Below, piece by piece: positions 1-64,000 of a stretch of 64,000 bases of DNA (positions are counted from its first letter, which is position 1; every line of letters starts with the position of its first letter). The position numbers and the translations under genes are program-made. The notes beneath the pieces were generated by a model. That model saw only the letters and a program-made list of their open reading frames with translations. It did no database searches and was not told the DNA's origin. Location of the stretch: assembly GCF_038025025.1 (NCBI RefSeq), contig NW_027117348.1, forward strand, positions 1-64,000, read 5' to 3'. This DNA comes from Phyllosticta citribraziliensis (taxonomy: Eukaryota).

Positions 1-96
1 TAACCCTAACCCTAACCCTAACCCTAACCCTAACCCTAACCCTAACCCTAACCCTAACCCTAACCCTAACCCTAACCCTAACCCTAACCCTAACCC
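1..96 (+). repeat. Telomeric repeat (TAACCC)16, left chromosome end
   Basis: 16 perfect TAACCC units from base 1; complement of TTAGGG. Confidence 0.99.
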
Positions 97-2080
97 CTAC
101 CCCTTTTCTTTTAGACTAAGTCTATAAGATCTAGCTATATACTTCTTTCTTAATTTTTATATATTATATAATATTAGTAAGTTTAAAATAGTCTTTAAGC
201 TAAGTCTACTCTACTATTTTATACTAAAAGGGGGGAGTAGTATTATATAATATAGTATATATAGTTTATATTTTATAGTATCTAGTATTTAGTATTTACT
301 ACTTATATATATACTAGCTATTTCTAGTTAGCTAGAAAGTAGATAGTTATTCTATATAGGCTATATAATAACTACTCTTACTTTTTATCTATTAATTATT
401 AGTAGTTTATATTAATTTACTCTACTAGGTACTATAATACTTATTAAGAGAGAGGAGTAGTATTATATACTATAATATATATAGTTTATATTTTAGAGTA
501 TTTAGTACTTAGTATTTACTATTTATATATATACTAGCTATTTTTAGCTAGCTAGAGAGTAGATAGTTATTCTATATAAATTATATAATAACTACTCTTA
601 CTCCTTATCTATTAATTATTAGTAGTCTATATTAATTTACTTTACTAGGTACTATAATAAGTACTAGATAAATAGTTACTTAAAACTAGTCTACTAATTA
701 AATAATCTATTAGCTTATAATAACTATCTTTTTATATATTTATCTACTACTAAGTAATTACTAGTAGTACTATAATAAAAGTATTACTATTTTAAGTTAG
801 TATAAAGAAAATTATATTATTTTAAGAAGCTTATCTATACTTATACTAATAGAAATATAGTAATACTATAGAAAAAGTCTCTTATTATACTTCTCTTAAA
901 ATATAGTTTACTTAAAGACTATACTATATAAGTATAATAAGATATAGAAGTAACTAGAATAGGTACTACTATTAAGAGTAAAAATAAAATAGAAGTATAA
1001 ACTTTTAAATAGCTTAACTTAGCTATTAAAATAGAAGAAGACTTTTTTAGTATTATATATACTATTATTATACTATATTACTACTATAAAGTATATATTA
1101 TATAGTATAGAGAGGATATTTATATAGTTAAATATTATTTAAATATTAGACTTAATATTAGTAAAGAACTTCTATATATCTATTTAATAATACTATATTA
1201 GAAAAATAAATTACTTATAAACTTTTTTAAGTTAGATTTATCTTTTTATAAGCTTCTAGTTATTAAGACTATCTATATATATTATTAAAATAGATATATT
1301 TAATTTTAAGGCGCCTTAAGACTTTTAGTATATAGATACTAGATCTAGATTAAATCTATATTAAAAGATTTTATAATAATCCTACTCTATAGCTATATTT
1401 CTAAATACTATTTAATTATAAGCTCTATTTTTATTTTTTTTAATCTAGAGTTAAATAGAATTTAGTACTTAAAATAAGTATTAGTAACTTATTAAAAAAG
1501 CTAAATACTATATTAAAATCTAAAATACTACTAATAATAGAACCTACTATATCTACTATTAATAAGATAGAAGAGTAGATAAGATAATATCTAGTCTAAA
1601 GCTTTAAAGCTAGAAAGTTCCTTTTTAAGTAAAAAATAGTAGAATTAATTTATAGCTACTTAAAAAAGAGGTTTAATCTAGTTACTATTATTAACTTATA
1701 CTCTAGTATAGTAGGAAACTTAACTAATAATTACCTTATAAGATTAGTACCTAGTAATTTATAAGTAAAGAGTAACTATATAAAGAGAATAAAGAGTAGT
1801 ATTAAGAAGCCTACTTATTTTATTACTACTATTTAGGCTAGCGCGCCTATAGCTCTATTATATTTCTAGAGAGTATATAAAAGAGGTCTAAGAAAATTTT
1901 AGTAACTCTAGTATATATTTACTCTATATAGATATATTTAAGCCGCATAGAAAGCGACGGTAATAAGGGTTAAAGTAGACTTAGAATTAGCCCCTATTTA
2001 GTAGGACTATTAGTAAGAAGGCTAGAAATTAAAATGAGGCAACTTAGAGCTATTTTGACTAATAATTACACACTATAATT
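97..2080. repeat. AT-rich subtelomeric relic, probably RIP-mutated repeat or transposon DNA
   Basis: Very AT-rich, strong TpA excess, almost no CpA/TpG, no ORFs; grades into GC-rich DNA at ~1940-2100. Confidence 0.85.
234..659. repeat. Tandem duplication, ~206 bp copies with 220 bp period (234-439 and 454-659)
   Basis: Both copies run GGAGTAGTATTATATA...TACTAGGTACTATAATA and differ mainly by C/T and G/A transitions. Confidence 0.9.
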
Positions 2081-2523
2081 GGCCCTTATTAGACGCACAC
2101 CGGGCTTATATCTTTAACAGCCAGTCCGCAATGCTGCTTTACTGCAGGAGCTCGAGAATCGGCGAAAGGCGGCATGATTGTGGTTCTGAGAGCAACAAGC
2201 GAACAAGAGAAGCTCGCCAGGTAGGCGCCAGACAGCATGAAAAGTGGATCCTTTTGCCAGGGTTCCAAGCCAGTTCTTAAAAAATCTCAAGCGATATCAA
2301 CAATTGCGGGCTTCGCGCTTACCAGAGGATTGTGAGTGGTGAGCGACAAGCGGGGCGGCCGTCAACCCCTGCGCGCTTAAGCGCGCTGGTCGATGGGGCC
2401 TCTCCTCCACATCAGACAGGAAAACATGCCGCTGACATGGATTGTCGCTGTTCTTGCTCATAGAAACCCTTTGCACCACTACAGTGGGCTGAGCCTTTGC
2501 CTCGTCAAACTTCCAACACCAAC

Positions 2524-3915
2524 ATGTTTGCGACCATGGCGGCGAGGGCCATATCGACGAGCGCCGGCTCTGTAACGGTGCCCATGACCACTCGTTTCAC
2601 TCCTCCCGCAGAGTGCAAGACCCACTGGACGTATGAAGACTCGTACTTCAACAGCATCTCGAACGGAATCTTGGTGCAAAACCAAGTCACGACACGGGGG
2701 ATTGGCGTCGACTCAAAATGCTTTCCCTCTGGATGGACAGGAAATGGACGCGCTTCCGACCAACAAACCCAAACTTTCAGTCCTGGAGCCTGTCCGATTA
2801 GCTACACCACGGTGACGGAACAAGTCACCCAAGGGACCACAATCGGGGTGTGCTGTTACTCGTAAGTCTCCTTCATCTCTTCAGCGATAGCGATCGTGGT
2901 TCACTGACCTCCCATCAGCGACTTCTCGTACGTTGAGACCGGAAACCTCGTCGGCTGCGTGAGCAGATTTCCATATGATTCCTCGACGATTGTCACAGGC
3001 TGGGCGCAGCTCGTCCGCCAAAGCTCCAACAACATGACCCAAGTCGCCGGCCCAATGACCATGTGGGCGCAGCCCATTACGGTCGCGTTCGAAGAGAAGG
3101 ATTTGTCGCTGTTCTCTACGACCGCGTCCTCCTCTGCGTTGTCAACCTCGACTGCCGCTGCTGCCGCCGGCGCGCCTACGACAACATTCGCGGCCGTCAC
3201 TTCGTCGCCTGCAGCATCTCCCACTGTGACAGCTCCCGAATCGACCCAAAGTTCTTCTTCTCATCAAAATTCTGGAGGCTGGTCAACCTATGCAAAGACA
3301 GTTGTCGGTGTAGTGGTATCGATGAGTTGTTTTAGCATTGCGTTAGCCGCCGTCACTATTTGGTACACGCGCAGAAAGCGGCTAGCAATACAACGCGCCG
3401 TCCAAGAACACATCGACCGCAAGCCCGTACCCCTGGACGACGGAACCTCGAGCGATGGAACCCCGAGCGACGAAACCTCGAGAAGGACGTCAGGGGAATT
3501 GGAGGGCCAAGAAATATATCAATTACCGACGGGACCGGAGCCGGCGGAGTTGTACGGCAGCAACTGGCTGGAGCGATACATACCTTCAAGAATATTGTCG
3601 ATGAAACCTAAGGATCGCTGCACAATACATCAGCTACCAGCAGAACGGGAGCCTGCGGAACTCTATGGTAGCAACTGGCTTGAACGGAACTTACCTTCAA
3701 GATTATCGTCCGCGGTGAAACCCCAGGATCGCCATACAATACACCAGCTACCATCAGAACGGGAGCCCGCGGAAATAAATGGCAGCAACTGGCTGGAGCG
3801 AAACCTACCTTCAAGAATATCGTTCGCGATGAAGCCTCAGAATCGCCATACAATGCACCAGCTGTCGTTGGAGCCACAGCGTTCGGAGCTTTATGGCAGC
3901 GACTGGCAAAAGTAG
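2524..3915 (+). CDS. Single-pass membrane/cell-surface protein (Cys-containing ectodomain, Ser/Thr stalk, TM helix, repeated cytoplasmic tail)
   Basis: Exon 1 ends ...VCCYS, GTAAGT..CAG intron 2862-2918, exon 2 in frame (DFSYVETG...); TM VVGVVVSMSCFSIALAAVTIWY followed by RRKR; FSPGACP motif. Confidence 0.8.
3514..3912 (+). repeat. Coding tandem repeat, ~111-114 bp x3.5 (HQLPxExEPAELYGSNWLERNLPSR)
   Basis: Visible in both DNA and translation. Confidence 0.95.
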
Positions 3916-6129
3916 TGTGTTCGGTTTTGGTAGTGTTACGATGATGAATCACGAGCTTTTTCCGTCTCTTTTTCTTTCGCATCTTGTCGTTCTGTGCCTC
4001 GAACTCCGCGTTGAATCGATCATTCGAAAACGCCCGAGTGCTGGTACGAAAAGCCGCGCCCACTCCGACACGGCTTCATTGCGATCATCAAGAAGCTGGG
4101 CTTTTCCAGCTGGCAGCTTGGAGGATGAGGACGAGAGGGCTGGTGGCGCTCGAGCCTGCGACTGGTGAGCATTCTGGCGACTAACGCAAAATGGAAATTC
4201 GTGGCGAAGGATCGTGCGGCCCGCTCCGGGGGGCTCACTACTTGCGACACCAACCAACGCCGCGATGGACGCGATCAGACCGGCATCGAAGAAGACCAGG
4301 AGATTTGGAGCTGTGAAGAGCTTTCGCCTTGGAGTTCCCACGATTTGGCGGCATACTGGTCAAGAACCTTTCCCCATTCCGTCAGCATCAGGCCCTGATA
4401 GACCCCAGAAATACCCGCGTTCCACCGTGATTTGTCCACATCAACCCAGCTCTTTCTACTTCAGATATGCTGCAAAACTTGTTCTTCGAAAATCCAACAT
4501 CCCATCGCGCGGCGTTTTTTCGGCGACGAGCACTGCTGAGCTCGGGATTCAAGGTGCGCGCCATCGGAGTTGCGATGAAAAGCGACAAACACATACTCCG
4601 AATTTTTGAGATATCTTGACGGCGCGCTCTCAACCGCAGGCGTCGCAGTCGTCTTCTCCGGGTCCATGCCACATCACAGAGTCGTTGGATGTTTGTAGAA
4701 GTGTCGCCGCATTGCGGCCTTCGGCTGTGCGGAGGGCAAGCACTGTCGCGAATTGTTTGGAATTGGCGACCGGAAAACCTCGAGCAGTGGCAGGCGTGAT
4801 TTCGATCCAGCCGTTGAATGAGACTTGACAAAAGATTCGAGATCGAAGAAGTGTTGTTGGTGATGTCGAGGTCTGTTTGGTGCTCGACGGCTGGCGACGC
4901 GATGCCGCTAAGCCCATTGCGGACCGTCTGCCCCCCAACCACCTCTTTTTCCCTCTACGACGCTCGAAACAACGCCCTCTTCATTGCATCTCCCGACCGA
5001 CACTCCTTCGAAATTACTCGCCCAAGCCTCATGTAGCTTCGCGCCATCGCAACATCGCAAACCTTTGTTTCTCGAGCTGCGTCCTTGACATCGGCCATGC
5101 GCACCGACGGAACTGCCGGCTTGACGGGCGACCTCGCGGTGGTCTGTGACGCGTCTTCGCGCTGGCCGCTGAGCTCGGATTTGGAGATGGGGTAGTCTCC
5201 ATCGTGAAACTTGGGTAAATTCATCTCCCTCCGAAGCAGACCTTTTACTGACGCAGAACTGCAGCCAAGAGACAATGACCTCCGACCCAGACAAACAAAC
5301 CGACCGTTTTGACGCCATCCTCTGCGGTTGCCCGAATTCCTTACTGCATCCGCCGGTCGCAATCGCCGGCGCGTAAGCAGAAGGGAAGAGAAACAACCAC
5401 GAGACAAAGGCCAAGAAGGTGGAGAGCACTCGGATGCCGGTGCGCAAGGTGCGGAAGGTGGAATACAAATCGTGATGGAAGAAGGATGCCTCAAGACTGA
5501 CGGACCAGCCCAAGCGCGCCAATACCGACGGTTGTTCTAGTCATTTCGAGCACTTGGAGCGGCGCATTTAAGGTCGCAGGCAGACGGTGTCGACGGAAGG
5601 GTTCGCAAGGCTGTACCGAGAACGAGGATTGGTCTCGTAGTTGCACTCTTCTGGATGATGCTGATGGCGACACCGTGAAACAAACGGGGCTGCGTCTAGG
5701 TGGAATACAAGCGCAGCAACACTGGAGCCTTTGTGCAACGTTGGCGTCGTCTCAAAGCTTCAGGCTGTTGTCCCCCGCGCTCTCAAATGAAGCTCAACAA
5801 GTTCTGCAAATTCATACAGTCAACATCGACATGGGCATCTTCAAAAGGAAAACTCTGCAGGCTTCCGCCTTCCAGTCCGCAAAACCAAGCTCTGGCCCGA
5901 CATTTGTTGACAAATCCAAGAGCGCGCCGGGATTCACCAAAGAAGTCTCTCAGGCCCCGGATGAGACTTTTCAAGAATTTGATTTCGAGGGTCCGTTCAC
6001 ATTCGAATGGCTACCTACAGATTTCTGCTAACATATCTGAAAGATCTTCGACTGAACGCCTCGAGTATTCCCAAGCCTAGCGACATTTCTCGCCATGTTT
6101 TTCTCCTTTCTATGATCCAAATCTCCTCC

Positions 6130-6960
6130 TTTCAGCCTCGCATTGTCCAGCACCGACAGAATAGCTTCATAGTCCCAGCACAGACAGCGCATGTATCGGC
6201 AGTCAAAATGCAATCCGAACAACTCCCGCGTCTTGGCTTCTCCGTCATCCAATATCGGTGCTCCCAACTTCTCGTTGTGGCCGATGAACCCCTGTCCAGC
6301 TTGTCATGTCGGTCTGGTATTGCGCCTCTGGATATTGATCAGTGTGCCAGACAAGATCGAAGTCCACCGTGGGGACGAGCATGGGTCTGGGGTGCCACTT
6401 GAGCAGCTTCGCAAGATTGTGGTCCCGTTGGATGGCTCGTCGAAGAGTAGCTTCGCACGCAGGGCTCTGTCATCACTGGTGTGATTCCATCTTTTTCACA
6501 AGTGAAAATTGCCGGTTGACAGCAGCCGCGATTTCGTCATCGGTCTGCTGCGTTCCGCAAGATTTGATGCGCCTATCGAGCAACACTGCAAAATAATCGC
6601 CGAAATTCAACGTCCTTGGGAGCGAGCCGCCGTCGTGGAGCACCCTTCGACTTGCCCTTCGCAGTCCTGAGTTTGTCGAGAATTTCTTGTCAGTATCGAT
6701 GGCCGCGTGCTTGCAGATGTCAGAAGTCGAGAATAAACCAAGTGGGCAAATTGCGCCGTCAGCTCACAATCTGTTTCAAATAAAATGGCCTGTTACGAAT
6801 CCTTTCGCACTCTCGCCGAGTACAAAGCTCAGAAAATGACCGAGTTCAAAAGGCTAGCTTGCCACACCATGAGGATTTTTGACCACTCATCAGCCAAGAT
6901 CCTCCTCTCCACGACAGCCGCGCGGAGATTGATCCACCAGCAACCCTCTTTGACCTCTCT
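6130..6960 (-). pseudogene. Decayed glycine-rich-domain-containing protein (GRDP)-family gene
   Basis: Manual minus-strand translation gives family motifs in the expected order: ILMVWQASLLN; AAAVNRQFSLVKKM..**QSPA..TLRRAIQR; MLVPTVDFDLVWHTDQ; FIGHNEK; YMRCLCWDYEA. Contains in-frame stops and a frameshift near 6290. Confidence 0.75.
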
Positions 6961-7310
6961 GCACTGCTTGCTCTCATCCTCTCGACCTCACCGAGGAGTA
7001 CCTGCTCAAGTTACGCCACGGCTTGCACCAGGACTCGCAGGAACACTGGCATGATTGCGGCACGTTTTGGTCCTACCCGTACCGCTTTCAAGACATCTTC
7101 CCGTGGGATTGCAGCGAGGCTTTAGGACGCCATCCAGTGCCATGATCCCGCTGCAACATTTCCAAGCACGTATGGGCCTTTCCCTTCGACTCGCGGTCCA
7201 TCATCTCTCTCCATTTTGCGCGCGACCGATGCCTTTACACAACGCACCCCCCCGATGGATCAGCCAACGCTCTCTCTGACGATGAGTGGTCGCGCAATAG
7301 GCTGCTACCG

Positions 7311-7946
7311 TTGCAGGCTGAAGACGCACTCTCAACGGCCGCTGCTGCGATGGCTGGCAACAGCGGGTTCCAAAACGCGACCAAATGGCACCACGAACAC
7401 CCGCATCCGTACACAGATCCCCTTAAGCTCGGGGGCATCCACCGCGCGCAGCTCTGGATGAAGGGTGCTAACAATCACTTCTTCGTCGCTGAGTGGGCTC
7501 AACTGCGACGCGAGGACCAGCTTGTGGCTTACCAGTTGCTGCGCAATTTCCGCATGGAGATGCTCAAAGTGGGTGCCACGCCGCAGGACACAAGAATACA
7601 GTGGCGCGGCGGCACTCGGGGAGTCGGCGTCAATGGCGTCGCTAACTCTGGAGTCGTTCTGGTTCGCGCCGTTTCTTGTGCAAGTATTGCAGCTGGTGTC
7701 GATGCTGGACTCTCGCAGTGTGCCGGCGGCGCTTGTGTGAGTGCGGGAGCCAACGGAAATTCTTTGTCATGCGCGGCTGGATTCTCTGTGGATGTAGCCT
7801 GCGGGACGGGTGGTCTCTGTGACGGTGCATCAGGAGGATGCGGTGGCAACGGAGGTGGTGACGGGTGGGCAGCGTGTGGAGGCGGCGCTGCTGGTGGTAG
7901 TAGTGATGGTGGATTGGGGGGAGGATGCGGAGGCGGAGGATGTTGA
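7311..7946 (+). CDS. Hypothetical protein or 3' exon with Gly/Cys-rich C-terminus (GGCGGGGC); 5' end unresolved
   Basis: 211-codon ORF with compositionally distinct Gly/Cys/Ala tail. Confidence 0.45.
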   Translation: MQAEDALSTAAAAMAGNSGFQNATKWHHEHPHPYTDPLKLGGIHRAQLWMKGANNHFFVAEWAQLRREDQLVAYQLLRNFRMEMLKVGATPQDTRIQWRGGTRGVGVNGVANSGVVLVRAVSCASIAAGVDAGLSQCAGGACVSAGANGNSLSCAAGFSVDVACGTGGLCDGASGGCGGNGGGDGWAACGGGAAGGSSDGGLGGGCGGGGC

Positions 7947-8561
7947 TCTCGATCCGATTCCTGTCACTCTCACATTCTGTCCCCCGATGGTGGTCAAACG
8001 GAAGGATGTGGCGCCGTGGTGTGCGAAGTGGCTGTGCCAAAAGTCAAAACATACTTCTCGGTGGACAATTTTCCGTCACTTGACAACCACCGACCTCGAC
8101 ATCTCCATCTTCCAATCGACTGTCAGAGCCAGTCTGACGACTCCAAACAAGCTGTACCGATATTCCCTGCACCGGAAGCGGAGCGGCGTCGCGAGCGAGC
8201 TGTACGCCTCGTCACGACGCAAACCTGACCCTGGTAGTCTCTTTGACGAAACAACTATAGAGACACAGCGACTCGATGCTTCGGAACTGTTTTATGCCTT
8301 CCTTCTTCCAATGCTCGTTTTTTCCACACCTCAAAGGGCTGCTGATTGCGGCTTTGCGCTGTGGCGGTCGAGTCGCTTCTCCGTTATTCCCGCGTCGGCA
8401 TTTTCTCCCCTGGAATCCAGGCATGGCTTTGTCCTCAAAAACTTCGAGTTTCTCTGTTTCACTCCCCAATACCTCAAGACTGCAAAAAGACTGATGGTAG
8501 AATTTCAGATTCATTATGATTTATAAACGTTACAACTTTTCCTTATCCTCTCAACCCAGCA

Positions 8562-9617
8562 TCAACTCAGGTAGGGGTCAAAGTACTCCTGGATCAGAGT
8601 GCTGTTCTTTCCACCATGCTCATTCAGCACAAGCTGCAGCAAGATGCGCGCCTTTTGCGGGTTGAAGTTGCCAGAAGTCAAGGTGTCGTCCGCGGGTGCG
8701 ACGTAGCCCGAACCAGTGCGACTGGCCCTCACGACTGGAATTCCCTGCTCGGTGAAAGCCTGCGCAGCGTCTGCCCAAGCATCCGGGAGCGATGCGTCAC
8801 CCGCGCAAGCAATCACAACGCCCTCCGCGCCCGAAGAGACCGAGTAGTTGAGAAGACGGACGTCCATGTCGATGTTGCCATACAAGATGTCGACCCTGGG
8901 CAGGGCGTCAACGCCGGAGACGTCGAAGAACGGCTTCTTGTACACGCGCGAAGGCTCGAAGTAAAAGACTGGGACTTCATCATTGAAAACGCCCAGGTAT
9001 CCTTGCTCGGCCGCCTTGAAGGTATCCACGGCGCGCGTGTTTGTCTTGGTGGTGTACATGGCCGAGCCGATGCGGTCGTTGAGCACAATCATGACGCCCC
9101 GGTCCGCTGCCTCCTTCGAGCCGGCCAATGCGACAGCCTCGTAGATGTTGAAAGGCCCGTCAGCGCTGAGGGCGGTGGAGGGCCTCATGGCTGCGGCCAT
9201 TGCGATGGGCAAGCTCTCATTGTAGGTGAGGTCCAGAAACATGGCCGTCTCTTCGAGGGTGTCGGTGCCGTGGGTAATGACGATTCCGTCGGCACTTCCG
9301 TTAGCCGCCACATTTGTCGCCAGCTTGGTGAGCCTCAGGAGGAGGGAAGTGTTCATGTTCTGGCTGCCAATATTTGAGAACTGGATTCCAGAGACTGAAG
9401 AGATATTCGAGAGTGCCGGGACGGCCTCGATCAAGGCGTCCACTCCCAAAGATCCCGCCTTGTATCCCGTCGTCGACGTCGAATCCGAGTTGGTGCCTGC
9501 AATCGTTCCGCCGGTTGCAATGATGCTGACGCGAGGCAGAGAGCTGTTGGATGCTGCCGTCACGCCATTGGCGAAGACGGCCGTCGAAATGGCAACGAGG
9601 GAGCTGGAAAACCGCAT
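8562..9617 (-). CDS. Secreted L-asparaginase (type II)
   Basis: Signal peptide, ATGGTIAG and THGTDTLEE catalytic motifs, LNPQKAR-like FNPQKARILL; intronless, 351 aa. Confidence 0.97.
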   Translation of the reverse strand: MRFSSSLVAISTAVFANGVTAASNSSLPRVSIIATGGTIAGTNSDSTSTTGYKAGSLGVDALIEAVPALSNISSVSGIQFSNIGSQNMNTSLLLRLTKLATNVAANGSADGIVITHGTDTLEETAMFLDLTYNESLPIAMAAAMRPSTALSADGPFNIYEAVALAGSKEAADRGVMIVLNDRIGSAMYTTKTNTRAVDTFKAAEQGYLGVFNDEVPVFYFEPSRVYKKPFFDVSGVDALPRVDILYGNIDMDVRLLNYSVSSGAEGVVIACAGDASLPDAWADAAQAFTEQGIPVVRASRTGSGYVAPADDTLTSGNFNPQKARILLQLVLNEHGGKNSTLIQEYFDPYLS

Positions 9618-11748
9618 CTTGACGACAAATTGAACGAGGCACGGCGGACAAAAACTCCTTTGCGACTTGTTTCCTGAGGCTCTTTATACCACCATCACCC
9701 CCTACGGTCCATCGTCCTCTCTGATCGAAAACGCCCCACTGACCCGTATTGCGGTTGAGCAAAGATGCTGCCGATGGAGTGTCATTACTACATGCCAATC
9801 ATCGTGGACGACGGCCAAGCCCGCTATCTGTGGGTACCACTCTTGGTGGTGGGGCGAACCGCGGACTGCAAGCGTTCCGATTCCCCTATACCAGTCTCCC
9901 CACGTGGAGGGCATCCCTTGTCCGCGACTCTTTGCCAAGGTCGGGCCCTTTGCTGAGATATGAACGAGGAAACTGGATCGCTTATCGCAACCGGCATCTT
10001 TGTCATCGGTCCGGCAAACACGCCCCGTGCACCCTCACCAAGAGGCCGAAGACGCGCACGACGGTGCAAACTTGCCCTTTCAAGAGCTCTGTTCGGGAAG
10101 CCGATCTAAGGTGGTCGGTGTCTTGGGACGCTTCTTTCTCGTCGGTGGTAGGGGCAAACACGGCTGCCCTGCATCCCTTTGGACCAAACCAACAACGCTT
10201 CAATGACTGTCCTCACGCTGAGGCTTCCTCTACGAGGTGTTCCCAACAGGCGACGAAAGGAAATTGCGTGGCTTTGACGCCCTTTTCCAAGACTCGCCGA
10301 AGTCGTTCAGCCACCCAGGCACCCACGGCGCCGGATTCAAGTTATGTAAACGTGCGTCCTTTATTTCTCGCATGACACGCTGTCATCCCTCGCGAGGAGT
10401 GCCAGAGCTGAAAGGCTCACAAAAGGACCCTTGCAATGCTTGTCCCGCAGCTGCGGTTTGTCACGAATTTCGTAAAAACAACCGCGAGCAGCGTCCGGCC
10501 TCTCGGGGCTACGTCATGGCTGGCCAGACCAAGAGCGCCTGGCCTGAAGACTTTGTCGAGATTGAGAAAAACACACAGAGCGCCGCAGCGTGATGCTCAA
10601 AGACGCGTCGCGCCCGCCTGTCGAGAAGACACCAAGGTCCAAAGACTTACCTAATTGTGGGGCCCCGCCTGAGCATCCAACTCCACACCTGATGGTCTGT
10701 GATGCATCATCCCCATGCTCGCTTGTTTGACCAGTTCTCTTGGCGGGCGACATCAGTTTGGCAGCCTACCACGACTCTTGAGAGTGCCTCTGACCGCCAG
10801 CGGATTCGTCTGATTCGGGGCTGCACCGAATTCAAGGGCCATGTAGCAGTGGTCGACCCATTTTCCGTCTACGTCGTCTGTATTCGTCCAGCGGCTTCTG
10901 CGGCCTCATATGAGAGATCAAAAAAGAGAGGTCGCCCCGGTCTCACTTGATTTCATGACCTTTGGCCTGACTAATATACGTTGACGGTCCAAAATTTCGA
11001 AGCCCTCCCTCGTACACTCGCAGCGTGGCAGAATTCCTTTATCTGTGGAGCTCAGTAAAGACTGCCTGAAGAGTTCCCGGTCCGTCACCCTGAACTTCAG
11101 GAATTCCAGTCGCGACTTCTCATATCCTCCGCTCGCTACTGTCTCCTCTCCGCAACAAAGTAAAAGAGACATGTCCGGGTGCAAGGAATCGAAAAACACG
11201 CAATACTCCACCGTGGTCCACTCCGGTCATGCGGGGCACATTTTGCTTTTGTCACTAGGCTGCTAGTCCCTTGTTCAAGAGTAAGATTCCCCGGCCTCAA
11301 CAGCATGATGGCCCACTTTGCCGGCGACTCTAAAAGGGTACCACGATTTTGATGTGTTATCGAGTAGAGATTCTGTGTCACAATGACGCTTCGAGCTTGC
11401 AGCTCAACCGAAAAGCAGGAGGTCAATCCGCGTCCACTGCGCGATTTCCCCTCGATGGCATTCAAACATGGACGAAGTACTCACAGACTGGAGGCCTCTT
11501 CTGCATGTCAAAAAACGTCGTATGAAATCTATACAATTCGCTCGCTATTCATCAGAGGCCGTAAGATCGTCAAACAAAAAACATCCAAAACTCGACAAGA
11601 TACAGGAATTTTACACCGTCGCCGTGAACTTCCTCCAACTCGCTCTACACATTGTTCTAAAAGCAAGTCAGCCATGTGAACTCGGGAAGATTTTTGTCTC
11701 CTCGGCTTACCTCCGTCGTTTTTCAAGAGGTATGTGTGGCCGCAAAGC

Positions 11749-14700
11749 CTACTCCATGTCTTCCGGCACCCACTCCATCCCCGGATAGCTGGTGGCGCGC
11801 ATGGTAATCTCTTCGCTTCCTCGTCGCCCAACGCCCGTGTCCGCCAGCTCTGCAACAAAAGACTGCTCGCTTTTGCCAGAGTTGGCAACGACTCCGCTAG
11901 AAGCAGGCTGAGGCGGCGAGATCGCCACGCCAGCGCCTTTCAAAGGGGTCTCTGGGTCCGTGTTACGATGCTCGCGAGAACTGAAGCTATCGGGAATGTT
12001 CTGGTTCTTTACAGGGCCCTGCGAAAAGGTTGGAGACGCAATGCCCCGACGCATGTCGACCGCGCGATGCGGACCAGGAAGACGCGGCGCCACGTTGCGG
12101 CGGCCAACAGGCACTTGCGACAAGCTGGGACTTGGGATCCGCGAAGGTCCAGCCCTCGGAGTCTGCACCTGCGGCTGCGAAGCGGCGCCGATTCCCTGAA
12201 GTGGGCTAGAGTTTGCCCGAGCAATGCCTCGATACGGCGGATTCCTGTTGGGGTAGCTGAAGATTTTCGAAGTGCTCGGCTGCGGTATGCCTGTCGTCGC
12301 TCGAGCGTAGGGAGAGTCATCGGGAGGAGGGAGAAGAGGGTTGGCGCGAAGGGGAACCTGCGGTGGTACATGGACACTTGCTCTGCGGTTCTGCGGCTGC
12401 GCGGGTCTCGCCTGTGGCAGATGGCTGCCCTGGACCTTTTTCCCCTCTGCGCTGTCAGGACCAGCGAAGATGCCCACCGACGACCTCCTGGGAAGTTGGG
12501 CGGCGCTGGAGGCATGTTCCTGGGGCAGTGCCGATTTGCGGTGGTACCATGATCCCTCGGGAAAGTGGTTCTGCTTCTTTTTGGCGGGCGATTGAAGCAG
12601 AGTTGGAATTCCGAGAGACGCAGACGGGAGTCCGTATTTGCCTCGTCCAGCAGAGCCCGCTCTCTGCTCGCCGATGGGATCCTTCAAGATACCCTCGTTC
12701 GCTTGGGCCTTGTTTGCGCCGCTCGGTTCCAAAGACTGCGGCTCGTCCACCATCCGAGTATCCAAAATCGCCATTGCAGTCACCGGACGCGACGACGACG
12801 TCAGAGACTGTTTGACCTCGTCCTCGCCGCCTTCCTGCCGCTTGCTGGAGCGGCGATAGACCTTTGCAATCTTGGAGTTCTTCTTGCTGGGTTTGCTTTC
12901 CTTTTCTTTGTTCTTTTCCAACTTTGCGCTGTCTTTGCTCTTCGACTTTTCATCCTTTGTACTCGAATGGCGGAAGATGGAGCCCAGAATCGACCCGCGC
13001 TTCTTCTTCTCCTTGGTCTTGGACTGTTCAGCAGGCGCGGGGATTTTGGAGACAAGTCCGGGAGTCTTGCTCGGCGTGCTCGCCTCGTCAGCGATCGGGG
13101 CCTTTCGCTGCTCAGAGCTGTCGGCCTTCGCTTGCTGGGCCGGCTCAGGATTCCGGGGCTGCACTGGAGTGACGGGAAGTATTTCGTCGGGGCCCTTCTC
13201 GGTGTGAGACGCCTCGCTCTTGGACCGAGCTGCTCGGTTTCCCAAGATAGGCCACGTCTTTCTCCACGATTTGGACTTTTCGCGAACAGGGACTCCTTCC
13301 GACACTTGGAGCGGATTTGAAGGCGCGGTCAAGGGCCTGCTGTCAGTCTCCGCCGCAACTCGCGATGGATGGGCCGTTGCTGGTCGTCGATCTACCAGTG
13401 GCAGATTGTCTCTCTTGGGCGGAGCCTCGAATTTCGGCGCCACTGGTGCGATCTGAGTCTGTTCAGGCTGTGCGCTCTCCTGGGTCTCTTCTTCGATGGG
13501 ACTCCCTTCCGCTGGCTGACTTTCAGCGGCGAGACCATCAATTTCAGGTTGCTTGACGATCGATTCGACCTTTTGATCAGACGTCGCAGCGTCGACAGGC
13601 TGTTCGCCTGTTGGGAGCTCGTCCTGTGAGAGCTTCGGTTCCAATTTCGCTTCCGTCGAGTCAAAGTCTGCCATGGATAGCTCGCCCGCAATGTCCTCAA
13701 TCGAAGCCAGAGACATGCGTTTTCTCTGATCCGCAGGCTCGGGCTCTTTGATGGTTTGCAGCTGTTCCATGTCTCTGGGCGACTCGAGGCTGAGCTGATA
13801 CATTGCAGAGTCGCGGCGACTGTCGGGTTCGATTACTTTCCGCGCTGGCTGTGGGCTGGCATCCAAAGCCGGCGACCCTGGCGAGGGTTGGGCGACGGAG
13901 ATTTCTTTCTGGCTTTCGACCTCTGCAGAGGTTTCTTCGCGTTCGTTGCTTTGCTCGTCCACGTTGCTTTGCTTGTCTTGATCGCCCTGCTCTTCAGATT
14001 CTACAACCTCAACGGTCTCCCTATCCAGGGGCTCGTCTTCCAGGTTTGTACTGAGCTTTGCAGGTTCCTCAGCGCGGACCTCATCTTCTGTTTCTTCCGG
14101 CGCCGCCTCGTCTTCAGTCTCGCAAAAGACCTCAGCTTCCTTCTTTTCGGTCATCGCATCTATCTGCGAGCTGGCGTCGTCATCAGCATCGGTGCTCGGG
14201 TCAATGATTTCGTGGACAGAGGCGGCCCGTTGGGTGGACTCCGCCGAAGAAGCGGTCCGGACAAGAGCCAGGTCGACACTGTGGTCCTCATTCCTCGATT
14301 CGCCGCGGAGCGCACTCTCTCGACCCGGGTCCAGAAAAGACAGCTCGTCGTCTGCAAAACTTTCGTCGTCGCCATCGGGCAGCGGGAAGAATTCAGGATC
14401 AATGTCGTCTTCATCGTCGCTGGCCTCTGACGGCAGAAACTCCATGCGCCAGGCCCAATCGTCCACAGAAAAGGCAACTGGCCTTGCTTCATCAAAAGCA
14501 GTCTCGCGCGGCGGTGTGGGAATGCCGCCCGTCATCTGGCTTTCTGCGCCGTCGCGGCCTTGGTCTTGGAGCTCCTGAGCGCCATTGCTGACGAGGTCGC
14601 AGCTCAGCGGGCTGACTGACCCTGAGCGAGGCGCATCCCAATGGTTTCTCTCAGGCTGGTCTCGTTCGCTTGGCTGGAAGCTGGACAGCGATTGAGCCAG

Positions 14701-15267
14701 TTCCTTGTCGTCTGAACCCAAGTGTGGCGGATGAGTGGCCGTCGGAGAGGCTGCCTTCGTCTCGGAACCGTAATCAGGCGAGGGGAAATAGCTGTCCTTG
14801 TCTGTGATGCTTGGATCTGTCGCGCTCCCGGAACGCGCACTGCTCACGGTATTGAGTTGCTCTTTCGCGACGCTTTTCAGAGCCGTTTCAGGCGACGGCG
14901 AGGTTGGTGTGGCCGTCACATTCTCTGCGTGCGTCTGGGCCGTCAAGACTGCTGAAGGAGCTGTTGTGAGTCGTCGCAGAAAGGCAGGCCTCTTGTCCCT
15001 TGTCTCTGTCTGTTGTCGGGGAATGCCAATCGGTGCGCTGGATGCTGGTGCCGCTTGGGTCGGCAAATCGTCAAATGTTGTTGGGGGTGTTGGAAGACCA
15101 TCGTTGAATTTGACATTGTTCGTTTCAATCGCGAGCGCACTGATGTTGGCCGACTCTGTTACATCACTCGGCGGGTCCTGAACTGGATCCCCCGCTGCGA
15201 TAGCTGGATCCTGACTTTTGGCACTGTCTTCGGCGGGAGGGGCAGGGACGGACTGCTCGTTGCCCAT
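11749..15267 (-). CDS. Large low-complexity protein (~1170 aa), N-terminal MGNEQS myristoylation-type motif, C-terminal MRATSYPGMEWVP
   Basis: 3.5 kb uninterrupted ORF; acidic middle region, Lys-rich patch. Confidence 0.85.
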   Translation of the reverse strand: MGNEQSVPAPPAEDSAKSQDPAIAAGDPVQDPPSDVTESANISALAIETNNVKFNDGLPTPPTTFDDLPTQAAPASSAPIGIPRQQTETRDKRPAFLRRLTTAPSAVLTAQTHAENVTATPTSPSPETALKSVAKEQLNTVSSARSGSATDPSITDKDSYFPSPDYGSETKAASPTATHPPHLGSDDKELAQSLSSFQPSERDQPERNHWDAPRSGSVSPLSCDLVSNGAQELQDQGRDGAESQMTGGIPTPPRETAFDEARPVAFSVDDWAWRMEFLPSEASDDEDDIDPEFFPLPDGDDESFADDELSFLDPGRESALRGESRNEDHSVDLALVRTASSAESTQRAASVHEIIDPSTDADDDASSQIDAMTEKKEAEVFCETEDEAAPEETEDEVRAEEPAKLSTNLEDEPLDRETVEVVESEEQGDQDKQSNVDEQSNEREETSAEVESQKEISVAQPSPGSPALDASPQPARKVIEPDSRRDSAMYQLSLESPRDMEQLQTIKEPEPADQRKRMSLASIEDIAGELSMADFDSTEAKLEPKLSQDELPTGEQPVDAATSDQKVESIVKQPEIDGLAAESQPAEGSPIEEETQESAQPEQTQIAPVAPKFEAPPKRDNLPLVDRRPATAHPSRVAAETDSRPLTAPSNPLQVSEGVPVREKSKSWRKTWPILGNRAARSKSEASHTEKGPDEILPVTPVQPRNPEPAQQAKADSSEQRKAPIADEASTPSKTPGLVSKIPAPAEQSKTKEKKKRGSILGSIFRHSSTKDEKSKSKDSAKLEKNKEKESKPSKKNSKIAKVYRRSSKRQEGGEDEVKQSLTSSSRPVTAMAILDTRMVDEPQSLEPSGANKAQANEGILKDPIGEQRAGSAGRGKYGLPSASLGIPTLLQSPAKKKQNHFPEGSWYHRKSALPQEHASSAAQLPRRSSVGIFAGPDSAEGKKVQGSHLPQARPAQPQNRRASVHVPPQVPLRANPLLPPPDDSPYARATTGIPQPSTSKIFSYPNRNPPYRGIARANSSPLQGIGAASQPQVQTPRAGPSRIPSPSLSQVPVGRRNVAPRLPGPHRAVDMRRGIASPTFSQGPVKNQNIPDSFSSREHRNTDPETPLKGAGVAISPPQPASSGVVANSGKSEQSFVAELADTGVGRRGSEEITMRATSYPGMEWVPEDME

Positions 15268-15826
15268 ATCGACGGACACAAATCAACACTTGGGAAAAAT
15301 TCACAACGATGCAGCCCTGGAAGGGTTGCAGGATTTATTGCAGCAACCACGGCAAGGTGGTGCGCGTCTGGCGGTATATCAACATCATGCTGCACCAACG
15401 CCACACGGGACCCTTACGCGAAGATCGCACCCTTTCAACTAAATATCCGCTATCGGCAACTTATCAACGCCGTTCGAGATGGACTGATGGCGACGAGCAG
15501 CGGGGCCCTCTATCCAAGCATCAGCATGATCGCCATACACCGCCTGTTGCCCAGTTCCCTCTCCGGTCCGAGCACGCTCAGCGCCTCACACCTACTTGGT
15601 CTCGCACCTCACGAGCATCTGCCATTGGTCCAGGACGGCCAACACACGCGTAGCCGTGAATCTCGTGACATCGGATCCGTCGGCCAAACCAGGATGGCTG
15701 CATCCTACATCATTTTCTCTACATCGATCGCAACTGCAGCATTGCTTCTGTCAGTGTCAGCACTCGGCACGAACACGATATTCGCAAAACTCCGATACCA
15801 TTCATAGACCTACCTATCGCCAGCAC

Positions 15827-16819
15827 CTACATCCAACTGTCCGACACACCAATGTACCTCTTCAGGTCGACCAGCGCGTTCCTGAGGTTGACGAGGTTGT
15901 TCTCCGTCTGCACCCTTCCAGCCTCACCGGCGTACGGAAAAGTGAGGCGGCGCTCCATGAGCTTGATGGCCTCAATGAAAGCGTCGACCATGTCGACTCC
16001 AACGGTGATCCTACTGTTCTTGCTCGTCCGGAAGGCAATCCAATGACTCATCATGCGCACCGCATTGTCCCGCCTCGTCTTCTCGCCTCTGACCAAGGCG
16101 AAATCCTCGGGGGTCTGTCTGTCCTTTGGCATGGGAAACTTGGCCAGCTCGCACAGGGGACACAGGCAATCGAAGCCGTATTCTGCCTTCAGAATGGCTC
16201 CTCTGCTTGCCTGCTTCTGTCCGTCGACTGCGCAGTAGCAGGTCGTGATCTCCTCGCCGGCAACAATGTCCCTGACGGCTTCCAACGCCTGCACGCCGCG
16301 CTCGAGTTTGTAGTCGTAGCCCGCGTTGTGCAGGCAGGAATGGTTGAGCCTCGATTGCTCGACAAAAACTGCAGAAGCAACATTACCTTCATCCACAGCG
16401 TAGCTGTTGGTCCAGGCCACGCCGGCTACACGAGAGATGAGCGTCGAATAGCTCATGGTCCGCTCGTCCACCTGTCCGGCTTCAAACTTGGCCTTGAGAC
16501 TGTCAAGGGCTTTTTGAATGGAGTGGTCAGACGCGTACAGCGAAAGGAACCTTTCCATTTCCTGCGAAGTCAGCTTGGTGTACTGCTGAAACACCTGCAT
16601 TACGTCCGAGGCGTCCATACCTTTTTCCATGACGAGAATGGGAGACTCCGTCATGATGAAGGTGCCGCGGCAGATGTCGCGTGTCGCGAAGACGGCGGTT
16701 CCGCGGCCTGGGATTTGTCGGAGTTCGTACATGTTCTCGGTCTGGCTGAGAATTCTGGAAAGTTTGCTGTCAACTAACTCAGTACGTCGCGATGCTTTTA
16801 TACTGCCAGAATCTGGCAT
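15827..16819 (-). CDS. SET-domain protein (lysine methyltransferase, Set5/SMYD-like)
   Basis: GRGTAVFATRDI, SRLNHSC, GEEITTCY and post-SET YGFDCLCPLC. Confidence 0.9.
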   Translation of the reverse strand: MPDSGSIKASRRTELVDSKLSRILSQTENMYELRQIPGRGTAVFATRDICRGTFIMTESPILVMEKGMDASDVMQVFQQYTKLTSQEMERFLSLYASDHSIQKALDSLKAKFEAGQVDERTMSYSTLISRVAGVAWTNSYAVDEGNVASAVFVEQSRLNHSCLHNAGYDYKLERGVQALEAVRDIVAGEEITTCYCAVDGQKQASRGAILKAEYGFDCLCPLCELAKFPMPKDRQTPEDFALVRGEKTRRDNAVRMMSHWIAFRTSKNSRITVGVDMVDAFIEAIKLMERRLTFPYAGEAGRVQTENNLVNLRNALVDLKRYIGVSDSWM

Positions 16820-16950
16820 TGTGTGAGAAACGACAGATCATTGTTTCTGAACAATGGCCTGGGTTCAGGCAATGGCTCATTCCATGCATCACCACGCTGT
16901 CTTTGTTCTTCGGGAAAGAGGCGGAATCCCCCTTCTAATTCAAGACTTGC

Positions 16951-18904
16951 CTATTGATACTTCTCTAGAAACTTCAATGCGACCGCAGCATCCTTCTCAA
17001 TCGTCGCGGCATGAGCTTCGCTTCTCGGCTTGAATTGTACCTTGTATGGCAGCGGAGAAAGCGCAAACCCCTCCGAGAAACGCGTTACATCGACGTCGAC
17101 GGGAATCAGTTCGTACGCCCACAAAATCTTGGCCGTCATGCGCCACATGGTGCGTTCCGCCAGATGCATCCCGGGGCAGATTCTCCTGCCAGCGCCGTAT
17201 ACGTAGTGGTGTGGAGAGGGCAAGAGACAAGTTAGTCGATTTGCACGAAGCGAGGACAGGGAGTACTCATCTCTGTTCTCAAATTCGGCGATGCCGGCGA
17301 GCTCTGACGCGAGCCGCGTGTGGTTTTGCCAGCGGTCGGGATTGTAAGACTCGGGGTCGCCGTAGCCGTTCTTCTCGGTGTGGTGGAGGGCCCACACAGG
17401 GACGAAGATGCTTGATCCCTTGGGAATGAACATGCCCTCGTACCAGTCGTCTTCTCTGACGACATGCGGGATGCCGAACGGAACACTGCAATGATTTGAG
17501 ACACTGCTCCAGCCAGCTCGACTGATGGGCAACTCACGGTGGTCCCCAGCGGACGGATTCCTTGACAATGCTGTTGATGTATGGGAGTTGGTCGAAGTCA
17601 GACCACGTTGGAAGTCTGCAAGATTTCAGTTTGCCGTTCTCCAGTTTCGAGGAGAATTCTCACCTTTCAGAACCACACACTTTGTCCAGTTGCTCTCGAG
17701 CCTTCTCTTGAACCTCGGGATGCAGCGAAAGTTGCATCAGACTGGTCAGCATTCCCGTCGACGTCGTGTCCGCCCCTCCTTCAACGAGTGACCCAAGAAA
17801 GTGGTTGAGCTTGTTGCTCGTCATTTCAGTCCCGACATCGATCGTCCCATCAAGAATCCCATCCGCAATCGACGGACGCGTGCCACTCTCCCTGCGACGC
17901 TCCTCGACCAGCGTGCGCGCCTTCACCCACGTCTTATTCATTTCGCGGCCCGAGAAAATGGCTCGGCGCTTCCACCCTGCGAAGCGCTCTGGTATCCACT
18001 TCAAGAAGGGGAACTGGTCGACGGGAGGGTTTGCGCCAATCTCCATTGCCTCTGAAAACATTTCCAGTGCTTTGTAGACGTTCTGTGGCGGTCAGCACGT
18101 TTTCGAGACTTCTGTTGTCGACTCACGTGGCCCCAGAACTCGCCATACGTAGCCGCGCGGTGGCCCCAGACGACGACGTTGGCGACGGAACAGGTCGTGC
18201 GTTTGACGTGCTTGTAAAAGTCTTCCGGGGATTTCAAAAGATCCAGCAGTAGGACCGACATTCTGCACCAATCGATTAGCTGAATCGACCAAATTGATGC
18301 GCGGAAAAACCTACTCGGACTCATGGAGAGGCACGAACTTCCCGTCCTTGTCATCCAAGGTTCGTGGCTTTGCCGTGTTAGCGGTTCTGGCCGCTGCAAG
18401 TGCACCAAGCACTCACCGACAAGACATGCGACGCAATCTTTCTCTGCGACCGCCAGCTGGAAGTGGCGTCCTCGAAAGCGAAATAATGGTTGTGAGTCAC
18501 GAGCCCGCAGACATACTCCTTCTGCCTGTCAGAGTATATCGCGCCCTTTTTGTCGAGCAGGTCATGAATGGCTTTTCTGTCGTTGAGCACAATTGTCGTG
18601 TCTGAGCCCATCTTCAAAGAGTACACGGAGCCGTATTGCTCGCTCCATTTCTTGAGCCTTGGAGTATTTCTAGTCAGAAGATCGTAGCGGAAGTCGGGCG
18701 CAGTACGTACTGTTTGTAAAACGGTTTTGCTGAAAGCTGATGCAGATTCCCAATCACAGGAAGCGTTGGAGGCCCCGGCGGGAGGCGAGGGTCACGACGA
18801 CCCAGCTGCGAAAGCTTATATACCAACGACAAAAACGCAACAAACACAGTGAGCTTCCAGACCAGCCCCGAGGCCAGGCCCTGCGAGAGTGCGACAGTAT
18901 CCAT
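16951..18904 (-). CDS. Cytochrome P450 monooxygenase, multi-exon
   Basis: TM anchor followed by [24 protein letters not shown]-helix; KESVRW (ExxR); PDRW; heme motif [10 protein letters not shown]; several GT-AG introns (e.g. 18658-18710) and one apparent AT-AC intron. Confidence 0.95.
17211..17270 (-). other. Putative non-canonical AT-AC intron (60 nt) in the P450
   Basis: G|ATGAGT...GACTAAC...pyrimidine tract...CCAC|AC; removal gives [17 protein letters not shown]. Confidence 0.7.
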
Positions 18905-20846
18905 GGCCAGTCAACACAAAGCACAAACTCCCCAGTCCCGCCAGCCTGCTCCGCACCCTCAATATAAGCAAGAAAAGCGCTCGGATGCGGAGACAAGCGC
19001 TGCCGATGCACTGTTCTTCAACCACGGTCGATCAATAAACAATCGACAATCTCGTGCAGCTGCAATGCAGTGACACGCATCGCGCCGTTCCGGACCAGGG
19101 TCGGTCGTCCAATACCGCGCCCCTGTTTTCTGCAACATTGTCAGCGTCTCCACAATTGCTTTCTTATCTGGGTAATCGGACGGGTTGTTCGCGAGGATAA
19201 ATCGCGTGGCGGCGTCATGGTGCGGAGGTGTGGGACGGAGTTGCAGATGCAAGCGTCAGCTCTGCAGCGGCTGCGTGCTTTGCGGGATGTTCACTCGTTC
19301 CGCTTCCGGGAGATGGTGTCGAAAATGAACTGATACGTCAGAAAATAACGACTGCTTCTTTGCGGGAGAAGAGGAAAGTTGCGCGTCAAATAAGATGCGT
19401 CGTCGCTGTATCTTGTGAGAGAAAAAGCGACCATGCTTTTTTCGAACATTTTGCTCGAAAGCCCCTCAGGAAGTCCAAGCTAGTCGATAAATCACCGAAG
19501 GCATTCAAATCAAAACGACTCTACTATTGGACAAACGTGACAAAATACCCGGACCACACCATAGCTGGCCGTGATTCTGCAGGGCGTCAAGAAAACACCA
19601 CAGTGTGTTCTGGCAGCCGAAGCCCAACGACCACCACAGTAAATCCCCCCTTTTCTGCCTCGCCTCAACATCAGAGCTGAAACACTACCATCATACTGTG
19701 CCACCATGGTGACGCCACGACGTCAACAGCAACGCTGTACAACACGCCCGTCGGACAAGGCTGAAGCGTCACTTCAGTAGACCAGCGACTGGACGACAGC
19801 GACATTCCGCGCATGTGTACGACAACTGGCTGGCGCTGAATCGGCGATGGGGAGCAGCAATGTCTACCAATCTGCAGGCCAACAGCGCAGTGTCGACGGC
19901 AGACTCTGCTGGTCAACGAATACTCCTACCATGCCCTACCATACCTCGCGCAGTGAGACAAGCAAGCAAGATACGGGCGCCGCGCCATGCCACTCCCCAA
20001 GCCCAACGCACCCCACAAGGAACGCCCCACCGGCGGCACTGTGTACCGCAGCCCAACGCCACGGCTTTCATTGCCCGTCGCCTGATCGGACAAGTAACAA
20101 AGTGCGGGCTCCGCAAAGGAGGTCAAGCGAGCAAGCACGGGAAGGGTTGTCAAGCCAAGCCAAGCACGCCGTGCGTGCGCTAACCCGTTGCAGGAAGTTT
20201 CCGCGCGAGAAGCTTTGAGTCAAGGCTAGGCGGGACGACTCGACTCGACTCGTTGACTTGTGAGTTAAATCTGGGGCTGGAGGATTTGGGGAAAGAAATT
20301 CCCGGCAGGTGACGTTGTTGAGGCACGTTCTTTTTACACACATGTGGCCAGCGATGGAGAGGTTCATCAATCAAATTGATCGCCCAGTACCAACCGTCTA
20401 CGTACACAAAAGCAGAAAACGAGAAAGATAAGGCCAAACCCCAGCCCATGCATTACCCAGAATCAAAAGCAAAGACTACGAAAAGATCAAACGAAAAGAC
20501 TCAACGCAGAAAGAGACGAAGCAAAGAGAAAAGAATCATCAGACGAAGGAGATGGAGAAAGGAGATACGGGAAGGAAAAAAGGAAAAGAAAAGGAAAAGA
20601 GGAGCTCGTTCGACTCGCTATGTGGGAATCACGCTTCGCTTTCATTTCAACGAAAAAAGCCAAACGCGCAACAACGAAGACGACGGCGAGCATACGGAGC
20701 AAACGGGAAAACCGCGACTTACAATCTGGGAGAGATCGAGAAGGTGAGTAAGTGAGTAAGTGAGGAGGAGCGGTGAAGAAAAGATGATGTCGTATTTCCA
20801 GTCCTGGTCGTCGAAGATTGATTGGAGTTGACTGGTGTGGTGTTGA

Positions 20847-22101
20847 TCAAATCTTCAACGCGCCCTTGGTCGCCGGGTCGAGCTGCAGCAGCCACACCTT
20901 AGTCTCATTGAGGAGGACAATCTCACCCGGATCACAGAAGCAAAAGTTGGCGACGCCGCCGTCGACCTTGACTTTCGCGACGAGGCGGCCGGCGGGATTC
21001 CAGATGTTGAGGCCGTCGCCGCAGCCCGAGTAGACGTTGCCGTACGCGTCGCACTTGATGCCGTCCGGGACGCCGCAGTCGGCCATGGCGAAGACGCGGC
21101 GGTTGCAGAGGAAGTGGGAGCCGTGGTAGTCGCACACGTCGAACGCGTAGCTGGTCTGTCAAAGCGTTGTTCAGCATGACGAGTGAAGGGGAGGGGCTTA
21201 CATGGTTGATACGCGCATGTCGTCGGTGCTGCCGTCTCCGTATATCCACTCCGTGTCCGTCACGTAGACGGTGCGCTCGTCGGGCGAGAAGCAGATGCCG
21301 TTGCAGCGGCCAAAGCCATCTGCGACGACGCGGACATGGCCAGTGTCGGGTTCGAAGCGGTAGACCTGGCCAGGGAGCTGCGGGCGCGGTCGGAAGCCCT
21401 GCTCGTAGCCGTAAACGGGGTCCGTGAACCAAATGGAGCCGTCCGACTTGACGACGACGTCGTTGACCGAGTTGAACTCGCGGCCGTGGTAGTGATTCAG
21501 CAGCGTGGTGCAGTGGTAGGGCGGCTCCGTCTCCATGTGGACGAGGGCGCTGGGGCAGCAAAAGTCGCCCTGGGCGCAGAACAAGACGCCATCGGCGTAG
21601 TTTGTGCCGCCATTGCCCATGACGACGCCCGGGGTGTCGAGCTGCTCCCAGGTCCACTTGTCCGAGGCGCCCACGGGCCGGCGGAGCCGCGAGACGGTAA
21701 TGGTCTGCTCGCCATGGCGGGCGTCCGGGTAGCGATTCGAGGTGATGAAGACGGAGCGAGTGTTGCGATCATAGACTCCAGCCTCGTGGGCAAAGGGGTG
21801 CGAGCTGTGGGACAGGATACACGCCAGCTTTGGCTTTGGGCCGAAAAGTTTGAGCGCGGAGGCGTCATAGATGACGAAGGGCGTCTTGGCGGCCTTTTTC
21901 CCCAGGGCAAGCAGAGCGTGAGCGTCTGCATGGCCATTGGTGGTTACGGCCCCGTTTGTAGCCACACCACCACCCCCATTCTGCAGAGCACGCGAGTGCT
22001 CGTGCTTTAGCGTCTTTTCCGCGAGCGAGACAACCTGCCGTATCCGTCTCAGCAAAAGCGTTCGTCGATGGAGACATTTGGTGTCTTGTTACCTTGAACA
22101 T
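20847..22101 (-). CDS. SMP-30/gluconolactonase/LRE-family lactonase
   Basis: AHEAGVY, NGG, FNSVNDVVV..DGSIWFTDP.YG, NGICFSPDE, PDGIKCD..GNVY; introns ~22035-22092 and 21151-21201. Confidence 0.93.
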
Positions 22102-22828
22102 GGTGGAGAAAGCTGGTGGCACGCTCTGCCATTCTGGTACCGTCCGTCGGCCTGTAAATCTATGGCAACCAGAGGGACGTACTCGCTCGTCGGCGTTTGA
22201 AAGACTGAACGTCACGCCCAAGTTGAAGCCGAGCTTGCGGGGCCCCAGACCGTCGGCGGCGTTGGCAAGGCATGGGTGCCATGGCTTGTTGGTAGCGTCG
22301 GCGTGGGATGGCGTGGGAGGGCTGTCCGGGTCCGGGGGAGATGCGGCGGCGCAGGTCGAGGACTGTCGAATGTCGATGAGGTGATCAAATCTCGATGCCG
22401 CGACGACATGGCGGTTGTTGATGTTTCCTCAGCGTGTTCGAGAACGGTTTGGCGAGAGGGGGAGCAAGAGTCGTCGGCGTCCCAACAGGTGGTAGCGTGC
22501 CGATTGCGGTCGCCGTCCCGATCGATCGAGTGCCGTCGAGCTCCGTTTCATCGCGGGAGCCAAAATCAAACGTTAAAAATACGATAGCAAAAGCCGATTG
22601 CCTGCAGCGGCCAAGCCAAGTCAGCTGACCGCTCCCCATCTCCAGACGCGTCTTGCACGTCGTCGTCGATGTACAGCCATCTTGTCGGCAACTGAACAGT
22701 CTCCTTGGGGCGCGTCCATCAGGAGACAATCTCTATAAGTTCTTTGTTAGCTTCGAGCTTCCTTTTGATCGCTGTTACCCCAGATTTTCCCCAGATTTTG
22801 CCCCTGCTCGCTACGTCACACCGCCACC

Positions 22829-24445
22829 ATGCTTGAGGGGCGCGCTTTGATGAGCTTTGTCACCGCGTTGACGTGCCTGAGCTTCTTGCTCATCGGCTAC
22901 GACAATGGATTGATGGGAGGATTGGTGAACACCAAGGGGTGGAAGCACCAGTTTGATACGCCGAGGTCGACAATGGTGGGGTTGATTGTCGCCATCTACG
23001 AAGGTCTGTTGCGCCCGCACCACCTTGTACGCCTTGCTGACCACCACCGCAGTCGGCTGCTTTGTCGGATCGATAGCAACATCGATATGGGGTGAGAGAC
23101 TCGGACGAATCAAGAGTATTGGAGTTGGCGTGGTCATTATGATCATTGGAGCTCTCATCCAAGCTACCGCCTACTCCCGGGCGCATTTGATCATTGCCCG
23201 CATCATCTCCGGCGTGGGAATGGGTTTCATCAACAGCACTGCGCCAGTCTTGATGGCCGAATTTGCTCCACAAGCCACGAGAGGAATTTGTAAGTTCCCC
23301 GGATCTCAGACGCGGACTCTGCTGACAAGCCGTAGTCGTCTGCGCCCAACTGTCGACGCTCAACTTTGGAATTTTCCTCGTGTATTGGATCGACTACGGC
23401 TTCTCCAAGCACAAGGAATTCTGGGCTTGGCGCATTCCGACCATCTTGCAGTGCATCTTCTTGATCCCCATGGGTATCTTGCTGTTCATCATCCCCGAAT
23501 CGCCGCGCTGGCTAGCCCGGCACGACCGCCGCGAAGAGTCGCTCGAGGTTCTCGGCCGTCTGTACAAGCACACCATGACGCCCACCGAGGTCCAGAGCTT
23601 GCACGCCGACATTGTAAAGACGGCGGCGCTGGAAGAGGCAATTGGTGCCGGCTCGTGGAAGGACTTGCTGGTCGAGGACGAGATCAAGTCGCGTCGTCGG
23701 CTGTTGATTGCTTGCTCGGTCCAGGCTTTCCAGCAACTAGGCGGAATCAACGCCATCATCTGTGAGTTTGCTCTTCAACTCCCAAAAAAGACATGGACTG
23801 ATAGAGCCAGATTATTCCGCCACCCTGTTCAAGGATTCAATCGGCTTCGACGACAACATGGCCGCGCTGATGAGTGGCTTCCTCCAAACTTGGTTCTTCT
23901 TGGCTTCCTTCATCCCCTGGTTCCTGATTGACCGCATCGGTCGGCGCCCTCTGCTGCTGTCCATGATCTTCCTGATGGCCACCGTCATGGCGATCCAGTG
24001 CGGCCTCATCTATCAGGTGCAGCACAAGACGTCAATCGAGCACGCTGCTGGCATTGCCGCTGCGACGATGCTCTTCATCTACCAGGGCGCCTTCACCGTC
24101 GGCTTCCAGGCCACGGTATGGGTGTACCCGTCGGAGATTCTGCCGCTGCGGCTCCGTCAGCGCGGATCCTCTCTATCGACGGCGTCCAACTGGATCATCA
24201 ACTTTGCCGTCGTCATGTTCACGCCGCCGTCCATCTCCAACATTGGCTGGCGCACGTACATCATCTTTGCGGTGCTCAACTACAGCTTCCTCCCCGTTAT
24301 CTACTGGTTCTACCCCGAGACCATGGGCAAGCAGCTGGAGGACATGGACAGATTGTTTGCCGAGCAGCCAGGTGAGTTTGAAAGGGACACACCTGCGGCG
24401 GGCAAGCAGGGGGCTATTGAGCAGGTCGAGGACGTCGACGTGTGA
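22829..24445 (+). CDS. MFS sugar-porter family transporter
   Basis: LIGYDNG, GERLGR, PESPRWL, QQLGGINAI, DRIGRR, PET.GK.LE motifs; three introns. Confidence 0.95.
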
Positions 24446-26711
24446 AGATGCACTTGTAGTATACTGAGCTGTGTGGTGGGAGCTGATCCAGATTCCTTCC
24501 AGACGACGAGGAAAATTGTGGTTTGTTGAGTCATGATCACAACTGTACGTAAGATAGCTGGCTGGCTTCGCTTCTCTGCTGTGAATTATCGCGTTCGATA
24601 ATTTTTGGACACTTTGCAAACACGTTCCATGTGAGTAAATCCGCCCCGAAACAGGCAGTCTTCTCGAATCCTTCCGCGCGAGGCTCCGTGCGTGTGGACG
24701 TGGTTCCCCGCAAAGTCGTTCCCCGCAAGTGATGTCAGTGGAGGCTAACTTGTGCGTACAATTGGCCATGGCAGAGTTCAAACGCCGACGCCAGGGACAG
24801 GGAGGACGGTGGGGAGCGTTTTGAGTCGGAAGCCGACGACGGCTTGGAGGCCTGTGGATCAGCGCGTGAGCACGGCGAGGAGTAAGATCTGGTGGATCGA
24901 GGGGAGGACGGCGTTTGAATTGCCTCTTTGCGTCGCCATGTTATGCCCAAGTCGGGGCTGAGCAGGTTGGCCGGTGGTTCATGACTTGACGACCTGATGT
25001 TGGACGGCTTCATCCAGGGATTGCGCGGGAGTTGAGTTTTGCCTGTGATACTCGGGATTCCAGTTGGACAGCCATCTCTTTTGGAAAATGCACACGTGAG
25101 GCGTCAATAACGCAGCCCGGCCTTCCCTGGCGTGGGCACGTGGCCTTGTTGTTGTGACTCGCATGCCGACGTCGACACTAAAAGCAAACACCGTGCCAAA
25201 TGTCCCCTAACCCACCGGCCAAGTCCGCAGCTGTGCGCGGAAACGCGGTGCTCTGCGTCGAGGCTGTTGTTCCAAATGGCCGAGCGATTCTTGGAATAGG
25301 CTGGGCCGCTGTTTGCCGCTGGAGGTTGGCAGGAGAAGGTGGGCTGTCGCTGTCCAGTGCGCGATGTGCGTATCCGAGGCGGTATCCTGAGCGGTGGAAT
25401 TGTAGCGTATCTGCCGAGGAGCGAAGAGGCCAAGGATGAGGTGTTGTTGGCGAGATGGGGAGAGTCTGATGTTGGTGTTGTGGTCGTCGTCAGGCGCTTA
25501 CTAAGCGCTCGCTTGGGGTCGTCGCCTCGTCCACGACCACGGGAACCCAAACCACGACACCACATCCATCACCGCCCGTATTGACCGTCCATCGTCATCT
25601 GCTTCCTCGCCTGCGTCTCCCGAAGCGCTCCCTAGCATGGCCGTCACCACTACGTCTCGGTCTCGGCCTCGCTGCCTTGCGTGACACCGCCCTCCAGCGA
25701 GTCGAACCACCTCTCCAACCTCAACGCCTGGCCCCACGCGTCTCCACAATTCTCTCGCCAAATCCCCAGATTCAAGATTGCCATCGCCGCCGTGGCTTGC
25801 CGCTTCGGCCTCGGTCTCGGTCTTGACTCTTCGTTCAAATGCGACGGTCGAGCGAGCTCCATACAGCGAACACGGACACAACTGGAGCAGTGGTCGACAA
25901 TGCTGTATAGTTGGTTTGGAGTCAAGAGCGGCTTTTGCGGCATTAGTCGCTGGGTGATGGCTCGGACAGACTCGGCTTGATGGACAAAACCTGCACCGAC
26001 TTGGATAGGCAAGGTGAGTGGTGGAATACTCGCGGAACAAAGAGTCTGCAAACGCGAAATCCACTTGTAGATCAGTTGATCTAGAATGGCCGTGGTCTTT
26101 GATCCGAAGATGCGATATGGTTTGCAGGAAGAGTCTTCGTTCGGTCTGGCTGTCATGGCCATCGCAGCGGAAAGCGCATGATGGAACGGCTGCGCATCAA
26201 GTTCGAACGTTCCCTTTTCAGTTCCTTTTCAGCTTTGGCTTGTTTTCCGTCGTCTTTTTGTTTCTCTCTTATCAGGTCTGAATGTCTGAATTCAACAATT
26301 TCAAAGACATCTACAATTCCCACTGTGAGGCTCGACAGGGGTGTCCCAACTAGGCAAAATGCCCGACAGACAAGAGTTTCAAGGCAAGGCCCGAGCCGTA
26401 TGGCGAAACACGGTCAACGGCGCAGGGACACACTGTCGTAGATGTCACGAACAGATGTGGACCCCAGATGTCAGCTCTTCGCCTCCCCACTCGCAAGTCC
26501 GGCCTCGCCCTCAGCAGCCACTCCCGACTAGCCGCCTCTCGACGTCGCCCATTGGCTGGCCGCAGCCATCCCTCGACGACCACCTGGACCACACTCGGCC
26601 CACCCCGACATCCGATCAGCTGCTTGCAGACTGCTTAAAACCTCCTCGGCATCTTGCTCCTAAGAATGCAATTGACCAGTTCGCTACCCTTTGTTCTCTC
26701 CACACCTCAGC

Positions 26712-28243
26712 ATGGCCCAGCCTCGTCCGCTCAAAGTCCTGATTGCCGGCGCTGGCATAGGTGGATTGGGCGCCGCAATAGCACTCCGGCAGCAGGGACA
26801 TGTCGTAGAGGTACGAAGCATTCTTGATCGAGTGTGCGCATTGCCAACCAATCCAGCTCTTTGAAAAATCACGCCTAGCGAGCGAAATTGGCGCCGCCAT
26901 CCACCTCGCTCCAAACTTCACCACCCTCTTGCTCCGGCTCGGCTTGGACCCAGTGTCATATGGAGCCACGCAGAACCGCGGCCTGGCCATGTTTGACGCG
27001 TCGGGGAAGCCTGGCTTTACAAAAACGTACGACGCCGAGAGGCCGCTCTGGCAAGCTGCAAGTATCCCGAACCGAGAGTCGTTCTGCGCTGACTTTGGTA
27101 GGACTGGTTCTTCATCCAGCGCGCTGGCTTGCACCGAATGCTCAAGGACGCTGCGACGGGCGCCGAAGGAAAAGGCACCCCTGCAGTGCTGAATACCGGC
27201 TGTGCTGTAGCCAACGTCGACTGCGCGACGGGCACCATTACCCTCGAAGATGGCCGCCAGATATCCGGAGATCTCGTCCTCATCGCCGACGGCGTACATT
27301 CCCAATCGCGCAAGGCCGTCAGCGGTGTAGAACGGACGCCGTTCAGCGCGGGCAAGTGCTGCTACCGATGGCTCGTTCCCACCGACATTGTCAAGGCCGA
27401 CCCGGGCACGCGGCCGCTGGTGGAGCGCCCAGGGCTGTTTGTCGACATTGAAGGCGACGACAAGCGCATCGTGATATACCCCTGCGGCAACAATACCATT
27501 ACGAACTGCCTGGCCTTTGTGTCGATGGAGGACATGTGGGACCCTGAAAAGCCGGGCGCGCCGAGTATGCTTGCCAATGCAATTAAATTGCAGCATGCTG
27601 ACCATTGACAGAAACGGCCAAGGAGGCCATGATTGCGGCCTACAGCAACCTCAGCGATGGATTCCGTCGACTGCTGGAGATCGCTCCCGACGGCTCGGAG
27701 AGCGATTCGGGCGTCAAGCCGTGGCCTCTGCTCGACATGGCTTCGCTGCCGACGTGGGTCAACGGACGAGCAGCATTGCTCGGGGATGCAGCGCATCCAT
27801 TCCTGCCCTGTACGTCTTGGTCCGAATCATCACGTCGCTACTTTGATGGACTGACCCGGTGCAGATCTCGGCCAAGGCGGCGCCATAGCCGTCGAGGACG
27901 CCGTCTCCCTGGGCGTGCTCCTCCCGCTTGGCACGGCAGCGTCCGACATTCCAGCCCGGCTGCAACTGTACCAGCAGTGCCGAAAAGAACGGGCGGAGCG
28001 CGTGCAGGAGAACACGCGTATTCGGGGGCGGCATCCCGACGGATCCGAGGGCCCACCGCCGACGAGTGAGTTGACGACGTGCCTCCTTTTGGCTGCGGCT
28101 CTGAATGAACTGACGTCTTTGCAGCGGAGGAGTACATGGGCTTCATCCAGTACGCCATCATGCACGACGAGTGGAAGAGCTCGTCCGACGCGCTCAACGG
28201 CCACCTCGCGGCGCAGCAGGAGCAGGGGAGGTCCAGGATTTAG
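26712..28243 (+). CDS. FAD-dependent monooxygenase (salicylate/hydroxybenzoate hydroxylase-like, group A flavoprotein)
   Basis: IAGAGIGG, EIGAAIHL, IADGVHS, LLGDAAHPFLP..GQGG...VED; five introns, one of them GC-AG. Confidence 0.93.
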
Positions 28244-28672
28244 GTTGTGCTTGTCCCCATCGCCTCGACCACTTGTCCGATACCGCTGTACATATCCCAC
28301 CATACACTTGTGTCGCCGTCGTGTAACGCAATGGATCGTCCGTTGGTCACCGCTGCTGACTGAAACCACGCTGTCGCTGGCTGGCCGCTCTGTCGTGAGG
28401 CGTCGTATTCGTATCGTATCTCGTTCGCGTCGCATCAACCCCTTAGGCCATCTTTCTAGTCTGGCTTGCCTGCGTCGCAGTGGGCGCTCGTTGTGGCAAC
28501 CGCGTAAGCTGGACACTACTGGTATCCACATGGCGGCGGCTGTGCAGACGCTGTGTGTACTTATGGGCAGCGTAGGTCCCTATCATCGCCAGTCATCTCA
28601 CCTCTTCTCGTCACAAAATACATCCGTCTCAAGTCAATCCAACCTTCCACTTGATCCAACCACACAGCAGCC

Positions 28673-29650
28673 ATGTCAACAACTAGCACCACCGCCTCAA
28701 CCACCTCGACCACAACGCACATCAAAGGCGCGTCCGCCCTCGACTTCCCCGCCCTGTCCTCGGCCACCGAAGCGGCGCGGCTGCGCGCCCAACACGCGCT
28801 CGTGACGGCCGCCGTCGGCGGGCTGGTCCTCGCGCCCCTCGACCTGGCGCAGCGCGGCCTGCGCTTCCTCGACTGCGGCACCGCCGACGGCCACTTCCTG
28901 TACGAAGTGCGCGCGCAGCTGGCGCAGCCGGAGACGGCGGCGCTGGAGGGCATCGACGTGGCGGCGTATCCGGCGCACCCAGCGGCGTCGTCTGGCGACT
29001 CGGCGCCGCCGGCCAACGTGCACATCACGACGCACGACATCCTGACGCCCTTCCCGGCGGCGTGGCGCGGCTCGTTCGACCTCGTCCAGCTGCGCACCGT
29101 GCTGTCGAACCTGGCGGGGCGCGCGCAGGCCGTGGCGGCGCTGGCCAACGTGCTGCCGCTGCTGAAGCCGGGGACGGGCTACGTGCAGCTGGTCGACGGG
29201 GCGCAGATGACGGGGACTATTCGCGCGGACGATCGGGCCAGTGTCAAGGTGCTGCGCGCGCTGGCGAATGGCGCGCAGAGCGTGGGGAGGGATTTGGGCG
29301 TTGGGAGGGAGCTTGTGGGGTTGTTGAGGGACGCTGCTGCCAGCATCTCTTCCGACGACAACAGCAAGGAGAACGACATGGCAATCGACGTCACCGACGC
29401 GCGCGAGGTGCACTCCGTCTTCGGCCACGGCGCCGGGTCCGCAGAGCTGGAAGAGCTAGGTGTCAGCGAGATGCGCAGTTTGTACCGGGTGGTACGGATG
29501 AGGATGCAGCAGATGGGAGCGGGGGTGTGGGAGGCGGCGGGGATATCGCGGGGGGAGTTTGAGGGGCTGGAGGAGGCGCTGGTGAGGGAGACGAGGGAGC
29601 AGGGTGTGCCGTGGACGTGGTATGTTGCTGTTGCGCGGCGGGTGCGGTAG
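28673..29650 (+). CDS. Class I SAM-dependent methyltransferase-like protein
   Basis: FLDCGTADG, GIDV, HDILTPFP..W.GSFDLV, LLKPG.GYVQLVD; intronless. Confidence 0.88.
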   Translation: MSTTSTTASTTSTTTHIKGASALDFPALSSATEAARLRAQHALVTAAVGGLVLAPLDLAQRGLRFLDCGTADGHFLYEVRAQLAQPETAALEGIDVAAYPAHPAASSGDSAPPANVHITTHDILTPFPAAWRGSFDLVQLRTVLSNLAGRAQAVAALANVLPLLKPGTGYVQLVDGAQMTGTIRADDRASVKVLRALANGAQSVGRDLGVGRELVGLLRDAAASISSDDNSKENDMAIDVTDAREVHSVFGHGAGSAELEELGVSEMRSLYRVVRMRMQQMGAGVWEAAGISRGEFEGLEEALVRETREQGVPWTWYVAVARRVR

Positions 29651-30423
29651 GCTGTGTATATGTAGACGTGGATTTCTGTACGTATGGAGCTCACAGCAAC
29701 AAGCATTGACTGGCACTACTTACTCGCCTATATGTGCCCGAGATCACGGCCCTCGCAACTAGAGGCTAAACTGTGGATCCCATTGGTCAAAATGCCCCGA
29801 AGAGAGCATCATCAGGTCGTCACTGGCCAACGCCGTACTACCACTACTCGCGAAATAAAATAAGGGACGGGCCGGTCCCGCTCGCCTACGGGGCGTTTGA
29901 GCCGCAAACCTTGGTCTCCACCTGCTCCAGTAGCTCGCAGCTCGCTCCGCATAATCGAAACAAGGCGACGGCGTCCATCGCCTGTCTGGGGAACCAGTGA
30001 CGCTTAAGAGAACACGAGTCGCAGCAGGGCCTGACGTGACAAGGTACAGCACCTCATATAGGCGTCCATATACCTACCGCACACAAGCATGGGTTGTCCC
30101 ATCCGCTAAACGACGGAGACGGACAGATTCCGCCCACGAGTCGCTCTAATTGGGCAACCACGCACGCGAGTCGACTGGAATATAGGCAAGTGGCATATTC
30201 CGCGGGGCAGCGAGTCGAGCGCGTCTGTGCTGCGCTGGAGATGACGACGCGAGTCGTACATGGAGTGTACATATTCAAAAAGACGAAGCGGCTGTGCTTT
30301 ACGGTTGGGGAGGAAGACGGCCGTTTGGTTGTTTGTTATACGTTGCTTCCAGCTTCTTTGCTCTGCTTGCCGTGTATTGTTGACTGCTGCTCTGTCGGTC
30401 TATCTATCAGCCAGTCGCTCAAC

Positions 30424-31509
30424 ATGCCGCAACTCGCAAACCACACCGACATGACGACCACCACCACCCTCTCTCTCCCCCTCTCCGCCCTCCCGACCGC
30501 CCACGTCGCTTTCGCCGCTGGCGCCGCGCGCACGACGCGCCAGGTCCGCCTCGCGCTGCCGGCCGGCCGATGCGTCGTCGACATCACTGGCGCACCGGCG
30601 ACCGCCACAGCGGACTCGTTCCGCGTGGCGGTGGACGAAGAGAGTGGTGGCGCGGGGCGAGTGGAGGTGGTGGATGTTGGGGCTGAGTTGGTGCCGTGGG
30701 GTATGAGCGGAGAAAGGGGGGACGAGGGGGTGTTGGGAGAGCAGGGGGCGGCGACAGGAGGTGCTGGGGATGGACGACAAGACCACCGACAATACCAAGG
30801 ATACGAGAAACAAGGAGAGGCGCAGGACTCCCGGCAATTGGCGTATCGCGTGCGCATCACGCTCCTCCTGCCGCACCAGACAACACCCGACGAGACACAC
30901 CACAGCGACACCGACTCCGAACGCACTATCGTCGCGACTGCTGCCGAAGACGGCGACATGGAGAGTGCGGACGTGTCCGACGCGCCGTCACCTCCTCTTT
31001 CTGTTTCGCTCTCGCTGTCGTACAGCATCCCCAGCACGCCGAACGAGCAGCGGCCCCAGTGTCAACAAGAAGATCAAAATCAAGGGGAAGAGCAAACCCA
31101 CGCACAGCGACAACGACGCCGGCTATTCCCGCTGCTACCACTGCCGCTAGGTCTCGGCCACGGCCACGACGACAAAACCAAAAACAAACACCAGCACCAC
31201 AGCAACAGCAGCAGCACCTCACCAAGCCCCCTCACGAGCCCCATCACCAGCCCAACGACGAGCGGGAGCAAGAGTAAAAGCAAGGCAAAGGGGAAGAGCA
31301 AAGGTAAACACCTTTTCGGGCTCGGTCTCGGCGCGTCGCAGCGCAGTGTGGAAGATGCGGAGCGCGAGATTCATGCGCTGTTTGGGCTGGATGGCGGGTA
31401 TGCGGGTCAGTCTCACCCGCCGCCCACCCACGGACAATCGCCGCGGCGGAGTGTTGAGCACTCGCAGCGGACGATTGAGACGTTGTTGGGGCTGGGGCCG
31501 CAGATGTAG
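30424..31509 (+). CDS. Hypothetical protein with DUF4140-like N-terminal domain and low-complexity tail
   Basis: LSALPTAHVAF..GAARTTRQVRLALPAGRCVVDITG....ATADSFRV resembles the DUF4140 N-terminus; start chosen at MPQLAN. Confidence 0.55.
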   Translation: MPQLANHTDMTTTTTLSLPLSALPTAHVAFAAGAARTTRQVRLALPAGRCVVDITGAPATATADSFRVAVDEESGGAGRVEVVDVGAELVPWGMSGERGDEGVLGEQGAATGGAGDGRQDHRQYQGYEKQGEAQDSRQLAYRVRITLLLPHQTTPDETHHSDTDSERTIVATAAEDGDMESADVSDAPSPPLSVSLSLSYSIPSTPNEQRPQCQQEDQNQGEEQTHAQRQRRRLFPLLPLPLGLGHGHDDKTKNKHQHHSNSSSTSPSPLTSPITSPTTSGSKSKSKAKGKSKGKHLFGLGLGASQRSVEDAEREIHALFGLDGGYAGQSHPPPTHGQSPRRSVEHSQRTIETLLGLGPQM

Positions 31510-31671
31510 GGAGGGGATAGAGAGGATGATGGAAAAGGATCTATTTACAGTCAGTTTACAATCTCTGGTTTTGGAATATTCCACCTTTGGCATGGTTTCA
31601 GGCCTGGTGTTCACTTGGTTTTGAAGATGCAGCAGGGATGCAATGTGTATGTACATTCTAATATCTACCGT

Positions 31672-32609
31672 CTATTCGAACTCTATCGTATTGCGCAACG
31701 TGCCAATGCCCGAAATGCGCACGTCGACCTTGGTCCCCGGGTACAAGTAGCGCGGCGCGCTCTTGCCGCTGATGCCGACGCCGCCGGGGGTGCCCGTCAT
31801 GATGAGGCTGCCCTTTTGCAGCGTGGTGCCCTGGCTGAGGTACGAGACGAGGAAGGCGACGCCAAAGACGAGGTCGTCGATGCCGGCGTCCTGGCGCTTG
31901 TCGCCGTCGACGAGCGTCTCGAGGTGCATTGTTGTCGGGTCCGGGATCAGGGCCGTCGAGACGAGGGCCGGGCCCAGCGGCGCAAACTTGTCGAAGCCCT
32001 TGCTGAAGCCCCATTGCGGCACCGGGCCGGCAAAGTGCGGGTCGCGCTGCAGCTTGCGCGACGACACGTCGTTGCCGGCCGTGTAGCCCGCGACGTAGTC
32101 GAGCGCCGAGTCGACGGGCACGTCTTTGGCGTCGGCGCCAATCACTATCACCAGCTCGCCCTCGTAGTCGGCCTGCTCGTCCTGGCACAGTTTGGGGATG
32201 GGGATGGCGGCGCCGTGGTCGTGGATGGTGGTGTTGGGCTTGAAGAAGATGGACGGGTGCGGCGGGGGGGTGCGGCCGGTTTCGCGGACTGGGAGAGTTA
32301 GATGGTGTTGATTGGGGAGTCGAGGAACGCACTGTGGGTGCCGTAGTTGAGGCCGACGCAGCGCAGAATGGGCACGTCCTTTGGTGCCAGTGGACCCAGC
32401 AGCGTCTTGACCGTGGCCACGTCGTCGCTCAGCCGTGTTGCGCCCGTCGTGTCATAAATGTCGTCGCCCTCCAGCACGCGGGCCTGCAGCCGTGTGTCGG
32501 CGGTGGTGTCGCCCAGGTCGAAGTCGGGACTGGGCAGGATGGGCTCGCCGTAGAGGACGCGGCCGTCGGTGGCCTCGAAGCGGATCAGACGCTGCCAGGG
32601 GAGCTTCAT
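31672..32609 (-). CDS. Fumarylacetoacetate hydrolase-family protein (possible fumarylpyruvate/acylpyruvate hydrolase)
   Basis: WQRLIRF, CVGLNY..H, DYEGEL, NDVSSR, KGFDKFAPLGP, TGTPGGVG; intron 32289-32332. Confidence 0.93.
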
Positions 32610-32960
32610 CGTCGTGGTGGAGAGAGAGTGGAGGTGTTGAGGATGGCCATGGCGGGCCGCGTCCAGAAAAGCAGCGGGGAGACAGCCATCGGGGGCAGAT
32701 CTGGGGCCGAGGAACACTGGCTGGTAGGACGCGTCGTCGTGGAGCGAGTGGAGACGATGGCTGGCCGGGAGAGGGGACGGCAGTGGGGTGGAGTGGAGTG
32801 GTGGTGTTGAGGGGAGACGGGGAGAGGTGGTCGTCGGGGTTAAGGATTGCGGGGTTACGCCGGCTCCGAGCCCCAAACCTCAACACCACGCAACTCTCTC
32901 GACATCACTTCTCCACCCTACGCTTCCCCGACTCGTGATGCCCTTATTCTCGCCCTCTCC

Positions 32961-35262
32961 ATGGCCGACGTCAGCCCCCCCTCGGCTTCGGCCCGTGATG
33001 ATCTGGATCGGGATGCCGGCGCCCACAAGCGACGCCGCATAGCCCTGGCCTGCTCGACCTGCCGCACCCGCAAGTCCAAGGTATCGTCTGCTGTATTCCC
33101 TCGTTCGGCTCTGACTCGCTCCCAGTGTGACGGTGCCCGTCCGCGCTGTTCCGCCTGCGTCGCCCTCGACTTTGACTGCAGCTACGTCCAGTCGTCGTCG
33201 TCGGCCAATGTCATAGTCGGCAAAGAGTACCTGTCGTCGCTCGAGGCCCGCGTTGCCCGCGTCGAGGAGCGGCTGGGCGCCGTCGAGTCTGGTTCTCCTG
33301 TCCGCCATCACAGCACCGCCAGCCAAGTCCGGCATTTCCAGCGCCAGACGTCGCCCGTCGACAGTGCCTCGCCCGTCCTCTCGCAGCCCCCCGCCGTCGA
33401 CGAGCAAGAGGGCCACACGGACGCCATTGGAGCCCTCAACTTTGCCGAGGAAGAGGACTTTGCCTTTCTCGGGCCCTCGTCCAACATTGCCTTTTCTCGC
33501 CACCTGCGTCCTGCGCTGGCTAGACTATCACGGTCTGCCATCCAAGGCACCACTCCCAACGACGCGGCTGCAGGCAGTCTGCTGCGGTCCTCGCGCCCTC
33601 CGTCGCCCTCGTCCGACCAGCATGGCTTCGACACAATCCCCACCGAGGCAGACGAGTCGCGCCTCGTCGACGACTTCTTCTCCAACACGGCCCTCATCTT
33701 TCCCTTTCTCCACGAGCGCACCTTTCGCCAGCGCTACCACGAAATGAAGACGGACCAGGCCAAGCCCGTGCAAAAGAGCTGGCTGGCCCTGTTCAACATG
33801 GTCCTGGCCATTGCAGTCAGCGTCTCGAGGACCGACATTTCCGCCATTGACCGCCAGCGCGAGTCGGACGCCTTTTACCGCCGCGCCCTGCATCTGAGCC
33901 GCGGCCAGATGATGCGCTGCTCCAGCCTGGAGACGGTCCAGCTCCTGCTCCTCATGAGCCAGTACCTTCAAGGCACGCAAAAGTCGCTGCAGACCTTCAT
34001 CATCCACGGCCTCGCCGTCAAGGGCGCCTTTCAGCTGGGCCTGCACTCCAAAGAGGCCACGCTCCACCTGACGCCCGTCGAGCGCGAGTTCCGCAAGCGC
34101 ACGTGGTTCGGCATCGTCATTGTCGACCGCACCATGAGCATGACGTTTGGCCGCCCGGCGTCGGTGCCCGCCGACTATGTGCGCCTCGACCTGCCCGTGC
34201 TCGAGCGAATGGTCGACCCGACGGCCGAGCCCAGCGTGACCAAGGACATGAGCGTCTCGTTTTACAATGCCACAATGTAAGCCGGGCGCTTCTGGGTCGG
34301 TGACGACTAACGGTGGCAGCACCCTGTACAACATCATGTACGACACCGTCAAGACGTGCTACGGCGGCAACCTGGGCTGCAACGACGCGCCCACCCACAC
34401 GCTCGACGTCGTGACGCGCATCTACGGCCTCGAGAAGCAGCTCCACGAGTGGAAGTCCTCACTCCCCCCGGGCCTGTCCCTGCGCACCAGCGCCGAATCC
34501 CCCAGCCCCAGCGACGCAGATACCGACCGCAACCGCGCGCGCACCATTCTAGCCCTGCGCTTCCTCAACCTGCGCATCCTGGTCAACCGGCCCATTGTCG
34601 TCGACCTGCTCGACGCCGTCGGCCGCCCGGACGACGCCCCGCCGCAGTACTCGCTCGTGCGCCAGGTCGGCACCAACAACCTGGCGACGTGCATCTCGTC
34701 GGCCATGGAAATTATCGCCATCGTGAGCACCACGGTGTCTCCCCAGCAGCAGCAACAGCACAAGCGGCTGCTGGGCGCGTGGTGGTTCACGCTGTACTAC
34801 ACGTTCAACGCGGCGCTGGTGCTGTGCGCGGCGCTGGTGGTGCGGCTCGACCACCGCGACGGCTTCGCCGGCGACAACGGCACGCCGTGCAGCCCGTCGT
34901 CGTCGCAGATGCGCAGGTCGTTCGACGAGGCCATCGACGCCCTGGCGCTGCTGGACCGCCGCAACAAGACCGTCGACCGCTGCGCGCAGCACCTGCGCGG
35001 CCTGGGCGCCGCGCTGGACGGCTTCATCGCGTCGAGGGAGCACGGCGGCGTGGCGCTGGCTGCCGGGGCCGGCGTCAACAATGCCGTTGATGTCACGACG
35101 GGCGCGCTGATGATGGGGGCGCGCTGGGGCGGCGGCCCCGTCGCCAATAGCGCGCCGTTTGGCAGTGAGGCGGGCGTGGGTGGCACTTCGCTTGCCGGCG
35201 TGGAGCTGGGCGAGTTCTTGGCCGACGTCGATTCGGAGCTGCTGAGTTTGTTTTTCCAGTAG
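32961..35262 (+). CDS. Zn(II)2Cys6 transcription factor with fungal-specific TF domain
   Basis: ACSTCRTRKSK|CDGARPRCSAC......C; GLH...RKRTWF...DR..SMTFGRP; LGAWWFTLYYTFNA; introns 33081-33125 and 34277-34319. Confidence 0.95.
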
Positions 35263-35518
35263 GTTGAGGGGTGAGTATTCCGTTTGTTGTCTGTTTGGCG
35301 TATCTGTCGGGAAGAACACATCTTTCAGGCTTCCGTGGGGTCTGCGTAGGTCAGGTAATGTTTATCGTGGGTGTTGGTGGGCATGAATGCTCCCTAGGGG
35401 AGCCCTCTCCTTTTCTCCTATATGGAGGCTGCGCAAGGCTAGAAACTTTGACTTGTCTATGTGCCACTATGGTAGGTGGCGAAAGCGAGATTCCCTGGTT
35501 CTGGCTACGGTGGTAAAC

Positions 35519-35626
35519 GAATGCTCTTTGCGCAGCTGGAGCTGTGGATGAATGCTCTCGGAGCGCAGCTGCTTCAGCACATGAATCTCCTCACGCGCAG
35601 CTGTAGTAGCGTAAGAATGCTCCCTA
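35519..35626. repeat. Degenerate ~32 bp tandem repeat x3.5 (GAATGCTC...GCGCAGCTG)
   Basis: GAAT(G)CTC four times and GCGCAGCTG three times at 31-33 bp spacing. Confidence 0.6.
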
Positions 35627-36493
35627 GACGCACTCACTCCGCCAGGCTTCATCCCAGTCTTTCACCCGCCCTCTCCCCGCGCGCCGCTTAGCCGCCCGTC
35701 GTCTCCCCGCCTTTCCGCCCGCTTTTGCGCTGCCCCCTGCGATCTTCCCCGCACACGTCCACGCGCTTGAGCGATTGAGCGAGGAATTAAAGACATCGGC
35801 GCCGCGTTGGCGGTGGGGCAGGGTTGGTGGTAAAAGACGCGGTAGGTAGCTTTGAGTTGTTAGGATAGGAGATGAGGGAGGAGGGATAGGTGAAAGAGGA
35901 GTAAAAGAGGTAGAGAGGAGAGGGAATATGATAGCTTATGGGCAATTGATATTTAGGGCCTATGCGCGTAAGGCGTGAAGGTACTTGATATATACAAGGT
36001 AGACTCTCTTACTATTGACAACTTAATTCGCTACCCAGTTGGCGACTCAATCATCAACTCCCTCCTTTGGGGGCTCTCCATCGGCGGTGTCTCCCCCATC
36101 ATCGGCGTTCTACATGTTATCACTAGGAGGTCTCAATTCCATTTCACTCAACACCCTCGAAGCCGCTATGCTGCTTACACTCCGGACTCATCGCACCCCA
36201 GCCTTCGCCTGACCCGCCCTCTCCCCGCCCGTCTACCCGCGGCGCTGCTCCCCGCCTTGTTCCCCGCGCACGCGTTTAAGCGAGCAAGCGAGCGAGCGAG
36301 GGCCGAACGTCGCAGGTGCTTGTTTACCGCGTTGGGCGAGGGTGGTATAAGATGCGGCGGACGGCTTTCGTGCCGGTGGTTGGTGTGATTCTCCTGTTGA
36401 GTCAGACTTGCGAGGACAGTGAACTGAAGACACGAAACGAACAAGAGACTAGGGAAAAGAAGCGTGAAAAGAAAGGGAACAGAGAAGTGAAAG

Positions 36494-37684
36494 ATGGCGT
36501 CATCACTGCTACCGTCGGCGGCAACTCTATCCAAATCCAAATCCAAATCCAACGGCACATCAGCTATCCACACGGCCCCTTCTCCTCCCTCCACGATCTC
36601 GGATCACGACCACGACCACAACAACGATGCCTACGACGCCCTCGTCTCCTCGCTCCCCTCCACCGCCACCGCGCCGCTGTGGGAGCAAATGGCCGCCATG
36701 AACCCGCGCGCCCCCAACCCCTCGAGCGTCCCGCACGTCTGGCGCTACGCGGCCGTGCGGCCGCAGCTACTGGAAGCGGGGCGCGTGGTGCCGGAGGAGA
36801 AGGCAGAGAGAAGGGTGCTCATGTTCGTGAACCCAGGCAGCAAATGGCCGCCGCACACGACCGACACGCTGTACGCGGGCCTGCAGCTGGTGAACCCGGG
36901 GGAGGTGGCGGCGGCACATCGCCATGTCGCCGTGGCCACGCGGTTTGTGATTGAAACGCCCGACGCGCCGTCTCCTTCACTAGAAATAGGAGCAGCTGAG
37001 GGAGAAGGGAAGGACGACGCCGAACCCCAAACAGCCTTCACGGCCATCCAGCGCCGCCGCATCCCCATGGCGCGCCACGACCTCATCGTCACGCCGCGCT
37101 GGACGTGGCACGACCACGGCAACCGCGGCGCCAGCCCCGTCATCTGGCTCGACGGCCTCGATATCCCCGTGTTCCACCGCGTGCCGGTGCACTTCGTCGA
37201 GCACTTTGCCCTGCCGCGGTATCCGGCGAAAGAGGCGCGGCGAGAGGAGTGTGGTTGGGTTGTGCCCTGGGCGCGCATGCAGGCGTGGTTGGATGAGGAG
37301 GCTAAGGGGGGAAGTGATGGCAACGAGACGCGCGACTACGTCGAGCGCCGCTACACGAAGCCCTCTGGTGCCGAGATCACGGCAACCCTCGGCGCACTCG
37401 CCGCGCGTCTGGCTGCCGGCGCCGCCAGTCCTCCAAAGCGCGAGACGGGCAGCGCAGTCTGGCATGTCGTCGCCGGACGCGGACAGACGGTCATGGATGG
37501 GGAGACGCTGCGCTGGGAAGAGGGCGACACGATTGCGGTCCCGGCGTGGCGCGAGTGGCGGCACGTCGCTGACGCGGGTGCGACGGCATATTTGTTCCGC
37601 TTTGATGATTTGCCCATGTTGAGGGCGTTGGGGTGGTACCGGGTTGAGGGGGAGGACGTCGAGGCGTTGGCGGATGAGGAGTGA
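36494..37684 (+). CDS. Gentisate 1,2-dioxygenase (bicupin ring-cleavage dioxygenase)
   Basis: PLW, AERRVL.FVNPG, TDTLYAGLQLVNPGE.A.AHRH, TPRWTWHDHGN, WLDGLD; Fe-binding His residues present. Confidence 0.93.
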   Translation: MASSLLPSAATLSKSKSKSNGTSAIHTAPSPPSTISDHDHDHNNDAYDALVSSLPSTATAPLWEQMAAMNPRAPNPSSVPHVWRYAAVRPQLLEAGRVVPEEKAERRVLMFVNPGSKWPPHTTDTLYAGLQLVNPGEVAAAHRHVAVATRFVIETPDAPSPSLEIGAAEGEGKDDAEPQTAFTAIQRRRIPMARHDLIVTPRWTWHDHGNRGASPVIWLDGLDIPVFHRVPVHFVEHFALPRYPAKEARREECGWVVPWARMQAWLDEEAKGGSDGNETRDYVERRYTKPSGAEITATLGALAARLAAGAASPPKRETGSAVWHVVAGRGQTVMDGETLRWEEGDTIAVPAWREWRHVADAGATAYLFRFDDLPMLRALGWYRVEGEDVEALADEE

Positions 37685-39022
37685 TGAGGATGGCAGGATT
37701 GGTAACGGCTGTTATGTTTTCCCTTCCTTGTAGTGTATTTAAATGGTCCACATGCTTTCTCGATCAGCTTCATCACTTCGCCATCTCTCAAGAACGCGCG
37801 ACTTCCTGTACACGACGTGAACCGATCGAGGTCGAAGACAAAGCCATCTGTCGATTCCTATGGCGGAACGAGCCCGAGGCTTGCGAGCCGATCAGATTCC
37901 TTGCACTGTCTGCATTTGTCTGCGACTGGATGGCCCTCCACGTTTCGAGCGCGGGGGTGGATGGAGTAGAAGCTGCCAGACTATCTGGCTACAGTGAAGC
38001 GTCGGTGACGGCTTTTTTTATTTTCGAGTGGGGAGGCTCTGGTTGCAGGGAAGTGGATCTTGAGTGCGTCCTTGTCGCGATGAATTATTCTTTCAAGGTG
38101 AATTCATGGCAAGGTTGGTCCGACGGGCGTGTGAATTGACAAAAGCGGGGTTTTCGACGACTTGGACGACTTGGAGGCCGAGAAAATAGATTGGGTGCGT
38201 CGCGCGATGTTTTTCCTTCGTTCATCCACGAGGCCAGAGAATTGGACGCAGAAGGTTTGTGTTGAAGCAGAATATCTGTAAGTGGGAAGCAAGGCCCGCG
38301 CCCGCTGGCACGGCCGCATGGCTGACTTTGAAATGTACAGCAAGACGTCAAGGACTCAGAAGCTGCGAGAGCTTTGTGCTGCTCACCAGTTGGTTTTTGT
38401 TGCAGGATGTGGTCTCCGCGCCGCAGACATTCCTTTGGCGCGTGTGTTCGGGCGCGTCACCTCGATTAAACAACCCCACGGCTGCAGCACCTCTTCAGAT
38501 CATGAGGAATTTTTCAGGTTCACCAGTCTTCCAAGCATTTCCATCGCCGAGCCTTCTACAACGTCCAAACCACATCGCACTTCTCCGCAGTGTTGCTGGT
38601 GTCTGCGCGCGCTGCTCACTTCCACCGTTTTCGAACACGCGCGACTTTTTGCGACTAAAAATATGATATGGGCTTTTGACATTTCGGATTGTTACTGGAT
38701 CGTGAGCTGCTGAAGATAGTCCATATCGTTGTTGTTGCATGGGAGAGGAAACGCGCAAAGACGCGTCGAAACATCTGACCACCGTTCCAGCTTTTCGTCC
38801 AAAGCTCTGGATGTATCTCAAGGGACGAGCGATAAAGCACCTGGCAGCACAGAGGGTTTCGAAAGTAATGAGTCCCCCTGGAAATGTGAGGACATTTGGG
38901 GAGCGTTCGAGTCAATTTCGTTTCTGTAAACACATTAAGGACATGCATGATTGATCAGCAGACAAGACAACCGCCAATATTCTTTTGCCAGACACGACTT
39001 GAAGATGATCCCTGTATTCCCC

Positions 39023-42000
39023 TTAGCTGGACCGCCGTTGACTCGAGTTCCGGTGTGGGCGCAATCCGCCTGTTCCTCCCAGAATGATGGCTCCCCTCTC
39101 GTTGCCTTCGAGTATTTTGGGTCCACAAACATTGTTCGCCGAGCCAAGCCAGCTCAGCGAACTTTTTGGAACCAGAGCTTGTGCGCGATGGCATGGCGCC
39201 GCGTCGTGGGAGCATTCAAACGGCCGCTCCGGACAGTGCCAATCGAATTTCTCCAGCGAGAGCGCCTTTCTGTCAATCAGGTCCTTCATGTCCAGCACGT
39301 TGACGGCAATGTAGTCCTTGCCAGACGGCATATCCTTCCACACCGAGCATTCTGCAGACGTCGGGCGAATCAGGTCGCCAAACTCGCGTCCAAAGAGAGC
39401 CACCGCTTGTATCTTTCGAAGGAAAGCCATCCAGCCTTTGCTTGTGGCTCTTAGCTCAGTGAAGCGGCACGGGACAGTGGTTTGCGATTCGCAAATTTCA
39501 GCAAAGTCGTAGCCAGGGAGGGTGTCGGTCGAAATTGGCATGGTGACTTCGTGTCCTGGACTGTACATTTTCTCCTCTTGGATGGTGAAGGCCTTCTCCA
39601 GGTAGTGGATGGCTTCTTCAACGCGATCGCTGAACGTGACCACTGATTCTTCAACTTTTGTTCTTTCAATTGGGCTAGATGCACCGCTTCTTTCAGCGAT
39701 GAACGTTCTTTTTCCGGGGAGGACCGGCAAGGCCATGTTCTCCCTGTCAATGAGTATCGCAAAGGCACGATCTGCCGTTGTTTTTTCCCCGACCATCTTG
39801 AGATCCTCGATTTTCGACAAAAATCTATCACCGATTGCAGTGGATAATTCATACTTCCAAGACGCTATGACGAGATGGAGAAGCGCGCTTGTACCGTTGA
39901 CGAGCCAGCCTCTCCTGTCGTCCACGTCATAGAGCAGAACATATTTCTTGGAGAATCGGAGGACCTGCTGCTCGTACGTTGGACGATACCACAGGTGGAG
40001 CGGCTTGTCTTTGACGCCCATGCAGAATGAGAGTCCGAGGTTGATATATTGGCCGCCTGAGAGACTGAGCTTCTCAAAAATCCATCCTGAGCGCGGTTCC
40101 TCACAAGCTGATCGGGATACAGGGTAATGAGCATCGAGGGACCCTGAGATGGCTTCATTAGCATGGCATCGTCCCCATGTGCAAAGAAGTCTGGATCGGG
40201 GACAGCGGATGCCATGGGAAACACTACCTGTGAAATTTTCGGCCTTCGCACACCAGCCTACCACATTCTTGGGCGCAGCTGCTAGGTCGGATAACCCAAT
40301 TTTCCGCGCATCTTCGTTTTGCAAAGCTTCAATACGCTTGTCGAGGTACGAAATGTATGATCCGTCCTCGTTATACACAAGGTGCCAGGTGATGCAGTTG
40401 TCAACAAGCTTCGTCGGGAACAGGATGGCGGAGAATCCTTTGATGAAGAGCCTGCCGTCAAACTCTGTCACCCGACAAGCTTTGATTAGTGCTGCCATCA
40501 TGTTTAGCGGGATATCCAGGCCAAGTCTGCCCTCTTGCGTGTGTGGAAACCCTTGAACCACCACAGGGCTTCTGAAGAGGCCTTGCCAACAGACTCCCTC
40601 TTGCATTGCGTGCTCGCCTTGCATCTTTTCCTCGCGTTGAACGTAAAAAGACATGTCAATTTCTTCGGCACCTAAATCACTGAGGAGAGGCACGTAATAG
40701 GTGACTCTTTTGAAAGAGGAGGTTTGTAGCGCGGAGCCGATCCAAGCAAGCTGCTCTCCCACATCAGCGACAAAGTATAGAGGACCAGTGACGGTTACGG
40801 TCACTCCCATCCCGTTGTCTTTGGATGCATGGATATGTTTGCCACGTTCCTGCTCTACGCACCGGAGGAGATTAGCATTGTTCAAACGACTGGAAGATAC
40901 GACATACACCGCCAAGTAAATGAGAAGCAGCCTCCAAGTAATTCCAACGAAAAGACCAAATCCGTTTCTCCCCTCCGGGAATGAGATAATGATATAACAC
41001 ATGACTTACTTCTGACAGGCCTGTCTGGATACATTGAGTCTTGCAAGGCTCGTAGGGTCTGAGCGCCTGATTCTGGCCAAAACTGGGTAAGGTATGCTTC
41101 GGTCGTTGTAGCCTGCGCGCTTTTCCCAGAGCCCGTAATCGTGATAGCTGCTGCCAGGGCTTCACCTGGAGATTCCTTGTACTCCTGGCTTTCCAAGAAT
41201 TTGCGTGGACTCCAATTCAGGTGCAGTACTACCTTGGATCGATTGTCGAAGCTGTCAAGACTGCCCAGAATTTCTCCTCTGATTATCCTTCGGACATGGT
41301 CAAAACCATCTCCGTCCTTTGAACTCCATTGGCCGCTCTTGCCACGATCATCCTCCCGGTCTGAGATCCTTGGCTGTAAATACTGGCCTCTGTTCTCGCG
41401 TTCCAAAGAATACTTGGAACTCAAGAAGTTCTTCATCAGGAAGTCTTGTAATTTCGGGGGATTGTAGGTTTCTCTAGTCTGGCCTCCTTTTTCGTGTTGG
41501 ATTAATTCCTCGCGCGCTGAAATTCGCATGGAGAGCGCATCGCTTTTCGTGTCTTGCCTTTCCTTTCCTTTCTTAGCCCGAATTTCTGCACGATAGTCGC
41601 CTCTTGAAGGTTCATATCTCTGGTAGTAGTCGTCCTTAGCTCGCTCTTCTCTCTCATGCATGCGTGCTTCTTCGCGGTCGGCAAGATACTTGGCAAAGGC
41701 TTCGCGCGTTTGCGTATTTTCTTCTGGGCCGTACACTTCTGTGGCGTCTTTCTCGAGCCTTTCCTTCGCTTTTCTAGCCCGAACTGCTGCGCGATAGTCA
41801 CCTCGTGGGGTTTCATATCTCTGGTAGTAGTCGTCCTTGGCTTGTTCTTCTTCCTCATGCTGCTGTACTTCTTCTCGCTCCGGAACTTGCATGGGATCCG
41901 CTTCGTTTTCCGTGCCTTGCTTTCCCGGCGCACCTATCTCAAACTTTTGCGCTGTTTTCCTATTGTCCCGAACAAGTCCGGCAACGAATTTCGAAAAGCC

Positions 42001-42234
42001 GGTGCGTTGTTTTGCTTTCGCGCGTGGCTCATGCATGGCAGCATCCTTGCCATCACGGGGCTTCTTACTTTTCCTGAGCCGACCGCTCTCATAGACATCC
42101 CAGGGCACACCATCGCCTGCCGCGGTGGTTCCAGTGGTATTGTGGACGACTGTGGGGCCATCGTAGCGCCTCAGATCTTTCTCTGAGCCTGGTGCTGGAT
42201 CTGGGTCGCCAGATGGGTTGTGTTGGTCGCTCAT
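39023..42234 (-). CDS. Uncharacterised fungal protein (family often annotated 'Pfs domain protein'); two introns
   Basis: ORFs 40882-42234 and 39023-41002 joined by a GTAAGT(41009)...GCTAAT...TAG intron; motifs ITITGS...AQATT..YL.QFWP, GEQLAWIGSAL, CW..LF.SPVVVQGFP, WLVNGTSALLHLV. Confidence 0.8.
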
Positions 42235-43097
42235 TGTCGCAATCGCTGCTTCGAGAAGAAAACGGGTGAGTCGTCACTCAAGACGGCGGAGGGGCGGATC
42301 ATCCCATAGAAATAGGCGACGCGAACTACAAGGAGACCTGTTGTTCATGCACGTCAGCACGAGGCTGAGTGCGAAAGCCGCAGTAGCACATGTGGACAGC
42401 GCGATTTGAGTGACGTGGAACGATGACTTGCAGCTATGGAGCCGACACCTGAGAAATTTGATTCCAAGAGTCGGATTCGCTTGACAATGAGGAACTGTGG
42501 AGAAAAAAAGGCTTGTAGAATTTGACCTCCTACCCCTTGAGTTGCTGATGACGAGCGTCGCGAGTATCAGAGCTGAGCCCCCTGTTGGCTGACATGAGGC
42601 TGAAGCGAGGCTGTACATATGCATGGACATGCAGAGTTGCGAGTCAGCAGCCAATCGAATTGATCGCCACACGAGGCTGAATTCTTCGACTGCGTCTCTG
42701 CGCCCCAGTCATCATGAGTCCTCTTGTGCAGATTCACAGCCACAGCCACTTACTGCAATGCCCGTCTCCACTCCCTGTGCAACAACAACAACATTCGAGG
42801 AAGCTGTGGATTCCCCACTTGCTTGTGCGCCAGGTTGCCGAAAGACTCCGACGACTGGCAGTCACGAAGAAAGGCTGTTGCAATGCTCCTCGAGTGCAGA
42901 TTTGGTGGCGAATCAATGCTCTCCGACCACAGTGCTAGAAGGTGTCGCACGCGGGGACATGCGAAGCGTCCAAGCAGAAGAGACAGTGCGGATTCAAGCC
43001 TCTAAAAGATGGTGAGCAGAAGGAACGACACCAAAGCCGAACAGCAGCGCGTCTGAGATAGAGACAGGCCAGCAAATCACACACTCGTACCCAACGA

Positions 43098-46000
43098 CTA
43101 AGCCCACCACCCCTGATCCAATCCCTCCAACAACTCCAAATCGACACCGACCCAACTCTTCCACAAATCAATCTCCAAACGCCACGGGCGCGTCGTCATC
43201 ATCCAAGCAGCCGCCATGGTCAAGACCTCGCACTCGTGGCGGTCCTTGCCCACAATCAAGACGCGGTCGCGACGGAAGACGATCTGGTCGCGCAGCTGGG
43301 CGTTGGCGGCCTGGAACGGGGCGAAGCGCAGCGCCAGCGCCTTGTGCATGCTGCGCTCGGCGAACGGCATGTCCTTGGGGACGAACTTCCACTCCCAGGC
43401 GCGGCTGGCCGTGTCGAAGAAGGCGAGGTCGCCGCGCATGCCGAAGCCGAGCATCAGCGGCCAGAAGTGGGCGGCGCTCCAGAGGGAGAGGACTGAGAAG
43501 CAGCAGGTGTCGGCGCCGTTCTTGGCGGCGAACTTTTGCGCCGTCGTGAGCAGCGGCTCCAGCTTGTCTGGGTCGGCAAGGCTGACGCTGAAGCCGTCGT
43601 CCAGCGCGATGCGGTAGTCGATGAAGAGGTCCGGCGTCGCGCGGCCCGGCTCCTGCAGCGCGGCCGTGAAGGCTTCAGCGTCGTTGTCGTAGTGTGGGCA
43701 GATGACGCCGCCGCGGTAGAGGTAGGCCAGGGCGGGCCGGATGGTGAGGTCCCACTCGGCGGGCATGTGCTCAAAGGGGGGTTGACGAGGGTTTCTTCTG
43801 ATGATTGCATCGACGGGGGCCCATTGCTCCCGGGGGCGTTTGGCGTTGCTCAGGGAGGATCGCGAGTCTGAAGGGAGCGTCCTGGCGCGCGCCGTCTGGT
43901 TGAGAATGAGCGATTCTTTGAACAGTGAACCACTGGGAGTGGCGAGGAACTCGTCGCGCTTGGAGGCGGAAAAGAAGAGCGTCGTCATGTTGATGGCGCG
44001 GCGCATGTCGGTGTAGATGCGGCGGTCGCAGTCGGGGGTGACGTGCAGCCAGGCGAGCATCTTGAACGTCTTGGTGGCGCACTCGATGGTGGCCTGCGTA
44101 TTGGACGGCTCGCGGCGCATCCAGTAGTCGAAATCCCAGAGAACGGACACGGCTTCCTCCCAGAGGGCGGGGGCGTTGGTCGTCAAGTCGGCGCGGTGCC
44201 AGCCGTCTTTGAAAGCTTCACATTGTCAGCCAGTTTCCCGTGCAATCTAGCAGATTCTTACCAAAGGCTTTTTCCTTGTCCAGCTGAGTGTCCAACTCGT
44301 ACGCCATCTGTCGGTCCAGGGCGGAAGGATTGCGCATCGAGGCCAAGTTCATCTTGCCCACGCCCATGGCTTGCGAATCGTATCCCGGGTCAATCAGGCG
44401 GTAGTGGGTCTGAGGCTCCACGCCCATCGCCGTGTTGGTCTGGACCGCAGAGAGAGCTGTTCCCATGTCGCTGGATCCCTGGAGACTGCCACCGCTGGCA
44501 ATTTGCTGGTCAAAGTGCGCCCCAAACGCCAACTTGCCATACTCCTTCATGGCCACGGCTGCCCCGTCGTAGTTGTGGAAGACGATCTGCATGTACGTGT
44601 TGAAACTGGCCCACGACTTGTGTCTGAACTTCCGAATGGGAAGGCCAGCTTCACGGAGCTTCTTGATCAACATCGGGTCCGGAGCAGAGTCTTCCTCGTC
44701 CCAGTCGTCCTCTTCAGACTCGTCCACGCAATCCGAGTCGCAGTCGAGTTCCTCGGGATCGATGTCGTTGGCAAAGTTTTCAATATTGAAGCCGCCCTGC
44801 TCAAACTGTTCAATCGTGCGGCCCTGGTCCGCCAGCATGGGCGTGTCGTCCTCTTGCTCGTCTTCGACAGGGTCTTCGACGTCGCTGATGCGGAGGTCTT
44901 CGAGAGACAGCCCCGTATTCTCCCACGGAAACAAAATCTCGTCTTCCAGTCTGTCGGCCTCGGTGTAAGCGAGCGTCGCGGGCAAGTTCTCCGAGAAACC
45001 GTCTCCAGTGACGCCTGTGCGAACTTCGTCCACGGTGAGGGCCTGGATGATGTTTCTGGTGGTGCCGTCCTCGAAGCTGTCGGCGATGCTCATGCCGCCG
45101 GCTTCAATCTCCTCGGGGAAGAGATCTCTCACGCGGTTGGTGCTTGGCTCCTGCCGGATGGTTCTCAGGACGGGCATGGTGGAGCGGTAAAAGTCATTGA
45201 TCTTGGTGCAGCGAAGCGCCTTGACATACGCCGTGTGGACACCATAGGAAAGGGTAGAAAAGTGTTGGCCCGGGTCGAGGTCCCAGACGCAAATGTCGTA
45301 GTAGTCGCGGAACCCGAAGCTCCACTTGCGCTGCTTGTCCAGGTCTTCAAACAGCTCTGGGCCGACCTTTTTGAGGACGTTCCACTCACTTCTGCTCGCC
45401 CGTCCAAAGCCGTTCTTTTCTCACAGCAGCCAGAGCTCGTCTCGTGGCGGCTGGACCAGCACTCGTCCCGTCTTGACGTCGCGAGCAAAGATGACCAGCC
45501 GGTTCGACATCAGGGCCAGATACTGGATGAAACGACGCGAGACGGGGTCGTCACGCTTGACATGGCCGCAAATAAAGTTGCGCGCCTCCAGGGCAGCGTG
45601 TTGTCTGCGTCCAGGGGCATGCCTCGGGGTCTGGTGGTGACCAGTCACCTTGTCAGCGCCGTCGAATTTGTAGTACGTGAAGAAGCCGAGGGTCATCAAC
45701 TGTTTGACAAATTGGTCGTCGCCCCACGTTCCCCACGCGCCGGCAGGGAAGTACTTGTGCAGGGCCAGGGCACTGAGCTCGAAGAACTCGTCCCAACTCT
45801 TGCACAGGTGGATGGCGTCCTCCAGAGAGCTGTCCTTGGCGATGATGCAGAACTGCAGCCATCCGCGGCGCGTCATTGCCTTGTTGGAGGGATAGTTGTA
45901 GATCCACTTGCCGCACACCTTGACGCGGATCTTGCGGACGACGTACTGCCCCGAGTCGTCAATGTCGCCAAAGTCGACCAGCGTGCCTTGGCCGTCTTGT

Positions 46001-47460
46001 GCAGCAATTTGCTTCCTCTTTTTATTGAGATTCTTCTCACGTTCCGTCTGGAAATGGCGCGGTATCGCAGTGGCTAGCATCCCCACTGGCATGTTGCGCG
46101 GCTTCGCAACCCGGTCTTCCTCGTCGTCGTCTTCTTCGTCGTCATCACGGCCGAGATCAGCACACGCGTCGCGAATCTCCTGGAGACCGGGCTGCTCCAT
46201 CTTGAGGCACAGATCGCGCAAGTCGGTGTTGTTGACTTCCTCGTCGGCGAGGAACTCGTCAATGGTATTGGCACGGAGTGCAGCCGGCAGCAATGCAGCG
46301 TGAGACAGCAGCAAGCGGCAGAAGAGGAGATGCTTGATTTCAACCACCTGGCCGAGCAGCATGTTGACTTCGCGGTCGGACAGGGGCGCCGTCTTGTCAC
46401 TCCACGGATTGTCAATGGTGCCCATGGCCGCCAACCCCACAGTTCTCTTGATGTGCTCGCCCTCTTCCAGTCGCTTGCGCATCTCGGCGGCGGATTCAAT
46501 GTGCACGTCTCCGGGCCTTGGCTGTTCTGGCTTGGGGTTGCTGGCCTCGGCCACCTTTGCCTTTCTCTTTGCATTCTTCTTTGCGCTCTTGCTCTTGGGC
46601 GTCTCGGGCTGGCTTGTTTGTGCCGTGTTGCCAGTAGCATCCGCCAGGGGCTGGCGCGAGGGCCCTCCCTGGGCATTGGCAGCCGCATCAGCTTCCTGCC
46701 ACAAGAAGTGCTTGATGAGATCGATATAGCTGCCACGCTCGTCCTCAACGACATCATCGATGGGATCCCACTCCATGTCGTCGCTGTCATCATCGGCATC
46801 AAGCTGCTGGCGCTCCTGCCAGGCCTGATCCAAGAATTCCTGCTGCCTCTTCTCTTCCTCCCTCTTGCGCAGATCGCGCATGCGCCTCTCAACCTCCTTC
46901 CAGTGTCGCCTGAACAGCGCGGCCTCTTGCTTGACCTTCTTCTTCTCCGCCTCGCGCTGTTTCTCCTCCTCGTCCTCGAGATGGCGGACCCAGTTGAACC
47001 ACTTGCGCTTGCTGTACAGCACCTCGGCGGTGCGTCGTTCGAGGCGTTCGAGGGCGCGCAGGACCGAGGCTTTTTGGCCAGACAGTTGATCGAGGTACTG
47101 CTGGTGGCCGTAGTCGAAGTTGACGGCGTGGAAGCGGCTGGTGTGCAGTTTGCGGGCCCGGATGACCCTGTCCAGCAGGGCGTGGCGGTAGAAGAGGTGG
47201 GCATGGAGCTGCTTGAGCTCCTCGACGTCGTCAACGTCTCGGAAGGCAATCTGATTCAGCGATTCTTTCGTCCTCTGCAGGTACGGGGGAGGGTTGGCCA
47301 CGATGGCGTCGAGTTCGGCGTTGCGTCGCTTGTAGCCCTTGTAAAGGCCGTGGGCCTGGCGGGCGTGGAACCGACAGAACAGGCCAAAGGCATAGCTGTG
47401 AGCGGCCTCAGAGCAAGGACTCTCGTCGGAGAGGTTCAGGACCTGGCATTGGGGCGCCAT
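43098..47460 (-). pseudogene. Large hypothetical gene (~1440 codons, one intron 44216-44261) interrupted by one in-frame TGA at 45421-45423
   Basis: ORFs 45421-47460 and 44218-45177 share a frame, and the frame is open between them except for the TGA (WLL*EKNGFGRASRSEW); the intron joins AF|AFKDGWHRADL to ORF 43098-44186. Confidence 0.75.
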
Positions 47461-48075
47461 GATGGCGGTCCGATGGATGGTTGTGAAGTGAGTGGTGGGG
47501 TGAGGAGAGTTGTCGGTCTGAAATGTAGACTCGAGGGAGCTTGGGCCACCTCTCCCAACGCGTCAACGCGTCTCCGGGACACTCGAATCGTCGATATCCA
47601 ACCTTTTTCTCGCATCTACAGGGGCAATCTGACAACTTTTGTTTCAATTTTTTGGATAAATAGATCCCCGCGGCCCTTTGCGGACTCTCTTTCCGGATCT
47701 CTATGCCAACAACCGACGCGTTTTCTCGCGTCAAAACGGTTTCCCGTGTGTTTACTGTAAACACCCGACACGGAATTGATATCCCTCCCGCCACAAAACC
47801 AGATCGCGATGATCGAATGGCTTCATGGCAATTCTAGCCGTCAATGAGCTTCTCCTTGGTCCGAATTGAACCGAGCAAGTCGTTCCACTCGTTTGGAAGC
47901 TCTGCAGTCAGGCATCAAGCGAGGCCTGTGGACAGAAAAGGGGACCTTTTGCACTGATTCTGGGCAATTTGAGGATTTTTAGTGAAGGACCAAATGCCCC
48001 CTGGACGGAGGATAGGGTTATCTAACCAACAGACTCACGCGCAACTCTCCGATTTCCTCCACGCCGTAGAAAACC

Positions 48076-49184
48076 TCATCGCAGATCCCAAATCCGACAA
48101 CGCCATGAGTTCGGCTCCACCCTTCCATACGAAATGGTCGCGACACGTCTGGGACCGTCAATGAAATGCCACTTAGCGTGAAGCACCTGCGACGGCCCAA
48201 TCTTCGCCAATGGATCCCTCCACAACTGCCAGACGAGCCTTTGTTCCCGCTCGTCAAATCCCGGCTCCACGTCCCAGGCGTCGTCGCCCTCCTTCCGAAC
48301 CAACCGCCACGTCATCATCTTGTTAGCAGCATCAAATCGCGTCGGAATCAGTAGCGCGAATCTGCTCCTCAAGAGCGCCCGGCCGTCGGTCGACACCACG
48401 ACGCGGGGACCTCCCATCAGGCCAACCAGGACATGCCCTGTCAAGATCATCAGGCCGTTGTGCCGGGGGAAGAAGTGTTCGTAGCCGCGCACGATGACCG
48501 CGTGGGGGAAGAGGTCGTACCAGCAGTGGTCTTCGGGCGGGAAGACGCGCTCCACTTCGTAAGATACGCGTAGTTGGCTCCAGTGTCCGTCGCACCCCTC
48601 ATTCGTCATGAAAGCGGTGCAGTACATCAAGGGGCCGAAGCACGTCTCGTGCATGGCGGCGCCGATCCAGGCCAGTATCCCGACCATGGCTTGGATAAAC
48701 TGTATGCTTTGTGTGGAAAGAAAAATGACAGTCTGTTGTTCTCGTATTCGGGCAAAATATCTTCTGTCTTGCTCCTCTGCTCAACGGCCCTGTCAGTCCT
48801 GCGCGGTCCGACCACACCCAACAAGGAGAGAGCGCACTCACGCGCCATCCAGACAATGGGATGCTGTTCAACAACCTTTTCCAGCAGCGCCAGCGTCCAC
48901 ATGGCAGGGTGGGTGCCAAAATTGCGAGCCAAAAAGTCGAACGCGCGCGACGCTTCACCGCCCGAGATGTCTCCCGTCACGGCAGTCGTATCTGCGAGGA
49001 CCCAACCCTGTGGTCTCTCGCCTCTGAGTTCGAAATATCGGTGTGGGTCCCAGTCCAGGGTGACGCAGATATTGTACTCTCCGTCTTTGGTGCCGTGTTC
49101 TTGAAGGATGTGGTGGATTGCTATGGGCATTTCCTTGGCTCGGATGCGTTGTTCTCGCGGTTCAACGTCGCCGGTATGATTCAT
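48076..49184 (-). CDS. Short paralogue of the 39023-42234 gene; one intron 48777-48841
   Basis: C|GTGAGT...CTGAC...CAG joins two ORFs in frame; LDWDP..YF, AVTG, LAWIGAAM, CWYDLF..AVIVRGY, LIPT..MTWRLV match the paralogue. Confidence 0.75.
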
Positions 49185-49604
49185 TTTCAAGGGATGCGAT
49201 GGACAGTGAGCCTTTGTCAGAGCGCGACTGCGGTGCGGTTTATTCCTGGGAAAACTACTTGTCGTGGGTGAAGCTGCAACCTCAACGAGGTGGATGGGTA
49301 GGAATAACGTCACTGGATCGACTCATCGAACAGAGGTTGGGCGGTTGTGAGGAGACGCGACCGTTCCGATGTTGGAGATGGCATCAGACGTCTTTTCAAC
49401 GGGATTCATTTGCGGTCCGTTCCTGCTCAAGATGTATCTCATTTCAAGCGGGAAGAAAGTGCGACTCTCACGGCCCAACTGCCATCACTTCGAATTTCAA
49501 GACTCGCGAGAAACACCAAGATCTTTCCAGCTTCAAGAACATCTTTTACGCGCATTGGACAATACAGTGCTCCATCTACGACTCAATGCGCCTGAACCTC
49601 ACCA

Positions 49605-50465
49605 TCATCCTCCGCGCCGCAGCTGCTCCTCCCGCTCCCTCCTCCTCCGCCTCTCCCTCTCCTCCAAGCGCATCACCTCCTCGTCCGCCAGTCCTAACTC
49701 CTTCAGGCGCCTCTCGACGGCCCTGCGCTCCAGCTCCCGCAGCTCAGCCTGCCTCTGCTCCTCTCTCCTCTGGCGACCCTCGCCCCTGACCGTGTGCATC
49801 AACCGCGAGAGACGGCGACGCGCTCCCTCCCACCGTCCCCCAGCCCTCTCCACCTCGTTGTGACGTCCCCTGGAACTGGGTCTGGTCTCCGTCTCTCGCC
49901 TCAATTCTCGCTGGGAACGCTCCTGAGTGGCCTGCGCCAACGTCATCTCGCCTCTCCTGTCCGGCGGCGGCGGCGGCGGAGTGCGATTCGGCGTGGGCGG
50001 CGCGGGTGCCTCTCCTGGCAGAGGTGGCAGTGGCCGCATGATGGACGCAGCCAGGCTTGCGCTGATGTTGTAGGTGACAGCGACGTTGACAGTGACGTCC
50101 GGGCCGACCTGTTCTTGCGCATCGGCCGATGAGTTGACCAGCGTGCTGCACTGGCTGAAACGGCTCGCGGCGTCGGATTCGACATCGACGGCGGTGGTGG
50201 TGCTGCTACAGGAGTCCGTCGCCGTGTTGGCGACGGGCGCGGCGGGAACGGCGGGTCCTGGAGAGACCGCGGGGATGGAGTTGCTAGTCTCCTCCGGCGC
50301 GGGGGTGGGCGTAGTCTCGAGCCATTGGCCCAGCCGGTCACTGTTCTCGTTGGCGTCTTGGGAGAGGGCTGAGTTGGCGCGGTCACGGGAGACCTTGCGC
50401 GCCGGGGTAGACGGGGACGGGCGACTGGCGCGAGAGTTGGAACGGAAAGGATGTCTTCCGGCCAT
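49605..50465 (-). CDS. Hypothetical low-complexity protein with Arg/Glu-rich C-terminal coiled coil
   Basis: 286-aa ATG-initiated ORF; no recognised domain. Confidence 0.6.
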   Translation of the reverse strand: MAGRHPFRSNSRASRPSPSTPARKVSRDRANSALSQDANENSDRLGQWLETTPTPAPEETSNSIPAVSPGPAVPAAPVANTATDSCSSTTTAVDVESDAASRFSQCSTLVNSSADAQEQVGPDVTVNVAVTYNISASLAASIMRPLPPLPGEAPAPPTPNRTPPPPPPDRRGEMTLAQATQERSQRELRRETETRPSSRGRHNEVERAGGRWEGARRRLSRLMHTVRGEGRQRREEQRQAELRELERRAVERRLKELGLADEEVMRLEERERRRRREREEQLRRGG

Positions 50466-52389
50466 GGTCGTCGGCGATGGTATGGTAGTGAATTAGGAGG
50501 ATGGAAGAGGTCGAGAACTGTCAGCCGTGTCAGCGCAGTCCCTTGAGTGATATGAGGGCTCCAGGAGAGCATATGGGGCAGCTGGGAACTGAACATTGAG
50601 CCAAAGCCTGTCCAGACTCAAGCAGAGGTTGGTAGCAACAAGACTCACCAGAAAGCAGCCAGACGCTTGAGGGAGTTCGGTCAAGCGCGCAAAGACCTCC
50701 GCAAGAGCGATTGGAGGAGGAGGCCCAGCAAACACAGTTCTGGACCGTCTTTGTACCAGCAGGACAGACACACAACAGTGACAGACCACTTGGTCGTGCC
50801 GGACTGCAAGAGAGCTCCAGAACCCCTACAAGACTCGGTCAGTAAGGAGAGCGGCGGATGGGTGAGCAGACGACATACACCAACGCGAGTTCCAGAATGC
50901 TCAGGCTTGAGCTCGCCCGCAATGCGGAGCCGTCGCCCTTGAGGCGTAAAAGAAACTCGATGGTCAAACGGGGCCTGGTGCCCTTCAACGAGGCAAGAGG
51001 CGCAAGGAGAGCGAGATTCCCGTGAGCTTCTTGGAGAGGCGGAGGCTCGGATTTCCAAAGCAGCTGGTGGTGTTGTTGGAAGAAAGGTTGGTGAGGGAAT
51101 GGTGGTGGTGGATGCCACCGGTAGTATTTTAGACGAGACGCGTCTCGGGGTATTATACGGCCGATGCCGTGTTTTGATTTTGAGATATTGCAAAGTGGTG
51201 GTGTTAATTTAGGTTAGCGTGGGCGGCGAGTGGGAAGTGCTCTCTGTCTTCACGGGCTCCAACTAAGGCAAAATGCCCAGGGAAGACTCTCTCAGCCTAA
51301 TCACTCCCTCAAGTCTGCCCTGATGCTCTGAAGGCCTCTGGCTAACTAAGGTGTCATAGATACTGCTATCTCTGTCGTCTCCTGGCCTTCCCTCTATTTA
51401 TACCACCGCTGCCAGCGCTTCTACGGTTTTCAGATTTCTTAGATTGCGTATTGGCTCTAAGCATCTCTCCTTTACGGCTTAGGCTGGCAAATCGCGCCCT
51501 CAAGATCAACATTTACGGCTTGAACATCATGCAGAAACGCCAGAGGGGGCCAATTAGGGGGGGTGGCCGCAGATCAACAAGCCGGATTCAAAACAACAAA
51601 GATAATGGAAGCCGATGGCATTTGGTCTTCGTCAAGCGTTTTTCACGAGGAACTCCCGGTGTTCGGCAAGCTATGGGAGTCAAGCATGGCTCAAAGTCAG
51701 TGTCAATTGGTGATGCTCCGGGGCTTGGGTTCTCTGCCGGCTTTCAGCTAGAGAGCAGGGGGAGATTGTGCCCTTTAAGGACAGGTCAGCTGGAGTCCGG
51801 AATGCGTATCCATCTGCTACAGGCTGCGATCATTTTGCCTAGGATTGTCCTAAGAGCTGCCTCGGCAAACAAAGGAATACCCTTTGGTCCGTCAAACATG
51901 TAGCAAGCTCCAAAGTAGGGAGGCCGGCTTTGAGGAAACGCTGTATCAAACAGAGTCTAAAATGGAGCCAGCTATCGACAAGAATTCAATTAGAGTCACA
52001 GGTTGTCGAAAACAGGGTCGGGATTCCGCTCCACGCTTTGGGTCATGAAGGCGAATAGAGAGAGGCTACGGGGATCCTCTCTTCCGCTTGCAGCACCAAA
52101 GTTTTCGTACGAGAGACGGGCAGCCCGTCTCAATTGGGTTCGAGAAGGTGCTCAGGTTGGAAATCTTGGTCACGTCACATCAATCATACACTGTTTGCAC
52201 TACTTGATCTTTTGAAATCTTCTAGATTTTTCTGTACGAAAACGCTCATTTTTGCCTCTTTCCACTGTGAATAACAAACGGCAAAGGAGTTCAGACCCAT
52301 TACGCAAAAGGACAAAAGGAAAAAGGGAAAACAGACGGCTGTCCTTGTCCAAACGCGCGGACTAGCCCTGCGTCTGGAAACTGGAGCCA

Positions 52390-53307
52390 TCATGCTATCG
52401 ACACAAACCCACCCAAAAGAGGCGGACATTGATCTGACGCGTCATCCCACCGGCCATCCCACTTGCTGATCCGTGGGCTATCCAACGGACTATCCCAATC
52501 CGGGCAACGTGTACCAAAGGCAGGCAAGAGGCTGGGCGGAACGGTTTTCGGGTCGGGGAAGCTCGGTCTACGAGGGACGGGCTTTCTCCGGATTCGTGTG
52601 GTCGTGGGCATGGGGAAGATGCCCAGCCCAATCGTGTTGTTGTCGTCGCATTGTACCGGCACAGGTCCTGAAGGGCCAGCCGCTTGGGGAGGAGAGTCGG
52701 AGCCACCGTAGAAATTGGGCATGCCCCCCGCGTCGGGCAGAGAGAAGAAGTCAGCGGGGATGGACGATGCGGATGTGGTCGACGCGGGCGAATGGAAAGC
52801 CGGCGAGGATGATGCGGGCGAATCGAACGCGGGCGAGGGTGCTGCGGGAAACATTGACAGGAACGGGGGCGTCGCCGGCGAACTGGGCGTGGACGAAGTG
52901 TACGTCGGCCAGGGCGGGGTGCGAATGTAGCGGCGGGCCCTTGGTGCAATCAACAGAGATGCGCTGTCTACCATGTCAGTCGCGGCACTGCCGCTGGAAC
53001 TGTAGGGGGACTGGGACTTACTCTTGGGGGTGCGGCTTTGGAAGGGGTTGTGCTTCCGCAGGAATGCGCGAAGTCTGCTCATCGGCTTCTTGTCCTGTTG
53101 GTCCACAGCGAGCTCAGCGGCCATGACGGCGTCGGCTTGTTGCTCCCAGCTTGCGAGGATGCCGCCGACGTTGGCCATTGTGAGCTTGGGCGACGGGGAA
53201 GCCATTTCTGGTTGCAAAGGCAAAGTGGAGGAATTTGCTGGTGCTGGTTGTGGAGCTGGAGCTGATGCTGATGCTGCTGACGCTACTGGACTGTGTGGAG
53301 AGCTCAT
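52390..53307 (-). CDS. Hypothetical Pro/Ser-rich protein
   Basis: ORF of about 305 aa from MSSPHSP; IRRKPVP motif; no recognised domain. Confidence 0.6.
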   Translation of the reverse strand: MSSPHSPVASAASASAPAPQPAPANSSTLPLQPEMASPSPKLTMANVGGILASWEQQADAVMAAELAVDQQDKKPMSRLRAFLRKHNPFQSRTPKSKSQSPYSSSGSAATDMVDSASLLIAPRARRYIRTPPWPTYTSSTPSSPATPPFLSMFPAAPSPAFDSPASSSPAFHSPASTTSASSIPADFFSLPDAGGMPNFYGGSDSPPQAAGPSGPVPVQCDDNNTIGLGIFPMPTTTRIRRKPVPRRPSFPDPKTVPPSLLPAFGTRCPDWDSPLDSPRISKWDGRWDDASDQCPPLLGGFVSIA

Positions 53308-54027
53308 GGAGTTTCGAAACGCGTGTTTTTCAACAGGAGCGCGGACGGGAACAATGCTATTGTGGGCGTTGAACAATGTCTGGCGTTGTGTTGCGGAGTT
53401 GTTCTGTCAACACTTTTGCTTTGTTCGCCTTCAACGCAGGGAACGGGGAATGGAACTTTGAACAACGGGCAGAATTCTCCGCAGGTGACTGAAGCGAACA
53501 ATCACTGCTGTCCTTCCAAACATGCCACAATACTATGTGATCCTGATTACAGAACGCCAAGGGCTTCTGAATCTTGTCATTGTGCAAAACCCAGCGGCAG
53601 CAAGGAGGGCCGCACTCCGCAAAGCGACGAGCGGTTTCGAACAAGGGTTGAGGCTTTTTTGACAATTCTCTCGAGGTGCCTGGCTACCTCCAGAGTCTCT
53701 CAATCTACTCTGTTGCGGACAAATGACTTCGTGCATGTGCTACTAGAATATCATGTTGGCAAGTTCTGGAAGCTTTTGGAACCTCACGGGATAAACAAGA
53801 CAGAAATAAAGACAGAGAGTGAAGTTCCAAGCACTGAAGCAATATTTTGTTGGCTCAGAGTCATGTTCCTGGTGGAAATGAAGAGCTCACTGGTGATAGC
53901 CTCCGCCCGACGACTCTCCGACTACCGAAATATTCAAATGCCATCATGAGTAGAGTTCTGGCCCAAAGTAGTTGCAAGTCGCCCATGTGCAAGCAGACAG
54001 CAACGCATATCTCCCCTCCCATTCCCC

Positions 54028-54726
54028 TCAATCCCATTTGCAAATCTCCAGCTTCGTGGCGACCTCTTCCTCGCACTCCAACGCCGAGACGTACTGGTCG
54101 GCGATCTCGTCGTCTTTGGTGGCCTGCTCCGCTTCAGGATTGTATTCATTGTCATCCATTTCCTGGACATGAGTGACACCGGTAGCGGGCTGGGTGCGCG
54201 GAGTGTGGCGGCGGCCGCGAGTCGCCTCCTCCTCGAAGTCGTCGCTGTCGATGTCGCTTGGGACGCTGGAAGAGGGACCGGCCGGATTGTAGGACAACTC
54301 CGGTGGCATGTTGCACTCCCAGCGGACGCACTGCTCGTCATCAGCTCAGAGGTGAGGCACAAGAATTTTCAGATCATACCGGGAGTCCATCATCAGCAAT
54401 CAGCCAGTACGGACGCGTCCAAATGGCTTCGTCGTCGGTCATAGCGATGCGCTTGTCGAACTGGAGCCAGCGTCAGCAAATTCGGAAAGCAGGCAAGCAA
54501 GTCGACCTACGACAATGGTCCAGATCGGGTGGGCTCTGTGAGGGGCGGGCGGATGAAGCGTCTCGTCCAAGTTGCAAGGGTCCCAGAAGCCTTGCTCGAC
54601 GGCGGCGTGGGTGAGTTCACCGATGGCAGACAGCACCCATGGGTCATGGTCAGCCACGCTGGCGTAGGTTTGCAAGATGGAGGGCCTGGCGACGCCGCCG
54701 ACCTGCTGGATGTCGATGCTGCTCAT
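54028..54726 (-). CDS. Hypothetical acidic protein, three exons
   Basis: MSSIDIQ...WTIV|FDKRIAM...DDGLP|CVRWECNMPPEL...; two phase-0 GT..CTGAY..CAG introns keep the frame. Confidence 0.55.
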
Positions 54727-55799
54727 GATGACGGGTTTTCGTAGGTGGGAAGATGAGCGGGCGGGCGGTGTTTGTTGTTGGTTTGGTGTGAATGTGGTGG
54801 AAAGTCTTGGGCGGGGTTTGAAGCGACACGTCTGCCCTGGGAGCTGGCCGACACTTCAAAGTACCCGCAGAGAGCTGGAGCCTGGACAATCGAACATGCG
54901 GGAGGGAATGGCATGCAATCTGCACAAACGATGGTGCAGCTGCAATGGTTCACGCATCTGCTTTGCAATTTCACTTCCTGCCCCCGGCACATTCAAGCGT
55001 ATTCGGGATTTGGCTTCTGCCCAAACACAGGTAATCGGAATCCAAAGCGCAGATGCTCTATGATCTGGTGGCACTTTTGACTCAGGCGTTGGGTACTACC
55101 GCGCGGGGACTCGCACTCGCGACGCCAAATTTTCTACTTTCTCTCGCTCCTTCTGAGCTTCTCACACGGCAGGTAAGCCAGGCGGTTACGGCTACGATCA
55201 GTGAGAATCAAACTGCTCGAGAAGCTTTCTTGATAGCCTTTCCTTTGTGATATCCTTGTTTGCCTATTGACTTGAGAAAAGTCTGCGTCTGGAGTAGCAA
55301 GCTTCTTTGTCAACTGAAAAGGCAAGGAAGTCCCCGCTTATGCGGTGATCTGAACTCCCATCGTATATATCCTCACCCATGCTTCTCCTGGGTCCTACTA
55401 TCCTGCCCACAGCGAGCCCCAAGACTGCCTCTTGCCCAATGAAATAACACTTCCGCCTGTGTCTTCGGCAAAGGCGATACCTTGACATGGCGGAGGCCCG
55501 TGCTCATTGTGAATGGCGGTAGTTCACATTGCATTTAGCGAAGTGAAGCGGTGCACTTTTGGATGTGTATGCCTCTACAAAACCCCATCGCCATCCTCCT
55601 CCAAACCACTACCGCTTCATCTTCCTCGGCACACCATCGACCAACTCATCATCGACAAAATCCTCCTCATCTTCAACGCCGCTACGTTTTCTCAGTAAAC
55701 TGTACGTTGCACGACTCCTTGGAGCAGTTCGCTCGTGCTGACATTGAGCCACAGTTCCAAACTCCCAGAATCCTCACCAGAGTCATCTTCACCAAAACT

Positions 55800-56645
55800 A
55801 TGGGTTTCATCAAGTCTGTCTCCCGCTGGTTCCGCATGAGGAGGATTGCTGCCCGCGTTGACCGTGAGCGCTACGCCAAAATGCGCAACGGCACCTACGA
55901 CTTCTCTCTTGAGGGTACGCCCAAGTCGAGCGCCAGCAAGATCGTTGTCGCTCCTCCGGTCCGCAAGCTCGAGCTTGTCGACAACAGCCCGTCGTCTCCA
56001 AGCACGGAGGACGACAATCTCTTCCCTGGCTTCCCATACAGTGACGACAACGACAGCGACGGCATCTCTTGCCTCTGGGACGCCGCTGCAATCGACCAGG
56101 ACATCGAGGACAACGTCGACAGCCAACTGCCCAGCCCCACGAGCACCGTCCGCTCGCAGGAGCTTGAGGAGTGCTTGAACCAGCTGCCGCCCTTGAAGGC
56201 TTACCGCTTCCTGGGCCTCTACGATCCGGAGCCGAGTCGCATCTACCGTGCGCCCGTCGTTGCCGACCGCCCTCCTTCTCTCGAGTCCTTGCCTCCGCTG
56301 TCGCCTCTCGCGCTCAGCTTCGACGACGAGACCACCGCCCCGTCCACCCAGCCTCTTCAGCCCGGCGAGAGTGAAGACCAGCCCACAGGCCCCGTTACGC
56401 GCTTGTGTATCACCTACACCGTCTCCGTCGAAGTCACGACCGAGACTGACGCCAACCACGACAGCCTTCCCAACGGCGTCATGCACGTCTCCTCTTTCGC
56501 GTCTGCTGAGCATGGCCCAGCCATCGTTGTTTCGCCTGCCACGGAGAGCGACATCGAGTCTCGTCGTCTTTCGGGTTCTGTTTCGAGCGAAGAAGAGACG
56601 GAACAGGAGGAGCTCAACCCAGATGTCGCCCACCTTTTTTACTGA
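55800..56645 (+). CDS. Hypothetical acidic Ser/Pro-rich protein
   Basis: ORF from MGFIKSVSRWF with C-ending codon bias. Confidence 0.65.
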   Translation: MGFIKSVSRWFRMRRIAARVDRERYAKMRNGTYDFSLEGTPKSSASKIVVAPPVRKLELVDNSPSSPSTEDDNLFPGFPYSDDNDSDGISCLWDAAAIDQDIEDNVDSQLPSPTSTVRSQELEECLNQLPPLKAYRFLGLYDPEPSRIYRAPVVADRPPSLESLPPLSPLALSFDDETTAPSTQPLQPGESEDQPTGPVTRLCITYTVSVEVTTETDANHDSLPNGVMHVSSFASAEHGPAIVVSPATESDIESRRLSGSVSSEEETEQEELNPDVAHLFY

Positions 56646-57453
56646 GTACCATGACACGGCGACTCGGCAGCAAGAAGAAATCAAAATTCGCATCTCTGGA
56701 GTTTCTTTTCGATTGCGGCGAACATGGAGTTCTGAATCGACCACGCGGAGTTTTGGGGCGCTTTCAGCATCGGGACAGGACAGCGGGTAGATAAATTTGC
56801 TGCAGTCACTCTTTTGGATCTTACGGAGTCAGACGACAAGGCTAGAGTATGATCTGGTTTTGCATGAGGGCGCAAAGAATTTCGGTCAATCAAGCCATCA
56901 AAGACATGGCAGCGGAGGGTTGAAACAAGACGCAATTTCACTTCAAGGAAATAGGAGCTACAGAGGCAAGAGCAGTTTGCTCTGCTCAAAGTATCAGGAA
57001 TGAATACACTGCATTTCAATCAACAAGACTCCGTTTGCGTGGTGTACCAAATGCACTGATTTTGCTGAAGTGAGTGACGCGAGTGATGGTCCGAGCAGCA
57101 GCGCCCGTGGAGTACCGCCCGCAACACTTCCATTACCGCCAGCCAATCTCATCTTGTGCGGAGTCTCTGTTCATCTTCTCACGGTTTTGAAAGTACTGAG
57201 GTTGGAGGAGTGCTTAATCCGGCTGCGCTCGTCAATCAATTTGGTATTTGTTGTGCCTGCGCATCGCTTCGCTCGAAGCTGTCCCTATCCACACGCGCCG
57301 TGAGCCTTCTGGCTGCTTGTCAACAAACCCCCGTCAAAGCTGTTCAGAGCTGCACAAAGACTGTTTCGCTGGTCATCGCCAGGCTAGCAGTACATCTCCC
57401 AGAGCCTTCCAGCAACTTCATCGCTGACACAAACAAACAGCCTCACCCTCGCG

Positions 57454-58758
57454 ATGAAGCCGAACCAAGCACTCTTGCTTGTCCTCGCCATCATGGGCAT
57501 CCTGGCGGTGGTGTCAACCTTCATGTGGAAGTGGCTCGCTAGGACCCGCATGAACCGGTATCGCGAACGCGTCGAGCTTCGCCGGGCAGCTCGCGCTGCG
57601 GCTCACGCTACCGCCCGCGTTGTCATGTCCGTTCCAGGCAGTAATCAGAAGGTCTGGGTCTTCTCGCGATATCATCTGGGTCGAAGTATCGAGCTGACGA
57701 TTCTGCAGTCTGCCTCCAACGCGACACACGCATCACCTCTCCGCGGACGCGTGCGCCGCCAGCACCGATCGGGCGAGCCGTCAAAAGCCAGCGCCGCAAA
57801 TGCTTCTACTGCCCCCTCCACTGCCCCAGTCGTCCCGGCTCCGCGTACACCCAGCCAGTCGCCTACCAAGCGTGGTCATCGAGCTTCTGGCTCGCCCAAG
57901 AAGAATGGAAACGGCGAAGGCGTAACAGTCGAGATCGGTCAGATGGAGGACTTCCTCCGGCCCGCCGGCCTGAAGTGGAACAAGGCAGCTCCAGCCAAGG
58001 CGTCGCCCACCAAGGTTTCGGCAACGAAGGAGTCTACAGTGAAAGAGGCTCCCGTCAAGGCTTCTACGGTCAAGGCCGCTGCGCCCAAGGAGCCTGCGGC
58101 AAAAGGGTCCACGCCAAAGGAGTCACCCGTGAAGACTTCTACCGTGAAGATCGCCCAGTCCAAGGTGTCTACGGTCAAAGAGTCTCCCGTCAAGACATCC
58201 ACCACGAAGGAATCGCCAACCAAGACGTCTACGACCAAGGAAGCTCCGATCAAGGCGTCGTCTCCCACCAAAGACTCTGCAAAGAAGCCTGCTCCGCTCA
58301 AGTTGTCTCCGAAAAAGGCGTCTACGACCACAAGCCAGACCAAGGCCTCTCCGACCAAGGCGTCCGCCACCAAGGACGCTCCCGCCAACGCGTCCCCCGC
58401 CAACACGTCTCCCATCAAGACGTCTCCAGTCAAATCTTCTGCGGCAAAGGAGCCTGCGGCCAAGGCTTCTCCCACCAAGGCTTCTCCAACCAAGGAATCG
58501 CCCGTCAAGTCCTGCATGGCAAAGCAGGCATCGGCCAACGCTTCTCCGACCAAAGCGTCTTCGTCCAAGCAGGCCCTCGTCAAGGCGACTCCGCCGCCCA
58601 AGTCGCCTGGAAAACAGGTCAGCTTTGCCGACAAGCACAAGGCAAGCCTTGCTCCCGCCAGTCCAACCAAGTCGAAGCAGTCCTCTGGTAGTGGTGGCTT
58701 GCTCAACTTTGGAGGCCTCGATATATTCGGCGGCGATGAGTATGTTCAGAAGCAGTAG
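57454..58758 (+). CDS. N-terminally membrane-anchored protein with long K/S/P/T-rich pentapeptide-type repeats
   Basis: Hydrophobic N-terminus then basic residues; probable in-frame intron ~57652-57708; many ASPTK/ESPVK units. Confidence 0.75.
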   Translation: MKPNQALLLVLAIMGILAVVSTFMWKWLARTRMNRYRERVELRRAARAAAHATARVVMSVPGSNQKVWVFSRYHLGRSIELTILQSASNATHASPLRGRVRRQHRSGEPSKASAANASTAPSTAPVVPAPRTPSQSPTKRGHRASGSPKKNGNGEGVTVEIGQMEDFLRPAGLKWNKAAPAKASPTKVSATKESTVKEAPVKASTVKAAAPKEPAAKGSTPKESPVKTSTVKIAQSKVSTVKESPVKTSTTKESPTKTSTTKEAPIKASSPTKDSAKKPAPLKLSPKKASTTTSQTKASPTKASATKDAPANASPANTSPIKTSPVKSSAAKEPAAKASPTKASPTKESPVKSCMAKQASANASPTKASSSKQALVKATPPPKSPGKQVSFADKHKASLAPASPTKSKQSSGSGGLLNFGGLDIFGGDEYVQKQ

Positions 58759-59709
58759 GCTGTTGGAAGGCGACATGCTTTTGCCTCATGGGCCACATAG
58801 AAAGGACAGCTTTGTGGAGAGGTTATTAAAGGACAGAGATACCGGTTGGAAGAGCCAGTGGTGTTGGGGCACATGTTGGGGGTCTTCTGGGGGTTCACTT
58901 GTCTAGTCGATCAGTTCTGGTTCCGGACACAACCAATGATCATTTGCCATACCAGCTTTCTCAAATCGTGATTCTGACCCAAATGCCGTGGTCACATTTG
59001 TCTTTCCGTTGTCGTGAACCACTTGACGCCCCTGACTACAGGGTAATGAGTCTTTCCTCGATAACTGCCCCAGTGCCGTCGACTATGCCCCCAGAAGTGC
59101 TTCGCGATTCCGGGTGTTTCTGGTTGTTCCTGACGCGCTGCTGTCAATTCGATTGGTAGCCCGGGCCAACAACGTCACTTCTCAACAAGCGATGCTTCTT
59201 TGTACAGCTGAATAAGACGGTGCTCCGCAAAAAGCTTCGTAACAATCGACTTGAACATGTGAAACTGACACCGCTTGTGTTAAAAGCCAAGGAAAACAGG
59301 CAATGGATTGACGCACCGTGAGTTGTTTTGCCAGGCAAGGCGTAGAGAAGTATATATTCTGCCCCTTTTAACACTCAAAATGCTGTCGGGACGATGTACC
59401 GCCTTGTGTGCAGTTTTCAACAGCTGTGCGGGTGTTAAAATGGCCTATCAACCACCACCGGTCGCATTTCATCATTGAGCACCAACAAATATCGTTGCCT
59501 GCGGGTTTTGACTGCGCGGTATGGTGCCGACTTTTCGGCCAACGTGGTCTGTGCGTTTGTTTGGGTCAGTCAAAACCCGAACCCTTCGCCCTCCAACCTT
59601 TAAGACACAACCACTTTCCTGGCCGCATCTCCCCGGCAGCTGCGGAGATCCTCTTATTTTTGTCAACGTCGAGCAAGTCTTCAAAGAGCTTTCAAGCTCT
59701 CCAACAAAA

Positions 59710-60861
59710 ATGCTTCTAAACAGTGAGTTCTGCCTCCGCCTGAAACCTCTGCCGCTTGCCGCTAACCACAGCCATCAGGAACGATGATTGCATGTGGAAC
59801 TGCTTGCTGCCTCGCTCTCGAGGCTCCCAACCGCCGAGCCGACAGTGCGGTATATAAGGACTGCGATCCTGAGTCTGTTGCCGAGAAGTCGAAAGCCGAA
59901 GAAGGTGAGTCTCCGCCGACATGCCGCCTTTGCCGTTTACTGACACAAACTGCCAGGAACCACGGCCAACCAGCATGAGGCTCGTGACGCTCTCTTTGGA
60001 ACCTGCGAGCTTGTCGGAAACATCGCGACTCAGCTGGTTCAGGTATCCGACTCGCCAGCCACACGCCTCCGAGACCTGAACAACCTCCGTCTCGCGAGCA
60101 CCCTCTGGAACCAAGCCATCACTGGAGAGCTTTCCGAGGCCAGGCAGCTCCTGTTCCAGCACCCAATCTCGACAACTGGCCTCCCGGTATACCCCAGGCC
60201 CGAGAGTGCTGAGATCCCGCTGCCCCGAGGCAACCTCCTTCTCGCAGAGAATTACCGCACGAATGCTGGCCTCGACCTGGCCATCAACGCCTGGGATGTG
60301 AAGTATAATCCGATCTTCAAGCACATCATCTTCCGTTTCCGCACCCAGCGACCAGGTCCCTACCCACACATCAATGACACGGTCAACATCAGGCTTGGAC
60401 GTGGAAGGGCTTCTCCCAGCGTCTGGATGGTGGTGACGAACCAGCCCGCGATCCCCAACATCGACGAGTCCGACCATTGGCACGTCGAGGTCAACATCAG
60501 GAACGCATCCCCGGGCAAGTTCGGTCGCGCAATTTGTGACCAATTCATCACCCAGCCTCCAGTCCAGAGCCTTCGTATTACCTTCCGCGCTGAGACTCCC
60601 ATCTTCGAGGGTTACGTGTGGTGCCCGGTGGTCACTGAGCCCACTGGTGTCAGGGTCTGGCACGTGCTCCAGGCCTTCCTCGACGCTCTGGTCCTCGAGG
60701 ATAACACGAACACAGAGCTGAGCGACCTCTACGCGCGTTCTTCGCCACAAGACCCCAAAGACGAGCCAAGCATTGACAATGGTCTCAGCCTCCCGCCTCT
60801 CCCCGATGACTCGGATGAGGACCTGAATGAGCCGACGGACGGCAACTCGGAGTCGTCCTAA
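59710..60861 (+). CDS. F-box-like protein
   Basis: After intron 59905-59956 the frame reads ARDALFGTCELVGNIATQL...RDLNNLRLASTLWNQAI...ARQLLFQHP and continues into ORF 60298-60861 (FITQPP motif); start uncertain (59710 or 59784). Confidence 0.65.
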
Positions 60862-60984
60862 GTCCAGAAGCAAGATACTCTTGGCTTCGCTGTCGTATTT
60901 GGTTTTGCAGGTTTTGATGGTGATTGGAGGACGACCCTTGTTTTTCACCTTCCATTCGCCTTCTTTTCTTCTTCTTTGCTTCTC

Positions 60985-61572
60985 ATGTACGTATATAGCA
61001 TCAATGCTAGGACCAAAAGCCTCTTCATCTCTCAGCCCCCGCTTCGCGATATCCTGTTTCGCTACCGGAGAAACCTGCCAGGTGCCTATCCCCGCGTGAA
61101 CGACATGATCAAGATCAAGCTGGGTGACAAGATGCTTTTTCCTCTCTTCTGGTTCTGGGTCGCGAACCAGTCCGCGCGCCACGACCTCGATAATCCTTAC
61201 GGCAAGACTATTGAAATAAATGTCAAGACCAACCGCCAGAACAAGTTCGGCCGCGTCATCTGCGACCAATTCATCTCTCAGCCTCCAATTTGCGAGATGA
61301 AGGTCACCTTCCTGTGTGAGAGCCCTCTTTTTGAGGGATACAGGTGGATCGTGAAGGTGGCCGAGCCCACTGGCGTGAGGGTTTGGCACATTCTCCAAGC
61401 CCTTCTCGACGCCTTCGACCCTGAAGGCGATCCCAGTGACCTCCGCGACCTGTACCAGCACAACGTCGGCGAAGTCAACATGGACAACGACTTGGGAAAC
61501 CTGCCGCCTCTTCCTGACGACTCTGATGAAGACCTCCACGAGCCTGCGGGCGACAGCTCGGAGTCGTGCTGA
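60985..61572 (+). CDS. Tandem paralogue of the C-terminal domain of the upstream gene, lacking the F-box-like region
   Basis: KFGRVICDQFISQPP, EPTGVRVWHILQALLDA and LPPLPDDSDEDLHEP nearly match the upstream copy; frame open. Confidence 0.7.
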   Translation: MYVYSINARTKSLFISQPPLRDILFRYRRNLPGAYPRVNDMIKIKLGDKMLFPLFWFWVANQSARHDLDNPYGKTIEINVKTNRQNKFGRVICDQFISQPPICEMKVTFLCESPLFEGYRWIVKVAEPTGVRVWHILQALLDAFDPEGDPSDLRDLYQHNVGEVNMDNDLGNLPPLPDDSDEDLHEPAGDSSESC

Positions 61573-62525
61573 TCATCTCGACGTTGCCAAAGGGGCTTGC
61601 CTCTTCCACATTCCTCATTTCGACGTTTGTAAGCAAGATACCCTCACCTTTCTTGCCCTCTTTGGCCTCGCAAAGTTCGACGAATATGGTGACGGCGGTG
61701 GAGATTGGGAGACGTCCGCGGTTGCTTTAGCCAGGTTTGCACTTTTTTCCCCTTGTCATGTACGTAAGTAGCATTGGACTTCCAACTCCGCATCTTGCCA
61801 CAGGATGTGCCGTCCTTGGAGTGGTTTTCTTCATCCTCAGGGCGTTTGCGGTAGACAAGACTACCAATGGATCAGTCTTCTCTCTTACTTGCTTAGTGAT
61901 TCAGGCATGCGTGCTCTGTGGCATAATGGGAAGAATGGTCACTCAAACCGCCAACAAGTGTCCGGCTTCGCGGCTGGAAACACTTCGACCATGCCAGCCA
62001 CCGCCCCTCCCCCGACTTGATACTGACTGGCATCAGCAGCGCCGAAACACTCCCCAGATTCTTTCGCCATGTCCTCCCCTGGGCCGAACTGATTGGACAC
62101 AGCGCAGCCTTGCCGGCCCTAACCTTCACCAAGCCCCGCATTGCGTTCTCAATGTGAAGATTGCTCAGTGAAAAGCGCCACGAAGGCACGCCATGACAAC
62201 TCCGAATCGCTGAAAGGCCAACGCGGAAGGCTTCGGGACGATAGACGCGTATGCGAGACTTTGAACGCGTTTCCCCTGGCAAAGCTGCGGCCACGTACTG
62301 CGTTGCAGCCGTTTTCTCGACAGCGAAGTTGCTGAATGTGGTGATCTGCTTTCAATCAACTTCGACCGCCAGGAACCGAGAACATGGGCAAAGAACAGCA
62401 TTTTTGGTCGCGACAAAACGAAGCCTTCGCGTGAAAGATGCTACAAAAGGCTGTCGTGTCGATACCTGAGGTACTCAAGACACTTGGATCCTCTTGGTCA
62501 TATTGAGACTCCCAGCAGCAACGAG

Positions 62526-62733
62526 CAACAAAGAAGCCATGAACAAACGGTCGTTTGTCTCGGCTTTCCCACCAGCATCAGCACAAACCTCGCGCCAGCG
62601 GAACAAAGAAGACGACATCTCAAAACGCACCCCAATAGCCAGAAGTCTCCTTTCACAATCTACTCGCCCGCCGGGAAATCATTTCTCGGCATTATTGACA
62701 CCTGCAGACCCTCAGCGTTGCTCACGCTATAAA
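62526..62733 (+). promoter_or_regulatory. Putative pheromone-gene promoter: two HMG-box sites (AACAAAGAA) and a TATA box
   Basis: CAACAAAGAA 62526-62535; GAACAAAGAA 62601-62610 (reverse complement TTCTTTGTTC, TR-box consensus); TATAAA 62728-62733. Confidence 0.65.
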
Positions 62734-62847
62734 GCCCACCGCGTCGTCGACAGCATACGCCTTTTCCTTTCCACCAGCACACGCACGCGCACACTCTCAC
62801 TATCCAAACCAACACCCACACTCGCTTCCAGCAACCAACAATTCAAA

Positions 62848-62907
62848 ATGGGCCGCAAGTGGAACCCCATGAAGAACGACAACACCAAGTACTGCACCGT
62901 CATGTAA
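62848..62907 (+). CDS. mfa1: a-factor-like lipopeptide mating pheromone precursor (MGRKWNPMKNDNTKYCTVM)
   Basis: 19 codons ending in CAAX (CTVM) with preceding Tyr; TTCAAAATG start context; C/A-rich leader; codon bias typical of highly expressed genes; TATA upstream. Confidence 0.85.
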   Translation: MGRKWNPMKNDNTKYCTVM

Positions 62908-64000
62908 AGCCGCCCTCGCGGGACGCACACGACGCACGCGGCGACTCCGACGCGGCCTAGCCATCGAATGCACACGACGGGGCCTAGGATGCGGACAAGT
63001 TCCGAGACGCAGGGACGGGCAGGAGGGGTGTCGTCCTGCGTTTTGAGGTCGCCTGCTTGGGAGATGAAGATTCGATGATTCGATAGGGGGAAGATGGGAA
63101 GGGGGCGCTGTGGGATAGGAGAGAAAATCAGAAAATGGAGCGGTGCGGCAGGTTGCTCAATCTGTTGGGCGGCCGTCGCACTTTCAAAACCCAACTGCTT
63201 TTGTGCCTTGTGCTGAGTGCTTCGCGAATGGACGGCGGCTTCAGGGCTGCTGTGGAGGATGCTGGGAATGGAGCGTACACGACTCCCTTTCCAAGACTCT
63301 TTAGCACTGGTGAAGACCACAGATGGTGGCTCCACAGTCACGGGCACAAAAAGTCGACTGCTGATGAGAATAGGTTGAGCACACTGGCCGATGCTACCGT
63401 ACCACGCCAAAGCCGCACTGCGCCAGCACCTGAAGCAAGACCGAGCCCTTTTGAACTCCAGGAGAAGAAAGAGCTGATAAGAATAGGTAAGGGGACAGAC
63501 CAAGCGCTCGTTATGCCGTTATCCCCTGCGGTGCTGTGCAGCTGAGGCAGTTTGCGGCGCATATCGCACACGGCGTTCCGTTGGAGCTACTCGGGCACAA
63601 CGAGGCGCATGAACAGATGAGACTTTGCCTGGAACTCGATGTCGAGGGGGTCTCAGGCATTGGTGTCTGACGGGGAAGTTTGTTGCAGCCGTGGGTTGGA
63701 CTAGAAATGCCACATATGGCCTCCTCAGAGCAACTTGAACTCGACGGGGTGCTCAAACTTGATGAGGCGCTTCGAAGCACGGCAGCCTGCGGAAGACTCA
63801 TCGTTGAGCGCGACGCGTGTAGTGACGTCTGGCTGGGGAGTCTGCTTAAGCTTTGCATTTGATGACCTGTAGAGTCGAGTGAACATGTCGATGATGAGCC
63901 GCTCGTCAAGAGCTCGTCCTCCAAGGGGTCTTGTAGATCGAGCAGTACGCGAGCCAACAATTTGAGCCTGGAAAAGGTACTTGGACGCTCCTCCCTTGGT

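Follow-up and report, generated by a model that had tools for sequence, protein, structure and literature searches.

The window, a stretch of 64,000 nucleotides from the start of contig NW_027117348.1 of Phyllosticta citribraziliensis, contains a cytochrome P450 gene on its minus strand, with the start codon of the model at 18904 and the stop at 16951. The C-terminal 224 aa of the product match Pfam PF00067 (p450) with 71.7 bits against a cut-off of 22.8. The gene is interrupted by seven introns, of which six have GT-AG ends and the last, located just before the heme-binding loop, has AT-AC ends. The features are as follows.

16951..18904, minus strand: P450 coding region, 8 exons, 531 aa (gene model; all seven joints seen in contigs; identical to deposited protein P0001)
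18710..18658, 18416..18368, 18314..18263, 18126..18083, 17663..17616 and 17537..17486, minus strand: six GT-AG introns (gene model and contigs)
17271..17485, minus strand: exon 7, ...PDRW...EFENR plus the G of an Asp codon (gene model; contig pieces)
17211..17270, minus strand: intron 7 of 7, 60 nt, phase 1, AT-AC (sequence; contig joints; protein P0001)
17265..17270, minus strand: 5' splice site ATGAGT, with exon bases GAG before it (sequence)
17231..17235, minus strand: predicted branch site CTAAC, with the predicted branch A at 17232, 21 nt from the 3' end of the intron (from sequence only)
17211..17213, minus strand: 3' splice site CAC, preceded by a pyrimidine-rich tract (sequence)
16951..17210, minus strand: exon 8, from the AC of the Asp codon onward, with stop codon TAG at 16953..16951 (gene model; contigs)
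17170..17199, minus strand: heme-binding loop FxxGxRxCxG, with the Cys codon at 17178..17176 (translation; Pfam p450 match)

Read on the minus strand, 17270..17211 is the 60-nt sequence ATGAGTACTCCC...CGACTAACTTGTCTCTTGCCCTCTCCAC, and the body of the intron runs ATGAGT...CGACTAAC...TTGTCTCTTGCCCTCTCCAC, with CTAAC at intron positions 36-40 and a pyrimidine-rich region following it (TTGTCTCTTGCCCTCTCCAC) that ends in CAC. The intron interrupts an Asp codon (phase 1), and its excision yields the motif RDHY before the heme loop and leaves 23 residues from the PERF-like motif to the heme motif, against 43 if the intron is retained. The six GT-AG introns are 44-53 nt long, all end in AG, and start with GTGAGT (three introns), GTACGT, GTAGGT and GTGAGA. 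The original prediction had described a 60-nt segment running ATGAGT...CTAAC...CAC that starts one base away from the GTGAGT donor used by these other introns (three of the six), and all of these sequence details are present at 17270..17211. It had also stated that there is no AG between the branch site and the heme motif, and the first AG past CTAAC is indeed at position 84 from the intron start, within the heme-motif codons GGC AGG AGA; that excision gives the spacing usual in this type of P450, and 23 residues is the spacing in 40 of the 60 closest homologues among the matches listed; and that retention adds 20 in-frame residues with no stop, with which the translation of the read-through agrees.

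Contigs from three sequencing runs belonging to three studies (X1, X2 and X3) join 17209/17210 to 17270/17271 and skip exactly 60 nt, with zero mismatches, and the excision that the original prediction had proposed to check in transcripts is therefore seen in each of them. A single 3141-nt contig of X1 aligns to the gene in eight pieces with zero mismatches and skips all seven introns, the X2 contigs skip three GT-AG introns in the same records as the 60 nt, and a 433-nt contig of X3, which carries the label of another organism, skips the 60 nt and one GT-AG intron; a fourth run, X4, contributes a single short piece located away from the AT-AC site. Of five public runs with matches these four were aligned; their kind, RNA, is a guess, and assembled contigs were used, not raw reads. 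Because the contigs lack every intron of the gene that they cover, the simplest reading is that X1-X3 represent copies of spliced mRNA. The interior of the AT-AC intron is covered by none of the listed X1-X3 contigs, bearing in mind that assembled contigs drop rare variants. The joint fits AT..AC ends and, shifted by one base, TG..CA ends equally well, because the first base of the intron and the first base of exon 8 are both A. These data confirm that the 60-nt AT-AC segment is a genuine intron that is cut precisely from transcripts and, together with 17 homologous loci described below, put the AT-AC pattern at 17270..17211 far beyond chance. The spliced 8-exon model is identical over 531/531 aa to deposited protein P0001, 'cytochrome P450 [Phyllosticta citribraziliensis]', and the public annotation therefore already uses the AT-AC junction. 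Intron 4 of the same gene (18083-18126, minus strand), a 44-nt intron of the form GTGAGT...GCTGAC...CAG, is also skipped by contigs of three runs.

The C-terminal parts of 18 homologues were aligned with the corresponding window fragment, and metagenome contigs were scanned with the alignment, giving 252 pattern matches and 207 confirmed relatives. Among the best 80 of these 207, which were classified, the phase-1 intron whose presence in orthologues had been put forward as a check is found at the same codon position with AT..AC ends in 17 loci and with GT..AG ends in one (L076, intron 1715-1766, GTAGGA...CAG); the site is contiguous (RD|HY, no intron) in 61 loci, and in one (L061) there is an intron elsewhere, three codons later. 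The loci with an AT..AC intron are:

L001, L002, L003, L008, L012, L013, L016, L049, L056, L059, L064, L067, L068, L071, L072, L079 and L080

With that of the window there are 18 AT-AC introns, 45-77 nt in length, and they share a constant set of signals. The three exon bases before the intron are GAG in all 18, positions +1 (A), +2 (T) and +5 (G) are likewise the same in 18/18, and positions +3 (A; G in the other two), +4 (A) and +6 (T) agree in 16/18 each. A CTRAC motif lies 11-23 nt from the 3' end in every one, the terminal dinucleotide is AC in 18/18, and position -3 is C or T in 16/18. Outside these signals the 18 introns do not align, and conservation among them is limited to the splice signals. 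We infer from the conservation of the protein that the 17 metagenome introns are spliced at their AT..AC ends. As a control, every nearby GT/GC..AG pair that preserves the frame and the heme motif was listed for each intron: no such pair near any of the 18 AT-AC introns gives RDHY, and for eight of the 18 there is no canonical pair that keeps the frame. The same control applied to L076 recovers its true GTAGGA..CAG. The intron of L061 (L061:1685-1732), a relative that falls outside the AT-AC clade, is an ordinary GTGAGT... intron placed after HYG, and it suggests that introns have been gained more than once just before the heme loop.

Deposited proteins carry marks of the same site. When the C-terminal fragment, translated through the intron, was used as a protein query, there were 124 matches, 120 of them listed, and we examined the 60 closest among the matches listed. 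The 40 of these that have the 23-residue spacing also have the motif RDHY.YGAGRR, and the other 20 of the 60 closest among the matches listed are anomalous exactly at the heme-loop site. Three of them, P0009 of Exophiala xenobiotica, P0012 of Ilyonectria robusta and P0013 of Clonostachys rosea, have 16-19 extra residues that start D-K-F, D-K-Y or D-E-Y and end ...H-H-Y, which are exactly the inserts predicted by in-frame reading of G|ATAAGT... or G|ATGAGT...C|AC. In the remaining anomalous homologues there are short, unusual inserts, or part of the heme motif or Cys pocket is missing, as in P0002 (P. citrichinensis) and P0028. The pattern of these sequences is the mark left by gene callers that were forced to GT..AG, and P0004 may be a genuine variant. 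For one third (20/60) of the closest deposited homologues the heme-binding loop is wrong or unusual, a misannotation that touches P450 family assignment, structure prediction and heterologous expression, and the AT-AC site is a handy check of how gene callers treat non-canonical junctions in fungi.

We conclude that 17270..17211 (minus strand) is, with high probability, a constitutively spliced U2-type ('type II') AT-AC intron of a Phyllosticta P450 gene. The 5' site GAG|ATGAGT fits the U2-type consensus everywhere but at +1. Introns of the U12 type have a branch consensus of TCCTTAAC, located approximately 10-15 nt from the 3' end. This box is absent from the 18 aligned introns, in which the motif is CTRAC, and an ATATCC start is found in 0/18; the U2-type identity given to the intron by the original prediction is thus upheld, the signals being U2-type and none of them U12-type.

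Following published work, the major spliceosome would recognise the intron through GAG|ATGAGT and the ordinary CTAAC branch site; in the second catalytic step, in which a G...G pair normally interacts, an initial A and a final C would take the place of the two G bases. We propose that the doubly changed intron still splices because A...C stands in for G...G. Both the snRNPs that would act here, U1, U2, U4 and U6 in place of U11, U12, U4atac and U6atac, and the role of the first and last bases we infer by analogy with U2-type introns of yeast and human, in which, as reported, changing the last base from G to C rescues a G-to-A change of the first, though less efficiently (PMC1557818); this is the compensating pair that had been invoked for the Phyllosticta intron. 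In the same paper the U2-type 'AT-AC II' introns are described as preserved among orthologues, and the U2-type AT-AC class as comprising 24 among ~610,000 introns of five species (PMC1557818). The word 'rare' that had been attached to this intron therefore stands genome-wide, yet does not hold at this site in the P450 subfamily, where AT-AC ends are the rule. The further statement that ascomycetes are not known to have a U12 spliceosome agrees with two reports, one describing U12 splicing as missing in Ascomycota and Pezizomycotina (PMC2846911) and the other describing minor introns as absent from Dikarya and U12 as lacking in Ascomycota (PMC10639083). On the strength of these papers, the host would have no U11, U12, U4atac or U6atac genes. 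The family would then provide a clean example and a natural test of the rule that requires the two terminal bases of an intron to match, as G...G or as A...C, since the A...C pair is unchanged while the rest of the intron has diverged beyond alignment, in organisms that would have the major spliceosome only.

Several other readings of the segment can be set against these data. The joint in the RNA also permits a real intron that is cut one base over, with TG..CA ends, and that belongs to some other non-canonical class; the ambiguity is common to all 18 loci, with exon 8 starting with A. We consider this very unlikely, because the U1 consensus is aligned only by the AT..AC register (GAG|ATAAGT compared with CAG|GTAAGT) and this is the very register in which the intron of the one GT..AG relative, L076, is cut. 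A minor-spliceosome (U12-type) AT-AC intron would account for the terminal dinucleotides and for the short distance predicted between branch site and 3' end in half of the introns (11-13 nt in 9/18), but the 5' sites ATAAGT and ATGAGT resemble the fungal U2-type sites GTAAGT and GTGAGT, none of the 18 introns starts with ATATCC, the branch motif is CTRAC, and U12 snRNAs and introns are both reported to be missing from Ascomycota (PMC2846911, PMC10639083); we regard it as extremely improbable. Finally, the 60 nt may be coding sequence inserted in one lineage and no intron at all, or assembly errors may have put AT and AC at the ends of a GT..AG intron. The reading frame is open through the 60 nt, and deposited homologues P0009, P0012 and P0013 have an insertion at the site; however, contigs of three runs skip the segment, the same end dinucleotides occur in 17 independent loci, a conservation that serves as the check on the end bases of the window, and the three protein insertions start as an in-frame reading of an AT..AC intron would, so that this account is barely credible.

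The original prediction had also proposed that retention of the intron could switch the P450 off by placing 20 extra residues before the heme loop, and this part was not supported by the comparison with other loci. The 60 nt of the window are in frame without a stop, and the reported lower efficiency of AT-AC rescue makes some unspliced RNA plausible (PMC1557818). However, the length is a multiple of three in eight of the 18 introns, and only three of the 18 (those of the window, L001 and L002) are also free of stops, whereas retention would shift the frame in ten of the 18, and a read-through product is thus not conserved. Introns that are divisible by three and lack a stop make up ~9-11% of fungal introns (table in PMC7072748), and because 3/18 is close to this general fungal level of ~10%, the open frame in the window is best explained by chance. 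We therefore consider a regulatory role of retention unlikely, and favour constitutive removal of the intron.

The history of the intron was examined in a tree of 105 rows and 130 columns, rooted at its midpoint. Its rows are 79 loci (L061 was left out), the P450 of the window, 22 named proteins and, stripped of their insert, the three 'retained' proteins. One clade contains all 18 AT-AC rows together with the three retained proteins, L076, 13 intron-less loci and 16 named proteins. Its support is SH-aLRT 98 in a quick tree and 99/98 in a careful tree whose bootstrap was not fully settled. All 48 loci outside the AT-AC clade are contiguous at the site. The 13 intron-less loci within it are genomic DNA and not cDNA, since other introns interrupt their reading frame 64-244 residues upstream of the site; at the site itself the intron appears to have been lost cleanly. 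L076 groups (99/88 in the careful tree) with the AT-AC locus L056 and two chaetothyrialean proteins, which hints at a change from AT-AC to GT-AG, perhaps a reversion in two steps, with the midpoint root leaving the direction either way.

The tree neighbours of the AT-AC loci belong to three classes. L001 adjoins Exophiala xenobiotica (Eurotiomycetes); the Dothideomycetes are represented by the window, by L013 with Mytilinidion, and by L003, L008 and L067 with Teratosphaeria; and L064 is placed with Ilyonectria, Clonostachys, Fusarium and Sporothrix (Sordariomycetes). The two end bases are therefore older than much of the spread of the family over these classes, a spread that may reflect paralogy or gene transfer. 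On 130 columns and a midpoint root, the AT..AC pair would have originated once, in an ancestral gene of this P450 subfamily in filamentous ascomycetes, and we propose that it has persisted because reverting only one of the two ends would disrupt splicing beside the heme-binding loop. Later events would include clean loss of the intron in some paralogues and the appearance of GT..AG in one lineage. An older source can also be imagined, in which the AT..AC ends are left over from a U12-type intron that survived the loss of the minor spliceosome in ancestors of Dikarya, its internal signals having been converted to U2-type and its two end bases locked as a pair. If true, it would be the first traceable 'survivor' of minor-spliceosome loss in fungi, and we give this only a small chance. 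The pattern is better explained by an ordinary intron that underwent both mutations later, because 48 of the 48 related loci outside the clade have no intron at the site.

Protein P0032 of Kockiozyma suomiensis, a Saccharomycotina yeast, is placed inside a group of AT-AC loci and Dothideomycete-like proteins (SH-aLRT 98); gene transfer, old paralogy or contamination could each account for this. To judge by contig names, L001, L002, L005, L011, L012, L014, L016, L018, L021, L051, L059, L061, L068 and L076 come from one assembly, and the P450 paralogues in it show all three states of the site, AT-AC, GT-AG and no intron. L001, L011 and L018 share a single 250-kb contig, and thus the P450 family expands in tandem, with the intron lost copy by copy.

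The U2-type AT-AC class is already established, although very rare, and the P450 intron is an unusually well conserved member of it. The introns of this type in human SCN4A and SCN5A, and in TAF2 of human and Drosophila, have the same AT..AC ends, a 5' site that is otherwise U2-type, and ends that are reported as conserved in orthologues in a class that is very rare (PMC1557818). Unlike these, the P450 intron is very short (45-77 nt), is found in a lineage reported to lack a minor spliceosome, and has been kept across many paralogues and several fungal classes. It shares its terminal dinucleotides with U12-type AT-AC introns but has neither the ATATCC start nor the U12 branch box that make up their consensus, and its host lineage is reported to be U12-free.

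AT-AC introns have been reported in Dikarya before. Ganoderma lingzhi has 13, of which one was confirmed by Sanger sequencing (PMC11590231), Fusarium graminearum has a few (PMC3577648), 69 AT-AC junctions are described for Trichoderma longibrachiatum (PMC4324775), and AT-AC introns were 'hypothesized' in fungal xylanase genes (PMC1557818); in fungal annotations they are reported to be rarer than in those of animals or plants (PMC7072748). These are introns of the same kind, and there too gene callers break a protein domain; in those reports, however, they form lists for single genomes, whereas the P450 intron is followed across a gene family. In the open-access papers searched we found neither an AT-AC intron in a fungal P450 nor one traced through a family of genes; a list of genes with non-canonical sites, Additional file 12 of PMC3577648, might include a P450. 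The one-nucleotide exon of Fusarium CYP621A is likewise described as conserved, atypical, confirmed by RNA reads and able to defeat automatic annotation, but it lies at the PKG motif site and is a micro-exon between introns, not a case of non-canonical ends (PMC12940212). What is new here is the AT..AC pair as a conserved mark of an entire P450 subfamily and, in the sequences compared, a frequent source of wrong gene models.

No polyketide or peptide synthetase is seen within ~12 kb of the P450, and we therefore propose no role in a biosynthetic cluster. On the minus strand at 11752-15282 there is an uninterrupted open frame of 1177 residues, for which there is no Pfam match at E <= 0.001. A SET-domain gene (15830-16837, minus strand) lies next to the 3' end of the P450, and a 5580-nt contig of X2 (depth 272; window positions 16800-17078) covers that 3' end and continues on toward the SET-domain gene, so the two transcripts may overlap or there may be read-through from one to the other.

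Follow-up and report, generated by a model that had tools for sequence, protein, structure and literature searches.

Does a frame of 19 codons in the genome of a Phyllosticta species encode a farnesylated mating pheromone of the a-factor type? According to Wilson et al. (2023; PMC10569646), no filamentous ascomycete beyond the Sordariomycetes had ever yielded an a-factor gene, and the same source reports Ste2- and Ste3-type receptors as conserved across the Ascomycota. P. citricarpa and its sister species are described as heterothallic and fertilised by spermatia (PMC6859488). Heterothallism, spermatial fertilisation and the Ascomycota-wide conservation of the receptors together lead to the expectation of a lipopeptide pheromone in Phyllosticta. 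The word "pheromone" does not occur in a Phyllosticta mating-type preprint, in a review of P. citricarpa (PMC6859488) or in the P. citrichinaensis genome paper, and the open-access and bioRxiv full texts yielded neither a Dothideomycete a-factor nor a paper with the tail YCTVM, in a search that could miss a report in a subscription journal. An earlier, sequence-only reading of this DNA had implicitly assumed a typical a-factor-bearing ascomycete. The host is a Phyllosticta and hence a Dothideomycete, a member of a class without an a-factor gene found in print, which makes the pheromone claim a bolder one and not a routine one. On the sequence evidence set out below, we put the probability that the frame is an a-factor-type farnesylated mating pheromone precursor at roughly 60%.

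The candidate frame and its expression signals

In the window, that is, the whole 64-kb stretch of DNA analysed, the candidate is an unannotated frame of 19 codons on the plus strand at 62848–62907, with the translation MGRKWNPMKNDNTKYCTVM*. The sequence-only reading had singled it out as a hidden CaaX gene with a strong start context, a TATA box about 115 bp upstream and an unusually basic N-terminus, and each of these points was borne out when the sequence was re-read. The start codon lies in the context CAAAATGG (caaaATGg), with A at −3 and G at +4. The TATAAA box is located at 62728–62733 (+), 115–120 nt 5′ of the ATG, and is followed by a C/A-rich stretch (62734–62847, +) that would comprise a promoter-proximal part, a putative transcription start and the 5′ leader. 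From the TATA box to the start codon no upstream ATG is present, and these 120 nt consist of 50 C, 36 A, 21 T and 13 G. The precursor begins with the basic residues MGRKW, has a pI of 9.6 and carries no signal peptide, and with its 19 codons it belongs with the stand-alone very short frames of the about 20–45 aa class. Its CaaX box, C-T-V-M (62893–62904, +), is of the farnesyl type and stands directly before the stop, with Cys16 as the predicted farnesylation site. A terminal M in the CaaX box directs farnesylation and not geranylgeranylation. By analogy with the yeast a-factor pathway, removal of TVM and carboxyl-methylation of the cysteine are predicted to follow.

The candidate peptide is also the tail of a 122-aa ATG frame (62539–62907), which had been dismissed as spurious in the sequence-only reading. 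Our analysis agrees with that judgement: the longer frame matched no Pfam family and no relative in a collection of 5.8 billion proteins, and it is taken as spurious because a 1-nt insertion at 62722 in a related organism falls inside it. Nine flanking frames, including a 136-aa frame at 63135–63545, matched no Pfam family at E ≤ 1, and a 44-aa frame found no relatives in the protein collection. In addition, no Rfam match at E ≤ 1 was obtained across 62000–64000, and a search around the candidate for repeat or transposon arms found none. The 3′ flank (62908–63400, +) is non-coding and possibly includes a 3′ UTR; it aligns to relatives at 81–89% with indels of 1, 2 and 9 nt.

Upstream of the TATA box lie two perfect matches to (A/G)ACAAAGAA, the consensus bound by PaHMG5, the Ste11 homologue of Podospora anserina, whose deletion is reported to lower two pheromone transcripts to 0.0004 and 0.004 of the wild-type level (PMC3730723). 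Site 1, AACAAAGAA, occupies 62527–62535 (+), 321 nt before the ATG. Site 2, GAACAAAGAA, occupies 62601–62610 (+) and holds AACAAAGAA at 62602, 246 nt before the ATG; it is the exact complement of the TR-box TTCTTTGTTY, which is described as the Ste11 element of the S. pombe sexual regulon (PMC3713066). Both consensus matches are contained in identical 10-mers, AACAAAGAAG, which begin at 62527 and 62602 (+), 75 nt apart. The consensus occurs six times on both strands of the window (128 kb of strand), and two of the six occurrences are those upstream of the candidate. When the window was shuffled 500 times, two sites never fell within a fixed 400-nt stretch; of 2000 shuffles confined to the local 1 kb, 2 gave two sites. 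Both counts are post hoc, because the repeat had been noticed by eye before it was matched to the published consensus. By analogy with Podospora and S. pombe, the sites point to a sexual regulon. Among other mating-related elements, the Ste12-type PRE TGAAACA was found seven times in the window and nowhere in 61800–62900, and the Mcm1-type CC(A/T)6GG was absent from the 64-kb window.

How often such a frame should arise by chance was estimated by shuffling the 62 kb that exclude the AT-rich end 300 times with dinucleotides preserved and counting micro-ORFs of 12–45 codons. In the window itself, read in all six frames, C[VTI][VI]M-stop occurs once, in the candidate. Micro-ORFs with this ending had a mean of 0.0067 per shuffle, with at least one in 2 of 300 shuffles and none of the 300 giving a form with Y before the C. 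Generic CaaX micro-ORFs were discarded as evidence, four being observed against a mean of 3.1, a count reached in 117 of the 300 shuffles. Scaled to a genome of ∼30 Mb, the shuffles lead to an expectation of about three chance C[VTI][VI]M micro-ORFs, so the sequence alone is weak and undecisive evidence. Furthermore, many windows were scanned, so that somewhere a chance CaaX micro-ORF with good signals would have appeared; only conservation speaks against a chance find of this kind.

Searches of sequence collections yielded no relative that we accept. A HMMER search with a 30-aa piece against 1.84 billion representatives returned two matches, both treated as spurious: one (P0121) is a bacterial surface-repeat protein scored by 11 weak stretches, and the other (P0122) is a protein of 2652 aa matched by 13 stretches (E 2e-06). 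A metagenome scan with back-translated MKNDNTKYCT gave no match. With TKYCTVM-stop, four matches were obtained, about the chance estimate, and none of the four was accepted as a relative when its frame context was considered; one lies inside the span of a 486-aa same-strand frame, its own frame being open for 13 codons only, and another sits in a frame of 12 codons. The remaining two, in contigs of 34% GC, L001 (1501–1524, −) and L002 (1501–1524, +), lie at the end of the same 226-aa frame, ending in ...HENTKYCTVM-stop; its last eight residues are those of the candidate, and this agreement was treated as chance.

Conservation limited to the frame

Four sequencing runs (X1–X4), none of them recorded as RNA, aligned to 62400–63400 at a likeness of at least 80%. 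Two of them, X1 and X2, come from the same species at low depth and showed no differences over 62878–63033 and 62669–62862. The other two, X3 and X4, come from relatives, in which eight pieces of the flanks had 10.9–18.5% mismatches with gaps uncounted, rates that are underestimates because only pieces at least 80% alike were aligned. Over the 56 nt from 62843 to 62898, a 72-nt contig of X4 differs from the window at one position and a 564-nt contig of X3 at two, both being counts of differences and not codon positions. Before 62843 the same X3 contig has no likeness to the window at all. Another contig of X3 shows seven differences over 62770–62898, an identity of ∼95% that includes part of the leader. 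In X4 the leader stretch 62734–62847 did not align, and the TATA region (62726–62752) forms a short aligning island in a diverged copy (joints 62640>62726 and 62752>62844). Compared with the flank rates in a binomial test, the probability of at most one difference in 56 is 3e-3 (X4) and that of at most two is 6e-3 (X3), two tests that are not independent, given a possible relationship between X3 and X4.

The likeness sets in 5 nt 5′ of the ATG and ends with the stop. Contigs of both relatives end at 62898, which indicates that the copies part from each other directly behind the Thr codon. For the last two codons and the stop, the documentation thus comes from one X4 contig, which continues through the stop to 62908, 1 nt past it, and then diverges. 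Indels of 1, 2, 5 and 9 nt are scattered over the flanks in X3 and X4 (e.g., at 62467, 62722, 63083, 63090, 63099, 63154 and 63198), and those of 1, 2 and 5 nt (62467, 62722, 63083, 63090, 63099 and 63154) mean that both flanks are non-coding. Small indels in the relatives likewise break the 136-aa frame at 63135. Judged from these alignments, likeness limited to the frame is what a coding sequence under selection would show when the non-coding DNA on either side drifts, and it was found in two related organisms, with the last two codons covered by the single contig. The sequence-only reading had held that a lack of conservation in related genomes would count against its proposal, and the core of the frame proved to be kept in both X3 and X4. 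The same result leaves its description of the peptide as species-specific unsupported, since the core has one or two differences in 56 nt in relatives whose flanks are 11–19% different. We therefore regard a real, conserved and probably translated CaaX micro-gene as very likely, considerably more so than any particular function for it.

Some relatives may hold more than one copy. The X3 contigs lead into the candidate frame from two upstream contexts whose depths (5.4 and 6.8) are equal, which suggests two gene copies. In X4, the contig carrying the frame has a depth of 213.8, which matches that of three downstream classes taken together (216.5). These contig classes, at depths of ∼15, 69 and 130, have the frame in common and different flanks, and they could represent a mixed sample or strains, unequal nuclei, or paralogues. 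An interpretation of summed depth bins of 1011 and 408 in X4 as about 12 copies or internal repeats was abandoned, because contigs overlapping by 30 nt had been counted repeatedly.

Known lipopeptide pheromones and alternative explanations

For the a-factor genes of the Sordariomycetes, function has been demonstrated. The precursors of N. crassa (mfa-1), S. macrospora (ppg2), P. anserina (MFM) and G. zeae (ppg2) are 21–24 aa long, compared with 19 aa in the candidate (PMC10569646, file S2), and like it they are single short frames without a signal peptide that gene callers do not find. The Sordariales precursors, of 24 aa, end in ...GYCVVM and thus also have Tyr before the Cys, and the G. zeae precursor, of 21 aa, ends in ...LSCTVM, a CTVM tail identical to that of the candidate. 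In contrast, the Sordariomycete N-terminus begins with MPST and is Ser/Thr-rich, whereas that of the candidate is the basic MGRKW, and the candidate has neither the N-F-N-G-Y nor the G-Y motif of these a-factors. The hosts also differ, Sordariomycetes in the one case and a Dothideomycete in the other. Transcription of Podospora MFM depends on PaHMG5, although its site deviates from the consensus and is reported to bind weakly in vitro, whereas the candidate sites are perfect (PMC3730723). In a by-eye comparison with the list of file S2, in which single-unit forms are 21–47 aa long, the candidate shares a length of about 20 residues, the Y-C pair and CTVM; likeness beyond the CaaX box, in the form of the MPST start, the Ser/Thr-rich N-terminus and G-Y before the Cys, was absent. 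Homology to known a-factors is therefore not demonstrable. According to Wilson et al. (PMC10569646), the CaaX/CPAX box is the "only single strictly conserved character" of a-factors and is not exclusive to pheromones. Since the family is not defined by homology, the missing wider likeness lowers the claim without excluding it.

Other fungal lipopeptides offer further points of comparison. MFA1/MFA2 of S. cerevisiae and mfm1-3 of S. pombe encode short CaaX precursors that are farnesylated and carboxyl-methylated, are present in more than one gene copy and act on Ste3/Map3-type receptors. The S. pombe mfm genes are targets of Ste11. In the yeast a-factor, a long N-terminal extension is removed by Ste24 and Axl1. 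Yeast precursors have 33–38 aa (PMC10569646, file S2), while at most about seven residues could be removed from the candidate. In the yeast precursors K-D-N stands ahead of the mature part and W-D-P close to the Cys, and the candidate has K-N-D-N and W-N-P, motifs that by sequence are too small for homology. The unit KNDNTKYCTVM of the candidate resembles those of the multi-CaaX a-factors (Verticillium, Huntiella and hpp1 of Trichoderma reesei), which are 11–12 residues long, start with K/R and end in C-x-[VIL]-M, but these precursors contain two to five units per frame and the candidate one. Outside the Sordariomycetes, the closest parallel in kind is the "putative a-factor" family of the Leotiomycetes (B. 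cinerea BCIN_13g03330), CaaX micro-genes that were found without homology and are usually unannotated (PMC10569646). CTVM is given as the commonest tail of these candidates and is also that of the Phyllosticta candidate. As described there, they differ from the latter in having 45–64 aa, a Ser/Thr-rich N-terminus and often GY, compared with 19 aa, a basic N-terminus and a single Cys, and the authors call the role of their candidate unclear.

The main rival to the pheromone reading, which we consider unlikely, shares with it a conserved, prenylated micro-peptide and assigns this another role, for instance as a membrane-anchored regulatory micro-protein or a signalling lipopeptide not concerned with mating. 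Conservation and the CaaX evidence do not separate the two. The N-terminus of the candidate differs from those of all a-factors listed in file S2, and the Leotiomycete family of uncertain role occupies the same position, both of which favour the rival (PMC10569646). What speaks for a pheromone is that the two PaHMG5/Ste11 consensus sites indicate a sexual regulon, and that the size and the Y-C-T-V-M end agree with the a-factor set. Moreover, we know of no other class of CaaX peptides of ∼20 residues in fungi, which also counts against a micro-peptide of different function.

Two further explanations deny that the frame is a gene of its own. The 56-nt core could be a non-coding element (a cis-regulatory sequence, an RNA or a short dispersed repeat) within which a frame with a CaaX box is coincidental. 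X3 and X4 show it in more than a single setting, as would be the case for a dispersed repeat, the alignments supply counts of differences and not codon positions, and the roughly three chance micro-ORFs per 30-Mb genome also leave room for coincidence. Yet the limits of conservation coincide with those of the frame, setting in 5 nt ahead of the ATG and reaching 1 nt beyond the stop, a translated gene is suggested by the start context, the TATA box and a leader free of ATGs, and neither an Rfam match nor repeat arms were found; a chance overlap with the sole Y-C-T-V-M-stop in 64 kb is unlikely as well (0 of 300 shuffles). We regard such an element as quite improbable. Still less probable is that the frame belongs to a larger gene, either as the final exon of one that encodes a prenylated protein (G-gamma, Ras/Rho-type GTPase) or as an upstream ORF controlling a downstream coding sequence. 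The frame is indeed open upstream to 62539, an AG at 62830–62831 could act as a splice acceptor, and the 136-aa frame begins 228 nt downstream. Against a larger gene stand the nine flanking frames without a Pfam family (E ≤ 1), the 122-aa and 44-aa frames without protein relatives, the end of the likeness 5 nt before the ATG and the 1-nt insertion of X4 at 62722. A last exon of a larger CaaX protein was consequently rejected, there being no upstream domain and no in-frame conservation upstream, and an upstream ORF was rejected because indels of 1 and 2 nt fall in the downstream frame of the relatives.

Genomic setting, proposed pathway and meaning for Phyllosticta

The start of the window is a chromosome end, with (CCCTAA)n at positions 1 to ∼100 followed by ∼2 kb of DNA of ∼20% GC, and the candidate gene lies ∼63 kb from this telomere. 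Over 100–2050, TpA/ApT is 1.71, (CpA+TpG)/(ApC+GpT) is 0.02 and GC is 0.21, compared with 0.44–0.69 and 1.15–1.29 for the two indices in the rest of the window. The RIP-like signature at the telomere that the sequence-only reading had mentioned is thus present, and its indices are extreme. A RIP-mutated subtelomere is consistent with sexual reproduction in this lineage, at present or in the past.

Several other genes of the window were recorded in passing. An intronless type II L-asparaginase gene at 8562–9617 (−; coding 8562–9614) encodes a protein 97% identical to a Phyllosticta protein and 69–70% identical to those of two further Phyllosticta species; scattered fungi follow at 61–64%, and then mostly bacteria at ∼50–55%. 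The 97% identity is what assigns the window to Phyllosticta, and so to the Botryosphaeriales within the Dothideomycetes and not to the Sordariomycetes with their known a-factor genes. The patchy distribution among fungi might reflect an old transfer from bacteria. A 434-aa frame at 57454–58758 (+) has a hydrophobic N-terminus, after which come ∼300 residues of short repeats rich in K/S/T/P/A (SPTK/STVK-like), and no Pfam family; its product may be a low-complexity protein of the surface or the nucleus. Two tandem paralogous small genes at 60427–60861 and 60985–61572 (+) lie immediately upstream of the pheromone candidate and have weak DUF6699 matches (E 1.7e-4 and 6e-4, below the Pfam cut-off) and common DNA blocks that are 72–85% identical and spaced 711–726 nt apart.

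If the frame is a pheromone gene, we infer the following course from transcription to recognition. An HMG-box factor of the Ste11/PaHMG5 type, probably acting with the mating-type factors, would bind the two AACAAAGAA sites at −321 and −246 and drive transcription from the TATA box at −120, and the short, C/A-rich and ATG-free leader would deliver ribosomes to the ATG in its strong context. The 19-residue precursor would be farnesylated on Cys16 of CTVM, lose TVM and be carboxyl-methylated, and possible trimming after the basic MGRK would leave the 12-mer WNPMKNDNTKYC, equal in length to the yeast a-factor. Export would be carried out by a Ste6-type ABC transporter, and the Ste3-type receptor of the partner would sense the peptide during the recognition between spermatium and ascogonium. 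All published pathogenic strains are MAT1-2 (P. citrichinaensis genome paper), and in Sordariomycetes MAT1-2 is reported as the mating type that preferentially expresses the a-factor (PMC10569646).

The sequence-only reading had proposed an a-factor-type pheromone gene missed by gene callers. That proposal gains from the conservation limited to the frame, the two HMG consensus sites and the CTVM tail, and it loses the species specificity and the routine host that it had supposed. Taken furthest, the pheromone reading would make this the first a-factor-type gene of a Dothideomycete, with a minimal precursor of 19 residues, a basic N-terminus other than MPST, at least two copies in certain relatives within Phyllosticta and a connection through two perfect sites to a Ste11/PaHMG5-type factor, and to this combination we give about even odds.

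The Dothideomycetes are the largest fungal class and include many crop pathogens whose epidemics are started by sexual spores. A credible candidate here offers a direct test of an open question, a recipe by which other classes could be searched, and a marker of mating competence. If the pheromone reading is true, the "missing" lipopeptide pheromones of the non-Sordariomycete classes would not be absent but diverged beyond the reach of homology search, and they would be findable by combining Y/x-C-a-a-M micro-ORFs with conservation limited to the frame and HMG5 sites.
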